Source: a virus. From it: a stretch of DNA of 64,000 nucleotides. The DNA is taken from positions 1 to 64,000 of IMG/VR virus record IMGVR_UViG_3300006931_000001, one strand, 5' to 3'. Of this stretch, positions 1-64,000 are shown one piece after another (position 1 is the stretch's first letter; every line of letters begins with the position of its first letter). The notes beneath the pieces were generated by a model. The model was not told the DNA's origin. It did not search any database and saw nothing but the letters and a program-made list of their open reading frames with translations. Both the position numbers and the translations under genes were made by a program.

Positions 1-109
1 CGCAGTGGTGAGTTGTGTGTCCCTTCTCTAGTACGCACTGGTCTTTTCGTCCATTGTGCTCCCAGACTTCTTGACAGAGATTAGTTCTCTTAGCTTTATT
101 TATCTGCAT
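1..109 (-). CDS. MxIxKA-leader family small Cys/His protein, partial (runs off window edge)
   Basis: Not in ORF track. Manual translation from ATG at 109: MQINKAKRTNLCQEVWEHNGRKDQCVLEKGHTTHHC...; overlaps the end of 96..353. Confidence 0.75.
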   Translation of the reverse strand, partial: MQINKAKRTNLCQEVWEHNGRKDQCVLEKGHTTHHC

Positions 110-353
110 TTTTCCATATCATATGGAATCCGTCAGTGCAGAGTCCATCATGGTAGAGCGGCTTGACACATCGCTGATTTTCATGCACAGATGTACAGAG
201 TGGATTTAGCCATAATTCTGTTGCACCTTTTTCTGGTAAATTAACCTCATGCATTCCTCTATGATAGAGTGGCTTAGTGCAGAATGTATTAATGAGTCTA
301 GGATGAGGTTTCAGACACAGTAAAATTACACGTCGTGCTTTCCTTATTTCCAT
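96..353 (-). CDS. MxIxKA-leader family protein, two Cys/His modules (second degenerate)
   Basis: MEIRKARRV leader; CTKPLYHRGMH and CVKPLYHDGLC. Confidence 0.8.
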   Translation of the reverse strand: MEIRKARRVILLCLKPHPRLINTFCTKPLYHRGMHEVNLPEKGATELWLNPLCTSVHENQRCVKPLYHDGLCTDGFHMIWKNADK

Positions 354-616
354 GTGTGGATAAATCCTGTTCGATGATCAGATTTGCCTACATGCGCGCC
401 TTCGTGATTTTGAGGTTTGATGCACTCTATCACAGCCATCGTTTCTGTGCATGTCAGTGCTTGGCATAAAGGATTAGCCCAGATATAGACTTGACCAGCT
501 ACGGTAACTTGGTGTGCGTCTCTATGATATAGAGATTTGGTGCAGTACAAATGCTGCATAAGTGGATGTTGCTTTCCACACCCTTGAACTACGCGACGTG
601 CTTTCTTTATTTCCAT
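344..616 (-). CDS. MxIxKA-leader family protein, two Cys/His modules
   Basis: Start moved to MEIKKARRV (ATG 616), overlapping the upstream stop; CTKSLYHRDAH and CIKPQNHEGAH. Confidence 0.8.
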   Translation of the reverse strand: MEIKKARRVVQGCGKQHPLMQHLYCTKSLYHRDAHQVTVAGQVYIWANPLCQALTCTETMAVIECIKPQNHEGAHVGKSDHRTGFIHTWK

Positions 617-762
617 GTGACTGTCTTGGTCTGTCTGATGCGCCAACTGCGTTCCATACCCACGTGAGAGCCGTCATGATTTTCAGGACGGATGCATTTT
701 ATCACACCTCTATATGCTGCCTGGCATTGATTAATTAGGCGTCGTGCTTTTACGATTTTCAC
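607..762 (-). CDS. MxIxKA-leader family protein, 51 aa (below ORF-track cutoff)
   Basis: GTG start; MKIVKARRLINQCQAAYRGVIKCIRPENHDGSHVGMERSWRIRQTKTVTWK; fills the gap between neighbours with overlaps on both sides. Confidence 0.8.
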   Translation of the reverse strand: MKIVKARRLINQCQAAYRGVIKCIRPENHDGSHVGMERSWRIRQTKTVTWK

Positions 763-971
763 TCCTTACTCCAAAAATCATCTCGCCAGTGATGAGATCC
801 GTAATGGCCTCTATGTCGCACACATGGTCCAAATTCTTCGTGAGTAGATGAACACTTATCACGAGTGTATTCTTCTCTCAATGAATTTATAAGTTGTTCG
901 ACATGTGATCTGCTTAATGTGGTTGATATTTTTGTAGCAATAATTACACGACGTGCTTTTACGATTTTCAC
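759..971 (-). CDS. MxIxKA-leader family protein
   Basis: MKIVKARRV leader; C...CVRHRGHYGSH; ends FWSKE. Confidence 0.8.
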   Translation of the reverse strand: MKIVKARRVIIATKISTTLSRSHVEQLINSLREEYTRDKCSSTHEEFGPCVRHRGHYGSHHWRDDFWSKE

Positions 972-1153
972 TTCTTACTCCAAAATTCGTGGAGTCCATC
1001 GTGGTCAGCTGACAGCACGCAACATCCCAGCTCTGCATGAAAAACGAGACACATGGATGCTGATGGTCTGATGCTGTGTTTTATTGCAACACGCACTTGC
1101 TCTACATTTGTTGGTGTCACTGGAATTACTCGATATGCCTTTACGATTTTCAT
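968..1153 (-). CDS. MxIxKA-leader family protein
   Basis: MKIVKAYRV leader; C...CVLSADHDGLH; ends FWSKK. Confidence 0.8.
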   Translation of the reverse strand: MKIVKAYRVIPVTPTNVEQVRVAIKHSIRPSASMCLVFHAELGCCVLSADHDGLHEFWSKK

Positions 1154-1422
1154 TATTCCTCACTGGCTTGATAGCCTGGTACAAATATGTCATGTCCATC
1201 TAGCCACTGGACAATTCTGTCAGTACCATCTACATGCCAAGCGACGTGATATCCTGCGTGATTAGCGCTGCGTGTGCAATACACTCCTTGCTCCGGGTGT
1301 GTCTCTGGACAGCCGCTAGGTCCGTATATTCTATCTGATTGGTGTAATTTTTGTAAAACTGATGTCGCAAATTGTAAAACTGATGTCGCAAATGTGACTT
1401 TTCGTGCTTTCTTGATTTGCAT
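1153..1422 (-). CDS. MxIxKA-leader family protein
   Basis: MQIKKARKV leader; C...CTRSANHAGYH. Confidence 0.8.
   Translation of the reverse strand: MQIKKARKVTFATSVLQFATSVLQKLHQSDRIYGPSGCPETHPEQGVYCTRSANHAGYHVAWHVDGTDRIVQWLDGHDIFVPGYQASEE
1351..1392. repeat. 21-bp perfect tandem duplication (FATSVLQ x2)
   Basis: ttgtaaaactgatgtcgcaaa twice, in frame, just after the leader. Confidence 0.9.
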
Positions 1423-1506
1423 GGAAGCTCCACCTGGAACGTGGTCTCAGACACACGCCAGGAAATCATAGGCTCGCTTCTGCGCGCGTTTTGAGGCTCG
1501 ACCGTG

Positions 1507-2112
1507 TCAGAGTGCCGCGTACGCCTGTGCAATCACCTCAGCGCGCGAGAGCTCGCACGTACATTTTGTGCACCGCAGTTTCATGCGAGTAGTCGCAGGA
1601 TGCACTTGTACAGCGTGACCACAAGAAATGCAGAGAAATCCTAATTCCAGAGTTTTCTCATTTGCTGGATTTCTGCGTATCGCATTTAATACTTTTGCAT
1701 TGTAGTTATTATATTGCTGAACAGCATTAATTTTGTACTTTATATGCTCTGGACCGGAATCTAGAACAAGGTGCAGTAATTGGCTCTGAAGCAACGTGCA
1801 AAATCCATGTTCCTCAGGCAGTGTAGAGGAACAGCCTACGCACGCTACGTCATACGGATGCATTAGAGCATATTCATCATTGGTGTGTGCACCTAATATA
1901 TGGCCACAGTGCTCACACTCCAAATTCTTTATGACCTTGGAATCTGTGTGTAGGAGCTCATGCTCGCTAGATAGATAATCGTGTATATTGGCTCTGCGTT
2001 CATATATTGATCTCAGCATAAGAGCATTGCTCTTGCGTAGTTCTATTAGTGCAGAGCCATGCACACGGGACACTAGCTTACGTGGTACGCGTCTCGCCTT
2101 GCGTATTTCCAT
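1507..2112 (-). CDS. MxIxKA-leader family protein with two CxxCGH...H...CxxC Zn-binding motifs
   Basis: Start moved to MEIRKARRV (ATG 2112); CEHCGHILGAH/CVGC and CISCGHAVQVH/CTKC. Confidence 0.75.
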   Translation of the reverse strand: MEIRKARRVPRKLVSRVHGSALIELRKSNALMLRSIYERRANIHDYLSSEHELLHTDSKVIKNLECEHCGHILGAHTNDEYALMHPYDVACVGCSSTLPEEHGFCTLLQSQLLHLVLDSGPEHIKYKINAVQQYNNYNAKVLNAIRRNPANEKTLELGFLCISCGHAVQVHPATTRMKLRCTKCTCELSRAEVIAQAYAAL

Positions 2113-2242
2113 ATGAGTTCTCTGTGCATCGTTGACAACTATCATGTGGGCATATGCCACGCATGAGCATCGGGTGCTTTATCGCATATGTGAGTCATCA
2201 CTCTATACTGCGCGGGACCATTCCGGGTGGTGCTACTTCCTC

Positions 2243-2330
2243 CATTACCTGAGGGTAGATTTTTTATTACTCATTAACTGAGGGTTATTTTTTTTATTTT
2301 TATCCATTACCTAGGGTTGATTTTTATTTT
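2243..2330. promoter_or_regulatory. Three imperfect direct repeats CATTA(C/A)CT(G)AGGGT, each followed by a T-tract
   Basis: Copies start at 2243, 2272 and 2305 in the non-coding gap upstream of the leader array. Confidence 0.5.
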
Positions 2331-2351
2331 GTATACCCAGACTTCTTTTTT

Positions 2352-2717
2352 TTATTTTTTGTCGCTGAGGACCTGCACATCATTAGGAAGATATTTGGCG
2401 ACTACCCAATTGGTGACAATCGACTTGGCTTGCTCCAAATTGAAGCTATCCACGTCACATGTCAGTGGCTGCGCACCTTCCAGAGCGCGCAACACAACGA
2501 TGCCGAATGAATTGATGTAGAGAAGGCCGCTAGCCAATTCAAAGAATCCAAAGCCCAGCATATCCATGTGTGCCTTGAGCTGGACAATGAACTCCGCTCG
2601 AATCTCCGTGCGCTGCGCGATGGACATCAGGCGCATGCAGGAAATCCGTGCGCGTGTGACCTTGCTTTCAATCACGAGAGCGGCAAGTACATAAGCAGTG
2701 TCTTCAGGTGAACGCAT
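2352..2717 (-). CDS. hypothetical protein
   Basis: 121-aa ORF in a co-directional run; AAGGA upstream. Confidence 0.6.
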   Translation of the reverse strand: MRSPEDTAYVLAALVIESKVTRARISCMRLMSIAQRTEIRAEFIVQLKAHMDMLGFGFFELASGLLYINSFGIVVLRALEGAQPLTCDVDSFNLEQAKSIVTNWVVAKYLPNDVQVLSDKK

Positions 2718-2728
2718 GGGAATATCCT

Positions 2729-2899
2729 TTAGCGGAATTGTGAAAAGAGTTGTTTCAGAGTGGCGACAGCTCTTGCTTCGAAATCATCAGCGGATTCGTC
2801 TTCTTGTTGAAATAACTCCGATACTCGTGATTTGTGGACGGCTGATGTGCCAGCGCGGAATCCAGATACTTCCAATTTGACATGCAGCGGCTTGGTCAT
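2729..2899 (-). CDS. hypothetical protein, 56 aa
   Basis: Manual translation MTKPLHVKLEVSGFRAG...QLFSQFR; starts directly after the upstream stop. Confidence 0.55.
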   Translation of the reverse strand: MTKPLHVKLEVSGFRAGTSAVHKSRVSELFQQEDESADDFEARAVATLKQLFSQFR

Positions 2900-3121
2900 T
2901 TAATAGCTTCCTCTCTGTCCTACATATCCTCTTTTGAGTGCTTGCACGTACTCAATAGCGGCTAGCGCTTGTAGATCACTCATCTGGAATTCTCTACGCA
3001 AGAGCATGTAAGCTTCATTCTCTTTATAATCCTCCAAAGCCATCTTTGCGAGGTCAATCATGTCTGTAGATAGATTTATCAGATGCTTGTTGTCAACTAG
3101 CCATTGTTTTGTTGATGTCAC
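2900..3121 (-). CDS. hypothetical protein
   Basis: 73-aa ORF, GGAG upstream of GTG. Confidence 0.6.
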   Translation of the reverse strand: MTSTKQWLVDNKHLINLSTDMIDLAKMALEDYKENEAYMLLRREFQMSDLQALAAIEYVQALKRGYVGQRGSY

Positions 3122-3156
3122 TGCATATCTCCGGAAATTTGTAACGAGAATACTCG

Positions 3157-3297
3157 TTATCGGTTAGTAACTATGATGCCTAAGATATCTCCAGCATCGT
3201 GTGCTTGTATCCAAAGGTCCGTGGGCAATTCCCAATAAGCATTATAGAGAATGGTTGCAATGAAAATTGTGAAAACATTTAATTTTTCATTTGTCAC
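3157..3297 (-). CDS. hypothetical small hydrophobic protein, 46 aa
   Basis: Manual translation MTNEKLNVFTIFIATILYNAYWELP...; lies between two 33-bp direct repeats. Confidence 0.45.
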   Translation of the reverse strand: MTNEKLNVFTIFIATILYNAYWELPTDLWIQAHDAGDILGIIVTNR

Positions 3298-3658
3298 TGA
3301 TTATCTCCGGAAATTCGTAACGAGTCCACCACTGATGCTCGTCATAGAATTTTAATACTGCACGTGCTGTCGCGTATTTGGAGAACGTTTGATGTATCTT
3401 TGGAGTCACTCTGTCGTGCAGATACACACGAATGATTACAGGTATCAGATTTAATTCTGATGCAGCAGTGATGCGGTGTGAGCCTTCAAGTGCGTACCAA
3501 GCACTTTCTTGCTTTCTCCAATATGCGTGGATTTGAGGAGTGCCACGCTCACGCATCTCCTTGATTATCGCTTTGAGGTATGAAGGATTTGGTTTGTGCG
3601 GAGCGAAGATAATCATACTCGCTCGTGAGTATTCTTCCAAGGATCGTGTGACGGCCAC
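3287..3658 (-). CDS. Stand-alone ParB/Srx-like N-terminal domain protein
   Basis: YALEGSHRITAASELN resembles the ParB/Srx G-x-H-R motif. Confidence 0.6.
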   Translation of the reverse strand: MAVTRSLEEYSRASMIIFAPHKPNPSYLKAIIKEMRERGTPQIHAYWRKQESAWYALEGSHRITAASELNLIPVIIRVYLHDRVTPKIHQTFSKYATARAVLKFYDEHQWWTRYEFPEIISDK

Positions 3659-4053
3659 TCTGTAGGCAGTCTGTATTTTTTCAGAAGCTCTTCACACTGC
3701 TTACTGAAAACTCCATCTCGCTCATATTCGATTGGAACGGAGCCGATGGTCTTTCGCTCTTCCACTGGTGTGAGCATGAGCAGTAAATCCATGGCTCGTG
3801 TTGCCAGCTGTTTTCTACGGTGGTCCGGATGGATGAACACGCCTACGCCGTAGCGCACGTAGCCGCGACACATACAGGCCCATCCCACGATTGTTTTGTG
3901 GTGGTAGACCGCCACGACTCGAAGCCTCTGAGGCTCGCGTAGCCAATGCCAGAACTCCGAGAATCCAACTGGATTGGTCAGAGGTCGCAATTGTTTCGCG
4001 CGATATCTGGTGACTTTGGTGAAATGTCGGAAGCTATACTCATCAGTACGCAT
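3613..4053 (-). CDS. GNAT family acetyltransferase
   Basis: VFIHPDHRRKQLATRAM resembles GNAT motif A. Confidence 0.7.
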   Translation of the reverse strand: MRTDEYSFRHFTKVTRYRAKQLRPLTNPVGFSEFWHWLREPQRLRVVAVYHHKTIVGWACMCRGYVRYGVGVFIHPDHRRKQLATRAMDLLLMLTPVEERKTIGSVPIEYERDGVFSKQCEELLKKYRLPTEWPSHDPWKNTHERV

Positions 4054-4056
4054 GCT

Positions 4057-4215
4057 TTATTCCTTGACTATCAAAACAGTGCGTTGATAAATTTCGCCAT
4101 ACTTGAAACGGATGGCGATTTCGTTGCCCTGAATTACGATGTCATGGATCAAGCCATCACGTCTTAGGATTGCGGCAAGGAGTGCTAACTCCTTGCTTAT
4201 TACTGGAGTGGTCAT
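4057..4215 (-). CDS. hypothetical protein, 52 aa
   Basis: Manual translation MTTPVISKELALLAAILRRDG...; ATGA overlap with upstream gene. Confidence 0.5.
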   Translation of the reverse strand: MTTPVISKELALLAAILRRDGLIHDIVIQGNEIAIRFKYGEIYQRTVLIVKE

Positions 4216-4460
4216 CCTATCCTTAAATCATCAACCATTTGTTGTAGTATCGCTGAAAGCCTAATTCGAGCTTCTTTGTGGATGCCATAATTGAGCGATA
4301 TCAGCTGTATCGCTTCTGCCAATGCATCGGCACGTGCATATCGAATAGCACGCGCTGTGGTTTCTTGCGCGATGAGACTCATGGCTTGGCTCTCACTAAG
4401 TCCTGTGACATTCAGATTGAGAGCGGCGGCTATTATCTTTATGCTTGATTTGTTCGTCAT
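4212..4460 (-). CDS. hypothetical protein
   Basis: Start moved to MTNKSS (ATGA overlap with 4457..4654). Confidence 0.55.
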   Translation of the reverse strand: MTNKSSIKIIAAALNLNVTGLSESQAMSLIAQETTARAIRYARADALAEAIQLISLNYGIHKEARIRLSAILQQMVDDLRIG

Positions 4461-4654
4461 GGTAGATGTTTTGGTGGCTGATAACTGATGAGTTCTTTTA
4501 GTGCCTCTTGTGCTGTTTGTGCTCCACATGAACAATCATCGCCACCATGATATCGTCTACATGCATATTCGTGATGAAATTCGATCGCTCCTTTGAGGTA
4601 TGATTTTTGTAATAAGAGAATTAATTCGGAACGTTTACGTTTCTTGGTTACCAT
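4457..4654 (-). CDS. hypothetical protein with H..C...CSCG metal-binding motif
   Basis: HHEYAC...CSCG; coupled to neighbours. Confidence 0.55.
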   Translation of the reverse strand: MVTKKRKRSELILLLQKSYLKGAIEFHHEYACRRYHGGDDCSCGAQTAQEALKELISYQPPKHLP

Positions 4655-4660
4655 AACAAA

Positions 4661-4888
4661 CTACTCCAAGGTGTCATGCCACCAATGTGTTGTGTTCCAG
4701 TGAACGTGACCACACACGCTGGTATGCGTATCGCGGTGGTCTTTCTTCAGACCACACACGTACGTGCCATGAATGAAATCCTTTGGAGTTCTCGTGGTGA
4801 TGGTATGCCCACAAATTCTTGTGGACGCTCCGCTGAGTATGTCGTGTGCTTGTTTATAGATTCTGTACAGCTTCCTGAATTTCCTCAT
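4661..4888 (-). CDS. Cys/His-module protein without the MxIxKA leader
   Basis: C...CGLKKDHRDTH...W, same module as the array. Confidence 0.6.
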   Translation of the reverse strand: MRKFRKLYRIYKQAHDILSGASTRICGHTITTRTPKDFIHGTYVCGLKKDHRDTHTSVCGHVHWNTTHWWHDTLE

Positions 4889-5112
4889 CTGTAGGGTTCA
4901 GACTGATCAGCGATCACAGTCAGCTGATTGTGTACTTTGTGGTGTAAAGTACCATCAGCTGCAAGAACAAGGACCTGCCAGCCTTCACCTCCGAATTCTC
5001 TTCTGTCGTATTGGCAAGCCATAACCTCGCATGGTTCTTCTGTCGTAACGCTGTTGCGTTGAATACGCACCATTACCATGCGTCCAATCAACCCAGAATT
5101 TGGTCTGGTCAT
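4885..5112 (-). CDS. hypothetical protein
   Basis: ATGA-coupled ORF. Confidence 0.55.
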   Translation of the reverse strand: MTRPNSGLIGRMVMVRIQRNSVTTEEPCEVMACQYDRREFGGEGWQVLVLAADGTLHHKVHNQLTVIADQSEPYR

Positions 5113-5357
5113 TTCTTTCCTGTCGTCATGTGCTCATGACGTTGATATCGTGTGGTACGCATGCGCAGGTCTGTGACGTATTTGTGTTTCGTGTACCACT
5201 CGATTTCCTTGAGTGCACGAGCTCGGTCATCGAAGCACGCGTTGAATCGCCAATCGATCAACGGTTCGTTTTCACGATCATTCCATTCGCCGATCCAAAC
5301 CTCATACCTAATCACTGTTCGATCTCCTTTGCATGCCGCTTGGCTTGCTGTGTACAC
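5109..5357 (-). CDS. hypothetical protein
   Basis: Coupled ORF; start uncertain. Confidence 0.5.
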   Translation of the reverse strand: MYTASQAACKGDRTVIRYEVWIGEWNDRENEPLIDWRFNACFDDRARALKEIEWYTKHKYVTDLRMRTTRYQRHEHMTTGKK

Positions 5358-5590
5358 GTTGTGAGCGCAGTACGTTCACCAGCTGGTGTCATGGTGCGTA
5401 TCCACTTGCCAACACACCGTGAGCTGCACGAACACTCCCATCTGATTCGTTTGGTGCTCGTGCCTAGAATTGTTTCGATGTTGATGATCGTCAGATACTG
5501 ACTATGCACATCAACAAATTGCACTACCTGAATATTCGTCCATCGCTCCATTTTGTTGCTACTGTACGGCTTTGAGCAAATCGGTGACAC
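5312..5590 (-). CDS. hypothetical protein with CSC motif
   Basis: WECSCSSRC; start uncertain. Confidence 0.5.
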   Translation of the reverse strand: MSPICSKPYSSNKMERWTNIQVVQFVDVHSQYLTIINIETILGTSTKRIRWECSCSSRCVGKWIRTMTPAGERTALTTCTQQAKRHAKEIEQ

Positions 5591-5819
5591 AATACGCCCA
5601 CGTTTTCATGAGCGTGCGTTCATGAATCAGCCTTTGGAAGTCTTCATCAGTCAGCGTGGCGAGTCGACCGATGGAGGAGGAGCTGTAGGTAACAGCATAG
5701 CCACCGTCGCTCGGTAGCTTGCCGCAAATCTGCTCCACGAGATCGCTCGTGCTGGTGTTTGAATCCGTGGTGCAAGAGCAGAACACGACGAGCGTGATGA
5801 TCAGAATCAATTTCGACAT
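5559..5819 (-). CDS. putative lipoprotein
   Basis: MSKLILIITLVVFCSC: hydrophobic signal ending in Cys. Confidence 0.55.
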   Translation of the reverse strand: MSKLILIITLVVFCSCTTDSNTSTSDLVEQICGKLPSDGGYAVTYSSSSIGRLATLTDEDFQRLIHERTLMKTWAYCVTDLLKAVQ

Positions 5820-5821
5820 GA

Positions 5822-6196
5822 TTATTTCCTTGACTTGATGAACGTTACAGGAACCATGATGACCGAGCGTTGCAGACGTGAATCGTTTGTGAGATTCGGT
5901 CGAGCAATAACACGCTGACTGAGTGGACGTGTGAAGCGTTCGGTTTTTTCACCGAATGGATCGTCATCCTCTTCCAGCTCGTACAGCTTAGGAAGAATTG
6001 GTGTGATTTCTAGCGATGCATATGGTGAGGTGTCGCACTCCAAGGGCACATCCGCGATGACCGTGTCTTCCCAATCATCGTAAATGAACGTATTTGGAAC
6101 GAGAACAGCTACAGGCATAGTCAAGGATACTTTGTCACCTTGAAGCTGTCGCATGACTGCTGTGGTCAGATATACATCATCATCTAGATCGATCAT
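5822..6196 (-). CDS. hypothetical acidic protein
   Basis: Start moved to MIDLDDD, just after the stop of 6201..6515. Confidence 0.55.
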   Translation of the reverse strand: MIDLDDDVYLTTAVMRQLQGDKVSLTMPVAVLVPNTFIYDDWEDTVIADVPLECDTSPYASLEITPILPKLYELEEDDDPFGEKTERFTRPLSQRVIARPNLTNDSRLQRSVIMVPVTFIKSRK

Positions 6197-6200
6197 GTTG

Positions 6201-6515
6201 TCACTTCCAAGAAAGAGTAATCTTCGTACCGTGAAATGCTGTTGGCGTGGTGGCAGATGGAGCGTGGTACGTAATCCAAAGCTCTTTGGGCTTGAATTTC
6301 TTTTTGATCTCTTTGAGAGTTGTGTATGCAACAAGTGTTTCATCTGCAATCAGCAGATTGATGGTACCTGTCGTTGGATGTACTTCGATGATGAATTTGT
6401 GAAGCTTGCTTGCTTCGAGCATCGCTAGTGCAGCGATAATATCGGCATCGCTGTATATTGACTTCCAAGATTTAACATTGCCAAAAAATAAATAGGTGCG
6501 AAGTTCCGTTGTCAT
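6201..6515 (-). CDS. hypothetical protein
   Basis: 104-aa ORF, GAAGAG upstream. Confidence 0.6.
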   Translation of the reverse strand: MTTELRTYLFFGNVKSWKSIYSDADIIAALAMLEASKLHKFIIEVHPTTGTINLLIADETLVAYTTLKEIKKKFKPKELWITYHAPSATTPTAFHGTKITLSWK

Positions 6516-6713
6516 TTACTCTTCCTCTGTGTTGTCGAAGCCATCGCAATATACGAGATATGCTTGTTCGATGTCCGCGTTGTCCCAATGATCAGGACGC
6601 TCACCTTTAAATTCGATACCACGTACTCGAGTATTACGAAAGCATGATGGCCTACCTCTGCGTGCATCATCGATACCACGCTGGCGCCAATAATTGAGAA
6701 GATAATCTGGCAT
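6516..6713 (-). CDS. hypothetical protein
   Basis: Tiles between neighbours; preferred over the alternative frame 6512..6718. Confidence 0.5.
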   Translation of the reverse strand: MPDYLLNYWRQRGIDDARRGRPSCFRNTRVRGIEFKGERPDHWDNADIEQAYLVYCDGFDNTEEE

Positions 6714-6714
6714 G

Positions 6715-7017
6715 TCATTTTCTCCGTGTCCTGAATTTACCTGTCTCGGGGTTTTTCACATCTTCTGCAAAGTAGAGATCAATGAAAGGCGCCTCGGGCC
6801 ATTTCTTGTGCGCTACCTTTCTTGCGAGCTTTGCGTTCTTAGCTTTTACGCTGCCAAGTAATGTGAACACTTCGCTGTATTTTGGTACCTTACCGATATG
6901 TGTTGGTAGACCAGATGCAGGATCCTTGATCTTAATCTTCTCACCTGCGTTGTGATTCTTCTTTTTGATCTTCGTGTATGCGAAGAACTTCATAGAAGGT
7001 GCGCGATCTGAAAGCAC
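6715..7017 (-). CDS. basic hypothetical protein
   Basis: Lys-rich ORF; likely start MKFFAY. Confidence 0.55.
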   Translation of the reverse strand: MLSDRAPSMKFFAYTKIKKKNHNAGEKIKIKDPASGLPTHIGKVPKYSEVFTLLGSVKAKNAKLARKVAHKKWPEAPFIDLYFAEDVKNPETGKFRTRRK

Positions 7018-7214
7018 GTACGAATACTATCAGTCTTGCACTCAGTGCACTGCTGTGTGTGTATATCGTCTACGACATAATGACAATTGATGCACATGCC
7101 AGGGGTTGCATCATCATTTGCAGCTGCATCTAGCATTTCAGTTGGTGAGTCATAACCAATTGCGTCTGCAAGAATTTCCAGCAAATCATCGTGACCAAAT
7201 TTCGTCTTATTCAT
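6990..7214 (-). CDS. Zn-ribbon protein
   Basis: CINC...CTEC; AAGGAG RBS. Confidence 0.65.
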   Translation of the reverse strand: MNKTKFGHDDLLEILADAIGYDSPTEMLDAAANDDATPGMCINCHYVVDDIHTQQCTECKTDSIRTCFQIAHLL

Positions 7215-7292
7215 ATCTAGCTCCTTTGGTTATGGTTAATCAACACCATACAAACCAGAAAGAAACACATTTCTGATCTGAGTTGCTGTTGA

Positions 7293-7736
7293 TTACTTTT
7301 CGGACGGTTGCGGTACTTTGGATCCTCGTGGCATTCGCCGCGTTATTGCGCAATCCTCGTATAGCGCATCACATTGAATCAGACGATTCGGTGCGAGTTC
7401 CTCCGCATCCTCTATCCACATTTCCACGATATTGGTCATCGATGCTACCACCTGATGACCGAAGTCCGCGATTTGATCGTCACTGACGCCAATAGCACGC
7501 ATTTGTGCACCGACAGCCGCAGCCGTCCACTGCTTCATGAATGTGTTCAGCAGCTTTGTCTTGATTTCATCCTGAGTGACACGCTTCGGTTCGCTCAGTG
7601 CATGTGCCAATTTTTGGCGCATGTTATTTTCGTGTGTGGTGAGTGTGCGTACTTGAGTTTCTTCGTTTCTGGTTTTCTGGCTCATGTCTGCTTTGATTCT
7701 CAGATTCCGAGTTGGTGTTTCTTTGAAATCACTCAT
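7293..7736 (-). CDS. hypothetical helical protein
   Basis: Start moved to MSDFKE. Confidence 0.6.
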   Translation of the reverse strand: MSDFKETPTRNLRIKADMSQKTRNEETQVRTLTTHENNMRQKLAHALSEPKRVTQDEIKTKLLNTFMKQWTAAAVGAQMRAIGVSDDQIADFGHQVVASMTNIVEMWIEDAEELAPNRLIQCDALYEDCAITRRMPRGSKVPQPSEK

Positions 7737-7738
7737 TT

Positions 7739-7936
7739 TCAAATCGCTTTGCAAAAGAAAATGTAAGTTGCTTGTCTTGGAAAACAATTAGCGGTGGTAG
7801 CCCACTTTACATGCTCGCGATTACGTGCCTTCATGGTTACATCTACGAAACTCCAGCGCCAACCAGCAGGACGCCGCTCAAGCTTGCCGATTCGGCAAAC
7901 GTACCATCGTGCTCGATGTCTTTGCTTGGTTTGCAT
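7739..7936 (-). CDS. hypothetical protein, first gene of the leftward run
   Basis: AAGGAAAGAAGG upstream of ATG. Confidence 0.55.
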   Translation of the reverse strand: MQTKQRHRARWYVCRIGKLERRPAGWRWSFVDVTMKARNREHVKWATTANCFPRQATYIFFCKAI

Positions 7937-8109
7937 GGCCTTCTTTCCTTTTCCTTAAGCCTTAAGGAGCTTGCAGGAAATTCCACGCGCTAGATTTTTC
8001 TTTTGAATTTTCGCATACTTAGAAGATTGTTCGCGAGACTCGCCGGAGAATGCGGTACCGTAAGGCTGGTCAGACCGTACAACGGAGCGTTGTACGGCAT
8101 GGAGGTACC

Positions 8110-8271
8110 ATGCTCGAACAGCGAGCAGCACGTACGCGGTACGTTGGCTTTCGTGCAACCAAACAGGAAGCGAAAGCCATCGCACGATACGCACGGCAAA
8201 TAAATCTACCTGTAACAGACATAATGCGAATACTCTGGAAACAATTAATAACAGGAAAGGTCAAATTGTGA
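8110..8271 (+). CDS. Ribbon-helix-helix-like DNA-binding protein at the strand switch
   Basis: GGAGG RBS before ATG 8110; YVGFRA strand followed by two predicted helices. Confidence 0.55.
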   Translation: MLEQRAARTRYVGFRATKQEAKAIARYARQINLPVTDIMRILWKQLITGKVKL

Positions 8272-8642
8272 ATGTAGCTTTATACACTGTAACATATCCA
8301 GTGCGTGACAGCAGTATGTTTAACAATTGTCAAGTCTCTGTGCCAATCGGCGCTGAATTAAGACGTACAGTTTTACTGCATGGACAGAGTACGCTTGTGG
8401 CTGGCACTAAAGGAAACAATATATCGTTTCCTGTGTTTGTGTTTCATTATACATATGATTATTCTGCGTCCAGAGAATTAACCACAGACACGTTAATTAC
8501 AGAGACCAGAAAATATGCATTTGTGTTTCCTACACAAAGCACGGAGCTTCCTGATAATAGTCAATTTAGAATTTTAGTATTGGACACGTCTGGGCAGCCT
8601 GGCGAACTAGCAATGCCTATCGCTATCTATGAGGTAATTTAA
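8268..8642 (+). CDS. hypothetical protein
   Basis: GTGA overlap, 124 aa. Confidence 0.55.
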   Translation: MNVALYTVTYPVRDSSMFNNCQVSVPIGAELRRTVLLHGQSTLVAGTKGNNISFPVFVFHYTYDYSASRELTTDTLITETRKYAFVFPTQSTELPDNSQFRILVLDTSGQPGELAMPIAIYEVI

Positions 8643-8643
8643 A

Positions 8644-9705
8644 ATGATCAAATGTCCTGAGTGCGGATTCGATATTTCAGTATCAGGTAGGATGCGAATT
8701 TTTGGTGTGCATTTCGCAAAACCTACAGATATAAAACCGTGTCCTGCAAGTTGGCTTAATATTCCTGATGAATTACGCCGATCGATTGTGACTAGTGAGA
8801 AAGATGAAAAGGAGACTGCGACAATATTACATACACCGACGATTTGTGCGTTAACTGCACCTGAAGTTTTTCATACTGCACACGGGACGCCTTATTTGAA
8901 AGAACCAGGCATCTCGATCATTTCGATGCCTTCATTTTATCCAGCTGCTATCAATTCATTCATTGCGAGTTTTGGTTTCTTTGATGCTGACGATTATGTT
9001 CAGGATTTTTTTACTGAGGACAAGACACATGCCTTGGAGGATGGCGTAGCATTAGCTAAATTTGCTGGACAATTATGCTACATGTCTTTTGGTGAAGCAC
9101 GAACCAAAAATGTAGATGCTGCAAAATATATTGATCATATTTTGCAATCTGGTCATGGCTCGGTGCTTGAACACGCAAATTACACTCTGTTATTTTGGGG
9201 AATTGATAGATCATGCACGCATGAAATTGTGAGGCATCGTGCAGGTTTTGGATTTAGTCAGGTGAGTCAACGGTACGTGAATGGTAAAACATTACGTTTT
9301 GTAGAACGGCCTGAATATCAACAAGATGCTGCATTACATGCACGATTTGAAAAATGGATTGATTCTGCGCGTCAAGAATATGATGAACGTGCCGACGCGT
9401 TAAAGGCGCTCAAGATTGGTGAAGGTTTGCCAGCTACGGAGTCACGAAAAGCTCGAAATCAGGCAGCACGTGCAGCGTTACCGAATGAAACAGAAGCACC
9501 GATTGTAATCACAGGTAACGTACGAGCTTGGCGTAACTTTATTGAGCAGAGAGCTAGTGTAAACGCAGAACCGTTGATTAGAAACGTGGCACTTAATACA
9601 TACAAGGTATTATGTGTTGTATCTCCACTGTTCTTTGATGATTACAAAGAAACTATAGACAGTCAAGGGAGGCGAGCTCTTGTGACGGCATATCGGAAGG
9701 TGTAA
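8644..9705 (+). CDS. thyX: FAD-dependent thymidylate synthase with N-terminal Cys-containing extension
   Basis: GHGSVLEH and HEIVRHRAGFGFSQVSQRY ThyX signature; GNVRAWRNF. Confidence 0.93.
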   Translation: MIKCPECGFDISVSGRMRIFGVHFAKPTDIKPCPASWLNIPDELRRSIVTSEKDEKETATILHTPTICALTAPEVFHTAHGTPYLKEPGISIISMPSFYPAAINSFIASFGFFDADDYVQDFFTEDKTHALEDGVALAKFAGQLCYMSFGEARTKNVDAAKYIDHILQSGHGSVLEHANYTLLFWGIDRSCTHEIVRHRAGFGFSQVSQRYVNGKTLRFVERPEYQQDAALHARFEKWIDSARQEYDERADALKALKIGEGLPATESRKARNQAARAALPNETEAPIVITGNVRAWRNFIEQRASVNAEPLIRNVALNTYKVLCVVSPLFFDDYKETIDSQGRRALVTAYRKV

Positions 9706-9798
9706 CGTCGTCGAGAAATGAATTGCTAGCATTTCGTGGTTGCTAGCACGCTGCTAGGTGTGCTAGATGTAGGGACAGTCATAGAAGGAAGCTGGAAC

Positions 9799-10035
9799 AT
9801 GTCGCATCTTAATGTCACTGAACACAATACCAAAGAAGTCTGTCCGCGTTGTGAGCGCGAGTATCTTAATCACGTGCATTGTGGAAATAGTGGTTGTTCG
9901 CGATACCTAGTTGTGTGTTCAGTGTGTGACAAACGGCAAGCGGTTGAAGCCTTCATGCGTGATCATCTTGCTAATTGCGCACATACACTAAACATATTTT
10001 CTGAAATTGCACATCGCTTCAAATTATCAGCATAG
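9799..10035 (+). CDS. Zn-finger protein
   Basis: CPRC, C...C, CSVC, H...C; start uncertain (MSHL used). Confidence 0.5.
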   Translation: MSHLNVTEHNTKEVCPRCEREYLNHVHCGNSGCSRYLVVCSVCDKRQAVEAFMRDHLANCAHTLNIFSEIAHRFKLSA

Positions 10036-10057
10036 TGCTGATTAATTGAGTGAGATT

Positions 10058-10089
10058 AGGCACCATAGAAATATGGTGCCTTTTCTTTT
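10058..10089 (+). terminator. Rho-independent terminator
   Basis: aggcaccata-gaaa-tatggtgcct 10-bp stem followed by tttctttt. Confidence 0.85.
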
Positions 10090-10108
10090 GGCTTAACTTA
10101 AAGGATTT

Positions 10109-12154
10109 ATGACTACTAATTTTTGTTTTAATAATTCCACTTTATGGACACCAAAAACAGATGCTAATACTGTAACTTCACCTAACACACAGTGGGCTGC
10201 AGCTGATACCGAATTAGTGAGACTTGCGCTATTAGATATAAAGACGGCTGTAGGTACATTATTTATTAATGTAAAAGCAGCTTATGGTGCAGTTGGAAAC
10301 GGCTTGGTTGATGATACAGCTGCAATTCAGGCCGCTATCACAGAAAATCCAGGTCGGACTATTTACTTTCCGCGCGGTCGTTATCTAATAAGTTCTACAT
10401 TGTTTATTACGAATACGTGCACACACTTACTTGGAGATTTCTTTCAGCGCAGTACAAATCCCGTAAGTGGTGTCATTGTTAATGGTGGAACAGAGTTGTA
10501 CTATACAGGAACAGGCCCTGTTATTCAAATTGGTACAGATAATGGTCTTGGTGACTGGGCTTTTGCGGATCTTACACATGGTTATGATGGACCGCAAGAT
10601 CACTCGATTGAAAATTTATGGATACGTCACGTAGCGCCAGACACGCCGTTGAATTCTGTTGGTACTGTAGATCCACACTTTAAGACTGGCGCTTACGGGA
10701 TTTGGGATTGGAGGGGTGGCGGGATAATTCTTCGAAATGTTGGCATAGAAGCATTTGAATCTAACTATGTCGGCATTCAGTCAGACATTAATTTCTTTTT
10801 TAATGTCTCTAGTTTTTACTCTAAATACGGATGTTATTTTGGTCCTCGCTCTGATCAAAATCGTATTTATGGTATGTATTCATTTTTCTGTGATCGTTGT
10901 ATTACTATAGACAGAGCTGGCCAGACCGAAATATATGGCGGTGTGTACGCATTTTGTGGTACTGCAACAAGTAGTCATATTGAAATTCGACGCGGTAGTC
11001 ACGGTGCTCTAATACATGGCGCATGGTTTGAAAACTCTGGTGTGGGTTTTCAGGGGAATATGCAATCATTTGTTTCTGCAGGTGAGGTCAGTGGATACGG
11101 CGCAGGTGGTAGCATTTCCTCACCCGGCGGTGCGCCAACGACAACGCCAGTTGCAGGTGTGAGTTTGCGTAATCCACATTGTTACAATCTTCCAGCCGGT
11201 GCAGCACATACCAATTATCTTGCGTCTGTTGGTTTCTGTAATCAATTTGTGCTTGAACAGCCGACAGAATACATCCTGAGTGGCTTATCGTCATTCAATT
11301 GTCTTGTTGCAATTCAGGCTGGATTTGCACCGACAACTACGGATACTCAGATTGCAATATACGATGCTCCTGAAACATTACTGCGAACACAGTGTTTTCA
11401 GAATCTTGGTGCTGGCGCTGTAACTGCGTATATTAGGAATTTTAGGAGCCATGATTCTGTAATTCTAGGGCTAGATACGACTGCATCACATACAATTCGT
11501 GGTGCTATTACGCATGCGGCACCTGCAGGTGTTAATGCATTTACAACTACAAATGCAAACGTAGGTCAGACTGCAGCGCCGGCGAATTGGCGACTTGTGT
11601 CTAGTGGATCTTATGATACAACGGCTGGCGCGTTATTTCCTGTTGGTGTTTTGATTCAGCATACGGCTACGCGAAACGCTGGAGCGAACTCTTTGGGTAG
11701 TACAGCTCTGTCTGTAGACTGCACAGGCGGACAGTCTAATCAGGCGGTTATTACAGCTCGTGGTGATAACAGATTTAATCAAACATCTGGTATTTTTGAA
11801 ATTGCACAATCGTTGTATCTTAGCAAGCGTGTAGCACCAACTACATTAACTACAGATCAAACTGATTGGAACTTTACTGGGCTCTCTGACGCTACGATAA
11901 TCTTTGTAACAAGCACAGTTAATGTACTTATAAACAGTATGGTAATTGATGCAAACTCTGCTAACGGTCGTGATGTTATCTTCTATAATAATAATGCGTT
12001 AGGAGGTGCCACACAGACACTTGTGCATGAAGCTGGAACAGGTACAGCTGCACGTAAATTTCAAGGTAAGAGCTATGCTAATACTGTGGTAAATCCAGGC
12101 AACGGTTTTCGTTTACGTTACGATTCTACTATCTCAAGAATTATTGTTCTCTAA
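10109..12154 (+). CDS. Tailspike/depolymerase-like protein (pectate-lyase-3-type beta helix)
   Basis: INVKAAYGAVGNGLVDDTAAIQAAI...TIYFPRGRYLISSTL. Confidence 0.8.
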   Translation: MTTNFCFNNSTLWTPKTDANTVTSPNTQWAAADTELVRLALLDIKTAVGTLFINVKAAYGAVGNGLVDDTAAIQAAITENPGRTIYFPRGRYLISSTLFITNTCTHLLGDFFQRSTNPVSGVIVNGGTELYYTGTGPVIQIGTDNGLGDWAFADLTHGYDGPQDHSIENLWIRHVAPDTPLNSVGTVDPHFKTGAYGIWDWRGGGIILRNVGIEAFESNYVGIQSDINFFFNVSSFYSKYGCYFGPRSDQNRIYGMYSFFCDRCITIDRAGQTEIYGGVYAFCGTATSSHIEIRRGSHGALIHGAWFENSGVGFQGNMQSFVSAGEVSGYGAGGSISSPGGAPTTTPVAGVSLRNPHCYNLPAGAAHTNYLASVGFCNQFVLEQPTEYILSGLSSFNCLVAIQAGFAPTTTDTQIAIYDAPETLLRTQCFQNLGAGAVTAYIRNFRSHDSVILGLDTTASHTIRGAITHAAPAGVNAFTTTNANVGQTAAPANWRLVSSGSYDTTAGALFPVGVLIQHTATRNAGANSLGSTALSVDCTGGQSNQAVITARGDNRFNQTSGIFEIAQSLYLSKRVAPTTLTTDQTDWNFTGLSDATIIFVTSTVNVLINSMVIDANSANGRDVIFYNNNALGGATQTLVHEAGTGTAARKFQGKSYANTVVNPGNGFRLRYDSTISRIIVL

Positions 12155-12166
12155 AGAAAATACACA

Positions 12167-12664
12167 ATGATGAAAAAGTTTTTGATTGTTATCATGTTTG
12201 TTTGTGGTTTTTCGAGTATGGCTTTTGCTGATTCTGGTTCCGCGTTTGTTACGATATTTGATGATGTTGTACATGTGGCTGGTTATGCATTGAGTTTGTT
12301 ACTTATGTCTCTTGTGAGTTTGATGGCTTATAAAATTCAACAAAAATACCACGTCTCGATTCCTGGAACATGGCTTGATTCTGTGCATAAGGTTATAGAT
12401 CAGAGCATTGCTTACGCAGAAGAACGAGCACACGTATTTGCAGAAAGTAATCCTCTAACAAGCAATGAGAAATTGAACACAGCCTTGAATTTTACACTCA
12501 ACATACTTGGTGACGATAAACGATTGGTTTCTCTAGGCAAGGATAAGATCAAACAATTGATAGAAGCTCGATTAAATCAAGTACGTAATGATCAATTGAA
12601 TGTGGCACTTCAGGCAGAAGATGCTCCGACGATGAAGACTTTTGTTACTCTAGGAGATAAATAA
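12167..12664 (+). CDS. Putative holin (LL-H-like)
   Basis: Two hydrophobic segments; SIAYAEE...EKL...IKQLIEARL pattern; upstream of endolysin. Confidence 0.6.
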   Translation: MMKKFLIVIMFVCGFSSMAFADSGSAFVTIFDDVVHVAGYALSLLLMSLVSLMAYKIQQKYHVSIPGTWLDSVHKVIDQSIAYAEERAHVFAESNPLTSNEKLNTALNFTLNILGDDKRLVSLGKDKIKQLIEARLNQVRNDQLNVALQAEDAPTMKTFVTLGDK

Positions 12665-13053
12665 TGAATAAGATAACAATTGTATTAGCAAGTTTATTTA
12701 TTAGTTGCTCTTGGTTTAACAAGGAAGTTAAGCCTACAATCAATGGCGTGATTGATTGCCTTAAGGTTGAGAAGAGTAATATTGAGAAGGAATTGGATAT
12801 AGTCTCTGTAGTTATGGACGTTGTAGTAGCTATATTTGATATGATACGAGATGGTGGCGATCTTAGTAATGCTATAGATACACTGATTGCAAAATATACT
12901 CCTAAGCTCGGAGATAATGCTGAAAATACTATAGCATGTATCGTTAAAGCATATAAAGATACACGTACTACAGGTGTAGAACATTCTCTTATTATGCAAG
13001 AGGACAGTATTGATGTATTAACTCGTAAGCGTGGCTGGCGTTTTGCTCAGTAA
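12664..13053 (+). CDS. Putative lipoprotein in lysis cassette
   Basis: MNKITIVLASLFISC lipobox-like signal. Confidence 0.5.
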   Translation: MNKITIVLASLFISCSWFNKEVKPTINGVIDCLKVEKSNIEKELDIVSVVMDVVVAIFDMIRDGGDLSNAIDTLIAKYTPKLGDNAENTIACIVKAYKDTRTTGVEHSLIMQEDSIDVLTRKRGWRFAQ

Positions 13054-13061
13054 GAGGTTAT

Positions 13062-13904
13062 ATGATTTTAGGTGTAGATTACGCAAGCATTGACAAAAAT
13101 GAAACGCCGAATTTCGAACTCGCGTATAAGTCTGGTATTCGTTTTGCCATTATGCGCGGAACCTATGGCATGTGGGTTGATCCTGTTCGCGTTCGTGACT
13201 TACAAAAATCAAGTAAGTTGATGACAACAGGCTCTTATTTATTTCCTATATATACTGACGATCCTATAGCAGAAGCTAACGCGTTTGCTGATGCAGTAGG
13301 ACCACTAACACATGGAAGTTTTCCACCTATTTTGGACATTGAATTTCCAGGAGGTATTCTAGCTACAAACAAAACACCAAAACAGGCAGTTGATTGGTTA
13401 ACGCAACTCGGATTACAGCTCCATAAACGATATGGAGCTCTCATGCTTTATACTTCTGGTCGTGTATGGCATGAAGATTTACAAGATGCAATATCCGTAT
13501 TTTTTAGCCAGTGTCCTTTATGGTTGGCACGCTATAGTTTTAAAACACGAGATGAAGCACACTTTACCGATAAGGTATTGCCTGGAGTAGTGCCACCACA
13601 ATTAGGTGATTCTGATGATTACTGGATTCACCAGTTTCAGGGAGATGCCGTGCATTGTCCTGGTTTTTCTAGTACAGTAGATTTAAATTTATTTCGTATT
13701 TTACGCTTAGGAACGCGTGGTTCTCGCGTTAGTTGGTTGATGGATCGACTCGGCATGCCACGCTCTAAGATTGAAAAAGAAAATGTGTTTGATGCACAGG
13801 TAGAAAAAGTAATCAAAGAATACCAAGAATCTCACAATTTAACTATTGACGGTATCGTCGGACCAGTCACGTTTTCACACGTGTGTTGGGAAAATCCTTC
13901 GTAA
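13062..13904 (+). CDS. Endolysin: GH25 muramidase + C-terminal peptidoglycan-binding domain
   Basis: GVDYAS, PPILDIE, LWLARY, WIHQF, VDLN; C-terminal YQESHNLTIDGIVGPVT. Confidence 0.88.
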   Translation: MILGVDYASIDKNETPNFELAYKSGIRFAIMRGTYGMWVDPVRVRDLQKSSKLMTTGSYLFPIYTDDPIAEANAFADAVGPLTHGSFPPILDIEFPGGILATNKTPKQAVDWLTQLGLQLHKRYGALMLYTSGRVWHEDLQDAISVFFSQCPLWLARYSFKTRDEAHFTDKVLPGVVPPQLGDSDDYWIHQFQGDAVHCPGFSSTVDLNLFRILRLGTRGSRVSWLMDRLGMPRSKIEKENVFDAQVEKVIKEYQESHNLTIDGIVGPVTFSHVCWENPS

Positions 13905-13910
13905 TTAATT

Positions 13911-14129
13911 ATGTCTGGACGTAATCTCGGAAAAACCGAGCGTGCTATTATTGATTTTTTCCAGCAGTGTTCGTCACAAATTACAACCGAGGATCTCCGA
14001 CAATATCTCTGCATGACAAGCGATCAATGTCTGAGCGCACTCAAACGTTTACACAAAAAAGGATTGGTGATGAACGTGAAAAACGGGAAAGAACTCCGCT
14101 GGACACTCACACCGGAGAATATTCGCTAA
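13911..14129 (+). CDS. Winged-helix DNA-binding protein
   Basis: ITTEDLRQYLCMTSDQCLSALKRLHKKGLV followed by a hairpin ending in W. Confidence 0.65.
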   Translation: MSGRNLGKTERAIIDFFQQCSSQITTEDLRQYLCMTSDQCLSALKRLHKKGLVMNVKNGKELRWTLTPENIR

Positions 14130-14330
14130 GATCTCGCGTATGATCTCGCGCGTATACTCTTCACGCGTGCGAGAATAGCATCTCGCGTGCGCGAAACACT
14201 ACTCGAGCGTAGCTCGCTTCGCTCGCTACTGCTCAAGTAGTGATAGAAAAAGATCACGTGCACGTAAGAATAATAGTCTCGCGCGCAAGATCAAGCGAAT
14301 TTTTTAGTTTATCATTTGTCAGAATCGCGT
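14130..14330. repeat. TCTCGCG/CGCG-rich non-coding tract (candidate operator or origin)
   Basis: TCTCGCG at 14132, 14144, 14181, 14277; inverted GCGAGA at 14169; short AT-rich stretch near 14298-14317. Confidence 0.45.
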
Positions 14331-14417
14331 ACACGATTCCCGAGTACCTGGTCCGCACCTGGAGTCGGACCACCACTCAAAACGTTGTCCTACGTCAAAA
14401 GGGAGCGGTTTTCAGAG

Positions 14418-15131
14418 ATGTCTGAACCACACGCTTCTGCGGAGTCCATGATGACCACGATTTATGAGTCTCAGCAGTCTGTTATTGAACGCAGTGGAGA
14501 TCCTCACTACATTGTAATCGAAGGTCCGGACGGAGTTGGAAAAACCACACTCATAAAAGCATTACAAGATGGACTGCAAAGATATGGTGTCACTCATGAT
14601 CGCATCTTCACAGTAAGTTTTCCGAGCAAAGTTACAACTCCTGGTCGGATAATACGAGAGATTTTCACAGACATCGAATTCATTCGCAATCCACGTACGA
14701 TGTTGTATCTGATGCTCGCTGATTTGACAGAGTGGGAGTCATCGTTACCGATTCATGACTTACTCGCTGACAAAGCATATATTATTGCAGACAGACATCC
14801 GTTAGTAAGCAATTTTGCATATCAAGGTGAGGCTTACGCTCCGGAAGCGATTCATTCAATTCAATATCGTCAACAGTTTATCGAACCGCATCGTATATTC
14901 ATTTTGGATGCTCCACCTGATGTGCAGGAACAGCGAATTCAAGAGCGTAGTGAAAAACGTAATGTGATGTTTGAAAAGAAAAGTGCTCGTTATCAAGAGC
15001 GTCTACGCCAGCGTTATTTAGGTTACGCATTATCTAATCCACACAATTGTGTATTACTTGATGCAACTCAGTCTATTCCTGAATTATTAGATACTGTGCT
15101 TATGTCAGTTTTGCGCGGAGGTGTACAGTGA
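14418..15131 (+). CDS. tmk: Thymidylate (dTMP) kinase
   Basis: IVIEGPDGVGKTT P-loop, IIADRH, SNFAYQG; start uncertain. Confidence 0.85.
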   Translation: MSEPHASAESMMTTIYESQQSVIERSGDPHYIVIEGPDGVGKTTLIKALQDGLQRYGVTHDRIFTVSFPSKVTTPGRIIREIFTDIEFIRNPRTMLYLMLADLTEWESSLPIHDLLADKAYIIADRHPLVSNFAYQGEAYAPEAIHSIQYRQQFIEPHRIFILDAPPDVQEQRIQERSEKRNVMFEKKSARYQERLRQRYLGYALSNPHNCVLLDATQSIPELLDTVLMSVLRGGVQ

Positions 15132-15697
15132 TTTTAGCATATAAGGATATCGAAAATGCTATGGCTGATGGTGATATTATTATCACGCCATACGATGCTG
15201 ACAGTATGGGAACCAATAGTTACGATGTACATTTGGCACGCAAATTAGTAACGTATCATGTACCACGCTGTTCTACTGTGATACTTGATTGTAAGCAAAA
15301 ACCAGAAACATTTAATTACATTATACCAGATGAAGGATTAGTATTGTGGCCAGGTACTTTGTATCTAGCTGCCACACAAGAATATACTGAAACTCGTAAA
15401 CACGTTCCTTATTTGGATGGTAAATCAAGTATAGGACGTTTAGGGATTTTTATACACACGACAGCTGGTAGAGGCGATATCGGCTTTTGTGGTCACTGGA
15501 CTATGGAAATATCAGTAATTCATCCTGTACGTGTGTACGCTGGTATGCCTATTGGACAGCTAACGTTTCATGCAAGCTCTTCTCAGCCTGAGATTGATTA
15601 CGCAAATAAAAAATCTCAGAAGTATACAGCATATTTTCGTTCTGAAGATCCGATACCTACAGCATCACGGATGTACCTTAATTTTAAGGATAAGTGA
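15128..15697 (+). CDS. dcd: dCTP deaminase
   Basis: NSYDVHL, GKSSIGRLGI, TAGRGDIGFCGHWTMEI, GMPIGQL. Confidence 0.9.
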   Translation: MILAYKDIENAMADGDIIITPYDADSMGTNSYDVHLARKLVTYHVPRCSTVILDCKQKPETFNYIIPDEGLVLWPGTLYLAATQEYTETRKHVPYLDGKSSIGRLGIFIHTTAGRGDIGFCGHWTMEISVIHPVRVYAGMPIGQLTFHASSSQPEIDYANKKSQKYTAYFRSEDPIPTASRMYLNFKDK

Positions 15698-15948
15698 TGG
15701 GTGTTCTAGCGGGCTATGAACAAAAGCAAGTCTATGTAGAGGATGGTTTGTGGCCTCTCATTAATGTGTTAGCCCGTAAGCTTGGCATTCCTGTATATAG
15801 ACTTGTTAATGAAGCATTGAAATCTAAAGTTAACAAGCATCTAACTACAGCCGAACTTAAAACGCTGAGAGCCGTGCTTCGAGGATCACATGCACGTAAA
15901 ATTAAAATACATAAAACTCGACGCAACGCACATCATTCCAATAGGTGA
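15694..15948 (+). CDS. Putative ribbon-helix-helix DNA-binding protein
   Basis: QVYV strand + LARKLGIPVYRLVNEAL. Confidence 0.5.
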   Translation: MMGVLAGYEQKQVYVEDGLWPLINVLARKLGIPVYRLVNEALKSKVNKHLTTAELKTLRAVLRGSHARKIKIHKTRRNAHHSNR

Positions 15949-16342
15949 ACCTAAGAAGAGAGAAACACGTAACGGCATCACTATTGAAGTCACAGATGAT
16001 TTAGGTCTACCGATGGATGGTAGATACTACGCAAAGAGTAGTTGCAACACGTGTTACGGTCGTGGTGTGTATTGCACTGTTCGTCCAGCTGCAATGCACT
16101 CATGTCCGTGCGCACAGAAACGTTATCGATCTGTACGAGAGTTCGTGAGTGCACATGTTGTTTCTGATGCTGCTACGCTCGCGTCTGCATTCTGTACTGC
16201 AATCGCACCAAGTACGGTTGTAGATAGCGATAACGAAAAATTTACAGGCATAGACCGCACCACACGCCAGGAACCATTGTCCTACGCTACTCAGCCACTT
16301 ACGCCAGAGCTCCTGGAGCTTGCTGCTAGCCTTGTCAAGTAG
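15890..16342 (+). CDS. Zn-binding hypothetical protein
   Basis: CNTCYGRG...CPC. Confidence 0.5.
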   Translation: MHVKLKYIKLDATHIIPIGEPKKRETRNGITIEVTDDLGLPMDGRYYAKSSCNTCYGRGVYCTVRPAAMHSCPCAQKRYRSVREFVSAHVVSDAATLASAFCTAIAPSTVVDSDNEKFTGIDRTTRQEPLSYATQPLTPELLELAASLVK

Positions 16343-16347
16343 CCTCT

Positions 16348-16375
16348 TGATTTGTGCTCTAAGTTAGGTATATTA
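16348..16375 (+). promoter_or_regulatory. Candidate sigma70-type promoter
   Basis: TTGATT-N16-TATATT upstream of 16429. Confidence 0.3.
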
Positions 16376-16428
16376 GGGCAGAATCTGTACTCGATACAGT
16401 CACAGACCGATCAACAATAGGAGTGTAT

Positions 16429-16557
16429 ATGGCTAGATTCCAACTTACGAAAGCAAAGAAAGTTAAGACAGAGGGCAAGGCTTCCAAGAGTGAGTCCAAG
16501 AAGAAAGCAGGTAAAAAGAAAGGAGGTAATGCGACCGGAAAGACGAGTAAAGGATAA
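16429..16557 (+). CDS. Small Lys-rich protein, 42 aa (not in ORF track)
   Basis: AGGAG RBS; MARFQLTKAKKVKTEGKASKSESKKKAGKKKGGNATGKTSKG. Confidence 0.65.
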   Translation: MARFQLTKAKKVKTEGKASKSESKKKAGKKKGGNATGKTSKG

Positions 16558-16561
16558 TTCT

Positions 16562-17302
16562 ATGACTAGCGTATCAGTGCTTAAGAACGCGGTGCAGTTG
16601 CTTCATGATGTACATGAAAGCACTGATACGATTCTTGTTGGTTTAAGTGGTGGAAAAGATTCATTAGCCGTGTTGGATTTAGCGGTTAACGAATTTGGTG
16701 CTGACAATGTGCAATGTTATTTTATGTATTTTGTAAGAGGTTTACGTTGTGTAGAAACAATAATAAAGTATTGTGAGCGCAGGTACAAAGTTAAAGTTCA
16801 TTATTATCCACATCCTGATCTTAGTAGAGCATATAAATATGCTCAATTTATGCCGCATAGAGCTAATGCTGGTGTGTGGCGTGAAACCAAGATTGGAGAT
16901 ATAGAGCAAGCTGTACGCGTTGCTTCTGGAATTGATTGGCTGGCATACGGTCATCGCATGACTGACTCTCTAGAGCGGCGTGCGATGCTGCATAAATTGT
17001 GTGGTTTTGATCTCAAAGGACGTCGTGTTTATCCACTCTGGAAATGGAATGCTAACGCTGTTTATGCATATATCAGAGGTCGTCGTATTCCATTACCTCC
17101 AAGATTGACATTTAATAATCGAGTGATGACTGGAGTGGGATTACAGGAGGATGTCCTTTTGTTTTTGAAACAAAAATATCCAGACGATTACGCTAAAGTT
17201 TTGGAGGTATTTCCATATGTCGAAGCACGGCTCGCACGAAGAAAGTTTATTGAAAGCTCGTGGAGAAAAGAAGGAAAAGCGACAAAACGCTCCGCTGGCT
17301 AA
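16562..17302 (+). CDS. PAPS reductase / PP-loop family protein
   Basis: VGLSGGKDS PP-loop, YGHRMTDSLERR, YPLWKW; start moved to MTSV. Confidence 0.85.
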   Translation: MTSVSVLKNAVQLLHDVHESTDTILVGLSGGKDSLAVLDLAVNEFGADNVQCYFMYFVRGLRCVETIIKYCERRYKVKVHYYPHPDLSRAYKYAQFMPHRANAGVWRETKIGDIEQAVRVASGIDWLAYGHRMTDSLERRAMLHKLCGFDLKGRRVYPLWKWNANAVYAYIRGRRIPLPPRLTFNNRVMTGVGLQEDVLLFLKQKYPDDYAKVLEVFPYVEARLARRKFIESSWRKEGKATKRSAG

Positions 17303-18296
17303 AACGCAAAAATATAAATATAAAGAAATTCATCGTAGTGAAATCAAAAACGCACCATACAATCCGCGTCAAATTGATGACCACGCTCGAAAAAAATTAC
17401 AATTAAATCTCAAAAAGAAAGGTTTGATGGCTCCGCTCGTTTGGAATAAACGAACGGGTAATCTTGTTTCTGGTCATCAGCGCTTAGCCATTGTAGACGC
17501 GTTAGAAGGTTCTGCAAATTATAAGCTTGGTGTAGCTGTAGTTAGCTTGTCAGAAAAAGATGAAAAAGAACAGAATATCTTTTTCAACAATCCAAGTGCA
17601 ATGGGCACTTGGGATATCGACTTACTCGGTGAAATGTTAACAGATAAGAAGTCTGGCGTGGATTACAAAGCAACTGGATTTGATGACATGGATCTCCAGA
17701 TGCTGTTTGATGATACTGAATATGCGACTACGATGTTTGATATGCAGAATGCGCCACAGGCAGTTAAGGAGAATGTTGCATCACTAGAAGATATTCAGAA
17801 GATGAAGCGAGCGCGTAAAGAATACAGAGAAGGTGACATCAAAGAGAACGATAGCGAGTTTTATGCTGTAGTTGTATTTCCGAATCGTCAAGCGCAAGGG
17901 CGTTTTATGGAGCGTATCGGTTTGTCTAGTGATGACAGATATGTTGATGGTGTAAGACTGTATTCTTCACTAGAATCTATTAAGCCTCCAACTAAAGGTG
18001 AATTTGTAGAGGACAAATTCTGGATATCCAAAGAACAAAAGAAAATCGTAGACGCTGAAATTACGAGAATTAGTTCATTGATAGAAGGTAAGAATATAAG
18101 AGGTAGAGCTCTAGAGTACATGGCTGTAAATTCCTCACAGACACCTATTGATAATATCGTAGGTGAAAATGCAGCTGACATCAGTAGTGAGGAGGACAAT
18201 GATTTAGAGCTCGCAAGGAAACGTAGAAAAGATAAGAAACGTCGAAAGAAGGAAAAACGTATGCGAGATAAACTTAAGGTGGTAGCTCATGGATGA
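17217..18296 (+). CDS. ParB/Srx-like nuclease-domain protein
   Basis: APYNPRQI...PLVWNKRTGNLVSGHQRL; GGAGG RBS. Confidence 0.85.
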   Translation: MSKHGSHEESLLKARGEKKEKRQNAPLAKTQKYKYKEIHRSEIKNAPYNPRQIDDHARKKLQLNLKKKGLMAPLVWNKRTGNLVSGHQRLAIVDALEGSANYKLGVAVVSLSEKDEKEQNIFFNNPSAMGTWDIDLLGEMLTDKKSGVDYKATGFDDMDLQMLFDDTEYATTMFDMQNAPQAVKENVASLEDIQKMKRARKEYREGDIKENDSEFYAVVVFPNRQAQGRFMERIGLSSDDRYVDGVRLYSSLESIKPPTKGEFVEDKFWISKEQKKIVDAEITRISSLIEGKNIRGRALEYMAVNSSQTPIDNIVGENAADISSEEDNDLELARKRRKDKKRRKKEKRMRDKLKVVAHG

Positions 18297-18606
18297 TGAT
18301 CCAGATAAACAAATATCACCTCAATTTAAGGATATAGCCGTACGCTTATACAACTCAGGTATCGACGAACGAGCTCACGCTGCAGAGCGAGACGCACGCT
18401 TATTGTTAATGAAAGAGCATAATCCAAAAGCTGTGAGCATTTCTGAACTTATCGGTGATGAGGATCCAGAAAAGCAACTTGCAGCTATTGATAAAGAATA
18501 TGCTCGCATACAGCGTGAGTCTGAAGAGGCTGCACGTATAAAGCAAAATGCACAAAATGCACTTGTTGAAGACAGATTTCCACCCCCACCAATGAAGGAG
18601 CGCTGA
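18289..18606 (+). CDS. hypothetical protein
   Basis: Coupled ORF, 105 aa. Confidence 0.6.
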   Translation: MDDDPDKQISPQFKDIAVRLYNSGIDERAHAAERDARLLLMKEHNPKAVSISELIGDEDPEKQLAAIDKEYARIQRESEEAARIKQNAQNALVEDRFPPPPMKER

Positions 18607-18607
18607 T

Positions 18608-18778
18608 ATGAGCACTGATATTCGCAAATCTTATATGATTTGTAATTTCTGTAATCACAGATATCTCGGAAATGTTAAGTGTCCATACTGTGGAGAATTT
18701 GGAGGTAAATTCCAAAGTGATGGAGATGACATCACCAAAAAAACATTTGAAGAGCCAGATCTAAAGAAAGGTTTTTGA
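18608..18778 (+). CDS. Zn-ribbon protein, 56 aa (not in ORF track)
   Basis: AAGGAG RBS; MSTDIRKSYMICNFCNHRYLGNVKCPYCG...DLKKGF. Confidence 0.65.
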   Translation: MSTDIRKSYMICNFCNHRYLGNVKCPYCGEFGGKFQSDGDDITKKTFEEPDLKKGF

Positions 18779-19222
18779 GTGCGCACCTTTGTAGAATTGA
18801 TAGCGCTTGTATCTCAAGACACTGATCAATTGCGTAAGTTTGCTGATATTGATGTTGCAATTGATGATTCAGATGCGACAACTGCAAGCACATTTAATTC
18901 TACTCAGATGACGCTAGCAGCGGGCGCTTCTGGTGTATCAATTCCGTTTGGAGGTGTCACGCGCGCATCAACATTGTTGATCATAGCTCAGTCTGATATA
19001 TCTGTGCAATTGAATGGTAGTGGTGTGCCATACGAAGTTCTACATACACCAGCTGCGCTTACATCAACTGTGTTGTCTACCGTTCAACGTTTCGCTCAAC
19101 CCGGAATTGTATTCTGGCGTGGTAATTTTGATAGCGTTGTGGTTAATAATCTGAGTTCCGTAGACACAGCTGATGTTTATATCGCATTGACAGGTGAAGC
19201 TTCACAAGGACAAAATACATGA
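18779..19222 (+). CDS. Putative virion structural protein (beta-rich)
   Basis: Ala/Thr/Ser/Val-rich; upstream of portal. Confidence 0.45.
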   Translation: MRTFVELIALVSQDTDQLRKFADIDVAIDDSDATTASTFNSTQMTLAAGASGVSIPFGGVTRASTLLIIAQSDISVQLNGSGVPYEVLHTPAALTSTVLSTVQRFAQPGIVFWRGNFDSVVVNNLSSVDTADVYIALTGEASQGQNT

Positions 19223-20163
19223 GTTATATGTATGGACAGATGGCACAAGCTGTTTCGCCAAATCCTAAATGTAATAGTTGCTGGCATTATAATTCTCAGC
19301 GTGGCTCTGATGGCATATGTGAAATTGGTTTGAGACCTATCACCTGTGGTGATGGCGACATGCCTTCTATTGGGTATGCACCTGTGAGTGCGATCGGTCC
19401 TGACGTGGCTGGAACACACGCTCCGAATGGCCAGGCACCGATTCAGCCTGGTAGAGACTTGGTACCTGCATCCGCTTTGTATCGTAATAACAACGGAAAC
19501 GGTGGTACTGTCGCGATGCAAATCGTGACTCTCGGGGAAGAGCACGCAGAGCTAGTTAAAAGCTTGGAACAAGAATTATCTGTCATTTGTAGGTTTCACG
19601 ATAAAACATCACATGCGACTCCTCATGCAGCTGCATTACAGTCATTTGATAGCTGTACTTGTCGCGCGCCGTCCGATCGTCGACTATCTAAGGCATTAAC
19701 ATCAAAAATGAGTCGTGGCATGCTGGCGCGGTTGGGGGAAAATTATGATGATTTAGTGTCTACGTTTGTGGAGAGTGTACGTAAAGGTCAAGACATTAAT
19801 GATGTTCATAAGTCTATGGCTAATACAGCCGTGACCAAAGGATTTTATAATCAAGAGTGGATTGATCAATTTAAGGGTACTCCTTTATTTGATCAAGCAT
19901 TAAAGCTATGCAAAAAAGAATTAACGTTGACTGCAGAGAACATTAAACGTAGAAGTGACTCAGCTAAGCGGCGCAAGGAACGTGAGGCTCACCTAGCAAA
20001 ACTTACTCCTGAACCATCATATAATTATGATGAGGAGTACGCGAAAGAAGAGCAATTGCGTTTAGAAAAACAGAAACTACAGCTTAAATTAGCTGAACAT
20101 CAGCAAAAACAACTGTCATCTACAAAAATGATTAAGAGTGAGAAACAGTTGAACAAGAGGTAA
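19219..20163 (+). CDS. Putative head-associated protein
   Basis: N-terminal CxxC...C; several K|S/A motifs (LVKSL, LSKAL, MIKSE). Confidence 0.5.
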   Translation: MSYMYGQMAQAVSPNPKCNSCWHYNSQRGSDGICEIGLRPITCGDGDMPSIGYAPVSAIGPDVAGTHAPNGQAPIQPGRDLVPASALYRNNNGNGGTVAMQIVTLGEEHAELVKSLEQELSVICRFHDKTSHATPHAAALQSFDSCTCRAPSDRRLSKALTSKMSRGMLARLGENYDDLVSTFVESVRKGQDINDVHKSMANTAVTKGFYNQEWIDQFKGTPLFDQALKLCKKELTLTAENIKRRSDSAKRRKEREAHLAKLTPEPSYNYDEEYAKEEQLRLEKQKLQLKLAEHQQKQLSSTKMIKSEKQLNKR

Positions 20164-20165
20164 TT

Positions 20166-22010
20166 ATGACTGAAGCCACACCAGAAAGCATTCCATCTCT
20201 GGCGTCCGATATAAATAAAGCAGCTGCCGACGCGTTTATGACGCTGGTAGACAAAGCGCGATCGATTCCTACTTCAAGTGCTGGTGTTGGCAATTATCAG
20301 TCATTTGCTCCACCGCCGTCGCATAATCAGCCTAAGGCGTGGTTTACAGATCCATTTGCATTACTAGATTCTGTTGGAATGGGTTATCGTAATCCACCAA
20401 CATATTTGACATATGAAACGCAGCGCCAGGTCAGTGAACGTAATGATATTGTTGCTGCAATCATCATTACTCGATGCAATCAAGCTGCAGCATTTGCACG
20501 ACCGCAAGTCAATAAGTATAGTGTAGGATTTACTGTAACTCCACGGCTCGGAGACAAAAAACGACGTCTGACAGACGGCGAGCGAGATCGCGTATCTGAA
20601 ATTCAAAGCATAATTATGGATACTGGTCGAGATCATAATCTCGGTCGTGATTCATTTGATCATTACATTCGTAAAACTGTTCGAGATTCTTTGACGTATG
20701 ACCAGATAGCTACAGAAAAAGTATCCACAATGAGTGGTTCTATTCACTCATTTTATGCAGTACCAGCTGATACGATTCGTATTGCGCAGCCCAAAATTAC
20801 AAAAGGTACGCCGCCTGCGCTTGCAGATGCAAAACGTGAAATCAAGTATTTGCAGTTAATTAATGCTCAAATAAAGAATGAATACACGCTTAATGAGATG
20901 ATGTTTGGTGTACGTAATCCGCGAACACATGTGAAAGTGTATGGTTACGGATTTTCTGAAATTGAGCAGCTTATTGCAACTGTGACAAGTCACCTTTACG
21001 CAGAAGAGTGGAATCGACGGCAGTTTACACAAGGCTCTACTGTTAAAGGTATATTAAACTTGAAAGGTCCGATGCCGTTGCAGGCATTTGAGAATTTCAA
21101 GCGGCAGTGGCAAGCGCAAGTATCTGGAATTAGTAATGCCTGGAAAACACCTGTAACTAACCAGGAAGGCATCGACTGGATTCCACTTCAGATGAATAAT
21201 GTCGAGATGGGTTACCAGATGTGGATGGAGTATCTGGTAAAAATTATCAGTGCTATTTATCAGATCGATCCGGCGGAAATTAACTTTGACTTGCGTGGTA
21301 GTAGTCAGCAGCAACCGATGTTCATGTCAACCAATGAGGCGCAACAGAAGGTAAGCAAAGACCGAGGTCTTGCACCATTATTGCGCTTCCTTGAAGATAG
21401 TCTAAATAAGCATATTGTTTGGAAGATTGATCCGCGGTTTGAGCTGGCCTTTGCAGGACTAGATGCAAAGACCGAAGATCAGGCGATGCAATTGCGCATT
21501 CAGCAAGTGCAGAATTTTCAAACACTTAATGAAGTCAGAGCTCTAGAAGATTTGCCTCCATTAAAGGATGGCAACGTTCCATTGAACGCTACGTATACAG
21601 CATATTTGATGCAGAAATCACAGATGGATCAGCAGCAACAAATGATGCAGCAACAAGGCGGCGCTGCAGGTAGTGCTCAGCAGCCTGGCGCTGGTCCAGG
21701 AGGCGAAGATGATCCTAATCAAGAGCCGTACGCTTCTAGATTTGGCCACAAACCACCGGGTGATGAGGAAGAAGAAGGCGCTAATAATCTCAATAGATTT
21801 TTACAGCGTAGTGTTCAGCCAAATGATAAATCGAGTGAAGACTCATCGGATGCCGATTCGTCAGAAGTATCAGAATCCGAGATGGAATCTCTGCATATTA
21901 ATGATTGGGATAGTAGTAAGCACGCAGCTGTAAATTTAGGTGATCTGAAGAAAAGTCGTAGTAGTAGTAGTAAAAAACAAGTAAAACTTTTCGATACCAT
22001 GGATGTGTAA
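20166..22010 (+). CDS. Portal protein
   Basis: VRDSLTYDQ, GVRNPRT..VYGYGFSEIE, FKRQW...GISNAWK.P, DPAEINF, SKDRGLAPLL, TLNEVR: SPO1/Twort-like portal motifs. Confidence 0.9.
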   Translation: MTEATPESIPSLASDINKAAADAFMTLVDKARSIPTSSAGVGNYQSFAPPPSHNQPKAWFTDPFALLDSVGMGYRNPPTYLTYETQRQVSERNDIVAAIIITRCNQAAAFARPQVNKYSVGFTVTPRLGDKKRRLTDGERDRVSEIQSIIMDTGRDHNLGRDSFDHYIRKTVRDSLTYDQIATEKVSTMSGSIHSFYAVPADTIRIAQPKITKGTPPALADAKREIKYLQLINAQIKNEYTLNEMMFGVRNPRTHVKVYGYGFSEIEQLIATVTSHLYAEEWNRRQFTQGSTVKGILNLKGPMPLQAFENFKRQWQAQVSGISNAWKTPVTNQEGIDWIPLQMNNVEMGYQMWMEYLVKIISAIYQIDPAEINFDLRGSSQQQPMFMSTNEAQQKVSKDRGLAPLLRFLEDSLNKHIVWKIDPRFELAFAGLDAKTEDQAMQLRIQQVQNFQTLNEVRALEDLPPLKDGNVPLNATYTAYLMQKSQMDQQQQMMQQQGGAAGSAQQPGAGPGGEDDPNQEPYASRFGHKPPGDEEEEGANNLNRFLQRSVQPNDKSSEDSSDADSSEVSESEMESLHINDWDSSKHAAVNLGDLKKSRSSSSKKQVKLFDTMDV

Positions 22011-25000
22011 AATGCAGCCAATGCTTGTCATTGACGTTGTTAAGGCTGGTAAGAAAGGCATGTCTTGGGGAAAACACAAGTACATTGCCAGAATTTTGCT
22101 ATCTAATGGTGAATATGCTTATATTCATCCTGATGATGATGAAGGACATTTTGAACATATAAATGGTCAGTGGCATTTTCGTTTGGCACCTGGTAAGTCG
22201 CTTGCTGCGATTATCAATAGACACCTCTGGGGAGGTTACATAGGTGAAACGAACAAAGCTGGTATCCCTAAAGCGCCAGACGGTTTATTCAGAACCTACG
22301 TGATTATCTCGAATAAAGCGTTGGAAATGCGCAAAAAAGGATTGCTCACGCGAGAAGAAGAAGCTGCAGGTACTAAAAAAGTTATTGGTGCACCGTTTCC
22401 AAATGCTTTATCTAAAGAGCGTGTTGGTGATTACACGATTTTTACTTTTGCTAAAGTTCCTGTGGTTGGTCACGATACCGAAGGTAAAAAACGGTATGGT
22501 GGCTATACTCATATTGATTGGAATGCTGCAGTTATTGGACAGTATAAATATACTGAAACCAAAGAATTACTCAATCATCGTGTCACAGAGCCTGAAGAGA
22601 TCGCAGCCGCGCAGCGATTCCACGACTACATCAAAGAGGGCGGAGGTTCCGGAGACGCTAACACTCTGGCTGGAACAAGCACTCCGCAGGGACAATTCAA
22701 AAATCCTCCGAAGACGACAACAGAAACACAAGCTGCTCTTGGTGTATCGTTACGAGATTCCGATGATCCTTTACCGATTGCCAAATTGTTACGTGATAGA
22801 CTAAATGCAAGGATAAGCAAAAAGAATAAAGGCAAAGTTGGTGCTGCTGTAGCTGCAGAGCAGAGTGGTAAGATCGAAAAATTTCCACAGGATATGATCG
22901 ATCGATATGGTGATGAAGAAACACTACTCAATGCATTACGTGAACGTCCAGCTACGACTTTAATTTCATTAGGTGTTATTACACCAACGCGACACAGCAA
23001 AGCGCTTCTAGAGCGTGTCAGCGAAGAATGGCGTAGAGACATAGTTCGAGGAAGTCGAACAGGCTGGGAAGCACACAAATGGACCAAACTATATGATGAG
23101 TATAAAAAGAAAGATGAGCGTGACGGTTTAGACATGACCGATGAGAACTCGCGGTTGCGTAAACTGCGATCTCAGTTGAGTAGTGACTTAATCAATGAAG
23201 GTTTTGAACACCTTCAAAGAGTTGTGTTGTCGCATGATCCAGCACGTGTTCGCAGACTAGATAGTTATATTGCTACTAGCTTGCGTAATCATATGAACAG
23301 ATTGAGTGCACAGTGGGCACGTAACGAGCAACTTACAGCGCCGTTGGTGGAAGAGCATAACATCGAGGAAGCTGCACATCGTAATCGGCAAACTGCTCCA
23401 TTCAATCCGCAAGATGCTGCTGAATTAGCAAGACTTACACCTGTAGCACTGCACGCAATTAATCGCGTACTGAATACGCAGAATTTTCCTGATACACTTC
23501 GTCGTGTGGTGATGGAGCGCTTGTATCTGAACGCTTCAAACATAGAAGCTGCGGATATTGCAGTGCACGAGCATGGTGAAGCTGAGAAACGTACACAAGC
23601 TGAACAGAGTGGTACCTCATACAAGAGAACATCACGCTCTATGTATCGAGAGTGGGAAGAAGTTGCGCATACACTTAAGACAGTAATAGATCCAGATACC
23701 GGAAAAGAAGTAGATTTGTTAGCGTTAGGTCCTAAATGGCGTGACAGAAAACTGCTTCAGTGGTTTACAGATGGTGTAGAGAAGATTGCTAAAGAACTAT
23801 CTATAGGCTTAGATCCTAAAATATTAAAGGATAAAAAAGCCTTAGAGAAGTTTGGAAAGCAGCACGGATTTGGTGTTGTACCTCAGATGCTTGAAATTAA
23901 CGCTTCTCCTAGTTCATACACATATGCGGAGAAGATGTTTCATGCAACAATGAAAACAAAAAAGAAGGTACCGCGACTTTTGACCAACGAAGGTCAAGCT
24001 GTACGGCGGTATTTTGAATTAGAAGCCAAGCTAGCCGGAACGGCTAGACAGCATGGATCTATAAAAGAAGCATTGGCACGAGAGGCATATCCGGATATTC
24101 ACGAGCGAGAAGTGGATATTTCTACACGTCCAGTTTTTCGTAAGTTGCCAGAACATAAGACTGGACCAGTAAAACATGTTCTTCTGATTCCTGCGAAACA
24201 TGATCTTGGAACGAGCAAGCCACTGCGTTCTATGTCACCAGCCGTGGGATTTTTCTCAGCAAGTCAGAATCAGCAGCTTGCGGCTAAGCTTGGAATTCAA
24301 TTACATAATTTGCGTGCTGGAACAGGTGCAGGCGGAGCCGTGTGGACTCAGCCTAATATCAGTTTAGGCAAACAAGCTCAACGAGAGTTGCACAACGTCG
24401 AAACTCATTATACGCAACTTCAAAAATATGGAAAGGCTCCGCTTGCACGTTTAGAGCAAGCATACAATCGTAATAAGGCAGTAGTTAAAGAATTATCTAA
24501 ACTAGGAACATGGGTGCGAAATGAACGGACACACCAAAACGAGTGGCAAGAAAAAGATTCTGGTCTGTCTGCACTCCACAAAGCAGCACTTGATCTTCAA
24601 TCTGCTAACAACAGAATACGACAGAAAAAAGACGCACGTGCGGCACTTCGTGCGGAGTTTAAAGAAGCGCGGCAATCCGTAGGGACAATCGAAGAGCATG
24701 CACATTTAAATGACAGTGTGCTTGCTAATAAATTGAAACAGCATGAATTAACTGATGAAGATAAGGCAGCACACGCTAAGGCACTTGCAGCATATCAAAA
24801 AATTAGCAATCGTATAGGTGCACTTGTTCCTGAAGTTAAGGATTTGTATGATAATGCTATTATCAAAAACAAGATGTTACCTAATGAATTGCTATCGCAT
24901 GCACGCGCTCATGTAACAACAGTAGTGAATTCGCGGCGTGCACAGCAAGCTTTAATTGAATTTGAGAAAGAGCGACGAGTAACACTCAGTCGTATGAAAA

Positions 25001-26025
25001 AATCATGGATGCCTGCATCATCATTAGTTGAGGCTATCTATGATTATGATTTTGAGTTTAGTCGTTTTGCATTGACGTACGATGACATCATCAAAGAAAT
25101 GCGAGATGTCCAGCATCCCGGTTCTCGTGGTGGGAAATGGCATCGTGGAAGTAAAGGTGAGGTAGTATATGATGTCGGTGCGTCAAATCCATTCCACGCT
25201 AAAAAAGATCCTATAGCACATCAGGCACACAAGTTATTACAGGATATTAAGCCTAAAAATAAACACGAGGCTCTGAAGCACTTAGAGCAATTTGTAACCG
25301 ACAAGAAGTCGGGTGATATTCATAAAGATAAACATGCACTATATGATTATCTTGAACATCACGTAGCAAGAGCACACATCAGAGCACAGGCTGATAAACG
25401 ACAAAAAGAAAACGCAGAAACAAGAAAGCGACGTAAAATGAATGAACGTGAAGCTGTTATGCGCATTGGCGGGCGTAATCGGATCGGTGGCGAAGACGAG
25501 AAAAATCCAGTGACGCCGACAAAGAAAGAGACTGAATACTCACCGTCACCTGATCACTCTATTATGGTGATTGGCGGACATGATGCTATTCGTGGTGAGG
25601 AAAAAACAGAAGAAGAGCCTAAACCTAAAGGTACTACTTCCATATGGCAGCCTGGCGATGACGAACGCAGAGTGGCAGCTGCACAAAAACGAGGCTCTGG
25701 TAGGAAACCATTGACTAATGAAGAGTGGTACCAGGAACAAATTCGTGAAGATAAGAAACGGAAAGAGCGTGCGGCTGCAATTCATAGTAAGCAGCAAAAT
25801 TTAACAGACACAGACAAGAAAAAAGGAAAAGAAGCTCAGCAACAAGCACAGCGACAAAGTGAAATGCGACGTGTTGCTCGTGAATTACCAGACGAGGATT
25901 TTACACCATTTCCTGGTAATGGTGAATTGCCTGAAGCTAAAATTAAAATGCCAGACAAGTTACCAGATAAAAAGAAACACATATTTGCGCGTTTAGGTGC
26001 ATCATTCAAACGCTTATTTATTTGA
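22003..26025 (+). CDS. Large putative head-packaged protein with sigma70-like core
   Basis: SDLINEGFEHLQRVVLSHDPARVRRLDSYIATSLRNHM resembles sigma region 2; HKYIAR..G.YAY and PGSRGGKW motifs. Confidence 0.55.
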   Translation: MCKMQPMLVIDVVKAGKKGMSWGKHKYIARILLSNGEYAYIHPDDDEGHFEHINGQWHFRLAPGKSLAAIINRHLWGGYIGETNKAGIPKAPDGLFRTYVIISNKALEMRKKGLLTREEEAAGTKKVIGAPFPNALSKERVGDYTIFTFAKVPVVGHDTEGKKRYGGYTHIDWNAAVIGQYKYTETKELLNHRVTEPEEIAAAQRFHDYIKEGGGSGDANTLAGTSTPQGQFKNPPKTTTETQAALGVSLRDSDDPLPIAKLLRDRLNARISKKNKGKVGAAVAAEQSGKIEKFPQDMIDRYGDEETLLNALRERPATTLISLGVITPTRHSKALLERVSEEWRRDIVRGSRTGWEAHKWTKLYDEYKKKDERDGLDMTDENSRLRKLRSQLSSDLINEGFEHLQRVVLSHDPARVRRLDSYIATSLRNHMNRLSAQWARNEQLTAPLVEEHNIEEAAHRNRQTAPFNPQDAAELARLTPVALHAINRVLNTQNFPDTLRRVVMERLYLNASNIEAADIAVHEHGEAEKRTQAEQSGTSYKRTSRSMYREWEEVAHTLKTVIDPDTGKEVDLLALGPKWRDRKLLQWFTDGVEKIAKELSIGLDPKILKDKKALEKFGKQHGFGVVPQMLEINASPSSYTYAEKMFHATMKTKKKVPRLLTNEGQAVRRYFELEAKLAGTARQHGSIKEALAREAYPDIHEREVDISTRPVFRKLPEHKTGPVKHVLLIPAKHDLGTSKPLRSMSPAVGFFSASQNQQLAAKLGIQLHNLRAGTGAGGAVWTQPNISLGKQAQRELHNVETHYTQLQKYGKAPLARLEQAYNRNKAVVKELSKLGTWVRNERTHQNEWQEKDSGLSALHKAALDLQSANNRIRQKKDARAALRAEFKEARQSVGTIEEHAHLNDSVLANKLKQHELTDEDKAAHAKALAAYQKISNRIGALVPEVKDLYDNAIIKNKMLPNELLSHARAHVTTVVNSRRAQQALIEFEKERRVTLSRMKKSWMPASSLVEAIYDYDFEFSRFALTYDDIIKEMRDVQHPGSRGGKWHRGSKGEVVYDVGASNPFHAKKDPIAHQAHKLLQDIKPKNKHEALKHLEQFVTDKKSGDIHKDKHALYDYLEHHVARAHIRAQADKRQKENAETRKRRKMNEREAVMRIGGRNRIGGEDEKNPVTPTKKETEYSPSPDHSIMVIGGHDAIRGEEKTEEEPKPKGTTSIWQPGDDERRVAAAQKRGSGRKPLTNEEWYQEQIREDKKRKERAAAIHSKQQNLTDTDKKKGKEAQQQAQRQSEMRRVARELPDEDFTPFPGNGELPEAKIKMPDKLPDKKKHIFARLGASFKRLFI

Positions 26026-26032
26026 GGTAGCT

Positions 26033-26959
26033 ATGCGAGATCGCGAAGTTTTGGATTTTGTACCGATGCCTCATTACGATTTGATGATTCCGCAAAGTGG
26101 AACCGTGTGGTTACGTGGCAAACTAATACCTCCGGTTGATCAATTCAAACTTGATAGTCATCTATTGCCACCTGGGCTTTACAAAACGGTACGTGATGAC
26201 TTAGCAAGGTACTCAACGATTCCTGTGTCACGTGTGGCTTTGCGTAAGAATAATAATGTATATGAAGGAATTATAGATTCCAACGGAGATCCGTATTTGT
26301 TTATTTTAGGTACAGCTGGGATTGCTGTACATAAAGCTGAGAATGATGATGATGCGTGGAAATGGTTTGATGCATTAATTAGCATAGAGCGAAAGGCAGG
26401 ATTACAATTGCAGCGTAAACACTCAGCACAAGCTGTATCTGATTTTTTTGATGTTACACATGACTCAGTGACTAAGGCACTTCCTAGTAAAGACAGATCA
26501 GACTCTACAGGTAGAGCAAAGAAGACAAAATCAAAGAAAGTAGCAGCTAAGAAGGTAGGGAAGAATGGAAAGACACGTTATAATTATCCACAAGATAAGC
26601 AACAGGCATCCAAGAAAAAGCCTGGCGCAGATAAAAATGGTCCACAACGTGTAGCAGAAAAAACGCAAAAGGAAGAACTCACAGGTGCAGATCCTATAGC
26701 CGTACCTCGTGAACCTACACCTAAGCGTGTTAATCCGCAGCATGTAGCTAACCAATTGCAGATGCCAGTGCATACACTAAAACATATAGCCAAACGCTTT
26801 AGTAATAATCCTAAACTTAAAGGACGTTCAGGCTTTATTAGTTTTATGAAGGTTCACTTACGAGCTTTTGCTGAAAAACACAAATTGGATGGAGATTTCT
26901 TTGGACTACTATACGATGCACTAGTTGGTACTAAGCCAACTGTTGCAACTAAATTGTGA
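26033..26959 (+). CDS. Putative head-associated basic protein
   Basis: GAGG RBS; VHKAE, VTKAL; Lys-rich segment GKTRYNY. Confidence 0.5.
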   Translation: MRDREVLDFVPMPHYDLMIPQSGTVWLRGKLIPPVDQFKLDSHLLPPGLYKTVRDDLARYSTIPVSRVALRKNNNVYEGIIDSNGDPYLFILGTAGIAVHKAENDDDAWKWFDALISIERKAGLQLQRKHSAQAVSDFFDVTHDSVTKALPSKDRSDSTGRAKKTKSKKVAAKKVGKNGKTRYNYPQDKQQASKKKPGADKNGPQRVAEKTQKEELTGADPIAVPREPTPKRVNPQHVANQLQMPVHTLKHIAKRFSNNPKLKGRSGFISFMKVHLRAFAEKHKLDGDFFGLLYDALVGTKPTVATKL

Positions 26960-26966
26960 GAAAGAC

Positions 26967-28139
26967 ATGCCAGGTCATCACTCAAATAAACAAAAACGTC
27001 AAGCTAAACATATAGCTGCTAGCGAGAAAAAGCGAGGATACTCGGCTAGTGATGCTAAGAGCATAGGTTGGGCTACAGTTAATGCAGCTAAAACTAAGAA
27101 AGGAATGAATGACTCATCTAGTGGTCCAGATGATGTAGGTACCAAACGTTTACCTATAGTGCGCAATACGCCAAAAGGTAAGCCTTTTCGCGGGGTAGAT
27201 AATGCAGAAGCTTCTCAAAATTTGAGAGCTGGAAAGTTTGTTGAAAAGAGCCGTCGCGGTAATGGTGCATACGTAAGTCGATACAAAGATCCGGATGGCG
27301 AGAAAGGATGGAAGCGCGATAAGAAGACAGGTCAATTAGTGCGTGAACATCGCAAAAGTTTAGCTCTAGATGTTGTCACGCCTGATGACTTGCTGAAATC
27401 TGAGCGTCATCTCAAAAAGCTAAAAACTCCAGGATTTAAGCTTCATGGCTCTGGTATTACTGAAGCTACAAATACTGAGAAGAAAACCAAAAAATCTACA
27501 ATTAACAAAGGACATGTTATGAAGAATAATGAAACGCTGGCTGATAGTCTTAATGATCTTTTCAAGAGCGAAGTCGGTGATATGCTGGATAACGATAAGC
27601 CTGTTATCGATTGTCCTCATTGTGATCATCCAATTACCAAGTCCGATGTGTTGGCTAAGGCTGGAAAGAAACGCAATAAAGACACGCCACCACGTAAGGT
27701 GGTTTCTGACAATAAAGGCGGGTCAAATCATCGTGGTCCTGAGACTGGCGCTAATGGTACTACGCCGACACGATACGCTCATGGTGTGCCAAAAGTGGAT
27801 AATGGTGAAAAAATCACCAAGGTTAATAAAGCCGATGCTTCGAGTGACGACGCGAGCAGTGGCGATGATATGAGCAAGTCTGAAGGTAAGTGCCCTAACT
27901 GTTCTACGATGGTTAAGGCAGGTACCTTGTGCAAATGCGGAATGATGATGAAATCTGACGGTACGTTTGAACAATCTCCACCGTCTTTACGCTTTCCGCG
28001 AGTTCACGGTTCGGAGCATGTTCAGTACGTGGACACAGGAGAAGACGCACGTATCGCAAATTTGATTGCGAGCGGAACGTTCGGTCATGCAGTGGTAACG
28101 CAGCCGATCGATAAGAACAACGGTTCGAAGCGTCGTTAA
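26967..28139 (+). CDS. Putative head-associated protein with ChaB-like N-terminus and Zn ribbons
   Basis: KQKRQAKHI...IGWATVN; CPHC and CPNC...CKCG; many K|S/A motifs. Confidence 0.5.
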   Translation: MPGHHSNKQKRQAKHIAASEKKRGYSASDAKSIGWATVNAAKTKKGMNDSSSGPDDVGTKRLPIVRNTPKGKPFRGVDNAEASQNLRAGKFVEKSRRGNGAYVSRYKDPDGEKGWKRDKKTGQLVREHRKSLALDVVTPDDLLKSERHLKKLKTPGFKLHGSGITEATNTEKKTKKSTINKGHVMKNNETLADSLNDLFKSEVGDMLDNDKPVIDCPHCDHPITKSDVLAKAGKKRNKDTPPRKVVSDNKGGSNHRGPETGANGTTPTRYAHGVPKVDNGEKITKVNKADASSDDASSGDDMSKSEGKCPNCSTMVKAGTLCKCGMMMKSDGTFEQSPPSLRFPRVHGSEHVQYVDTGEDARIANLIASGTFGHAVVTQPIDKNNGSKRR

Positions 28140-28161
28140 TAAGTCTCACGATAGGTAAGCG

Positions 28162-31100
28162 ATGAAAAAGATCCTGGAACATGAATTGTTCGGTGATGGA
28201 GTCTCGTATGGCTCTTCATTTTTACTGAAGGCTCAGCTTCGCTTGCCTGTTCGCGAGGCTCGTCTCCCTGCAGCTCAAGATATTATCAACAAGACATCTG
28301 CGATTGTTGATACGAGATATGATAAATTAAACGCAGATTTATTACGCATTATTAAACAAACCAACACTCAGAAATCCGTTGGTCTGTTTGTATTAACAGG
28401 TAGCAAGTCGCAAAATGACTTGTTTAAAGCTGTTAAAAACAATACTAATGTATCGTCTGGCAAGAGTGCTGGAAAAAAACCGCCAGCACAGAATTTGTCT
28501 GGTCAACCTAGAGCTCCTAAAGGCTCTGGCTCTTCTCCTAACTACCAACGTAAGGAGATGGATGCTACACGGGCAGGCTCACGTGGTGGTAAGTGGTACC
28601 TCAATGCTAATGGCAAAGTGGTTTATGGTGTCAAACCGTCTGGATCTAGTGGTGCCAGAGAGTTGACATCTGCAGAAGTACAAACACACCTTAAGCATTA
28701 TAGACCATCACCATTTATGGGCTTGACTGGTGGGGATCAAATCTTAGTTGATTATTTAATGGATCCAGAGAATCAGAAAATTCACGGATTCACGCCGGAT
28801 GATGTGGATTTCTTGCAACAGTGGTATGGAAAGAAGAATAAGAAAACTGGACAGTGGTCTGGTGGTATTCTTTATAATGGATTTGTAGACGCGTTTGGTG
28901 CTGACATAGCTGACAAAGATTTGTCAACGATGCAGTTTAATCAGGAGGAGCTCACAGGAGGTCAGTGGGTATCTTTCCAAGAGGCTGCATTAGCCTACCT
29001 TCGAGCTTGCTTTGAAGATAATGGACATGATTTTGAAGAGGTCAAGCCTCACTTGGATTCGCTGTTTTCTCGTTATGAGAAGATGAAACAGAATCCAAAA
29101 CTACAAGAGGCTTTAGAAGCTGTAGGTCACGCTGTCGAGAAAAAACAATACGAATTTTACACAAAGGCTGCAGATCATCAAGATGATATGAAAAATCTTG
29201 GTGATACGATTACGGCTGGTCCAGATCCACAAGCGCAGGCTCAAGAGGTTGGTGCAGCATTAGCAGCGATGGACTTGTTATTTATTCCATCGAAAGGTGA
29301 AACCAATAAAAAAGCTGGTCTTAAAGGTGTGGTGTCACCTAACGTTGAGTATTTTAAACGGGACACAGCAGAGTTACGGAATCCATTACTGACAGACAAA
29401 TCTCGTCTTGACAGCTTGTCTGTTCCGCAATTGATGGCATTGGTTGTCGGTGCTAATTTGTATGAGACTTGGGATGCTGATGATCGTAAATATCTCACGC
29501 CTACAGGTGGTGAAGGTTATTACAGTGAAAATAATCAGATTAGTGTCGAAGCTTTTAAGCGTATTGCTGCACGTTTGAAGCTTAATGATGCTACATCTAG
29601 GATCATCAAAAAGCAGATTGGTGATGCTACGCTAAATCTAGCTAGTAAACTTAATGAAGCTAATAGTGGCGAAGATCAAATATTTAAAGAGTTTATCCGT
29701 AAGGGTTCCGATATTGTAGCCGACAAGGAGATGGTTGAAGCCATTCAAAAACGTCATGCTGATTGGCTGGAAACAAAAGACGATGCTCTTAGAGCTCAGT
29801 CAGATGATTCCTTCGATGTGCCAGATTCGATGGCTGATGGTGTGCTTGGTGGTTCTCTGCAGAAGACACCACATCCGCATCAATTGATGAAAGACGCAGA
29901 AGGTAATGTCATAGGACCATTTACGCCGTTCCAACATCAACGGCAAGCTGTTAATTGGATGGTCGCAGCAAAGCGTGGAATTCTGGCTCTTGATGCCGGT
30001 ATGGGTAAAACTCCAACTGTCATCATGTTTATGGAACATCTGAAGTCCAAAAATCCTGGTCAGCATAAGCCAGCTATTTTGTTTCTACCGCCATCCTTGA
30101 TGAATCAATGGCCAGATGAGATCGCAGCATACGCACCTAATGCTAAGGATAAGATATTAAATTTATCTGGATTATCACTAGAAGAACGTAAAGCTGCATT
30201 ACAGAGTGACTTGGCCAAGAAAGCTGAATATATTCTCATTTCGACGGGCACACTGAATTCTGGTGAAAAGCCTGAAGAGGACGAGACAGAATCCGAGAAC
30301 GATGACACTGGCGGTACAGATAATGAGCTAACTGAAATGCTCAAGAATCTGGACGGAGCGCTATTTATTGATGAAGTGCATCAAGGTGGTTACAAAACTG
30401 GCGGTAGTATCAGACACAAAATCGCTAGTGAAGTCATAGGTGATCGAGAGCATGCTTTTGGTATGACAGCTACTCCGATGCCTAATGGTCCTATGGATTT
30501 GTTTCATTTGACTAATATGTTTGCGCCTGACTCCGTAGGAACACAAGAGGAATGGGAAGGTAGCCTACATGGTACGCAATATAACGCAGCTACAGACTCT
30601 TGGGAAGTTACTAATCCGCAAGCTCTGACAGAATTACGCACACGTATTCGTCCGTTCGTGATGCATAAATTAATTACTGATCCTGATGTCCAAAAAGACA
30701 TGAAAGGATCCATGCAACCGCTTACAAGTGCGCCTCAGAGTGTACACATTGATGAGAATCATCCAATGTGGAATTACGTGGCGCCTGGCGGTATTATTGA
30801 TCATATGGTGTCTGCTCGCTTGGAAGAGTTGGAGGAAGAGCGAGGCGAGCCTTATAATGATCGAGTTAGACAGAAATTAGCTAACTTACTAGCTGTTAAC
30901 TTTCACAGACTTTGTAATATTTCTCCATCTCTGATTCATCCTGATTACAAAGGACCGTCGCCTAAAATTGATCGACTTGTGAATGATGTAGTGGAGCACT
31001 TCAAAGGTGGAGCCGGAGCACAAGACAAACCGTTGGTAGTCTTTTCATCTTTTCCGCAAAAAGCTTTTCCGCTTTTGCGTAAACGACTTGCAGCCGCTGG

Positions 31101-33129
31101 TATCGATCCATCACTTGTGGGTGAAATCCACGGTGGTAAGAGTGCACGAGAGCGTGCATTTGAACAAGACATGACCAACCAAGGTAAGCGTAAGATTCTT
31201 CTGGTTGGAACCATGTCTGGCGGTGCTGGATTGAATTTACAGAAAAAAGCTAATAAGATGATGTTTCTTGATGAGCCGTGGCATCCGGCCGCAAAGCGTC
31301 AAGCACAAGGTCGTGTGTGGCGTACAGGTCAGAAGAATCCAGTGATGGAGTATAATTATCGTATCTCCATGCCGCAAGGTGTTTCTTGGGATGAAAAGGT
31401 GGCAGAGAAAGTAGGCGGTAAGCAGTCTATGGTTACGGCTATGCTTACTGATGTTGATATTTCAACATTCGATTTTAGTCAAAGTGCTGACAAGGCTATT
31501 GATCAGTTGCTTGGTAGTTCTGCAGAGATTAAGAATATTTCTCGTAAGAAGCAAGTCAAAGTAAAACCAGACGCGCTTAAAATGGCTCAAGCGCTGCAAG
31601 ATTATTATGCAGAAGAATTTCAGAACGTTAATGAAAATAATGATTCTGATATTCCTGATATCAATGAGCCGATGCATAAAGAATCTACAGAATATAAAGA
31701 TTATCATGATACAGCTAAGCAAAAGCAACTTGGTACACAAGCTAAGCATATCAGTGGTGCAATTGATGAAGATACAGAGTGGGCTGACTGGAATCTGAAG
31801 TTTAAGCAGAAAAATGCACGTCAGACATATAAAGTTAGACAGACACTCTTGGAAGCCTATCAGAGCGGTGAAGGCGGCTCTCTTGATAAAATAAAGAGTG
31901 CAGAAGCTAAAGTGCGTACATCAGTGGAGCAATATAGAGCTTGGTATATGCAAGCTGTACAACATGCTGCAACACTCAAAGAGAATAAAGATCCAGGATT
32001 TAAGGATGCAGAAAATGATGCAAAGAAAATGCAAAAAGATTTTCCAGAGGCATTTGAAAAACATCCCTGGGATGACAAGAGTTATAGACCGCCAGAGTCT
32101 GATGAGTCTAAGATCAAGACTCCTGTGAAAAATAAGTCTGAATCAGAAACTTCTTCATATAAGACATTTCTAGCACACGCTATTAATGACTTACACGCAA
32201 ATGAACGTAGTGCCGCGTTACAATATGCCGATGACGGTGCTGATATAAACATCGCACTTCGAGCCGGTGCTCCATTATCGGAGAAATGGCAAAAAACTAT
32301 TCAGCACTTGGATGCCGCTATTTCGCGTACAAAGCTACCCGCCGCTATTTCTGTTGAGCGTGCTGTCGGTAACAAAGGAACTCAACATCTAAAAAAACTA
32401 GATGTCGGCAGTACGTTTTCTAACGAAGGTTACACTTCTAGCTCTGGACGTACAGGTTATGCGCATAGCGGTAAAGATGACATCGTTTTGCATATTACGG
32501 CACCGGCTGGTATACATGCCATCCCTGTTCCAGCTAGACCAGGTAAGTCTGGTAAAGTGATGGCTAATGAAGAACAAGAAATTATTTTTGGGCGTAATCA
32601 GAAATTCAAAGTAACTAAAAAAGAAGTTATAGATCATCCGCAAGTACCCGGTAGCCGACGTACTATTCTTCATGTAGAAGCTGTGAACTCAGAAACGAAA
32701 AAACCTGTTAAAAAAACTGAAGCCAAGCCAGAGCCTAAATCAGAAACTGCTAAGCCTAAATCAGAAGCTGCTAAGCCTAAATCAGAAGCTGCTAAACCCA
32801 CATCTCTAGTTTCAGCATCTGACAAAGATTTAGGTGCAGCTGTACAACAAGCTGCAGATGAGGCTCCGGAAAAACACGGTTACGGAAGTGATTCAGTATT
32901 TATTCACAGAGTCTATGAAAAACTCAAGCCACGTCTGGGTTCTATGACTCTCGAAGAATTCAAGCGCAAACTTATTAAGCTCAACGCTCAAGAGCACGTG
33001 GCTCTATCTAGAGCGGATCTCGTAGATGCTATGGATCCTGATGATGTTGAGCAGTCGCATGTAGAGGATATGGGTGCAGATTTTAACTTTGTTAGTCGTA
33101 CATCTGGACGCGATCCTAAATGGAGGTAA
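28162..33129 (+). CDS. Large polyvalent protein: SNF2-family helicase + VIP2/Alt-like ADP-ribosyltransferase
   Basis: DAGMGKT, FIDEVH, MTATP, GGAGLNLQ, QAQGRVWRTGQ (about 29930-31450); ART residues VERAV, GYTSSS, EQEII (about 32150-32690). Confidence 0.85.
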   Translation: MKKILEHELFGDGVSYGSSFLLKAQLRLPVREARLPAAQDIINKTSAIVDTRYDKLNADLLRIIKQTNTQKSVGLFVLTGSKSQNDLFKAVKNNTNVSSGKSAGKKPPAQNLSGQPRAPKGSGSSPNYQRKEMDATRAGSRGGKWYLNANGKVVYGVKPSGSSGARELTSAEVQTHLKHYRPSPFMGLTGGDQILVDYLMDPENQKIHGFTPDDVDFLQQWYGKKNKKTGQWSGGILYNGFVDAFGADIADKDLSTMQFNQEELTGGQWVSFQEAALAYLRACFEDNGHDFEEVKPHLDSLFSRYEKMKQNPKLQEALEAVGHAVEKKQYEFYTKAADHQDDMKNLGDTITAGPDPQAQAQEVGAALAAMDLLFIPSKGETNKKAGLKGVVSPNVEYFKRDTAELRNPLLTDKSRLDSLSVPQLMALVVGANLYETWDADDRKYLTPTGGEGYYSENNQISVEAFKRIAARLKLNDATSRIIKKQIGDATLNLASKLNEANSGEDQIFKEFIRKGSDIVADKEMVEAIQKRHADWLETKDDALRAQSDDSFDVPDSMADGVLGGSLQKTPHPHQLMKDAEGNVIGPFTPFQHQRQAVNWMVAAKRGILALDAGMGKTPTVIMFMEHLKSKNPGQHKPAILFLPPSLMNQWPDEIAAYAPNAKDKILNLSGLSLEERKAALQSDLAKKAEYILISTGTLNSGEKPEEDETESENDDTGGTDNELTEMLKNLDGALFIDEVHQGGYKTGGSIRHKIASEVIGDREHAFGMTATPMPNGPMDLFHLTNMFAPDSVGTQEEWEGSLHGTQYNAATDSWEVTNPQALTELRTRIRPFVMHKLITDPDVQKDMKGSMQPLTSAPQSVHIDENHPMWNYVAPGGIIDHMVSARLEELEEERGEPYNDRVRQKLANLLAVNFHRLCNISPSLIHPDYKGPSPKIDRLVNDVVEHFKGGAGAQDKPLVVFSSFPQKAFPLLRKRLAAAGIDPSLVGEIHGGKSARERAFEQDMTNQGKRKILLVGTMSGGAGLNLQKKANKMMFLDEPWHPAAKRQAQGRVWRTGQKNPVMEYNYRISMPQGVSWDEKVAEKVGGKQSMVTAMLTDVDISTFDFSQSADKAIDQLLGSSAEIKNISRKKQVKVKPDALKMAQALQDYYAEEFQNVNENNDSDIPDINEPMHKESTEYKDYHDTAKQKQLGTQAKHISGAIDEDTEWADWNLKFKQKNARQTYKVRQTLLEAYQSGEGGSLDKIKSAEAKVRTSVEQYRAWYMQAVQHAATLKENKDPGFKDAENDAKKMQKDFPEAFEKHPWDDKSYRPPESDESKIKTPVKNKSESETSSYKTFLAHAINDLHANERSAALQYADDGADINIALRAGAPLSEKWQKTIQHLDAAISRTKLPAAISVERAVGNKGTQHLKKLDVGSTFSNEGYTSSSGRTGYAHSGKDDIVLHITAPAGIHAIPVPARPGKSGKVMANEEQEIIFGRNQKFKVTKKEVIDHPQVPGSRRTILHVEAVNSETKKPVKKTEAKPEPKSETAKPKSEAAKPKSEAAKPTSLVSASDKDLGAAVQQAADEAPEKHGYGSDSVFIHRVYEKLKPRLGSMTLEEFKRKLIKLNAQEHVALSRADLVDAMDPDDVEQSHVEDMGADFNFVSRTSGRDPKWR
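32731..32793 (+). repeat. 3 x 21-bp tandem repeat encoding a (K/E)PKSE(T/A)A linker
   Basis: aagcctaaatcagaagctgct units between the ART and C-terminal domains. Confidence 0.85.
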
Positions 33130-33132
33130 CTG

Positions 33133-33534
33133 ATGTCTAAAGAGCGTGATGATCATTACATATTCGATTTAGTAGATAACGCTAAATCTAAAACTGGTAA
33201 GTCTCCAAAGGTAACTGCTCCTAGTGACGTATTAAGAATTCCAGATCGCAATGAATTGAAAATGCAACTAGCACACTATGCTGGTCCGTTTATTAAGCAT
33301 CAATTGCCAGATTCAAAATTTGCACGAAAACACTATGTGGAGTATGTGCGACCAGCATTGCGTTATTACTGTCAGAAATTTCAAATAAAGGTACCAGACT
33401 GGCTAAAAGATGAACACTATTTCAAGAACTTACCAGATAAGGAAAAAATGGATTTATTTGGTACTCTTGAAATTAAAGTTAAAGAATTTCGACCACTTCC
33501 TAAGTTTGCAGGTGGGCAAACACACGGTGGTTGA
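33133..33534 (+). CDS. hypothetical protein
   Basis: GGAGG RBS, 133 aa. Confidence 0.6.
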   Translation: MSKERDDHYIFDLVDNAKSKTGKSPKVTAPSDVLRIPDRNELKMQLAHYAGPFIKHQLPDSKFARKHYVEYVRPALRYYCQKFQIKVPDWLKDEHYFKNLPDKEKMDLFGTLEIKVKEFRPLPKFAGGQTHGG

Positions 33535-34451
33535 TTATGCGAATCCTAACTAAATCTCAACGCAACACGGTTCGTTCCGTGATTCGTGATCATCATTTAG
33601 CACTAGTCGCAGAACTCTGCGGACCAGATGCCATAGATGGCAGTGATTTTTCACGTCTTAAAAAGGCAGGAAAGATTGGTGTTACGCCTACATCTGTTGA
33701 TTTAGTAACAGCAGCTCATATATTAGGAACGATGGAGAGTAGCGGAGATTTGATGAATTTGCGTGTTGAGGATTTTTGGAACACTGTAGCCAAAAGTCAC
33801 ACAACAGATGAAACCGTAGAGCTGGCCAAAGAAAAAATAGCAAGTATTGTGCAGAATATGAGTGCTCGTGTAGAGCATACATTTATGCAAGCTGCTAACG
33901 AAGCTGAGGCTTTAGCTCATAAACGGCAAGTGCTGGGTTCTGATTCTTCTAACCGTAAAGTCATTAAAGCACTTGAAAAACGTCTGGAGAAAGCGACAAG
34001 CGATGCAAAACGAGACTGGTTACGTACTGCACATACTGAGGTGCATAATTTAGTTGAAGACGGTAAAGCACTTGCTATAGCTAAATCAAAACCTGGAAGC
34101 GATCCTATTGTATACAAAAAACCAAGACCAGACGCTTGTCCATACTGTCGATTACTATATACCGATGATGACGGAGCGCCGCGTTTATTTCGTTTAAGTT
34201 CATTAATAGCTAACGGCACTAATATTGGTCGTAAAGCTGGTAGACCGTCATTCATTGGCAAGAGTGCCACAGAGTATAAAGCAACACTTGGAGCTATTCA
34301 TCCATGGTGTCGATGTACACTACATCATATTCCGGATGGCGTGCGTCTGAATAGCAAAGGGCAACTTGTTCGAGGCGTAATCAAATCTCAAATTTATAGT
34401 TCATTAGATGATTTACAGGATTTAATAAACCACGAGTGTCCAGATGACTAG
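33531..34451 (+). CDS. MuF/SPP1 gp7-like minor head protein
   Basis: RTAHTE, ACPYC, HPWCRC. Confidence 0.8.
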   Translation: MIMRILTKSQRNTVRSVIRDHHLALVAELCGPDAIDGSDFSRLKKAGKIGVTPTSVDLVTAAHILGTMESSGDLMNLRVEDFWNTVAKSHTTDETVELAKEKIASIVQNMSARVEHTFMQAANEAEALAHKRQVLGSDSSNRKVIKALEKRLEKATSDAKRDWLRTAHTEVHNLVEDGKALAIAKSKPGSDPIVYKKPRPDACPYCRLLYTDDDGAPRLFRLSSLIANGTNIGRKAGRPSFIGKSATEYKATLGAIHPWCRCTLHHIPDGVRLNSKGQLVRGVIKSQIYSSLDDLQDLINHECPDD

Positions 34452-35301
34452 TGCATTTCACAGACTTATTACAACTAATAAGCCTACAAAAGTGCAAGAA
34501 TTATCTGCTGGTAAGAGCGGAGCATTATTAGCCACTTATCGTGGTGGTATTAAAGCTGTACTGAAATTAGCCAAAAAAAGCATGCCATCTGGTAAGAAAA
34601 CACAGCGAGGATTACTAGTTAGATCGCAACCAAACAGAGAAGTAGCATTTTACAGATTGGCTGTTTTGTTAGGCTATGATCATCTCGTACCAGAGACGGT
34701 TTTAACTATTTACAAAGGACATGAAGCTTCTGCACAATTATATGTACCAGCTGCGCCCTTAGCAGCCTTAGAGCCGCAACTGAAAAAATCTGTAGGTGGT
34801 CAGAGTTGGCGAAATCTAGTTGTAAAAACTTGCTCTCTAGTGCCAAAATATTTTTGGAAACAATTATTAGCTTTAGACATAGTAGGCGGTGCACGCGATC
34901 GTCACGCTAATAACATAGGTATAAAGTTACTGATAAAGAGTGATCGTCCGATATATCGTTTGGTGGCTTGGGATAACGCAACGACGTTCGGTGTCACGTT
35001 TGAAAAATATCATAATGTATTTCATAAGCTCTTGTTTAGAAAGAGCGTATTAGATTTTGATGCAGAATGGTTCAAGCTACAGAGCATCTCACGTAGTGAC
35101 ATGTTCACAGCACTGGCATCTTTTTTGGCACCTGAAGAGATAGAACATGCCTATCTCCGTAAACAGTTTTTCTTAGACTATCCTTATCGACTACCTTGGA
35201 AGGTATGTAGCCAGGGTAACGATGACTCCAACGCGTTTCCTGCCTACACCGACTATTTTGTCGGTGCCGACGACAACGCACCCCTTGAACACGCCGCGTA
35301 G
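34444..35301 (+). CDS. PI3/4-kinase/HipA-like atypical kinase
   Basis: AVLK, REVAFYRL...VPETV, DRHANN catalytic loop, WDNA. Confidence 0.75.
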   Translation: MTSAFHRLITTNKPTKVQELSAGKSGALLATYRGGIKAVLKLAKKSMPSGKKTQRGLLVRSQPNREVAFYRLAVLLGYDHLVPETVLTIYKGHEASAQLYVPAAPLAALEPQLKKSVGGQSWRNLVVKTCSLVPKYFWKQLLALDIVGGARDRHANNIGIKLLIKSDRPIYRLVAWDNATTFGVTFEKYHNVFHKLLFRKSVLDFDAEWFKLQSISRSDMFTALASFLAPEEIEHAYLRKQFFLDYPYRLPWKVCSQGNDDSNAFPAYTDYFVGADDNAPLEHAA

Positions 35302-35330
35302 ACGTAGTAAACTCTAGCAAAAGGATATCC

Positions 35331-36023
35331 ATGCGCAGTGATGTTGAAAGACTCCTAGAAGAAGACAGATTCGAAGTTTTCGTTCCCGACACTTTCGAGA
35401 TTCTCGAAAAGGCTGGAAACGAAGATATCGAAGAGACGCGACCTATTGGGGGCTTTTGTTCGACTGAGCATCTTGATCGGCAAGAAGAGGTGGTTGTAGC
35501 CAAAGGTTTAATGTTTGATGACTTCATTAACTTTGGTTACTTTAATGACAACCATCGACAAGATACATCAGCTGTTTTAGGTTATCCTAGAGTAGTTAAA
35601 TTAATTGATAGCAAGTGGTGGACAGAAGGAAACCTAATTAAAGGTTATACTCCAGCTGATAAGGTCTGGGAGTTAGCTAAAGCACTAAAGAAAAGCCGAG
35701 CGCCGCGACGTTTAGGTTTTTCCATCGAAGGTAAAGTGCTCGCTCGTGATGAGAATACACGGCGAATTCTTCGTGCTGCTGTTCGTAACGTAGCGATTAC
35801 AAATTGTCCTGTGAACACAGCATGTACATGGGATATTTTAGCCAAAGCATTCGGTTCGGAAAATGCGGTAGTTGCAGCAAGTAAAGCTGAAAAAGACGTC
35901 GAAATGATTAGAAATGATATGCTTGACGCAAATGCTGCGTATAGCAGAATCAGAAAAATCAGACCTCAGTATAGTAAATCAACTTGTCAACGCATCGTAC
36001 AATTGGCGATGCGGAATTTTTAA
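35331..36023 (+). CDS. Prohead maturation protease
   Basis: GFCSTEHLDRQEE, NDNH, GFSIEG, VAITNCPVN. Confidence 0.88.
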   Translation: MRSDVERLLEEDRFEVFVPDTFEILEKAGNEDIEETRPIGGFCSTEHLDRQEEVVVAKGLMFDDFINFGYFNDNHRQDTSAVLGYPRVVKLIDSKWWTEGNLIKGYTPADKVWELAKALKKSRAPRRLGFSIEGKVLARDENTRRILRAAVRNVAITNCPVNTACTWDILAKAFGSENAVVAASKAEKDVEMIRNDMLDANAAYSRIRKIRPQYSKSTCQRIVQLAMRNF

Positions 36024-36042
36024 CCTGAAAGGAGACTAAATA

Positions 36043-36375
36043 ATGCCTGGTCATGTCGCATCGCCACGTCCCAAACCGTTTCAGAGCCATCAAGATGCAA
36101 ATATTCATCTTGGTGAGGTAACTGTTACAGGTACCGCTACAGTGGATCTTGGAATTAACCATAACAACTTCAAAGTTATTCTGAGTATTCGTGGTGGTCT
36201 TACAAGTCTTGCACCTGCACATATTGTTGCTTGGGATTACGGTACGAAAAAAGGAACGTTTGTAATTACTGTTGGTAAAGCTACCAACGCATCAACTACA
36301 ACGGTCATTGCCGCTACGGCTGCGGTAGTGATTAGCTTCATTGCTTATGAAGAGCCGGTTGTTCCGACTATCTGA
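36043..36375 (+). CDS. Putative capsid decoration/structural protein
   Basis: Strong AAGGAG RBS; beta-rich; in head operon. Confidence 0.5.
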   Translation: MPGHVASPRPKPFQSHQDANIHLGEVTVTGTATVDLGINHNNFKVILSIRGGLTSLAPAHIVAWDYGTKKGTFVITVGKATNASTTTVIAATAAVVISFIAYEEPVVPTI

Positions 36376-36404
36376 TTTAGTTTAATTTTGAAAGGAGAAA
36401 TACA

Positions 36405-36767
36405 ATGGCACTTAAAAATAACTTGATGATTAACTTTGACGGACAGACGCTCTTCAAGGTGATGCAGGCTGGTTCCTTTACGGTTCCTGATTCTGTGAGC
36501 GCACCCTCGCCGTCTGGATCTGTTTCCAGTGGTTACGCTCCAACCACAGCATTTGACGGTCGTCGTGCAGTCGCAGGCGGTATGATTTACGCAGCTTTCA
36601 GCGATGCTGCTGGTACTACATCACTGGATTATCAGGAACACCTAAATCCTGGTGATGTTGTGGCTGTGTCTGCAGCTGGCGCGGCAACCACGGTGTCTAT
36701 TAACAGTGTCGTGAAATTCACGTTTGCATCTACAGCAGTTGCTGGTGTTCTCGGATTTTACAGCTGA
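36405..36767 (+). CDS. Putative capsid decoration/structural protein
   Basis: Strong AAGGAG RBS; Ala/Ser/Thr-rich. Confidence 0.5.
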   Translation: MALKNNLMINFDGQTLFKVMQAGSFTVPDSVSAPSPSGSVSSGYAPTTAFDGRRAVAGGMIYAAFSDAAGTTSLDYQEHLNPGDVVAVSAAGAATTVSINSVVKFTFASTAVAGVLGFYS

Positions 36768-36777
36768 GGTTTAAGGT

Positions 36778-37650
36778 ATGTCGAAGAAAGATAAGTCTCT
36801 GATCAAGGAAAGTAATCTGATCAAGGCATTGAATGATCTTGAAGCGCTCGCTAAAGGTGACGCTATGGAAAATCAAGATCCAGAGGGAGGTCTAGCAACC
36901 GAAGGTAAGCCTCTTTCTGCGATGGCTCCACGCGGGAAAGATCGCAGCATGACCAAGAAAAGCAAAACACGCGCTGCATCGTCAAGTAGCGCTATGTCAT
37001 CGTCTGTGGAAAAAGCAGAAGCTGATGATGACAGTGCTAGCAGCGAAGACATGAGTGGAGATGATGAGAGCTCTGATGAGGATATGAGCTCTGATGATGA
37101 GAGCTCTGATGATAATATGAGCAAATCCTTTCGCCAGCGCGCGGAAGAAAATGAGGAAATGGCAAAAGGCTTGCTTGTTTCGCCATTCCTCGAAGCAATG
37201 ACAGATCAGATGAACGAGGCGTTGTCCGATTTGTCGAAGAGTTTTCAGAAGAGTCTAGATAACCGTTTTAATGCGCAGAATGAATTTAACACTCGCATCG
37301 CTAAAGGTATTGTTCTTATTGGTCGGACAATGAGCGCCATTGTTCCGTTAGTCAAGGAACAGTCCGAGATGATTAAATCATTTGGAAATTCTCCAAATGT
37401 AGCGCAACGAAAGAGTATTCTCAATAAGTCGGAAATTGCAGAGCCGCATCGTACAGGAGATGACGGTGATAGTGATGGTGCGCCAAAACTCAGTCGTAAC
37501 GACATGCAGGATTGGCTGGTGGAAAAATCAACCAAGGGTGAGATTCCTGTAGCTATTGTTACGACTTGGGAGACGTCAGGACACGCTCTTAGCTCACTTC
37601 CGTTGCAAATCCGCAAGGCCATGATGAATGACCTCGCGAAAGCGCAATAA
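36778..37650 (+). CDS. Scaffolding protein
   Basis: Directly upstream of MCP; acidic D/E/S repeats; about 13 K|A/S/G motifs. Confidence 0.7.
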   Translation: MSKKDKSLIKESNLIKALNDLEALAKGDAMENQDPEGGLATEGKPLSAMAPRGKDRSMTKKSKTRAASSSSAMSSSVEKAEADDDSASSEDMSGDDESSDEDMSSDDESSDDNMSKSFRQRAEENEEMAKGLLVSPFLEAMTDQMNEALSDLSKSFQKSLDNRFNAQNEFNTRIAKGIVLIGRTMSAIVPLVKEQSEMIKSFGNSPNVAQRKSILNKSEIAEPHRTGDDGDSDGAPKLSRNDMQDWLVEKSTKGEIPVAIVTTWETSGHALSSLPLQIRKAMMNDLAKAQ

Positions 37651-37679
37651 TTTAACTTAATTACGAAAGGAGATATACA

Positions 37680-39083
37680 ATGCAAATGGTTACGATGGCT
37701 GATTATGAAGGTTATAATGGCTTCTCTGGCGGATTTGGCAACGCAGGGCAGAACGATGTTGAAGAGCTGAACAAGGCTCTTACGAGCAATTACCAATCGC
37801 CGCGTACTGATGGCTCGGCTGCATTACGCGTCGAATCTTTGGAGGCAACGCTTCGTGTTCTGACGTTTAATGCGAACCATGTGAAGCTCTGGAGAGTTAT
37901 TCCTAAGCTTCCGGCATACAGTACGAGTGAAGAATACAATGTCCAGACCTCATATGGTCAGGATAACGGTATGTTCACCTTGGACGGTGAATTACCGCAG
38001 ACGCAAGATGCATCGTACGAGCGGCGCGTTTCGCTCGTGAAGTTTATCGGCTGCACGAAGGAAGTTAGTTATACTACTACACTTGTGAAGCCGGCACATG
38101 GTAATGTGATTGCTCTAGAAACGAGCAATGCAGCAACGTGGATTATGGAGCGCACCGAGCGTGCACTATTTGGTGCACGCCAGGATGTGATTCCGCAAGC
38201 CTGGGATGGTCTGGATCAGCAAATTCAGAACGATCCTATCGCGTCTGTGCAGAATATTATCGATCTTCGTGGCAGTGTTCTCACGCCAGAGAAGATCGAG
38301 GAAGGCGCGAATATCATCGTAGAGGCGTATGGTGTTCCTACCGATTTCTACGCAGCGCCTCGAGCAATCTCCGATCTTGGAAAGCAATATTATCCGAAGG
38401 AGCGTATTAATTTACCTGCACCAGTTAACGGTCGAGTTGGCGTTACGGTGTCTGAGGTTAATACTACGGCTGGTGTGCTGCCGCTTAACTCAGATGTGTT
38501 TTTGCGGTCCGGTGGTAATAACGGACGCAAGAAAGCGCCAGCTTCGCAGACCTCCAACCGTGCGCCGTCTGCTCCAACCGTTACAGGTGCAGTTGGCGGC
38601 TCTGGTTCGCAATTTGCGGCTGCAGATGTTGGCACCTATCAGTACAAGGTTTCTGCCATTAACCGATTTGGCGAATCCACGTCTGGTCAGTTGTCTGGCG
38701 GTGCAGCGGTTGCTTCTGCAGGGCAGAACGTGACGTTAACCATCACGGATGGTGGCGGCGGTGATCCTGCGACTGGTTACCGTGTGTATCGCTCCTTTGT
38801 TGGTGGCGCTGTCGGTACCGAGCAATGGATTGCTGATGTGCCACGCGCCACCACTGGTACAACGGCATATGTTGATGCGAACCAGTATCTGCCGAACACG
38901 TCTCGCGGATATATGTTTCAGGTGAATACACAGTCGTTGGCCTTCAAGCAATTGGCGCCGATGCTTAAGGTGCCTCTTGCGACGGTTGCTATCAGCATTC
39001 GTTGGTCGCAGGTTCTTTTTGGTGTGCCTCAGATGTACGCACCACAGAAGAATGTTATTTATATTAACTGCGCCGATGACTGA
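37680..39083 (+). CDS. Major capsid protein
   Basis: ELNKAL...DGSAALRVESLEATL; FN3-like insert YQYKVSAINRFGES; QLAPMLKVPLA: SPO1/Twort-like MCP. Confidence 0.92.
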   Translation: MQMVTMADYEGYNGFSGGFGNAGQNDVEELNKALTSNYQSPRTDGSAALRVESLEATLRVLTFNANHVKLWRVIPKLPAYSTSEEYNVQTSYGQDNGMFTLDGELPQTQDASYERRVSLVKFIGCTKEVSYTTTLVKPAHGNVIALETSNAATWIMERTERALFGARQDVIPQAWDGLDQQIQNDPIASVQNIIDLRGSVLTPEKIEEGANIIVEAYGVPTDFYAAPRAISDLGKQYYPKERINLPAPVNGRVGVTVSEVNTTAGVLPLNSDVFLRSGGNNGRKKAPASQTSNRAPSAPTVTGAVGGSGSQFAAADVGTYQYKVSAINRFGESTSGQLSGGAAVASAGQNVTLTITDGGGGDPATGYRVYRSFVGGAVGTEQWIADVPRATTGTTAYVDANQYLPNTSRGYMFQVNTQSLAFKQLAPMLKVPLATVAISIRWSQVLFGVPQMYAPQKNVIYINCADD

Positions 39084-39104
39084 ATAGTTTAGCGATTGCG
39101 ATGC

Positions 39105-39160
39105 TGATGAAAGAGTGAGGCATTATTGTCTTACCTCACTCTTTCATCATTTACTTGTTC
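39105..39160 (+). terminator. 16-bp hairpin after MCP (terminator or mRNA stabiliser)
   Basis: tgatgaaagagtgagg / cctcactctttcatca perfect inverted repeat, then tttacttgtt. Confidence 0.75.
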
Positions 39161-39170
39161 TAGGAGATTT

Positions 39171-39599
39171 ATGAAGGTTCTACTGCAGAGTGTACCCAAT
39201 AAGAATCGTACTGTGACCACGAGTTTTGGTGCTATTTCCTTTGATGATAAAGGTTTTGCAAGCCAAGACGTTTCAGAGAGCGACTTGGAGTTGTGTCGTA
39301 ACCTGAATTGGTTAGTGGAGACTTCGGTAAATCGCGAAGCTCAACTAGAGCATTTGTATACACAGCATGCAGCGATGCTTGAATCTGTGAAACAAATGGA
39401 AGCGCAAATCGAGACACTAGAAGAGGAAGTCAAGAAAGAAAAAGAGAAAAAACCACAGCAAAGCAGCAAAGCCTCAGCTGCTGATACCAAAAATGATGAA
39501 GCACTGATGAAAAAGCTCGAAGCACAGGGGCAAGCCGCTGCAGCCAAAGAAGCTGCCGCATCTGTGTCAGCTGTGTCAGCTGCAGGTAATCGGAAGTAA
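39171..39599 (+). CDS. hypothetical protein after MCP
   Basis: AGGAG RBS before MKVLLQ; coiled-coil-like segment. Confidence 0.65.
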   Translation: MKVLLQSVPNKNRTVTTSFGAISFDDKGFASQDVSESDLELCRNLNWLVETSVNREAQLEHLYTQHAAMLESVKQMEAQIETLEEEVKKEKEKKPQQSSKASAADTKNDEALMKKLEAQGQAAAAKEAAASVSAVSAAGNRK

Positions 39600-39621
39600 C
39601 TGACGCTGACTGAAGGAAGCC

Positions 39622-40437
39622 ATGGCGAATTCAACTCCTGAAGGTGTCGTTACTCATTCGCGGTTTTCTACAACAATACCGCTGAATCATTTAACGCCTA
39701 AATATCTCAAAGATAATTATCATCCTGGTATTAAACTTACTGGTAGTGATAATCAGGAGTTGTCTGACGATTGGTATAACGAACAGATTGCTAATGCAAT
39801 CGATAAAGTAGAATCGTTTACCAATGTTGATATCTTAGAGCGTAACGTAACGTCTGAAAAACACGATTACGTTGTTACAGATTATACTCGTTATGGCTTT
39901 CTTCAGTTATATCGCGTTCCTTCTCGTTCTGTTCAGGAAGTGCGTGCTGTATATCCAACAGGTAATAATATACAGGTATTTCCTCCTGAGTGGATTCGTC
40001 TGAATCAGATGCATTCACAGATAAATCTCGTTCCGACTGCCGGCTCTTTGTCTCAAGTAATTATTGGACAGGGTGCTGATTTTATTCCATTGATTTTTGC
40101 CAAGCTGTCGTATCTTCCGCAGTTATGGGAAGTTGATTATGTGAGTGGTTTTGATCCAGAGGCTGTTCCGAGATTGGTGATTGAAAGTATTTGTAAATAC
40201 GCGATCATGGATATATTTACTACTATGAGTGATACGATATATCCACTTGGTATAGGTTCACAGAGTTTGTCAATAGACGGACTTTCGCAAAGCAGAAGTT
40301 TCTCGATGCCTGCATTTAAGGCCAGAGTTGATCGTTACACTGCAGATTTAGGATTACCTGGAACTCCATCAGAAAAGAGTGGTTTGATTAATCAAATCCG
40401 CAGTAATTATCTTGGCATCAACCTGGCGAGTCTCTGA
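39622..40437 (+). CDS. Head-tail adaptor/neck protein
   Basis: Position; EKHDY, VDYVSGF, GIGSQSLSIDGLSQS. Confidence 0.7.
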   Translation: MANSTPEGVVTHSRFSTTIPLNHLTPKYLKDNYHPGIKLTGSDNQELSDDWYNEQIANAIDKVESFTNVDILERNVTSEKHDYVVTDYTRYGFLQLYRVPSRSVQEVRAVYPTGNNIQVFPPEWIRLNQMHSQINLVPTAGSLSQVIIGQGADFIPLIFAKLSYLPQLWEVDYVSGFDPEAVPRLVIESICKYAIMDIFTTMSDTIYPLGIGSQSLSIDGLSQSRSFSMPAFKARVDRYTADLGLPGTPSEKSGLINQIRSNYLGINLASL

Positions 40438-41261
40438 TGGGGATTAGCATAACAGGCGGTGTAGATATTGGTGGACGTCATGTTGGAGGTCCACCAACTG
40501 CGCCAGGCCAAGAATTACCTGGTCAGTATACGGCCGGTTTCACGAATAATGATTTTGATCGTGATGTATTTACTGCAGCCTTACAAGACAAAGGTTACAG
40601 TGTCCTTTGGGAGCAAGCTGCATTTTGTCCAAATCGTGGCCGTGCTGGCCTAGGAAATCGTGATCATCCTATCGCGTGTCCTATCTGCGATGGTAGTGGT
40701 TGGATATTCTACAGGCCAACTCCTACGCAAATGCTGATTACTAGCGTGACCATGCAGCAGAATTATTACGCACAAGGTGGCTGGTCTAGCGGTAGAGTTA
40801 TGGTTACAGCATTGCCAGAGTATAGATTTCATGTGTGGGATCGTATCTCAATCATGGATGGTGTTGCTCGGTTTCAAGAGATCGTACGTAGGCAACCTGG
40901 CACAAATAGCGATAGAACTAAATATATTCCTTTGTGTGTCATACATTTGTCCTGGGTAGGTCGTGATGGTTCATTGCAGATATTCACACAGGATAACGAT
41001 TTTTTTGTAACATCTGACGGTTTGATAGTATGGCCAGACTCTACTCGCAGACCTGATGACAATACATTCTATTCTGCATCATATGAATACCATCCGCGTT
41101 ATGTGGTTCAGGAGTTAACACATCAGCATCGAGTTTCAACGGTACAGCATCGACCTACGAATTTTCCAGTAGCTGGCGTAGCGCGATTGGATTTCTTGCT
41201 ACGAGACGAAAGCAAAGACGATGTTCAAACTGACTTTGAAGATCCGTTCAAACCTCGCTAA
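40437..41261 (+). CDS. Head closure/neck protein
   Basis: WEQAAFCP...CPICDGSGW, as in Twort-like neck proteins. Confidence 0.65.
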   Translation: MGISITGGVDIGGRHVGGPPTAPGQELPGQYTAGFTNNDFDRDVFTAALQDKGYSVLWEQAAFCPNRGRAGLGNRDHPIACPICDGSGWIFYRPTPTQMLITSVTMQQNYYAQGGWSSGRVMVTALPEYRFHVWDRISIMDGVARFQEIVRRQPGTNSDRTKYIPLCVIHLSWVGRDGSLQIFTQDNDFFVTSDGLIVWPDSTRRPDDNTFYSASYEYHPRYVVQELTHQHRVSTVQHRPTNFPVAGVARLDFLLRDESKDDVQTDFEDPFKPR

Positions 41262-41757
41262 TGCTTTGCTGTCTCGCATTCGGCCATCTATACAGAGAGC
41301 TGCAGATAAAGCATTGCCTAAAGTAGCATCACGTATTGTTTCGCTTGTAAAAGAAGAGACTACCAAAAAATTACACAGTACAGCTAGTTTATACGAAAAA
41401 GCTCTGAATAAGCCATCAGCGATTCAATTATCTGGACATAGTGTAACTATCAAAATAGATGATCCTATCGTAAATGCATTAGAGAATGGATTTACGAGTT
41501 TTGATATTAAATCTCACATGCTTAAGCGTGGACGCATAGGTAAAAATGGTGTGACATATATAGATGTACCATTGCGTAGTATGACAGGACGTCGTGTAAT
41601 TCGACGAATATCTAGTAATAGTCCGCCGTCATCGTGGATTCATCCAGGATTTAAAGGTGTGAAGATATTTGAAGTATTGGCCCCGACTATAAAAGAAGAG
41701 GCCAAGAAAGCAGTGGAATCGGAGTTAGCCGCTGCAGGAATGAAAACACGTAAATGA
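41221..41757 (+). CDS. Neck/tail-completion protein
   Basis: FDIK, SSNSPPSSWIHPG; position. Confidence 0.55.
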   Translation: MFKLTLKIRSNLANALLSRIRPSIQRAADKALPKVASRIVSLVKEETTKKLHSTASLYEKALNKPSAIQLSGHSVTIKIDDPIVNALENGFTSFDIKSHMLKRGRIGKNGVTYIDVPLRSMTGRRVIRRISSNSPPSSWIHPGFKGVKIFEVLAPTIKEEAKKAVESELAAAGMKTRK

Positions 41758-42485
41758 GTAATATCATAGATGATCCAACCAAGAATTTTTCACTATCTCC
41801 TAACGATGCTCTGGGATTGAATATTCCAGAGGTTGTTTTTTATCAACTTCTAGGTTTCACTTTCAAGAATATATCTGAAACCATAGGTCACACTGAAAAT
41901 ATCGTTGATCAGCTATTTGCACGATTGCGAGCTGAGACACGACAAACCATAAAAACTTGGTTTGTTAATCATCCTAACGTGAGTTTGTCGCTAAACTGGC
42001 CGAGAGACGATGTCGGCTTACCATTCATCGCGATCATCACAGAGAGTGAAGAAGAGGATTCTGATTTAACACTTCTCGGTGATTATGCTGGAGTACATAC
42101 TCTAGGCTCTTCCAGTGAAAACCAACAAACGAGAACAAATCTAAAACTAGGCTTGAGTAACACAACGAATATTATTATTGCAGCTGATGATCCTAATCTT
42201 GTGTTATATCTTGGAGCTGTAGTTAGATTTGTGTTTTTGAAAAACAAAGACGATCTAACTCGTCTTTATGATATCCACAGTCTTACCGTTTCACAAGCTG
42301 ATCTCAAGTGGGATGAGCGTTTTCTTCCTACGTTCGCTTATATGCGAATGGTGACACTGAGATATAAAACATTCTTTGATATTAACCTTACAGAAAAAGT
42401 CTCTATGATCACCTCACTAGAGACTCTGGTTTCGACATTCAACGACGGTTTAGAGGTGACTGTCACCACTCCATACGATCAGTGA
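41754..42485 (+). CDS. Tail terminator-like protein
   Basis: Position before sheath; WPR...PFIAII. Confidence 0.5.
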   Translation: MSNIIDDPTKNFSLSPNDALGLNIPEVVFYQLLGFTFKNISETIGHTENIVDQLFARLRAETRQTIKTWFVNHPNVSLSLNWPRDDVGLPFIAIITESEEEDSDLTLLGDYAGVHTLGSSSENQQTRTNLKLGLSNTTNIIIAADDPNLVLYLGAVVRFVFLKNKDDLTRLYDIHSLTVSQADLKWDERFLPTFAYMRMVTLRYKTFFDINLTEKVSMITSLETLVSTFNDGLEVTVTTPYDQ

Positions 42486-42492
42486 GGTAATT

Positions 42493-42813
42493 ATGGCTAC
42501 AGATGACGAGCGGCGAGATACAGAAAGCAGTCGCGTTATAACGCAAAAATTACCAGTTATTGGTAAGCAGTGGGCAGGACAGCAGTTTGCTCCGATGACT
42601 ACATCAGAACAAATTACTATGAATAATCAACTACAAGCTGATTATGATCATCCGGATGCGATTCCTCTTGTTGCTTACATGTCATTGCATCGAGTTACAG
42701 ATCCTGTGATGAAAGCTGCAATGGCTGGACATACTCAGATAACGCGCGCTACCAAAGAAAAGTGGGATGAAATCTTCGCTTCATTCTTTCCATCTGATGA
42801 AAGGAGCAAATAA
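42493..42813 (+). CDS. hypothetical protein
   Basis: GAGG RBS; precedes sheath. Confidence 0.6.
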   Translation: MATDDERRDTESSRVITQKLPVIGKQWAGQQFAPMTTSEQITMNNQLQADYDHPDAIPLVAYMSLHRVTDPVMKAAMAGHTQITRATKEKWDEIFASFFPSDERSK

Positions 42814-42816
42814 TCT

Positions 42817-44604
42817 ATGAGTCGTTTTGTTTTGTTTAACGGTGCCAAGCTTGTACGTCCTGGCGCAGCTACAAAAATCGATGCTTCTCAATTTCAAAAC
42901 ACTGTTTTGGACGGTGTAGGCATTGTTGGATTGGTAGGAGAAGGCGAGAGTGGAACGCCTCGAACCATTCAAGTTTTTAACTCTGCAGGAGGCGTCAAGG
43001 ATTTCTATCGTTCCGGTGATTTGGTGGAAGCTGCACAGATTGCGGCGTTACCCGAGAATGATGATCGTCTGACGTCTGGTGCATCAACTTTTGTTTGTTA
43101 CAAAGTGAACAATAGTACAGCTGCAACGCTGACAGCTGGTTCACCGACCACGATTACATTTACAAGCCTGCTACACGGTTTATTATCCAATAACAATACG
43201 ATAACGATCTCTGACGGTGGAAGTAGCACACGGATAATTACACTCACAACTACTGACTTATACGGAAACGTAATTACCGAAACGTCTCCTGCACTAGGAG
43301 GCACTGGTAAGTTTGCTATCCAGTATGTTGGTGCTGGATCAGCTGCGACTATTACGATTACATCAACACAGTTAACTACAAGTGTTACAGGTGCGCCAGC
43401 AGATAATCAGACATTCTTGTTTTCAAACTACAAGAATTTGAATGATATCATCATAGCTTTGGCGCAGACTGGAAAATACACTTGCTCTGCTTTGATTACA
43501 AACGCCATTTCGTTTGATCCATCCAACTTGGATGGAATTACGACTGTGGATATCAAGACATCGTTGACAACGATATATGCACGCAATTTTGATATTGTAG
43601 ATTATGTTAATACTACTAGTCAAATTGCAACTGCAGTGTTGGTAAAAGGACAAGTTTCTCCGATATCCGTGCTTTCAACTACCGCGATGTCTGGTGGTAC
43701 AAGAGGCACGTCTGCGAATATTGATTGGGCGAATGCTTTCATTGCTCTTCGTACCACACGCATTAATCAATTAGTGCCGCTGGTATCGACGGATGCTTTG
43801 ACAGCACAAGGAACGTTTACTTTTGCATCAATTGCCGCAGCATTCGCAGCGCATTGTTCTTTCGTATCGTCAACCAAAGGCAGAAACGAGTGTCAAGGTT
43901 GGTACGGAATGCATGCAACTAAAGCGAATTTGATTGCAGAAGCCAATCTCCGTAATAACATGGATTTGGTGCTTTCAGGTCAGCAAGGTACATTTCCAAG
44001 GACTTATGATGGAGCTCTGACAGTTTTTCCAGAGTGGGGAATAGCTGCAGCCATGGCTGGCGCTCGAGCTGGCGCACCGCTTGGTGAGCCACTTACTTGG
44101 AAATATTTGAATATTCTAGGAGTCACTCAAGATGCATCTTGGAGTGAGAGCAATAACGACGATGTGGAATCCTTGGAATTGAATGGTGTTGTGGTAGTTA
44201 ACAACATTGTCGGTAAAGGTTTCAGGATCGATAAATGTATTACTACATTTACTCGATTTGATAATGATGCTTACACTGAAGAAACCATTGTTCAGATCTG
44301 GAAAGCTTTTGCATTCACGCTGCGAAGTGCGTTGGAGGATCGCTATACAGGCGCACGTGGTGATCTAGTTACCATTAACACGGTACCTAATACTATGGTC
44401 AACGTTGCAGAGCAATTTCTAGATGCACGTGCCATCACGCCATCTAGCGTGAACGGTACGACGACACCAGCATACCGTAATATTAAGTACAGTCTTCAGG
44501 GAGATAAGCTCTTTTCTAGTATTACAATCTCTCCAACGCCTGGAATTAATTACGAATGTGCTACGATTGCGCTGGTTCCTGCAGCCTTTTCCGCGGCAGT
44601 TTGA
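42817..44604 (+). CDS. Tail sheath protein
   Basis: RPGA..IDAS, VGLVGEGESGTP, YRSGDLVEA, GEPLTWK. Confidence 0.9.
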   Translation: MSRFVLFNGAKLVRPGAATKIDASQFQNTVLDGVGIVGLVGEGESGTPRTIQVFNSAGGVKDFYRSGDLVEAAQIAALPENDDRLTSGASTFVCYKVNNSTAATLTAGSPTTITFTSLLHGLLSNNNTITISDGGSSTRIITLTTTDLYGNVITETSPALGGTGKFAIQYVGAGSAATITITSTQLTTSVTGAPADNQTFLFSNYKNLNDIIIALAQTGKYTCSALITNAISFDPSNLDGITTVDIKTSLTTIYARNFDIVDYVNTTSQIATAVLVKGQVSPISVLSTTAMSGGTRGTSANIDWANAFIALRTTRINQLVPLVSTDALTAQGTFTFASIAAAFAAHCSFVSSTKGRNECQGWYGMHATKANLIAEANLRNNMDLVLSGQQGTFPRTYDGALTVFPEWGIAAAMAGARAGAPLGEPLTWKYLNILGVTQDASWSESNNDDVESLELNGVVVVNNIVGKGFRIDKCITTFTRFDNDAYTEETIVQIWKAFAFTLRSALEDRYTGARGDLVTINTVPNTMVNVAEQFLDARAITPSSVNGTTTPAYRNIKYSLQGDKLFSSITISPTPGINYECATIALVPAAFSAAV

Positions 44605-44618
44605 AAGGAGCATGAGTT

Positions 44619-45095
44619 ATGGGACGTCCTTCATTACCACAAACAGGTGCAACGCACGTAATTTCAGGAGCACGTGCTATTGCATTGTTTAATGACTTCG
44701 CAATTGGTTATGCTACAGGAGTTAATATAACAGAAGAAATTATGTACGAACCTGTTGAGACACTCGATAATTTGGCTGTACGTGAGCATTGTCCTGTAGG
44801 TTATCGAGTGACACTATCATGTACGGTATTTCGTACAGTAGCACAGGCTGCATCTACTGATTCAGATCCTGGATCACTTAAACAACAGAATATTTTTCCT
44901 AGATTCACTGATATTTTGCGTGTTCAGGGACTTACGTTTGCAGTGCAGGATCGCATCACAAACAAAACAATTCAGTTTTTGAAGGATGTCAAAGCCGCAT
45001 CTCAGGATTTTCGTGTAACTGCACGCGGTATTGTCGGTCAGAACGTTACGTTTGTTACTACACGTGTGCTGGACGAGTCCGAGAATCTACCGTAA
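44619..45095 (+). CDS. Tail tube protein
   Basis: Follows sheath; IGYATGV...EHCPVGYRVTLS. Confidence 0.8.
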   Translation: MGRPSLPQTGATHVISGARAIALFNDFAIGYATGVNITEEIMYEPVETLDNLAVREHCPVGYRVTLSCTVFRTVAQAASTDSDPGSLKQQNIFPRFTDILRVQGLTFAVQDRITNKTIQFLKDVKAASQDFRVTARGIVGQNVTFVTTRVLDESENLP

Positions 45096-45108
45096 AGGAT
45101 ATTGAACC

Positions 45109-45585
45109 ATGAGCGATGAGATTGTTGAAAGCAACGAAAATGCAACAGAAGATACAGCTAAAGCAGCGGAAGGAATAGACATATTTATTCCTTTTGATTA
45201 TCCAAATATGGTGTTTGTGGATATGCCAGAATCTAATAATTCTGGTATGTCTTTTAGTAAAACCTTTCATGTAAAATACACTCATCCTGATTCTGGTTTA
45301 CTATATACGGGTGATTTTACATGTACTCGTAGTAGTATTGGTAAGATCATTGAGCAAGGTGTTGTGAAAGCCAGACTCACACACAGTTTGCCAGTAGATG
45401 AGACGTATAGTATTGTCGCTTCATGGTTATCATATACGATAGTGATGTTAACTAAGAAGCCTGATTGGTGGAAGCCAGAAACCTCTTTTGACTTGGAGGC
45501 TCTCCATGCGATGCACGATTACGTGTTCGCATGGGAGAGGTCATTTCGTTTACGAAGCGTGGCGAACCGACGCAAAACAACTTAG
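45109..45585 (+). CDS. Tail assembly chaperone (G-like)
   Basis: Between tube and tape measure; KPDWW; ...SFR near the C-terminus. Confidence 0.7.
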   Translation: MSDEIVESNENATEDTAKAAEGIDIFIPFDYPNMVFVDMPESNNSGMSFSKTFHVKYTHPDSGLLYTGDFTCTRSSIGKIIEQGVVKARLTHSLPVDETYSIVASWLSYTIVMLTKKPDWWKPETSFDLEALHAMHDYVFAWERSFRLRSVANRRKTT

Positions 45586-45964
45586 AGCCGAGGCTGCACG
45601 ACAATTAGAAGCTGATTGGTTAATTCGTTGGTTTTGTACTAAATATAATAAACCAACGAAAGATCCGATTCTAAAAGAATACACAGGTGAAGAGCTGATG
45701 ATTGAGTTCCTGAAAGATCAAATTGAACGAGATCCAGCTCAAGCCTACCCGCAGCATGAATTCTATGAAGGCAAGAGCATTATCAAAAGTGGTGATGCTG
45801 TTGTCGATGCTTGGAATAAGGATATCGCAAATGGAAAGATTCCAGATTTCCTAGCTGCGTTGGACTCAGAAGATAGAGCTAAACTCGCTAAATTTACACA
45901 TAAAGAAAAAAACCAAGATGATTTGCAAGTCTTTCATGATACATATGCCAAGGAAAAATCATGA
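45545..45964 (+). CDS. Tail assembly chaperone extension (T-like), probably reached by +1 frameshift
   Basis: +1 frame ORF; the ORF-track start (TTG 45488) lacks an evident RBS; WFCTKYNKPTKDP; TCA TTT CGT at 45541. Confidence 0.55.
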   Translation, partial: FVYEAWRTDAKQLRAEAARQLEADWLIRWFCTKYNKPTKDPILKEYTGEELMIEFLKDQIERDPAQAYPQHEFYEGKSIIKSGDAVVDAWNKDIANGKIPDFLAALDSEDRAKLAKFTHKEKNQDDLQVFHDTYAKEKS

Positions 45965-48195
45965 GTGACTTAAAAGTTACTATTGAAGCAGCGTTAGACA
46001 AAGAATCACTCAAAACTGCTGAGCGTGAATTAGCATCTAGTATTATTGGCGGAGGTGGCAGAAGTGGCGGTAGTGGAGGAAGTGGCAGTGGTGGCGGTAG
46101 CGGAGGAGGTTCGAGCGCCTTTGGTATATTAGCGAGTATGGTGCAGAGTAATACTGCAGCCTTGCACCAACTTCTGAGTTTAATCACTAATACGAATACT
46201 GCTATTAATCAACTTGCACAAGTTGTTACACATACGAGCGTAACAAATACTGCAGCAATTACTCAATTAACTAGTGCTACCGCAAGTAATGCTGCAGCAA
46301 ATGCAGCCATGGCTGGACAGATGACAGGTACCGGCCAAGGTCGACGATATGCAATTCCAGGTACGCACGCTATTGCTCGTGGAATATCGACGATTCATCA
46401 GTTAGGAAATGCCGGTGTTAATAATGCATCTATAGCAAATTCTGTTGGCACCATAGGCGGAATGCTTTTACCAGAGCTCAAGCCTGTTATAGATGCAGTG
46501 ACATCTATTTTCACGGATTCGTTCAATAAACAAGATCGTTTCCGTGAACAAGCATTGCGACGTTATCAAGTTGGTGGCGCTGCCGGTTTAGATATCGATG
46601 AAAACCAAAATGGTTATAACATCGACGCCATTAGAAAAGCTTCTGGATTTAATATTACACAATTCTCTACGTTGTATAACAGAGGCGCTAAGAGTGGTAT
46701 TTTTGACAAGGATAAATCGCCACAAGAAACTATGGCGAGTTTGATGTTTGGAGAGGCTGGTTTAGGTATTGGTAATGAAATGACAGCACTCCTTGGCGCT
46801 AGTCGCAAACAAGGAGCCTCTAATGAGACATCAAATATCCTAGGCAACGCTATCGGTCTTGCTGTAAGCGAGCACATGAGCAAGGGCCGTATCGGTGAGG
46901 TTTTTACTCAGTTGACACGTGCTGTAGACAGCAATACCAAAGCACAGACTGATATTGGTGATACAGCGAATCGTTTGTTATTTGTGTCAACACTTGGTGA
47001 TCAGTATCGTGGTGACACTGGTGCTGCACGAGACATGAATCAGGCGATCAAAGGATTAGCTGGCGGATCCACTCCATTTACACAGTATACCACTCTAAAA
47101 GCTGCGGGTTTAGGTAAAGGTGTTGGTTATAACGAAGCCTGGCTAAAATCACAGCGTGGCTTAGGAACTCAAGGAGGAGTTGGTTTTGAAGACCTAATTG
47201 CAGCTAATTTTGGTAATGCTGTAACTCAATACGCTAATGCACAATCAGAAGGTGAGCGCTCGGCTGTCGTTCATACAATTTCTAGTATGACCGGCATGAA
47301 TGGTGCGCAAGTTGATGACATCCTAAAAAGGTTAGCTAAAGATGATCGCTTTAACCGAATTGATGCATCACGAGGATTTAGTAATTTTCAAACACTTACT
47401 AATGTGCCTCGTAATTTGGTGCGCCCTCGCTCAGAAGCCGCAGTTGGAGAAGATGTGTTCCGATTTGGAATCGGTAACACCAGTGACCATCGTGGTTATG
47501 CTCCGGACACCTCTCCCTTTACTCTAGGCGGTTCGGCAAGTAGCAGTAGCGCACGAACCGCACCTGGCGGTGGTAACACAGCTAGAAGAGCCAAACTAGA
47601 GGCGTACGCACGTCAATTTGGATTACCAGCTAGCTCTGTTGGTTTTTTGGAGAAATGGATTGATATAGAATCTGGTGGAAATATAGGCTCATTAACTCAA
47701 TTTAATGAGCGTGGTTTATTTCAGATCATGGGTGGTTACGACAGCTCACATCCGTTTAAAGGCTCACAGGCAGACATGCTTGGTATGTCTGAAAACGATC
47801 ATCGTCAAACTTCGACAGATGAAGAATCGTCGCTTAAGTGGGGTGTTAAGTCTGTAGCCTTTTTGCGAAAACAAGCTGAGAAACTCAGAGATAAATTCGG
47901 ATTGCAGTGGAATGAGTCCGATATGTGGAAATTAACCAAGCTTGAGCATGGTGGAAGTGCTAATGCTTCTGACTTAGTAGATAAAGCCACCAAACAGCTT
48001 GGACGTGCACCGCGAGACTGGAGTGAAATGTCACAAGCGTCATTGCCTCTAGCAACACCACAAGAGCGCAATGTATTGAATAATTCCAATAAAATGCTTG
48101 TAGAGGTGCAGGTACATGATCGCAGAGTAACTGCTACAGTAACTCAACGTCCTGGTACTACAAATGCACCAGGACAGACAGCGGTAAAAAGATGA
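45961..48195 (+). CDS. Tape measure protein with C-terminal lytic transglycosylase domain
   Basis: Ala/Gly-rich helical body; IESGG...GLFQI SLT motifs; position. Confidence 0.75.
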   Translation: MSDLKVTIEAALDKESLKTAERELASSIIGGGGRSGGSGGSGSGGGSGGGSSAFGILASMVQSNTAALHQLLSLITNTNTAINQLAQVVTHTSVTNTAAITQLTSATASNAAANAAMAGQMTGTGQGRRYAIPGTHAIARGISTIHQLGNAGVNNASIANSVGTIGGMLLPELKPVIDAVTSIFTDSFNKQDRFREQALRRYQVGGAAGLDIDENQNGYNIDAIRKASGFNITQFSTLYNRGAKSGIFDKDKSPQETMASLMFGEAGLGIGNEMTALLGASRKQGASNETSNILGNAIGLAVSEHMSKGRIGEVFTQLTRAVDSNTKAQTDIGDTANRLLFVSTLGDQYRGDTGAARDMNQAIKGLAGGSTPFTQYTTLKAAGLGKGVGYNEAWLKSQRGLGTQGGVGFEDLIAANFGNAVTQYANAQSEGERSAVVHTISSMTGMNGAQVDDILKRLAKDDRFNRIDASRGFSNFQTLTNVPRNLVRPRSEAAVGEDVFRFGIGNTSDHRGYAPDTSPFTLGGSASSSSARTAPGGGNTARRAKLEAYARQFGLPASSVGFLEKWIDIESGGNIGSLTQFNERGLFQIMGGYDSSHPFKGSQADMLGMSENDHRQTSTDEESSLKWGVKSVAFLRKQAEKLRDKFGLQWNESDMWKLTKLEHGGSANASDLVDKATKQLGRAPRDWSEMSQASLPLATPQERNVLNNSNKMLVEVQVHDRRVTATVTQRPGTTNAPGQTAVKR

Positions 48196-50009
48196 CGTCA
48201 GTTATCGAGCAGAGCTGTTCGTGTGAATTACTAGTATTACCACGTCGTGGTGTGTATAATTTGAGTTCTTTTTTAGCAGGAGATAATCCTGCAACTCTGG
48301 CACGAAAACTATTACATACGGGTACAGAGCCGATCTATGTTGGCGGTCGTTACGGTAGTGATGTGCTTACATGTAACTGGAGAAAAGAAATTGAAGGACC
48401 TTACGGTAGTTATCATATCAATGTCAAACCGAGTAATGATTTAACTGGTGAATTGATTGACTATACTACCAAAATTAGTCCTGGCGATTTAGTATTTCTG
48501 TTCATGGATAACCAGAAGATCTGGTCAGATGATACCTTATTGTCAGGTAAGCTAATTACAATAGGTATCATTGATAGAGTATCAAGTCCTGTAGTTGTGG
48601 ATTCTGAAGGTGTAGAGCACGTTTCTGTAAATATCAGTGGAAGAGACTTCGGTGCTATATTTACAGACACAACTACTGTATTCGATCAAGCTTTCTCTGT
48701 TGTCGAACAGCAATTTTTAACTGACGCTTATTTTCAGCAGTTAGCTGACAAGCAGAGCTCTGGTCAGAGTCCACTTGAAAATGTGTTGCAGATCATTAAT
48801 TTGATCTACAACAGTAAGGCTACAAGTAGCACACTTGTAAATGCTCAATGGCGTTTGCATGCACATAGTGGTGATACAGAGCAGCAAATTCCTTTGATCT
48901 CTTTATTAGATATCACGACATTTACGCAGACATTCATGTTTGGATACACGTTACCTGATCCGTTTGGTTTTGCTCAAGCTGGCAACGTTTGGGCGTTAAT
49001 GGATAGCTTCTGTAATCGTGTAATCAATGAAATGTTTGTTGATATTCGTGATGCGTCCACAGCTGAATTGAATTACATCAGACAGGCTGGTGAAGTTGCT
49101 CGTAGCTTTTTATCTGATGCCGATCAGAGTAAGCAGGTACAGGCACGAACCGATGTAGCTACATCTGGTGTTTTTAAGGTTCTACAGACGTCCACGCCTA
49201 GCGGAAATCAGGCAAATGCTGATGGTTCTGTTCCTGTAGGGCAGCCATCGCTTTCATTGGTGATGCGGCAACGTCCATATGATCGTGACGCATTTATGGC
49301 TCTACCTCAGTCGGTAGTGACATCACATGAAATCTATGATCGAGACTTAGGATTTAGCTCTAGTAATGTCGTGAATTTTTTTCGTATTAGGACGCCTATC
49401 CTGAGTCCTGCAGTACAAGAATTAATTTATGGAATACGAGTTAATGTAGATTCAATTTTTCGTTTTGGACTACGAAGACTAGAGCCAGAGACTCGATATT
49501 TTTTCTCATCTAGTGATTTGTCTACAGCATATGCTAACGGTGAGAGTCAAGGTTTAGATTTCACAGATATCTTCGATTTCTATATTGGTTTACTCTCCAC
49601 CTGGTATGCAGCGAATGAGCAGCTCTTGGAGGGTACGATTACAACTCGTCTGAGACCTGACATCCGAGTTGGTACGCGTTTACGTCTCCTAGCGCCTAAT
49701 GCATTTACGGATGATGACGAAACGTTGTTTCGTTACGGTTTAGGTGACTCAGCGTATTTGGATTTTTATGTCCAAGGTGTTTCTCATAATTTCAATACCA
49801 GTCCAGGTGCTAGTCGCTCAACATTTACAGTAATACGTGGCATTTATCCGGATGGTCAGAATTTAGCGGCGAATCTCCGATGGTCGCGACTCGGATCAAT
49901 TATTCCTCCTGACCTAAATACATTTGGACGTTTTACAGAGGAAGGTGTGTTTACACCTGAAAGTGATATAGCTGAGAAAATATTTAATGATTTAAGGAGA
50001 GATCAATAA
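48192..50009 (+). CDS. Baseplate hub protein
   Basis: GIIDRV, ISGRDFG, FGLRR, RPDIRVGTR, FYVQGVSHNF..TFTVIRG. Confidence 0.75.
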   Translation: MTSVIEQSCSCELLVLPRRGVYNLSSFLAGDNPATLARKLLHTGTEPIYVGGRYGSDVLTCNWRKEIEGPYGSYHINVKPSNDLTGELIDYTTKISPGDLVFLFMDNQKIWSDDTLLSGKLITIGIIDRVSSPVVVDSEGVEHVSVNISGRDFGAIFTDTTTVFDQAFSVVEQQFLTDAYFQQLADKQSSGQSPLENVLQIINLIYNSKATSSTLVNAQWRLHAHSGDTEQQIPLISLLDITTFTQTFMFGYTLPDPFGFAQAGNVWALMDSFCNRVINEMFVDIRDASTAELNYIRQAGEVARSFLSDADQSKQVQARTDVATSGVFKVLQTSTPSGNQANADGSVPVGQPSLSLVMRQRPYDRDAFMALPQSVVTSHEIYDRDLGFSSSNVVNFFRIRTPILSPAVQELIYGIRVNVDSIFRFGLRRLEPETRYFFSSSDLSTAYANGESQGLDFTDIFDFYIGLLSTWYAANEQLLEGTITTRLRPDIRVGTRLRLLAPNAFTDDDETLFRYGLGDSAYLDFYVQGVSHNFNTSPGASRSTFTVIRGIYPDGQNLAANLRWSRLGSIIPPDLNTFGRFTEEGVFTPESDIAEKIFNDLRRDQ

Positions 50010-50779
50010 TGTTCAATTCTGACGATTCACCTATACAAGGTGGCTTGAGTAACAACGCTACAGCTCTTACAGGACAGTCTCCTCATTTCTCGAGTGTCGG
50101 ATTGCGTGAGATGGTTGTTATCGATGTAGTTTATGCAGATCAAGCTGGAAATCGGAGTCAGAGTTATCCAGAATACACAGTTAGAGATCTCCAGACTGGC
50201 GAGAAAATTCCTGGTGTCAGAAAACTCAATGATTTAAGTGATCCGGATAACGGAGAGGAAGTTGTAATTCATCCTGCGCGGAATCTCTTACCTACAGCCA
50301 AACCTCAAAAATTCACGAAGTCAACACCCGCAATAGTCACCGATGGTACACGAGTGTTGGTCGGTTTTATTGAAGGTTCACACAGTCGTGCTGTAATTAT
50401 CGGCGTTTTTGCACATCCCTCTGCATCTTATGGAGCACGCGCAGCGGATGGAGAACGTCGACTAATTACACACAGAGGTACGAGCGTCGAATTTCGTCAA
50501 GATGGTTCTTATGTTATTAAACGTGATGCTACGTCAGTAACATTAGATTCTGATGCTAATATCACTGTCAAGCACAAATCAGGTTCGACTTTAATTTTTA
50601 ATGCAGATGGGAGCATAACTGTAGTACCAGCAACTGGCCAAGTTATAAAGCTAGGTAGTGATTCTATCGTAGCTCCTTTAGATGGCGTGGTTCACGGATC
50701 TGGTATAGATACGTTTACAGGTAAGCCATACGCTATTCTAGGAAACGCATCATCTGTTGTATTAGCAAAGAAGATCTAA
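50009..50779 (+). CDS. Baseplate central spike (gpV/gp5-like)
   Basis: VLVGFIEG...AVIIGVF, then beta-repeats HKSGSTLIFNADGSITV. Confidence 0.7.
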   Translation: MFNSDDSPIQGGLSNNATALTGQSPHFSSVGLREMVVIDVVYADQAGNRSQSYPEYTVRDLQTGEKIPGVRKLNDLSDPDNGEEVVIHPARNLLPTAKPQKFTKSTPAIVTDGTRVLVGFIEGSHSRAVIIGVFAHPSASYGARAADGERRLITHRGTSVEFRQDGSYVIKRDATSVTLDSDANITVKHKSGSTLIFNADGSITVVPATGQVIKLGSDSIVAPLDGVVHGSGIDTFTGKPYAILGNASSVVLAKKI

Positions 50780-50780
50780 T

Positions 50781-51020
50781 ATGGCGCTCAGTGGTTCAGC
50801 ACTTAAGTCAATGATGCAAGCTGCATTTATAGCAGACGGCCGTACGTGGACAGATGATATTGATGCTAGCTGGTCTCTTATCTGTGATGTGCTTATTACA
50901 TACCTTAAAGCTAATACAGTAGTAACTACAACATTAGCTGTAGCTTCTGTTTCTGGTGTGACACCTGGTTCCGGAGTATCAGGACCAGGTACAGGCACTG
51001 GTACAGGTATAATTTCATAA
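50781..51020 (+). CDS. Small baseplate-associated protein
   Basis: Ends SGPGTGTGTGIIS; follows spike. Confidence 0.5.
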   Translation: MALSGSALKSMMQAAFIADGRTWTDDIDASWSLICDVLITYLKANTVVTTTLAVASVSGVTPGSGVSGPGTGTGTGIIS

Positions 51021-51032
51021 CTGAGGTGTAAT

Positions 51033-53198
51033 ATGCCACAGGACAAACCAACTAGGCCAGATGACGCATTTGGTTCACGATTCGCAAAATCTTTACAGTA
51101 TGGATTTTTTCTTTACGATATGCAGGCAGACACATCATTTGCTGATATCGTAAGAAATGCTGATCGTTATGTGCCTTTGATTCTCAATCCACAAACTGTA
51201 ATAATACGTGAACCCTATGCTACTGCATCAACACCGACGCAGGGTGGTGGTTTAGTAATTGAGTCTCGTGGTGGTATTATCAAACACGGACAAATTTCAG
51301 GCACTACAGCTTACCTACCTGTTGATCGTGATGATGATGTCGTAGTTATTCCATCGACTAACGGACGGTCATTGACACCGACAGGTGCAAATGTTGATAA
51401 TACGTTAGGTAAACGATCTGGTTTTTTAGCATTTCATAGACTACGTTATATTTTTCGTCTCTATCAATACGAACGTAGACGTGGAAATACGAAGATTTCA
51501 CTACATTGGTTTGATATCAAAAATGATGAATTGTGGCGTATAGAGCCTCAAGAATTTACAATGCGCCGGCAAGCTCGGCGTTCTATGTTATTTGATTATG
51601 ATATTTCATTTCAGCTGATAGAGCAGTCCAATATACTCGGCGAATCAGTTATTGTAATAAACGGATTTGAGTTACCAAAACCACCAAACCCACCAAATGG
51701 TTTACATACTGACGCACTGCAGCGTATTGCTAATACTATCAGTAGTGCTACTAATTCTGTACACGCATATGGCACGCCTTCTGTCTTAGACTCTGTGAGT
51801 AGAATGCGAGAATTGAGTGGAGCTGCAGAAGGTTTTGTTAATAAAGTATCAGGTGCAGTGCAGCGTACTTTTCAGAATGTCATAGCTAGTCTTAATAATG
51901 TCGTAGGCTTTTTTGATGATATCCATAGTACATTTGTAACAGCTCTGTCGATTCCTTTGGCGGTCCTGGGACAATTAAACGCAGCAGTGGACGGAGCTCG
52001 TGCAGTATGGTTCGAATTTGCGTCAGATAATATTCATGCCGAATTAAATGAATGGGCGCATGAGATAAAGCAGTTAACGTACGGATTAATTTCATATCAC
52101 TTAGCTGCATTTAATCAGGCACCTGGTCAAGACATCATGGTACAGGATCAATCATTCTCTACAGGTAAAGCCAAGAGTGGTTTTACGAATTCACTCATGC
52201 AAGAGACTGACACGAGCGCCGGTTCTCCGGATCAGAATCCAGTGCTCGGAGCCAGCGGTCTGAGTTTGCAAACTAACGTTGCAGCTCTTTCTAACGTAAA
52301 ATCCATTGAGATGGTTCCTATCCAGGTTGGCGATTCCATATATACTATTGCGCAGCGAGAATTAGGCGATATTAGAAGAGCCATCGATCTGATTGTAATT
52401 AATGAGCTCGATGCACCATATATCGTTGCCGACTCGAAACAGAAGCCACCGAATACTCTAGCTTGGAGTGAATTCATTGGAAAACCATCGACACAGCGTG
52501 TATCTCAAGTAGAGGCACAATCTACTCAGCAATTAATATCAACGTACTCATCTAACAACATCAGTCGTGTTGTGTCATCTACTGTGTTGGTAGATAATCA
52601 GGCAGCTGGAAATTGGTTTGAAGATCAGTGGGTTGGATTTACTATAACACTGACACACGCTTCAAGTGGTGTGCAAGAAACACGTGTTATCGTAGATAGC
52701 GACACACATGGAACACTCACTCTGAATTATGCATTTAACGTATTACCAATTGCTGGTGTTGATAGTTACACATTGAGTTTGCAAACTTTCGCGGCCGGCA
52801 GACCAGTGCAAGAAGATGTGAAAGCATTTGGTAGTGACTTTCTGCTCAAATGGAGCAGTGATAACAAAGCTACTATCGTACTTAATGCTAATAGAGATAT
52901 TGCTCGCGTTTCTGGTCTTGATAATTTATTTCAGGCTATCCGATTACGCTGCCTGACAGAACCAGGCAGTTTACCATGGCACACCACATACGGCGTTGCC
53001 TGGCCTACAGGAAGGCCGTGGGATGAATCTAGCGCAATCCAGTATACATTTTTTGTTCGTCGTTCTTTGCTGAATGATCGGCGTATCGCAGCAATAAGTA
53101 ATGCTAAAATCACTTTGGTTGGAACCAAGTTTACATTTGAAGCTGAGGTTCAACCGATAAAAACACGCAAATCGAGAAAAGTCAAAGTGTCGAAATGA
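51033..53198 (+). CDS. Fused baseplate protein: tube-initiator-like + LysM-like + gp25-like wedge
   Basis: LNPQ N-domain; VGDSIYTIAQRELGD; VSGLDNLFQAIRLRCLTEPGSLPWHTTYG. Confidence 0.65.
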   Translation: MPQDKPTRPDDAFGSRFAKSLQYGFFLYDMQADTSFADIVRNADRYVPLILNPQTVIIREPYATASTPTQGGGLVIESRGGIIKHGQISGTTAYLPVDRDDDVVVIPSTNGRSLTPTGANVDNTLGKRSGFLAFHRLRYIFRLYQYERRRGNTKISLHWFDIKNDELWRIEPQEFTMRRQARRSMLFDYDISFQLIEQSNILGESVIVINGFELPKPPNPPNGLHTDALQRIANTISSATNSVHAYGTPSVLDSVSRMRELSGAAEGFVNKVSGAVQRTFQNVIASLNNVVGFFDDIHSTFVTALSIPLAVLGQLNAAVDGARAVWFEFASDNIHAELNEWAHEIKQLTYGLISYHLAAFNQAPGQDIMVQDQSFSTGKAKSGFTNSLMQETDTSAGSPDQNPVLGASGLSLQTNVAALSNVKSIEMVPIQVGDSIYTIAQRELGDIRRAIDLIVINELDAPYIVADSKQKPPNTLAWSEFIGKPSTQRVSQVEAQSTQQLISTYSSNNISRVVSSTVLVDNQAAGNWFEDQWVGFTITLTHASSGVQETRVIVDSDTHGTLTLNYAFNVLPIAGVDSYTLSLQTFAAGRPVQEDVKAFGSDFLLKWSSDNKATIVLNANRDIARVSGLDNLFQAIRLRCLTEPGSLPWHTTYGVAWPTGRPWDESSAIQYTFFVRRSLLNDRRIAAISNAKITLVGTKFTFEAEVQPIKTRKSRKVKVSK

Positions 53199-53205
53199 GG
53201 AGCAT

Positions 53206-55530
53206 ATGGCATTAGCATTCAGACTAAAAACACAGCCTGAAATTCTGTTGAGTATGCTCGCTCAAGCCAGAGCTGAGTCAGACATCAATGGAAATGGTGA
53301 TATTGATCTCAATGTTGGTTCTGTTGGCAGAATCTTTTTAGAAACTGCAGCTGAAAGTGATGCAGATCAATATATTCAGATTAGTAAGCTGTTAAAGCTT
53401 TTTTCAATATTCACAGCTAAAGGTGTAGACCTAGATGAACGGATGCGAGATTTAGGCTCTGACATCTTTCCAGAAATGCGGCGTTTAGCTGCAAACACAT
53501 CAATCGGGACAATTACTGTCGGTGATGGCGCACTGCTAGTATCCTCAGCCTTAGCCGCAGATACAACGCAGAATGCTCTTACATTTTCCTCTCTAATCGG
53601 TGACGGTTCCAAATTTCCAATCAGTGGCGGAATCGTATTAGAGCAAGGCACTACACGGCAAGAGACTATAGTATATAAAAGATCTGGTGATGTATTTACT
53701 GTTTTGTATCCAACTACCGGATGTGTGAATTCACATCCTGTTGGAGGTACAATTCTGTCTATCGCTACACGATCTTTTCTTCAGGCTCCGGTTAGTATCG
53801 GCGCGACGATTATTACTCTACCTACCGGAACAGGTGCAGCTTGGGCTAGTAGTGGTAGTGTGATCCTAGATCAAGGTACTGTTAGCGAAGAAAAAAAGAC
53901 GTTTACGAGATCTGTAGATACATTGACAGTAGCTGCACTAACATTTGGTCATAATGCAGGTACTAGTTTAATACAAAGCACATTTGGTTCGGATCGTAAT
54001 ATTCCATTTAGTCAGGTTTGTTATGTACCAGCAACCGACACGTCTAAAGAGATTGATTTTCGTGTATCACAAAGCAATGCAAAATTGCTTGATGGTGCAT
54101 TTGTATCAGATCCAATAACAATTGAAAGTATTCTTCCTGGATCTGCAACAAAAGTTGGCTCTAATATTATTACAAAATGGCAATCTCCTCCATTTACGGG
54201 AGCTACCGTAACAAATCCTACAGCCGTTACGCGTGGTAGAGAACGAGAAGATGATAGTTCATATGTGCAGCGTGTTGTTAATTTTATTCAGAGTCTCTCT
54301 AGAGGCACACCATTAGCAACTACAACGCTAACAAACGGTGTCACAGATCCGGTTACTGGAGCACAGGTAGCTTTTGCTCAAATTGTAGAGCCCGTAGCTC
54401 CCGGAATGAGTGTCCTTTACATATCTGACGGTACAGCGACTTTTGCACTTACGCAGATACAGTTTCAAGGTAGAGACGTATTAATTAGTGATGCTGAATC
54501 TGGAGATCGACGAGGTAAGCTTTCACAGTATGGTCCTTTTGTAGTCTCAGCAACTACGCCGACTAGTCCAAGAATATTTACAAGTTTTCAGCGTGGCACT
54601 GCTACAGCTGTCGCGGCGGGTTCACTTACCGATACTACCAAATCCTTAAGTATCAATTTCTATAACGGTGCCTATCTTAAAGCAGATGACAATACGTTTT
54701 ACAAAATCAACAGTAATACAGCAAATACATTTACGTTAGCTACGACGTCGACACCGTCTTTGGGTGTATACGCCATTGTAGATTTTGGAACGTTTCCGCA
54801 AATTAGTAGTACATCGACCAGCGTATCGGCTAATACATTAACTGATACTACACAGACGATGACCATAAATGCGCATGTTGGTAAGTGGGTTGTAGATTCA
54901 GCTGGGAAAGCCTGGCAGGTTACAGCAAATACAGCTACTGCTTTTACTCTTGCAGCGAGCGGTGCGACTCCTGCATCAGGAGCTTATACGCTGACAGCTG
55001 GTAATCCGATTCCTCTTATACCTGGTACTGATTATTTATTTAACCAGACTAACGGTGATATTGAATTAGTGCTAAGCAAGGCTTTGCAGTTAAATGATTG
55101 TATGTTAGCTGCATCCGATGGAGCGAATCCGTCGGTTGGTGCTTATACATATACGACTGGTTTAGGAGCTTACGTACAGCGTTTGGTAAATGGTGATCCT
55201 AGTGATTTTACGAATTTTCCAGGTATCCGCGCTGATGGTACTCAAGTCTTAGTAACTGCACCGATTACAGTGTCTACTACATTTACGTTACAAGTTATTG
55301 CTGCACGAGGATTCTCCGATCAAGATATTACAGCTGATGTACAGAGTGCAGTAGAGACATACGTAAATTCTCTTGGAATTGGTGAAGATGTTATTATTTC
55401 TGAAATAATTCGTGTGGTGAAGAGTCTGGTAGGTGTTGCAGATGTCAAGATGATCGATCCGACGTCGAACGTGACAGTGCCTGCGGGCTCTATCATGCGT
55501 ATTACAGCGTCGAGTGTGGTGCCAGTATGA
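53206..55530 (+). CDS. Baseplate J-like wedge protein with inserted repeat domains
   Basis: NVGSVGRIFLE, TAKGVDLD, GREREDDSSYVQR...SLSRGT, YVNSLGIGEDV. Confidence 0.8.
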   Translation: MALAFRLKTQPEILLSMLAQARAESDINGNGDIDLNVGSVGRIFLETAAESDADQYIQISKLLKLFSIFTAKGVDLDERMRDLGSDIFPEMRRLAANTSIGTITVGDGALLVSSALAADTTQNALTFSSLIGDGSKFPISGGIVLEQGTTRQETIVYKRSGDVFTVLYPTTGCVNSHPVGGTILSIATRSFLQAPVSIGATIITLPTGTGAAWASSGSVILDQGTVSEEKKTFTRSVDTLTVAALTFGHNAGTSLIQSTFGSDRNIPFSQVCYVPATDTSKEIDFRVSQSNAKLLDGAFVSDPITIESILPGSATKVGSNIITKWQSPPFTGATVTNPTAVTRGREREDDSSYVQRVVNFIQSLSRGTPLATTTLTNGVTDPVTGAQVAFAQIVEPVAPGMSVLYISDGTATFALTQIQFQGRDVLISDAESGDRRGKLSQYGPFVVSATTPTSPRIFTSFQRGTATAVAAGSLTDTTKSLSINFYNGAYLKADDNTFYKINSNTANTFTLATTSTPSLGVYAIVDFGTFPQISSTSTSVSANTLTDTTQTMTINAHVGKWVVDSAGKAWQVTANTATAFTLAASGATPASGAYTLTAGNPIPLIPGTDYLFNQTNGDIELVLSKALQLNDCMLAASDGANPSVGAYTYTTGLGAYVQRLVNGDPSDFTNFPGIRADGTQVLVTAPITVSTTFTLQVIAARGFSDQDITADVQSAVETYVNSLGIGEDVIISEIIRVVKSLVGVADVKMIDPTSNVTVPAGSIMRITASSVVPV

Positions 55531-56372
55531 TACTTCCACCATACAACGTACAATTTATTACATCTACATCTGTACTCAATTCTCGTAATAATACATTTAT
55601 ATTTTCGATGCCTACAACTGTAGATGTAGATGACACGGTGTTGTTATTTACATGGTCTGGTGAAACTAATGATTCAAAATTAAATACAGCAGCGCTGCCT
55701 AATAGTTGGTCTTTGCTTTCAGAAATTAACACACCAACACGTCAACAAGTATGTTTGCTTCGTCATACAGTGTTGACTGAAGAGACAGCTACATATACGT
55801 TTCCTGAAATTACCACAGGAGTCGGACTTCCCTTATTTGGTTTTAGCTTAGCTTATCGTGGTTTAGATCCGTCCACTGCTTTAATATCGGCAGGTGTAAC
55901 GGATATTACTACTAATACTGTATTGTTTAATTGTCCAAGTACAACACTAGTGAAAAATTCTGATGTCTATTTAGGATTCACAGCTGGTTTGTCTTCGATA
56001 CCGATATTCAGTACACCGCCAATTAACGCAACAGAGCGTGTAGATTCTAGTGGTACACTGATTTCAACATATCATGCATCTGCATTTGAATTACTCACTC
56101 ACAAGCTTGGTACTACAGGTGTACAAACTGTAACATTAGATACAGCATCAACTGGTGTAGCTGCATCTTATGCATTAAAGGCGATTTCAGGTAACGTTGA
56201 TAATTACAAAACTAAATTGATGCGTCAGATGATTCAGCGTTCGCCGCTCGATACGCGCCTGAGTTCGCCGCTTGGCGTATTACTGCATGTTGTAGGAACG
56301 CAAGACAACGTAATTGGTGGATTATTCGGTGATAGTGATTTTCTTCCAGATGATCCTGCAGGAGCATTTTGA
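55527..56372 (+). CDS. Baseplate/tail-associated protein
   Basis: Thr/Ser-rich; ATGA-coupled. Confidence 0.55.
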   Translation: MILPPYNVQFITSTSVLNSRNNTFIFSMPTTVDVDDTVLLFTWSGETNDSKLNTAALPNSWSLLSEINTPTRQQVCLLRHTVLTEETATYTFPEITTGVGLPLFGFSLAYRGLDPSTALISAGVTDITTNTVLFNCPSTTLVKNSDVYLGFTAGLSSIPIFSTPPINATERVDSSGTLISTYHASAFELLTHKLGTTGVQTVTLDTASTGVAASYALKAISGNVDNYKTKLMRQMIQRSPLDTRLSSPLGVLLHVVGTQDNVIGGLFGDSDFLPDDPAGAF

Positions 56373-57496
56373 TGGCGACGTCATGGCCTTCTGTAATTCC
56401 GATAGCTTCTACACAGCCTAGCGGTTCTGTAGAGCAAATTAGCGCGATCCAGTCAGCACGAGCTTCAATGCTATTAGCTTATGCAGAAGGTGCATACCTA
56501 ACAGCTATTGGTCAAAATTACGGTGTACCTCGTGCACCACAGTTAACATCGAGTGGTGATGACTTATATCGTCGGATCATCCCGGTACTTGCGTGGAGTC
56601 CGAAGATGATCAAACGGACGACGTACGTACTATTAGAGACATTATTTGGATCTCAACAGTCTCTAATTACTGCTGGTGTGCGTCCGTGGCGTATTTTTGA
56701 AGTTTCTGTTAACGAAATTGTCTTTGAAATACCAGCAAATTTAATGGCTACCAGTAATGAAAATGCCAGCTACCTTCATGGCTGGGTTGGCTACGCATTC
56801 AATGCCACGGGTAGTACTGCAAACTCATTCACAACACCTGGTGACGTACGAACCGCTGCAGCAAATTCACTAATAGGTGCAGCTGTATTTCGTTTATATC
56901 TCAGTGGAGCTTGGACTACCAACACAGCGACTGGTATAACATATGACGCAACTACGGATACAACTACTGTTACATTTGCGAGTCCTGTAATACCAAGTGG
57001 TGGGTGTCCGTTTTTTGTAGATGTCACAGGTAATGGAACTACTACGAGCTATCGTGGTGATTATCTAGCACCCAGTGTATATATCTCAGCATTCACTACA
57101 GCGCCAGGAGTTGGTACGACATCGACAATTTCTGTACTAGGTGATGCTACCAAAGAATTAGTAGCTAATGGTTCTGTTCATTTATCATTTGGAGCCTCTA
57201 CAGCTGATGTAATCTTGAGTGTAGATCCAACGTATGATCCTACTACGAATCTAAGTACGTTGACAATAACCACTACAATTTCATTAGGTTTGAGTGGGTT
57301 ATTATTTAGAGCTCAAGAAGCTGCAGATGGCACTTCACCAGCAACCGCACCTCATAACGATCGTGTCTACCTAGCAGGTAATGGTTTATATGAAGTGTTT
57401 CAATATTACTATGATTTGCTTGTAAGAGCTGCTGGTATTATTGTTCGCTTGGAAGTCGTATCAGATTACACGCATACACATAGGAGTGTTCCATGA
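56369..57496 (+). CDS. Baseplate wedge protein (gpI/gp7-like)
   Basis: AEGAYLTAIGQNYGVPR...DDLYRR; C-terminal LVRAAGI. Confidence 0.65.
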   Translation: MMATSWPSVIPIASTQPSGSVEQISAIQSARASMLLAYAEGAYLTAIGQNYGVPRAPQLTSSGDDLYRRIIPVLAWSPKMIKRTTYVLLETLFGSQQSLITAGVRPWRIFEVSVNEIVFEIPANLMATSNENASYLHGWVGYAFNATGSTANSFTTPGDVRTAAANSLIGAAVFRLYLSGAWTTNTATGITYDATTDTTTVTFASPVIPSGGCPFFVDVTGNGTTTSYRGDYLAPSVYISAFTTAPGVGTTSTISVLGDATKELVANGSVHLSFGASTADVILSVDPTYDPTTNLSTLTITTTISLGLSGLLFRAQEAADGTSPATAPHNDRVYLAGNGLYEVFQYYYDLLVRAAGIIVRLEVVSDYTHTHRSVP

Positions 57497-60400
57497 GTGC
57501 AGGAGATGTCACAAATCCAAAACGCGTTCGTGTGAGTGCTAACCAGCGTGTTGACGCTGTTGATGTAGATGCACTCAGCACTGAATTACTAGAACATAAT
57601 GACGCGCAAGCGAGAGCTGAATTATTTACACCTTTGAACGTTGGAGGCACATCACCTACCGGGATGATTCTGACAGGCTACAGTTTGACGCTAAACCCTA
57701 CTGGTGGAAGTGATGGCAAAGTTAGAATTAATCCAGCTCTCGGTGTCGCCGTGGACGCAGATGGTAGATTGATTGTCAAAGAAAATGGAACACAAATTGA
57801 CGTATCGATTCCTAGCGGCACGAATCAATTATATATTTATTGGAATGAAACAGCCGTAGATGCGGCTACACGTCGTTTTATTTCTGTAACTTCGCCTTTT
57901 AGTGAGTCACCAAAAACCACTAATACACGTTTTCAATCGACATTTGGTACATGGGTTCGGTCTGGTAACGCTACTACGATAGTAGCGACAGATAATGTGA
58001 ACGGCCAAACAAAAGCGCTTGTGTGTATTGGTATTGTTACTAATACTGCAGGAGTTATCTCTGTAACAGGTTACGATACGATACTAGCGCCAAATGGTAC
58101 AACCATTACAAATAGATTGAGTACGATTACTCAGCCTACTACAGTACCAGCTAATAACTCAACGAGCGGCACGTTTCAGACATTACATGATTTGGTAAAA
58201 TCTCTTGGTTATCTGTTAGGTAGAGCTATTTACAATAGCAGTACGTTTTTAACGCCAAGTGCAGCAAATAATTTTGGTGCTTATAGTCAACCTGTAATCG
58301 GCGTAGACAGAGCCGGACGTGAGATTTATGATACGGTGACTATCGGTGATGGAGTATCTGTTTTTGGTTCATACAATAGAAATCAATTTGCAACTGATGA
58401 CCAGATGCTTAATGCTGCGTTGGCTACATTGGCAACGCGAGCTACTTCGGGATTAGCGGTTGGCTATCTGCTAATCAAGCCAGGTGTTACATTATCTACA
58501 TTTACTGGAAACGTAACTGTACCAACTAACTGTCGTGTTGTGATTCAAGGCTCGGGTGATTTATCTGCATCACCTCAAATAATTATCAACAGTGCAGTTG
58601 GTTTTACACTCGCTAGCACAACGACCAGTTTTTTAGCATTCGAGAACATTTCTATTAGTAATATCGGTACAGCAGTTTTACACAGCATAACTACAACATT
58701 TCGTGCGAAACGTTGTATTTTTACGAGAAACGGAAGTGCTGCAGTTTTACCGTTATTTACAACTAATACTGCTGTTACGACAATCTCTGACTGCATATTT
58801 GATAGATGTACATTTATCGAGTCTGGTATTAATGCCTATGATGATACGAAATACATGTTCATAGACACAGGTACCAATAATACACAAGGTGTACCAACAC
58901 GTTTTGTATTATCGAGATGTATATTTACCAACACGACAAATTTCTCTCAACGAGGAATTCGTGTAGGGAACATTAATGAAGGTTTGAATATTGATGATTG
59001 TAAATTCCAATGTACACAAACAGGAGCTGCTGCTCCTGTAAATATAACACCTTTTTGGGTGGAGTTGATTTCACAGTCTGGTACTTTTGCTTCTGGCATG
59101 GATCGTAGAATTCGAGGATGTATATTTAATGCTTGCGGTGATTGGAACTCCAAACCAATAATGTGTGGTATTTCACTTACAGACGTATGTGGATTAACAA
59201 TATCACACTGTGATTTCCAGCGTATTTTACGACCCGTCAATATTCCTTTAGGAACACAGGGTGGTAGTCAAGATGTAAAAATTTTAGGTTGTCGTTTCTT
59301 ACAGCGAGCTAATGGTATTACGATTCAGACAAATACGAGTACATCAGGCGGCGGTGTAGCAACTGGACCTCTAAATCACATCGCAGCAATCAATACTACA
59401 AGCACATTAAAGAATTTCACAGTACAAGATTGTTATTTCGAGGCTTGGGTTTGTTATCATGCAGATAGTTCAGTAAGTACAAGTATCAATGTTACTTATC
59501 GGGGTTGCACATTTATCGATAGTATGTTGTTATTTGGAGATCCATTCTCGCCTGTATCTTCTTTTCAAACAGTAGATGTAAATCACTGTACATTTCAACG
59601 TACATCATCCTCTATTACTGCATTTATTCCGGTTCGTATTCATGGACCGACACTTAAACAAATTTCTGTTTCAAGTTGTTTTTTTAGAGGTTATGCATTT
59701 GCGAGTACGAATGTTACACCTCTGTGTATAGATCTTGGAAGTGGTTCACTTGTTACAACTTTAGACCAGATACACATTGATGGTTGTAGTTTTGCAGATT
59801 GTGATAATGAAACAATGAATTATTTAGGTAGTTCTACGACTACATTACATTCATTGATTTTCTTATACGCTACGACACTTATGGTTGATATTACCGTAAC
59901 GCGTTGTCGTGCATCTACGATTATGTCCTCTGCGGTTAGAGGTACTGCTAGTAATTTACAGCACGTTACATTTGTAGGTAGTTCATCATCTAATGTTGGA
60001 CCTACTACTGTTCAAAATATGCAAATTTCAAATAATGTTATAGGAGACATTAGTTCTCATTGTGGATTAGTAAATACTTTTGGTCTATCTAAATTCGTTT
60101 TTAACTCTTTGTTGATCTCTGATAATCAGCATACAATTAAAATGAACGACGACATAGTTACTGGGGCTGGTTATGATGATCAGTGGTCTGGTACCTATCT
60201 TAATATTCCGTCATCTTCTACAGAAATTTCTGGTGAATTGTCAGTTAGTGGAAATGTTTATTATATTGTTAATACAAATGGAGGCTCTGGATTAGGTAGT
60301 CCGATTTATAAAATGATATATCATCGTGATGACAGTGTAAGTGCAACATCAAGTCAGTGGGGATCAGTGCTTATAGCGAATAATGTATTAACTGTAGATA

Positions 60401-60609
60401 TTAATGCTAGTTCAATCAATGCTGTAAACTTTATTGGTTTAGTTGGTGGACTTACTTTTGTAAATAATATAGCTCGACGCAAAGATCTTCGAACAGGCAC
60501 TGCTAACGTTGCTTTTACTAAATTTTTTAGTGGTGTTAGTAGTGCGGTTCCAGCAAAGCCCGGTGCTGGAGTTACTTGGACTAATAATAATTGCTGGGTA
60601 GATCAATAA
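57493..60609 (+). CDS. Tail fibre/spike with right-handed beta-helix repeats
   Basis: Repeated x-x-C-x-F turns (RCIF, RCTF, DCKF, HCDF, GCRF); fibre-like N-terminus. Confidence 0.75.
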   Translation: MSAGDVTNPKRVRVSANQRVDAVDVDALSTELLEHNDAQARAELFTPLNVGGTSPTGMILTGYSLTLNPTGGSDGKVRINPALGVAVDADGRLIVKENGTQIDVSIPSGTNQLYIYWNETAVDAATRRFISVTSPFSESPKTTNTRFQSTFGTWVRSGNATTIVATDNVNGQTKALVCIGIVTNTAGVISVTGYDTILAPNGTTITNRLSTITQPTTVPANNSTSGTFQTLHDLVKSLGYLLGRAIYNSSTFLTPSAANNFGAYSQPVIGVDRAGREIYDTVTIGDGVSVFGSYNRNQFATDDQMLNAALATLATRATSGLAVGYLLIKPGVTLSTFTGNVTVPTNCRVVIQGSGDLSASPQIIINSAVGFTLASTTTSFLAFENISISNIGTAVLHSITTTFRAKRCIFTRNGSAAVLPLFTTNTAVTTISDCIFDRCTFIESGINAYDDTKYMFIDTGTNNTQGVPTRFVLSRCIFTNTTNFSQRGIRVGNINEGLNIDDCKFQCTQTGAAAPVNITPFWVELISQSGTFASGMDRRIRGCIFNACGDWNSKPIMCGISLTDVCGLTISHCDFQRILRPVNIPLGTQGGSQDVKILGCRFLQRANGITIQTNTSTSGGGVATGPLNHIAAINTTSTLKNFTVQDCYFEAWVCYHADSSVSTSINVTYRGCTFIDSMLLFGDPFSPVSSFQTVDVNHCTFQRTSSSITAFIPVRIHGPTLKQISVSSCFFRGYAFASTNVTPLCIDLGSGSLVTTLDQIHIDGCSFADCDNETMNYLGSSTTTLHSLIFLYATTLMVDITVTRCRASTIMSSAVRGTASNLQHVTFVGSSSSNVGPTTVQNMQISNNVIGDISSHCGLVNTFGLSKFVFNSLLISDNQHTIKMNDDIVTGAGYDDQWSGTYLNIPSSSTEISGELSVSGNVYYIVNTNGGSGLGSPIYKMIYHRDDSVSATSSQWGSVLIANNVLTVDINASSINAVNFIGLVGGLTFVNNIARRKDLRTGTANVAFTKFFSGVSSAVPAKPGAGVTWTNNNCWVDQ

Positions 60610-60621
60610 AAGGAAATAATT

Positions 60622-60963
60622 ATGTATCCACGTGGAACACCTGTAATTATTAATGGTCGAACTGGAGGAACTCCAGGACCAGCTACGACAACTGTAGCCC
60701 GTATCAGAATTCCTAATCCAGCGCGTAATCAAGGAAAATTAGATGCTGTCGCACCTGTAGCTTTTGCTCGACGTTTACAGATAACTAATTTGGATGCTAC
60801 AAATAATTTACTAGTGTATCTTGGTAACCAAGATGCGCCAGTTGATTTTTTGACTGTCAAGCCAAATACGCAGCTAACTTGGGACGTCCAGATGACGGAA
60901 TTTACGGTAGCATCTAGTGCTAGTACGGTTCAATGGGAAGCTTTAGCTATCGTAGCATCATAA
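60622..60963 (+). CDS. Putative virion protein
   Basis: AAGGA RBS; beta-rich. Confidence 0.5.
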   Translation: MYPRGTPVIINGRTGGTPGPATTTVARIRIPNPARNQGKLDAVAPVAFARRLQITNLDATNNLLVYLGNQDAPVDFLTVKPNTQLTWDVQMTEFTVASSASTVQWEALAIVAS

Positions 60964-60993
60964 TATATTATATTAATCATATAGGAGGAAACC

Positions 60994-61491
60994 ATGAACG
61001 GAGCGCAGTTGTCGCCACCAACGACTGTTGACTTAGCGCAACAGATGCCACAAATGTGGCAGTATGGCGTTCTGGGTGTGGTAGTAGTGGTGTTTGCTCT
61101 TGTTATTAAATTCTTATACAAAAGGAACGAAGAGAAAAATGCGTTATTGCTGTCTAAGGTGGAAGCCAAAGAGGCTGAAGTCAGCAAAGAACGTAGTGAA
61201 TTTGGTAAAGAACGTGAAGGTTGGGCTGCAGAACGTGCACGCTGGGATGCACGAGAAGCCTCTATCAGACATGAATTTGAAGAGCGGCATACTGAATTAG
61301 TTAAGACGTATGCTACACAGATTCTTAAATTACAAGATGAATCAAGAATCCGTGAGGATGCTATCCGAAAGGAAGCATTAGATACGTCTAGACAAATCGG
61401 TGAAGCCGCGGCGAGAGCAAATGACTCACTTACGCAACTCCTCCAAAAATTCTACGAGAGAATGGTTTCTCACACACCACGTGGGTACTAG
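60994..61491 (+). CDS. Membrane protein with coiled coil (holin-like)
   Basis: QYGVLGVVVVVFALVIKFLY transmembrane segment + coiled coil; AGGAGG RBS. Confidence 0.5.
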   Translation: MNGAQLSPPTTVDLAQQMPQMWQYGVLGVVVVVFALVIKFLYKRNEEKNALLLSKVEAKEAEVSKERSEFGKEREGWAAERARWDAREASIRHEFEERHTELVKTYATQILKLQDESRIREDAIRKEALDTSRQIGEAAARANDSLTQLLQKFYERMVSHTPRGY

Positions 61492-61500
61492 GAGGATTTA

Positions 61501-61785
61501 GTGGCGCTTCACAAAAAACTAGATCCATTAATGGATTCTGGTATTCGCAGGATTCGTAATCGTGCCTGTGAATCTTATGATCGTCTGGCAGCTGCAGCAA
61601 AACAGGTGTCAGAAGAAATGGATAATCCAGATGTAACTCACGGAATTCCTGTATGGCCTCTCGATGATGAAGACAGCTTGATTATATCTGTAGAACAAGC
61701 TGTTAGTCGCCACAAATCAATCACTGAACCACCGCCAATTGTTCTAGATCCTGAATCTAAAGTGAAAGGTAATAAACATGAATGA
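61501..61785 (+). CDS. hypothetical protein
   Basis: AGGAGG RBS. Confidence 0.6.
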   Translation: MALHKKLDPLMDSGIRRIRNRACESYDRLAAAAKQVSEEMDNPDVTHGIPVWPLDDEDSLIISVEQAVSRHKSITEPPPIVLDPESKVKGNKHE

Positions 61786-62407
61786 CTACAATGACTACGT
61801 TCGGCTCTCTGGTAATCTTATGACTGGCTTGGCATGCAGTACACAGCTGCATGAGAATATTGCAAATGGTAGTGCTAGTGCAATCTTCGTGCACATGCAG
61901 CCAAAAGATTGGAAACGTAACAAAAACACAGGATTATTGGAACCCGACTATCGATGGATTGATGACGCTGTTATGGGACGAACAGTGTCTGGTGATAGTT
62001 GCATGATTTTGGATGTTCAGGAAATTCATAATCTAGTTACCAATACTGGACGTGTGTTTCTTCACACACAAGGTTATGCAACTACAGGTATTGGATCGAA
62101 CGGTCTAAATTATATTGCACTATCTAATGACGCAACTGCGCCAGCCGCTTCTGATACTACGTTAGCAGCTGAGATCGTGGCTAACGGATTATCGCGAGCT
62201 CAAGGTACAGTAACGCTGCCTACAGGGTCTGGTAACCAGACCACCGTTGCAAAAACTTTTACTGCAACTGGTACACAGGCTGCTCAAAAAGCAGCATTAT
62301 TTACAGCATCATCTTCTGGTACTATGAATCACGAATTATTGTTTACTCAACGTTCGTTGATTGCTGGTGATACGCTGGCTGTTACTTTCACGATTACATT
62401 AGGCTAA
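61778..62407 (+). CDS. Virion/tail protein
   Basis: HNLVTNTG...YIALSND...ASDTTLAAEI...GDTLAVTFTIT, typical of phage tail-associated proteins. Confidence 0.65.
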   Translation: MNDYNDYVRLSGNLMTGLACSTQLHENIANGSASAIFVHMQPKDWKRNKNTGLLEPDYRWIDDAVMGRTVSGDSCMILDVQEIHNLVTNTGRVFLHTQGYATTGIGSNGLNYIALSNDATAPAASDTTLAAEIVANGLSRAQGTVTLPTGSGNQTTVAKTFTATGTQAAQKAALFTASSSGTMNHELLFTQRSLIAGDTLAVTFTITLG

Positions 62408-62409
62408 TT

Positions 62410-62841
62410 ATGGCGTTATATTCACTTGCACAACGTACTACAGCCACAGCCGCAGCATCGCCATCCTGGGAGATTCGTTCTACCTCTGGAAACAAGCCAA
62501 AGGTTCTACAGTTAGAGCTCACTCAAAACACGGCCGTAGCTGGCGTGTACGGCATCGGAAGGCCAGCGGCTATCGGAGTGACGCCTACCTCGCCACAAAC
62601 GTTTGTAGACGAAGCTGACGGCAACGGAGCAACGGCACAGACTACGGCAGCTGTTGCCTGGGGAACCGCTCCAACATCACCAACAAATTTTAATCGCAGA
62701 TATTCTGTGGTTAACACTGCCGGTGCTGGATTTATTGCTGTATTTCCAGGAGGATTAGGACTTCCAGTTTCCGGCTCTATTGTAGTTTGGATTATCGCAA
62801 CTGCACCTGTCTGCGATGTCGCAGCGGTTGTATCGGAGTAA
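62410..62841 (+). CDS. Putative virion protein
   Basis: Ala/Thr/Gly-rich. Confidence 0.55.
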   Translation: MALYSLAQRTTATAAASPSWEIRSTSGNKPKVLQLELTQNTAVAGVYGIGRPAAIGVTPTSPQTFVDEADGNGATAQTTAAVAWGTAPTSPTNFNRRYSVVNTAGAGFIAVFPGGLGLPVSGSIVVWIIATAPVCDVAAVVSE

Positions 62842-62845
62842 ATTC

Positions 62846-63094
62846 ATGCCAGATGTGCTCAAAGGTAATCGTGACACGTTGCCAGATCACGGAACAACAT
62901 CTGGTGATTTGGTGATTCATTCTTTGGTAATCAATATTCATGCCAGTGGAGCTCTTTCAATCCACGGTCCTCTTGAAAATAGAGAATGGGTTTTAGCTGT
63001 TCTCGAGAATGCAAAAGATGCTTTGAATAATTACCACGGACGTCGATCGTCTTTAATTGTTCCAAGTAAGGACGTATCGATTCAGGAAATGTGA
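62846..63094 (+). CDS. hypothetical protein
   Basis: GGAG RBS before MPDV. Confidence 0.5.
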   Translation: MPDVLKGNRDTLPDHGTTSGDLVIHSLVINIHASGALSIHGPLENREWVLAVLENAKDALNNYHGRRSSLIVPSKDVSIQEM

Positions 63095-63101
63095 GCGTAC
63101 A

Positions 63102-64000
63102 ATGCCGACCAGTTATGGATTATTCAATCTGCACTATTTCTACTCTCAAATCCAGAGTGTTTTAGATGCAGCTGATCCTAGAGAGTGCTTACTCTGGACT
63201 GATGATTTAGCCGCCGATACTCAGCAAATTCGGTGGCAGGAGGTGAGACTCGCTGGTCGTTCTCGTTTTCTTAACATGAATGGTTTGTCGCCATCATCTG
63301 CAGCTCTTGGCTATTCTTACGTTAGTTATTCGCCACGAGTAGAGCGTGTTGGATCACAAACAGGTGAATATCCACATCTGTTACATAAAACAACAGAGTG
63401 GATGTTCAACACGCTTTTAACGCCTCTGGCTACGAGTACAACATTAGGAGCAGCCACAACTTATACCAGTGAGAGTCAGACAATATACGTTCCTGAGACA
63501 AAAGAGCGTGTTTTTGAGAGTGTACGGTTTACTGTATTTGTGCGCTCAGAATTTACAGCATCTAATTCACTGACTGGTGTTAGGCTAAGTTTCAGTTTAG
63601 GCGGTGCAACTTCATTTTCTTATGATCAATTAGTGACGTTAGCTGGGACTGCTAGCAGAAATATTTCAACTGAGATTGATTTCGATCTAACTGATTATTT
63701 CAATGCACGATTTGGTAGTGGTGCCAGTCAAACCGCTCAAGCTGTCGTTAGCGCATCTACAGGTACAGCTTCAAGCATTAATGGTTTATGTTTTAAGCTT
63801 ACAATAACCTACGGTTTTGATCCGCTAGCAGCTACTACGCGAATCAAAACGATTCGTATTCCTATTCATTCACAGAGCACAAGTTTAACTAATGCGCAGC
63901 AAGAAATTGGCACGGATGGTGTAGCACCTGCACCCTCTGGTCAAATTCCAGCTCTAGATACATTTTTAGTTGAGCAGAGTAAGACATACAGGAAAATATT
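63102..64000 (+). CDS. Putative virion protein, partial (runs off window)
   Basis: Reads open from ATG 63102 (MPTSYGLFNL...) to the window end; Thr/Ser-rich. Confidence 0.6.
   Translation, partial: MPTSYGLFNLHYFYSQIQSVLDAADPRECLLWTDDLAADTQQIRWQEVRLAGRSRFLNMNGLSPSSAALGYSYVSYSPRVERVGSQTGEYPHLLHKTTEWMFNTLLTPLATSTTLGAATTYTSESQTIYVPETKERVFESVRFTVFVRSEFTASNSLTGVRLSFSLGGATSFSYDQLVTLAGTASRNISTEIDFDLTDYFNARFGSGASQTAQAVVSASTGTASSINGLCFKLTITYGFDPLAATTRIKTIRIPIHSQSTSLTNAQQEIGTDGVAPAPSGQIPALDTFLVEQSKTYRKI

Follow-up and report, generated by a model that had tools for sequence, protein, structure and literature searches.

A shared M-x-I-x-K-[A/G] start on unrelated proteins of an uncultured soil phage as a candidate capsid address

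Why do eight neighbouring genes of one phage open with the same few amino acids? The question was raised by an uncultured soil phage (G000), which is represented by a 117,394-bp record with a 120-bp terminal repeat; bases 1-64000 of this record are referred to here as the window. At its very beginning (2-2112), eight tandem minus-strand genes all start with M-x-I-x-K-A-[R/K/Y]-[R/K]. The reading of this start that we consider best, although tentatively and from sequence, is that of a short portable N-terminal address peptide, which would resemble the capsid-targeting sequence of phage T4 and be kept by selection on the protein.

The array and its proteins

The eight minus-strand genes and their N-termini, as described in the initial annotation, were all confirmed in the open reading frames and in the DNA (Table 1). 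A threshold of 60 aa for open reading frames would miss gene 4 and the truncated gene 1. The array had been thought to run off the window. The contig is circularly permuted and gene 1 is completed at its other end, and therefore the array stops at exactly eight genes. Beyond gene 1, about 250 bp of non-coding DNA were found, followed by converging plus-strand genes. The array belongs to a minus-strand block composed of ORFan genes, on the strand opposite to the structural genes. In gene 3, a TTG at 646 provides an alternative start upstream of the ATG from which the leader comes. Gene 7 contains an internal 21-nt tandem duplication, by which FATSVLQ occurs twice.

Table 1. Features of the window. 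Positions are those of the window unless stated otherwise; for the array genes, the second position is the gene start.
Feature	Position	Strand	Remarks
Gene 1 (MQINKAKRT...)	2..109	-	Cut by contig start; complete form 59 aa, genome 117204-117383; last array gene
Gene 2 (MEIRKARRV...)	96..353	-	85 aa; two Cys/His modules
Gene 3 (MEIKKARRV...)	344..616	-	90 aa from ATG at 616; two Cys/His modules
Gene 4 (MKIVKARRL...)	607..762	-	51 aa, GTG start; one Cys/His module
Gene 5 (MKIVKARRV...)	759..971	-	70 aa, GTG start; one Cys/His module
Gene 6 (MKIVKAYRV...)	968..1153	-	61 aa; one Cys/His module
Gene 7 (MQIKKARKV...)	1153..1422	-	89 aa; one Cys/His module
Gene 8 (MEIRKARRV...)	1507..2112	-	201 aa from ATG at 2112; CxxC zinc-ribbon-like pairs, different cargo
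Small CxxC...CxxC protein (MSTDIRKS...)	18608..18778	+	Head module; tag-like I-R-K-S, predicted cut after K, 2-residue offset
Head maturation protease (phrog_1028)	35331..36023	+	K27 invariant in 8/8 relatives, in hydrophobic-x-K-[A/S/G] context
Scaffold protein	36778..37650	+	13 hydrophobic-x-K-[A/S/G] sites vs 1.7 expected; Q-I-R-K-A-M near C-terminus
Major capsid protein	37680..39083	+	L-N-K32-A33 invariant in 28/28 relatives; aligns with L-N-K-A of SPO1 Gp6.1

The surrounding DNA was searched for relatives and signals. Bases 1-2400 gave no blastn match among the phage records, promoter and terminator scans remained at chance level, and a shared promoter motif was not seen in 21 intergenic regions. 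Among the contigs of the sequencing runs, one of run X2 was identical to window 1-2899 and then diverged, and a 252-nt contig of run X3 covered window 663-915 with one deletion; run X1 contributed none. Useful variation in the tag was not seen in these contigs matching the array region.

Seven of the array proteins, all except that of gene 8, share a C...C-x5-H-x-G-x-H...W module, which is widespread and unnamed. The module was shared neither by gene 8 nor by the tag proteins of 64, 100, 110 and 187 aa found elsewhere in the genome. Similarity over the whole protein was likewise confined to the seven, and extended neither to gene 8 nor to the six carriers outside the array. The carriers beyond the seven module proteins are thus unrelated, and there are more cargo types than the two that had been proposed. 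None of the eight array proteins had a PHROGs or Pfam match above threshold. A profile of the seven module proteins retrieved 48 non-self proteins at E <= 0.001, often with 2-9 copies of the module, and none of the 10 of them that were scanned had a Pfam family. The first 25 profile positions were unmatched in all 48, indicating that none of these module proteins has the leader. Homologue searches with gene 8 and with the paralogue profile returned the window's own proteins only; no homologue of gene 8 was found in any search, and the single-protein scans of IMG/VR with gene 8 and with the capsid protein were also without relatives. Furthermore, an ESM Atlas search with gene 7 gave unnamed clusters only, and the AlphaFold2 model of gene 3, built on an alignment of 7 rows, had a mean pLDDT of 52, too low to be of use.

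Distribution of the tag in the phage and its relatives

The full-genome scan for the leader, suggested in the initial annotation, enlarged the set from 8 to 14 gene starts. M-x-I-x-K-A was found at 10 gene starts, namely the eight of the array and two elsewhere, and M-x-I-x-K-G at four further ones. Among the latter were those of the SSB (phrog_1192) and the large terminase (phrog_675), both beginning with M-K-I-x-K-G. With a position-specific background, about 0.02 occurrences were expected by chance for each form of the tag. Of the 11 occurrences of I-x-K-A-[RKY]-[RK] in a six-frame translation, 10 lay directly behind a start codon. In addition, M-x-I-x-K-[AG]-[KRY]-[RK] fitted 12 of 4053 candidate starts, with no fit in the reversed sequence and none in each of 20 shuffles. 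A chance origin of the shared start is excluded. The analysis supports the view that M-x-I-x-K-[A/G](-R-R-V) behaves as a portable N-terminal tag on unrelated cargoes, constrained at the amino-acid level. The pI was 8.6-11 in 10 of the 11 tag proteins examined. A Tat signal peptide, in which RR must precede a hydrophobic stretch of at least 12 residues, was rejected, as direct reading of the tag proteins revealed no consistent hydrophobic region after RR.

In G002, a related phage of the clade, another tag, MT[L/I]xx[L/I]WKRR, was found on at least 12 small proteins that are unrelated to one another. Its codons vary widely, one hydrophobic position being encoded by seven of them, which clearly marks this tag as a signal at the level of the peptide. 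The architecture seen in G000 recurs independently in G002, with a tag of its own. Mimicry of an SSB peptide was considered and rejected, since the SSB of G002 is without the tag of that phage.

The tag of G000 was absent from five relatives in which ATG starts were searched, and from 10 further relatives in which ATG or GTG starts were searched for the RR form only. The orthologues of SSB and terminase in relatives were without the M-K-I-x-K-G start. In a pattern scan of IMG/VR, the tag of G000 was matched 13 times, never more than once per contig; 10 of the 13 were readable, most of them internal to a conserved large open reading frame. The tag of G002 gave 83 stretches in the same kind of scan, with more than one match only in its own record. 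Among metagenome contigs, at least 119 stretches matched the tag of G000, and the 80 matches listed were all single. A phyletic search for genes exclusive to the two tag-bearing phages yielded three candidates, none of them informative as a partner of the tag: a tail-region protein of 744 aa, one protein of 134 aa and the C-terminal portion of the 187-aa protein.

A predicted head-protease site and a possible capsid address

The I-x-K-A core of the leader had been described as a motif of the head proteins of this phage, and the enrichment and invariance statistics bear this out. Besides the scaffold protein (Table 1), hydrophobic-x-K-[A/S/G] sites were frequent in the protease (6 vs 0.8 expected) and in a MuF-like protein (8 vs 1.3). 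The ratio of observed to expected sites was 2.05 in the block from portal to capsid, compared with 0.89 for the tail genes and 1.00 for those of replication. In 51 head-module proteins from 17 genomes, the residue following hydrophobic-x-K was S, A and G at 3.4, 2.2 and 1.7 times the expectation, respectively, and all other residues reached at most 0.9 times. Among the first 40 residues, a site was present in 8 of 16 head-module proteins and in 23 of 160 others, 11 of these 23 being tag genes; when the tag genes were set aside, the figures were 8 of 16 and 12 of 149 (Fisher p = 8e-5). Judged by enrichment and invariance, the site of the head protease is likely hydrophobic-x-K-[S/A/G], cut after K. 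Capsid proteins of the Twort-like type are shortened by about 23 residues at the N-terminus, the cut lying after a lysine. In the accessible portions of the literature on SPO1- and Twort-type capsid proteins, including PMC5923470 and PMC3185647, no statement of the cleavage site was found.

The I-x-K-[A/G] of the tag fits this predicted site, and its E-I-R-K-A form resembles Q-I-R-K-A of the scaffold and E-L-N-K-A of the capsid protein. As a capsid address, the tag would place the recognition site of the head protease, a hydrophobic residue, any residue and K before a small residue, right at the start of the protein. Along with the core of scaffold and protease, the carrier would be incorporated into the prohead during its assembly. 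It would be clipped after K5 and retained in the head, and would pass into the next cell together with the DNA. We infer from the genes the identity of the protease site, the binding and cutting of the tag, the presence of the carriers in the virion and the action of the zinc-binding cargoes after entry.

According to the available parts of PMC9026906 and PMC3012670, the T4 propeptides are N-terminal, 10-19 residues long (7 for Alt), combine targeting with the protease site, and precede a highly diverse group of proteins. The T4 internal proteins are small and basic, and the analogy with them drawn in the initial annotation was apt as the T4 system is described in the available part of PMC9026906. 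As in that description of the T4 sequence (IPI, IPII, IPIII and Alt), a short N-terminal peptide stands on diverse, fast-evolving, small and mostly basic proteins. It holds the prohead-protease site, here a predicted one, as do the capsid protein, the scaffold and the protease, and the scaffold is riddled with such predicted sites, as in T4. Unlike T4, the present phage belongs to an unrelated lineage with a capsid protein homologous to SPO1 Gp6.1, of the SPO1/Twort type; the predicted site has Lys and not Glu before the cut, and the predicted propeptide is of 5 residues only. Moreover, the tag genes lie in an early-looking block, SSB and terminase are also tagged, and the packaging and cleavage of the carriers are predicted. 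No published description of a tag of this kind outside T4-type phages was found in narrow literature searches. Encapsulin cargo-loading peptides are also short terminal peptides on unrelated cargoes, and dock inside an HK97-fold shell. However, they are usually C-terminal and uncut, and encapsulins are cellular compartments and not virions, whereas the phage tag is N-terminal and predicted to be cut.

Several observations count against a capsid address. The minus-strand block that holds the array looks early. SSB and large terminase are not expected inside a prohead, and with these two among the carriers, not every carrier is plausibly in the head, as would be the case for T4-type internal proteins. 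Internal hydrophobic-x-K-[S/A/G] sites were not depleted in the cargoes (3 observed vs 2.0 expected). The probability of the motif falling in a basic 9-mer by chance, roughly a few per cent, is not negligible. No tag was found in 15 of the 17 clade genomes, which have the same head genes. Furthermore, the L-W-K-R of the G002 tag misfits the predicted site, Arg after K being at 0.49 times the expectation in head proteins; either the G002 tag is uncut, or the roles of the two tags differ. The original proposal of a capsid-targeting leader thus keeps its portable tag and the fit to the likely head-protease site, and is weakened by the copies on SSB and terminase and by the analogous tag of a related phage, which is without the protease site.

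A wider form of the capsid address is possible but more doubtful. In an SPO1-related soil clade with a protease cutting after Lys, a substrate-like ticket of 5-9 residues would load an expandable library of zinc proteins for co-injection, and each lineage would have its own ticket (M-x-I-x-K-A-R-R here, MTLxxLWKRR in G002). The injected library of G000 may even include SSB. If a capsid ticket were true, the T4 principle would have a second, independent instance in a phage group unrelated to T4. Any small protein could then be made an injected cargo by one short peptide, which would offer a handle for packaging foreign proteins, and the zinc-binding carriers would be candidate first-strike proteins of an uncultured soil phage. 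In its own right, the predicted hydrophobic-x-K-[S/A/G] code is useful for annotating the mature ends of head proteins in the clade.

Other readings of the tag

It is conceivable, although unlikely, that the tag is a basic arm docking to nucleic acid or to a partner, which raises the affinity for DNA or RNA or plugs DNA-handling proteins into a common hub and has no capsid role. The only carriers of recognisable function, SSB and terminase, bind DNA, and most cargoes of both G000 and G002 carry zinc-binding patterns (Cys/His or CxxC). In addition, K-(A)-R-R ends both tags, and SSB orthologues generally have basic N-termini. However, neither the strict Ile3 nor the hydrophobic MTLxxLW part of the G002 tag is accounted for by a simple basic arm, the terminase of G002 is without that tag, as is its SSB, and no candidate for encoding a hub was found among the genes exclusive to the two phages.

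With still lower probability, the tag could be an N-terminal degradation or chaperone signal for a host AAA+ protease or chaperone, limiting the lifetime of host-takeover proteins. It may loosely resemble consensus forms of the ClpX N-terminal degron. At the very start of the protein, both tags mix hydrophobic with basic residues, and they differ between phages of 43% and 49% GC, which would fit different hosts. N-terminal degron classes of ClpX do exist, according to the available part of PMC12723719. Such a signal has no obvious purpose on SSB and terminase, however, and it leaves the match to the head-protease motif unexplained. If the tag were a degron or a docking arm, it would still be an unusual case of genome-wide N-terminal tagging, reaching SSB and terminase, with a differently worded counterpart in a relative.

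Equally improbable is a start cassette, in which the translation-initiation region and the first six to nine codons were spread by duplication or recombination and the peptide is of little function. The array junctions are near-identical in DNA (for example, GGAGTAAGRAGTGAAAATCGTAAAAGCACG), and codons are common within sub-groups: five of five I-V-K starts use ATC-GT[A/C], and ATT is rare at Ile3 (1 of 14 codons vs 0.51 genome-wide). Codon 2 was NAN in 14 of 14 starts and NAR in 13 of 14, although the residue varies among E, Q, K and H, and about half of the tagged genes are without a Shine-Dalgarno sequence. On the other hand, the choice of codons for the conserved K, A and R matches that of the whole genome, the exchange of CGN and AGA included. 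The synonymous variation first taken as a mark of selection on the peptide is real, but part of it merely separates sub-groups that share codons by descent. The seven codons at one position of the G002 tag also argue against a cassette, and no RegA-type translational repressor or RegA homologue was found.

A recognition leader for a modifying enzyme, as in RiPPs, is highly improbable: the same strand block contains, 1.5 kb upstream, a gene for a GNAT acetyltransferase (window 3613-4053) and a weak, sub-threshold peptidase C39-like gene is among the tag genes of G002, but no modifying or processing enzyme is common to the two phages (GNAT occurs in G000 only, and the C39-like match, found in G002 and in the tag-less G006, is below the family cut-off in both), the tag is far shorter than usual RiPP leaders, and carrier lengths reach 201 to 600 aa.

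The syntenic slot of the small CxxC...CxxC gene of the head module (Table 1) is occupied in G002 by a gene bearing that phage's own tag.

The tagged gene array and the distribution of the tag

The eight minus-strand genes described in the initial annotation, with leaders of the form M-x-I-x-K-A (the tag), were all confirmed in the sequence, and they abut or overlap one another. The ends of the 117,394-bp record, the first 64 kb of which form the window, share a 120-bp repeat, which indicates a circularly permuted assembly. Gene 1 ends at the other contig end and is followed by non-coding DNA and then converging plus-strand genes; thus, the array stops at eight genes, contrary to the proposal that it runs off the window.

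Starts bearing the tag, and a zinc-ribbon gene of the head module
Feature	Position	Strand	N-terminus	Remarks
Gene 8	2112	-	MEIRKARRV	201 aa
Gene 7	1422	-	MQIKKARKV	
Gene 6	1153	-	MKIVKAYRV	
Gene 5	971	-	MKIVKARRV	
Gene 4	762	-	MKIVKARRL	
Gene 3	616	-	MEIKKARRV	
Gene 2	353	-	MEIRKARRV	
Gene 1	109	-	MQINKAKRT	59 aa, completed at other contig end
Small protein	111763	+	MQIKKARRI	64 aa
Small protein	115030	+	MEIKKAKRL	110 aa
Protein	112281		M-x-I-x-K-G	187 aa
Protein	100476		M-x-I-x-K-G	100 aa
gp32-type SSB	91196-92224 (L004:7196-8224)		M-x-I-x-K-G	phrog_1192, outside window
Large terminase	107059		M-x-I-x-K-G	phrog_675
Small zinc-ribbon gene	18608-18778	+	MSTDIRKS	head module

A perfect 21-nt tandem duplication in gene 7 (1340-1390) encodes FATSVLQ twice. 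Upstream of gene 8, at 2220-2335 in minus-strand orientation, a direct repeat about 30 nt long, with the core CCCT-N-AGGTAATGG, is present in three copies, which occur nowhere else in the genome. Each copy is a small hairpin with A-runs on both sides, and one is a terminator-like site on the plus strand. Position 2899, shortly upstream of the array's strand block, marks a mosaic boundary; a contig from sequencing run X2 was identical to the window over 1-2899 and unlike it beyond.

Every possible start in the genome was included in the tag census. I-x-K-A-[RKY]-[RK] was found in 11 places in the six frames of the whole genome, 10 of them directly behind a start codon. M-x-I-x-K-A starts belonged to the array and two plus-strand genes, and four further proteins showed M-x-I-x-K-G. 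The chance expectation was 0.02 for each form, based on position-specific residue frequencies in the other 165 predicted proteins, and no tag start occurred in 21 control sequences. The leader scan suggested in the initial annotation extended the tag beyond the array, to 14 starts. SSB and terminase orthologues in relatives lack this start. The terminase start is uncertain, because translation from a GTG located 11 codons inside the gene would match the length of two orthologues. Moreover, 10 of 11 tag proteins were basic. The SSB tail, about 100 residues long, is extremely acidic, with the basic KRKKSKKHRRH at its end.

A candidate cleavage code in the head proteins

The link drawn earlier between I-x-K-A and the head proteins was borne out statistically. 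Compared with shuffles, hydrophobic-x-K-[A/S/G] occurred 13 times in the scaffold (1.7 expected), 6 in the protease (0.8), 8 in the MuF-like protein (1.3) and 10 in a 404-aa head-module protein (2.3). The observed/expected ratio was 2.05 in the portal-to-capsid block, 0.89 in tail genes and 1.00 in replication genes, and the scaffolds of six relatives were as motif-rich. Among 51 head-module proteins from 17 genomes, the residues following hydrophobic-x-K were S, A and G at 3.4, 2.2 and 1.7 times expectation, while all others reached at most 0.9 (R, 0.49), and K was the residue most enriched before [A/S/G]. Furthermore, capsid K32-A33 was invariant in 28/28 relatives and aligned with L-N-K-A of SPO1 Gp6.1, and protease K27 was invariant in 8/8. 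A site within the first 40 residues was present in 8 of 16 head-module proteins and 23 of 160 others, 11 of the latter being tag genes; without these, the comparison was 8/16 with 12/149 (Fisher p = 8e-5). The same pattern was seen in the relative G002 (9/20 and 25/171).

From these sequence patterns, we infer hydrophobic-x-K|[S/A/G] as the probable cleavage site of the head protease, which appears to behave as a clade-wide code (window 18608-39083 and relatives). It could predict the mature ends of the portal, MuF-like, 1340-aa and 1655-aa head-module proteins. For T4, PMC9026906 describes scaffold cleavage into numerous fragments, virion proteins made with N-terminal propeptides, and a protease that has a site close to its own N-terminus. 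The pattern here matches: a motif-rich scaffold, N-terminal sites and a site near the protease N-terminus.

Cargo proteins and relatives

A C...C-x5-H-x-G-x-H...W module is present once or twice in each of seven array proteins; gene 8 has CxxC pairs in its place, and no homologue of it was found anywhere in the searches. A profile of the seven, run against 1.84 billion representatives, matched 54 proteins at E <= 0.001. Six were the window's own, and the other 48 aligned only from profile position 26 onwards, in many cases over 2-9 stretches, with tandem C...C...GH.G.H...W units in examples. No Pfam family was found in any of 10 module-bearing matches scanned, and the ESM Atlas matches of gene 7 were only unnamed phage and actinobacterial clusters. 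The module is thus found widely, though undescribed, and in none of the matches outside this phage is it joined to the leader.

Homologues of the capsid protein include SPO1 Gp6.1 and the phi812 capsid protein, and it is 36-38% identical to Bacillus phage capsid proteins; 411 relatives were found at E <= 1e-30, the nearest 88, 84 and 81% identical. Recurrent N-termini were sought without bias to the known tag in this phage and 16 whole or partial IMG/VR relatives (capsid proteins about 40-60% identical). Tags were present only in this phage and G002, each limited to its own genome within IMG/VR; a third recurrent cluster, in G016, comprised three full-length paralogues. In G002 (L105-L110; 118,719 bp, 49% GC, capsid protein 56% identical), MT[L/I]xx[L/I]WKRR heads at least 12 small ORFans that are unrelated to one another, many with CxxC pairs, and two further proteins have weaker forms, xxSVW[K/Q]R. 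The codons of the G002 tag vary widely, with the tagged genes dispersed over sites downstream of the terminase, among replication genes and three genes before the portal.

Possible roles of the tag

The reading ranked first, which we hold tentatively, is that the tag is an address peptide: it would direct its carriers to the capsid, where the head protease would clip it from the loaded protein. The motif hydrophobic-x-K-[A/G] falls at tag residues 3-6, and E-I-R-K-A is near Q-I-R-K-A of the scaffold and E-L-N-K-A of the capsid protein. In addition, T4 peptides of 10-19 residues (7 in Alt) are described as targeting proteins to the scaffolding core, holding the protease site and heading diverse, fast-changing small basic proteins (PMC9026906, PMC3012670). 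The basic carriers are in keeping with this, as is the zinc-ribbon gene, whose syntenic position in G002 is occupied by a gene bearing the G002 tag. Several results weaken capsid loading: SSB and terminase bear the G form; the G002 tag is off-code, since arginine follows lysine; a tag is missing from 15 of the 17 clade genomes that share this head machinery; the array lies in an early-looking minus-strand ORFan block; and no avoidance of internal sites was seen in the cargoes. The principle is already known from T4. The novelty, if the reading is true, would lie in a case that arose independently in an SPO1-related lineage, with a code specific for Lys, a predicted propeptide of very few residues and tags that differ between lineages; a narrow literature search turned up no account of a tag of this kind beyond T4-type and giant phages.

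A basic arm docking on DNA or a partner is an unlikely alternative, and a shared degron or chaperone signal is less likely still. As improbable as the latter is a start cassette that recombines and brings the peptide along incidentally. Codons for K5, A6, R7 and R8 followed genome-wide usage, CGN/AGA exchange included, which speaks for selection on the peptide, as the initial annotation had argued from synonymous variation. The signal is not clean elsewhere: Ile3 was ATT in 1/14 (0.51 genome-wide), codon 2 was NAN in 14/14 (NAR in 13) with the residue varying among E, Q, K and H, sub-groups had codons in common (ATC-GT[A/C] in all five I-V-K starts), and DNA was near-identical at array junctions. 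The shared codons and junctions indicate that a start segment was duplicated or recombined as the copies spread, the peptide then being kept. A leader recognised by an enzyme is very improbable; no receptor- or enzyme-like gene exclusive to the two tag-bearing phages was found, and a sub-threshold C39-like peptidase match occurred in G002 and in the tag-less G006.

The G002 match is the N-terminus of a small protein among the tag genes (L110:17585-18010; 19.3 bits, cut-off 22). A GNAT acetyltransferase (PF00583, 32 bits, above cut-off) lies at window 3613-4053 (-) in the minus-strand ORFan block of the array; it occurs only in this phage and is absent from G001, G002 and G006. In three distant relatives (G007, L135:3934-5205; G008; G009), the neck proteins, matched to PDB 8q01 'adaptor/neck protein' via the homologue in this phage, have an extra N-terminal domain starting [E/K]-L-x-K-[A/G]-R-R-x-R-D. 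This is close to the tag, which may be coincidence (roughly 4%, an estimate).
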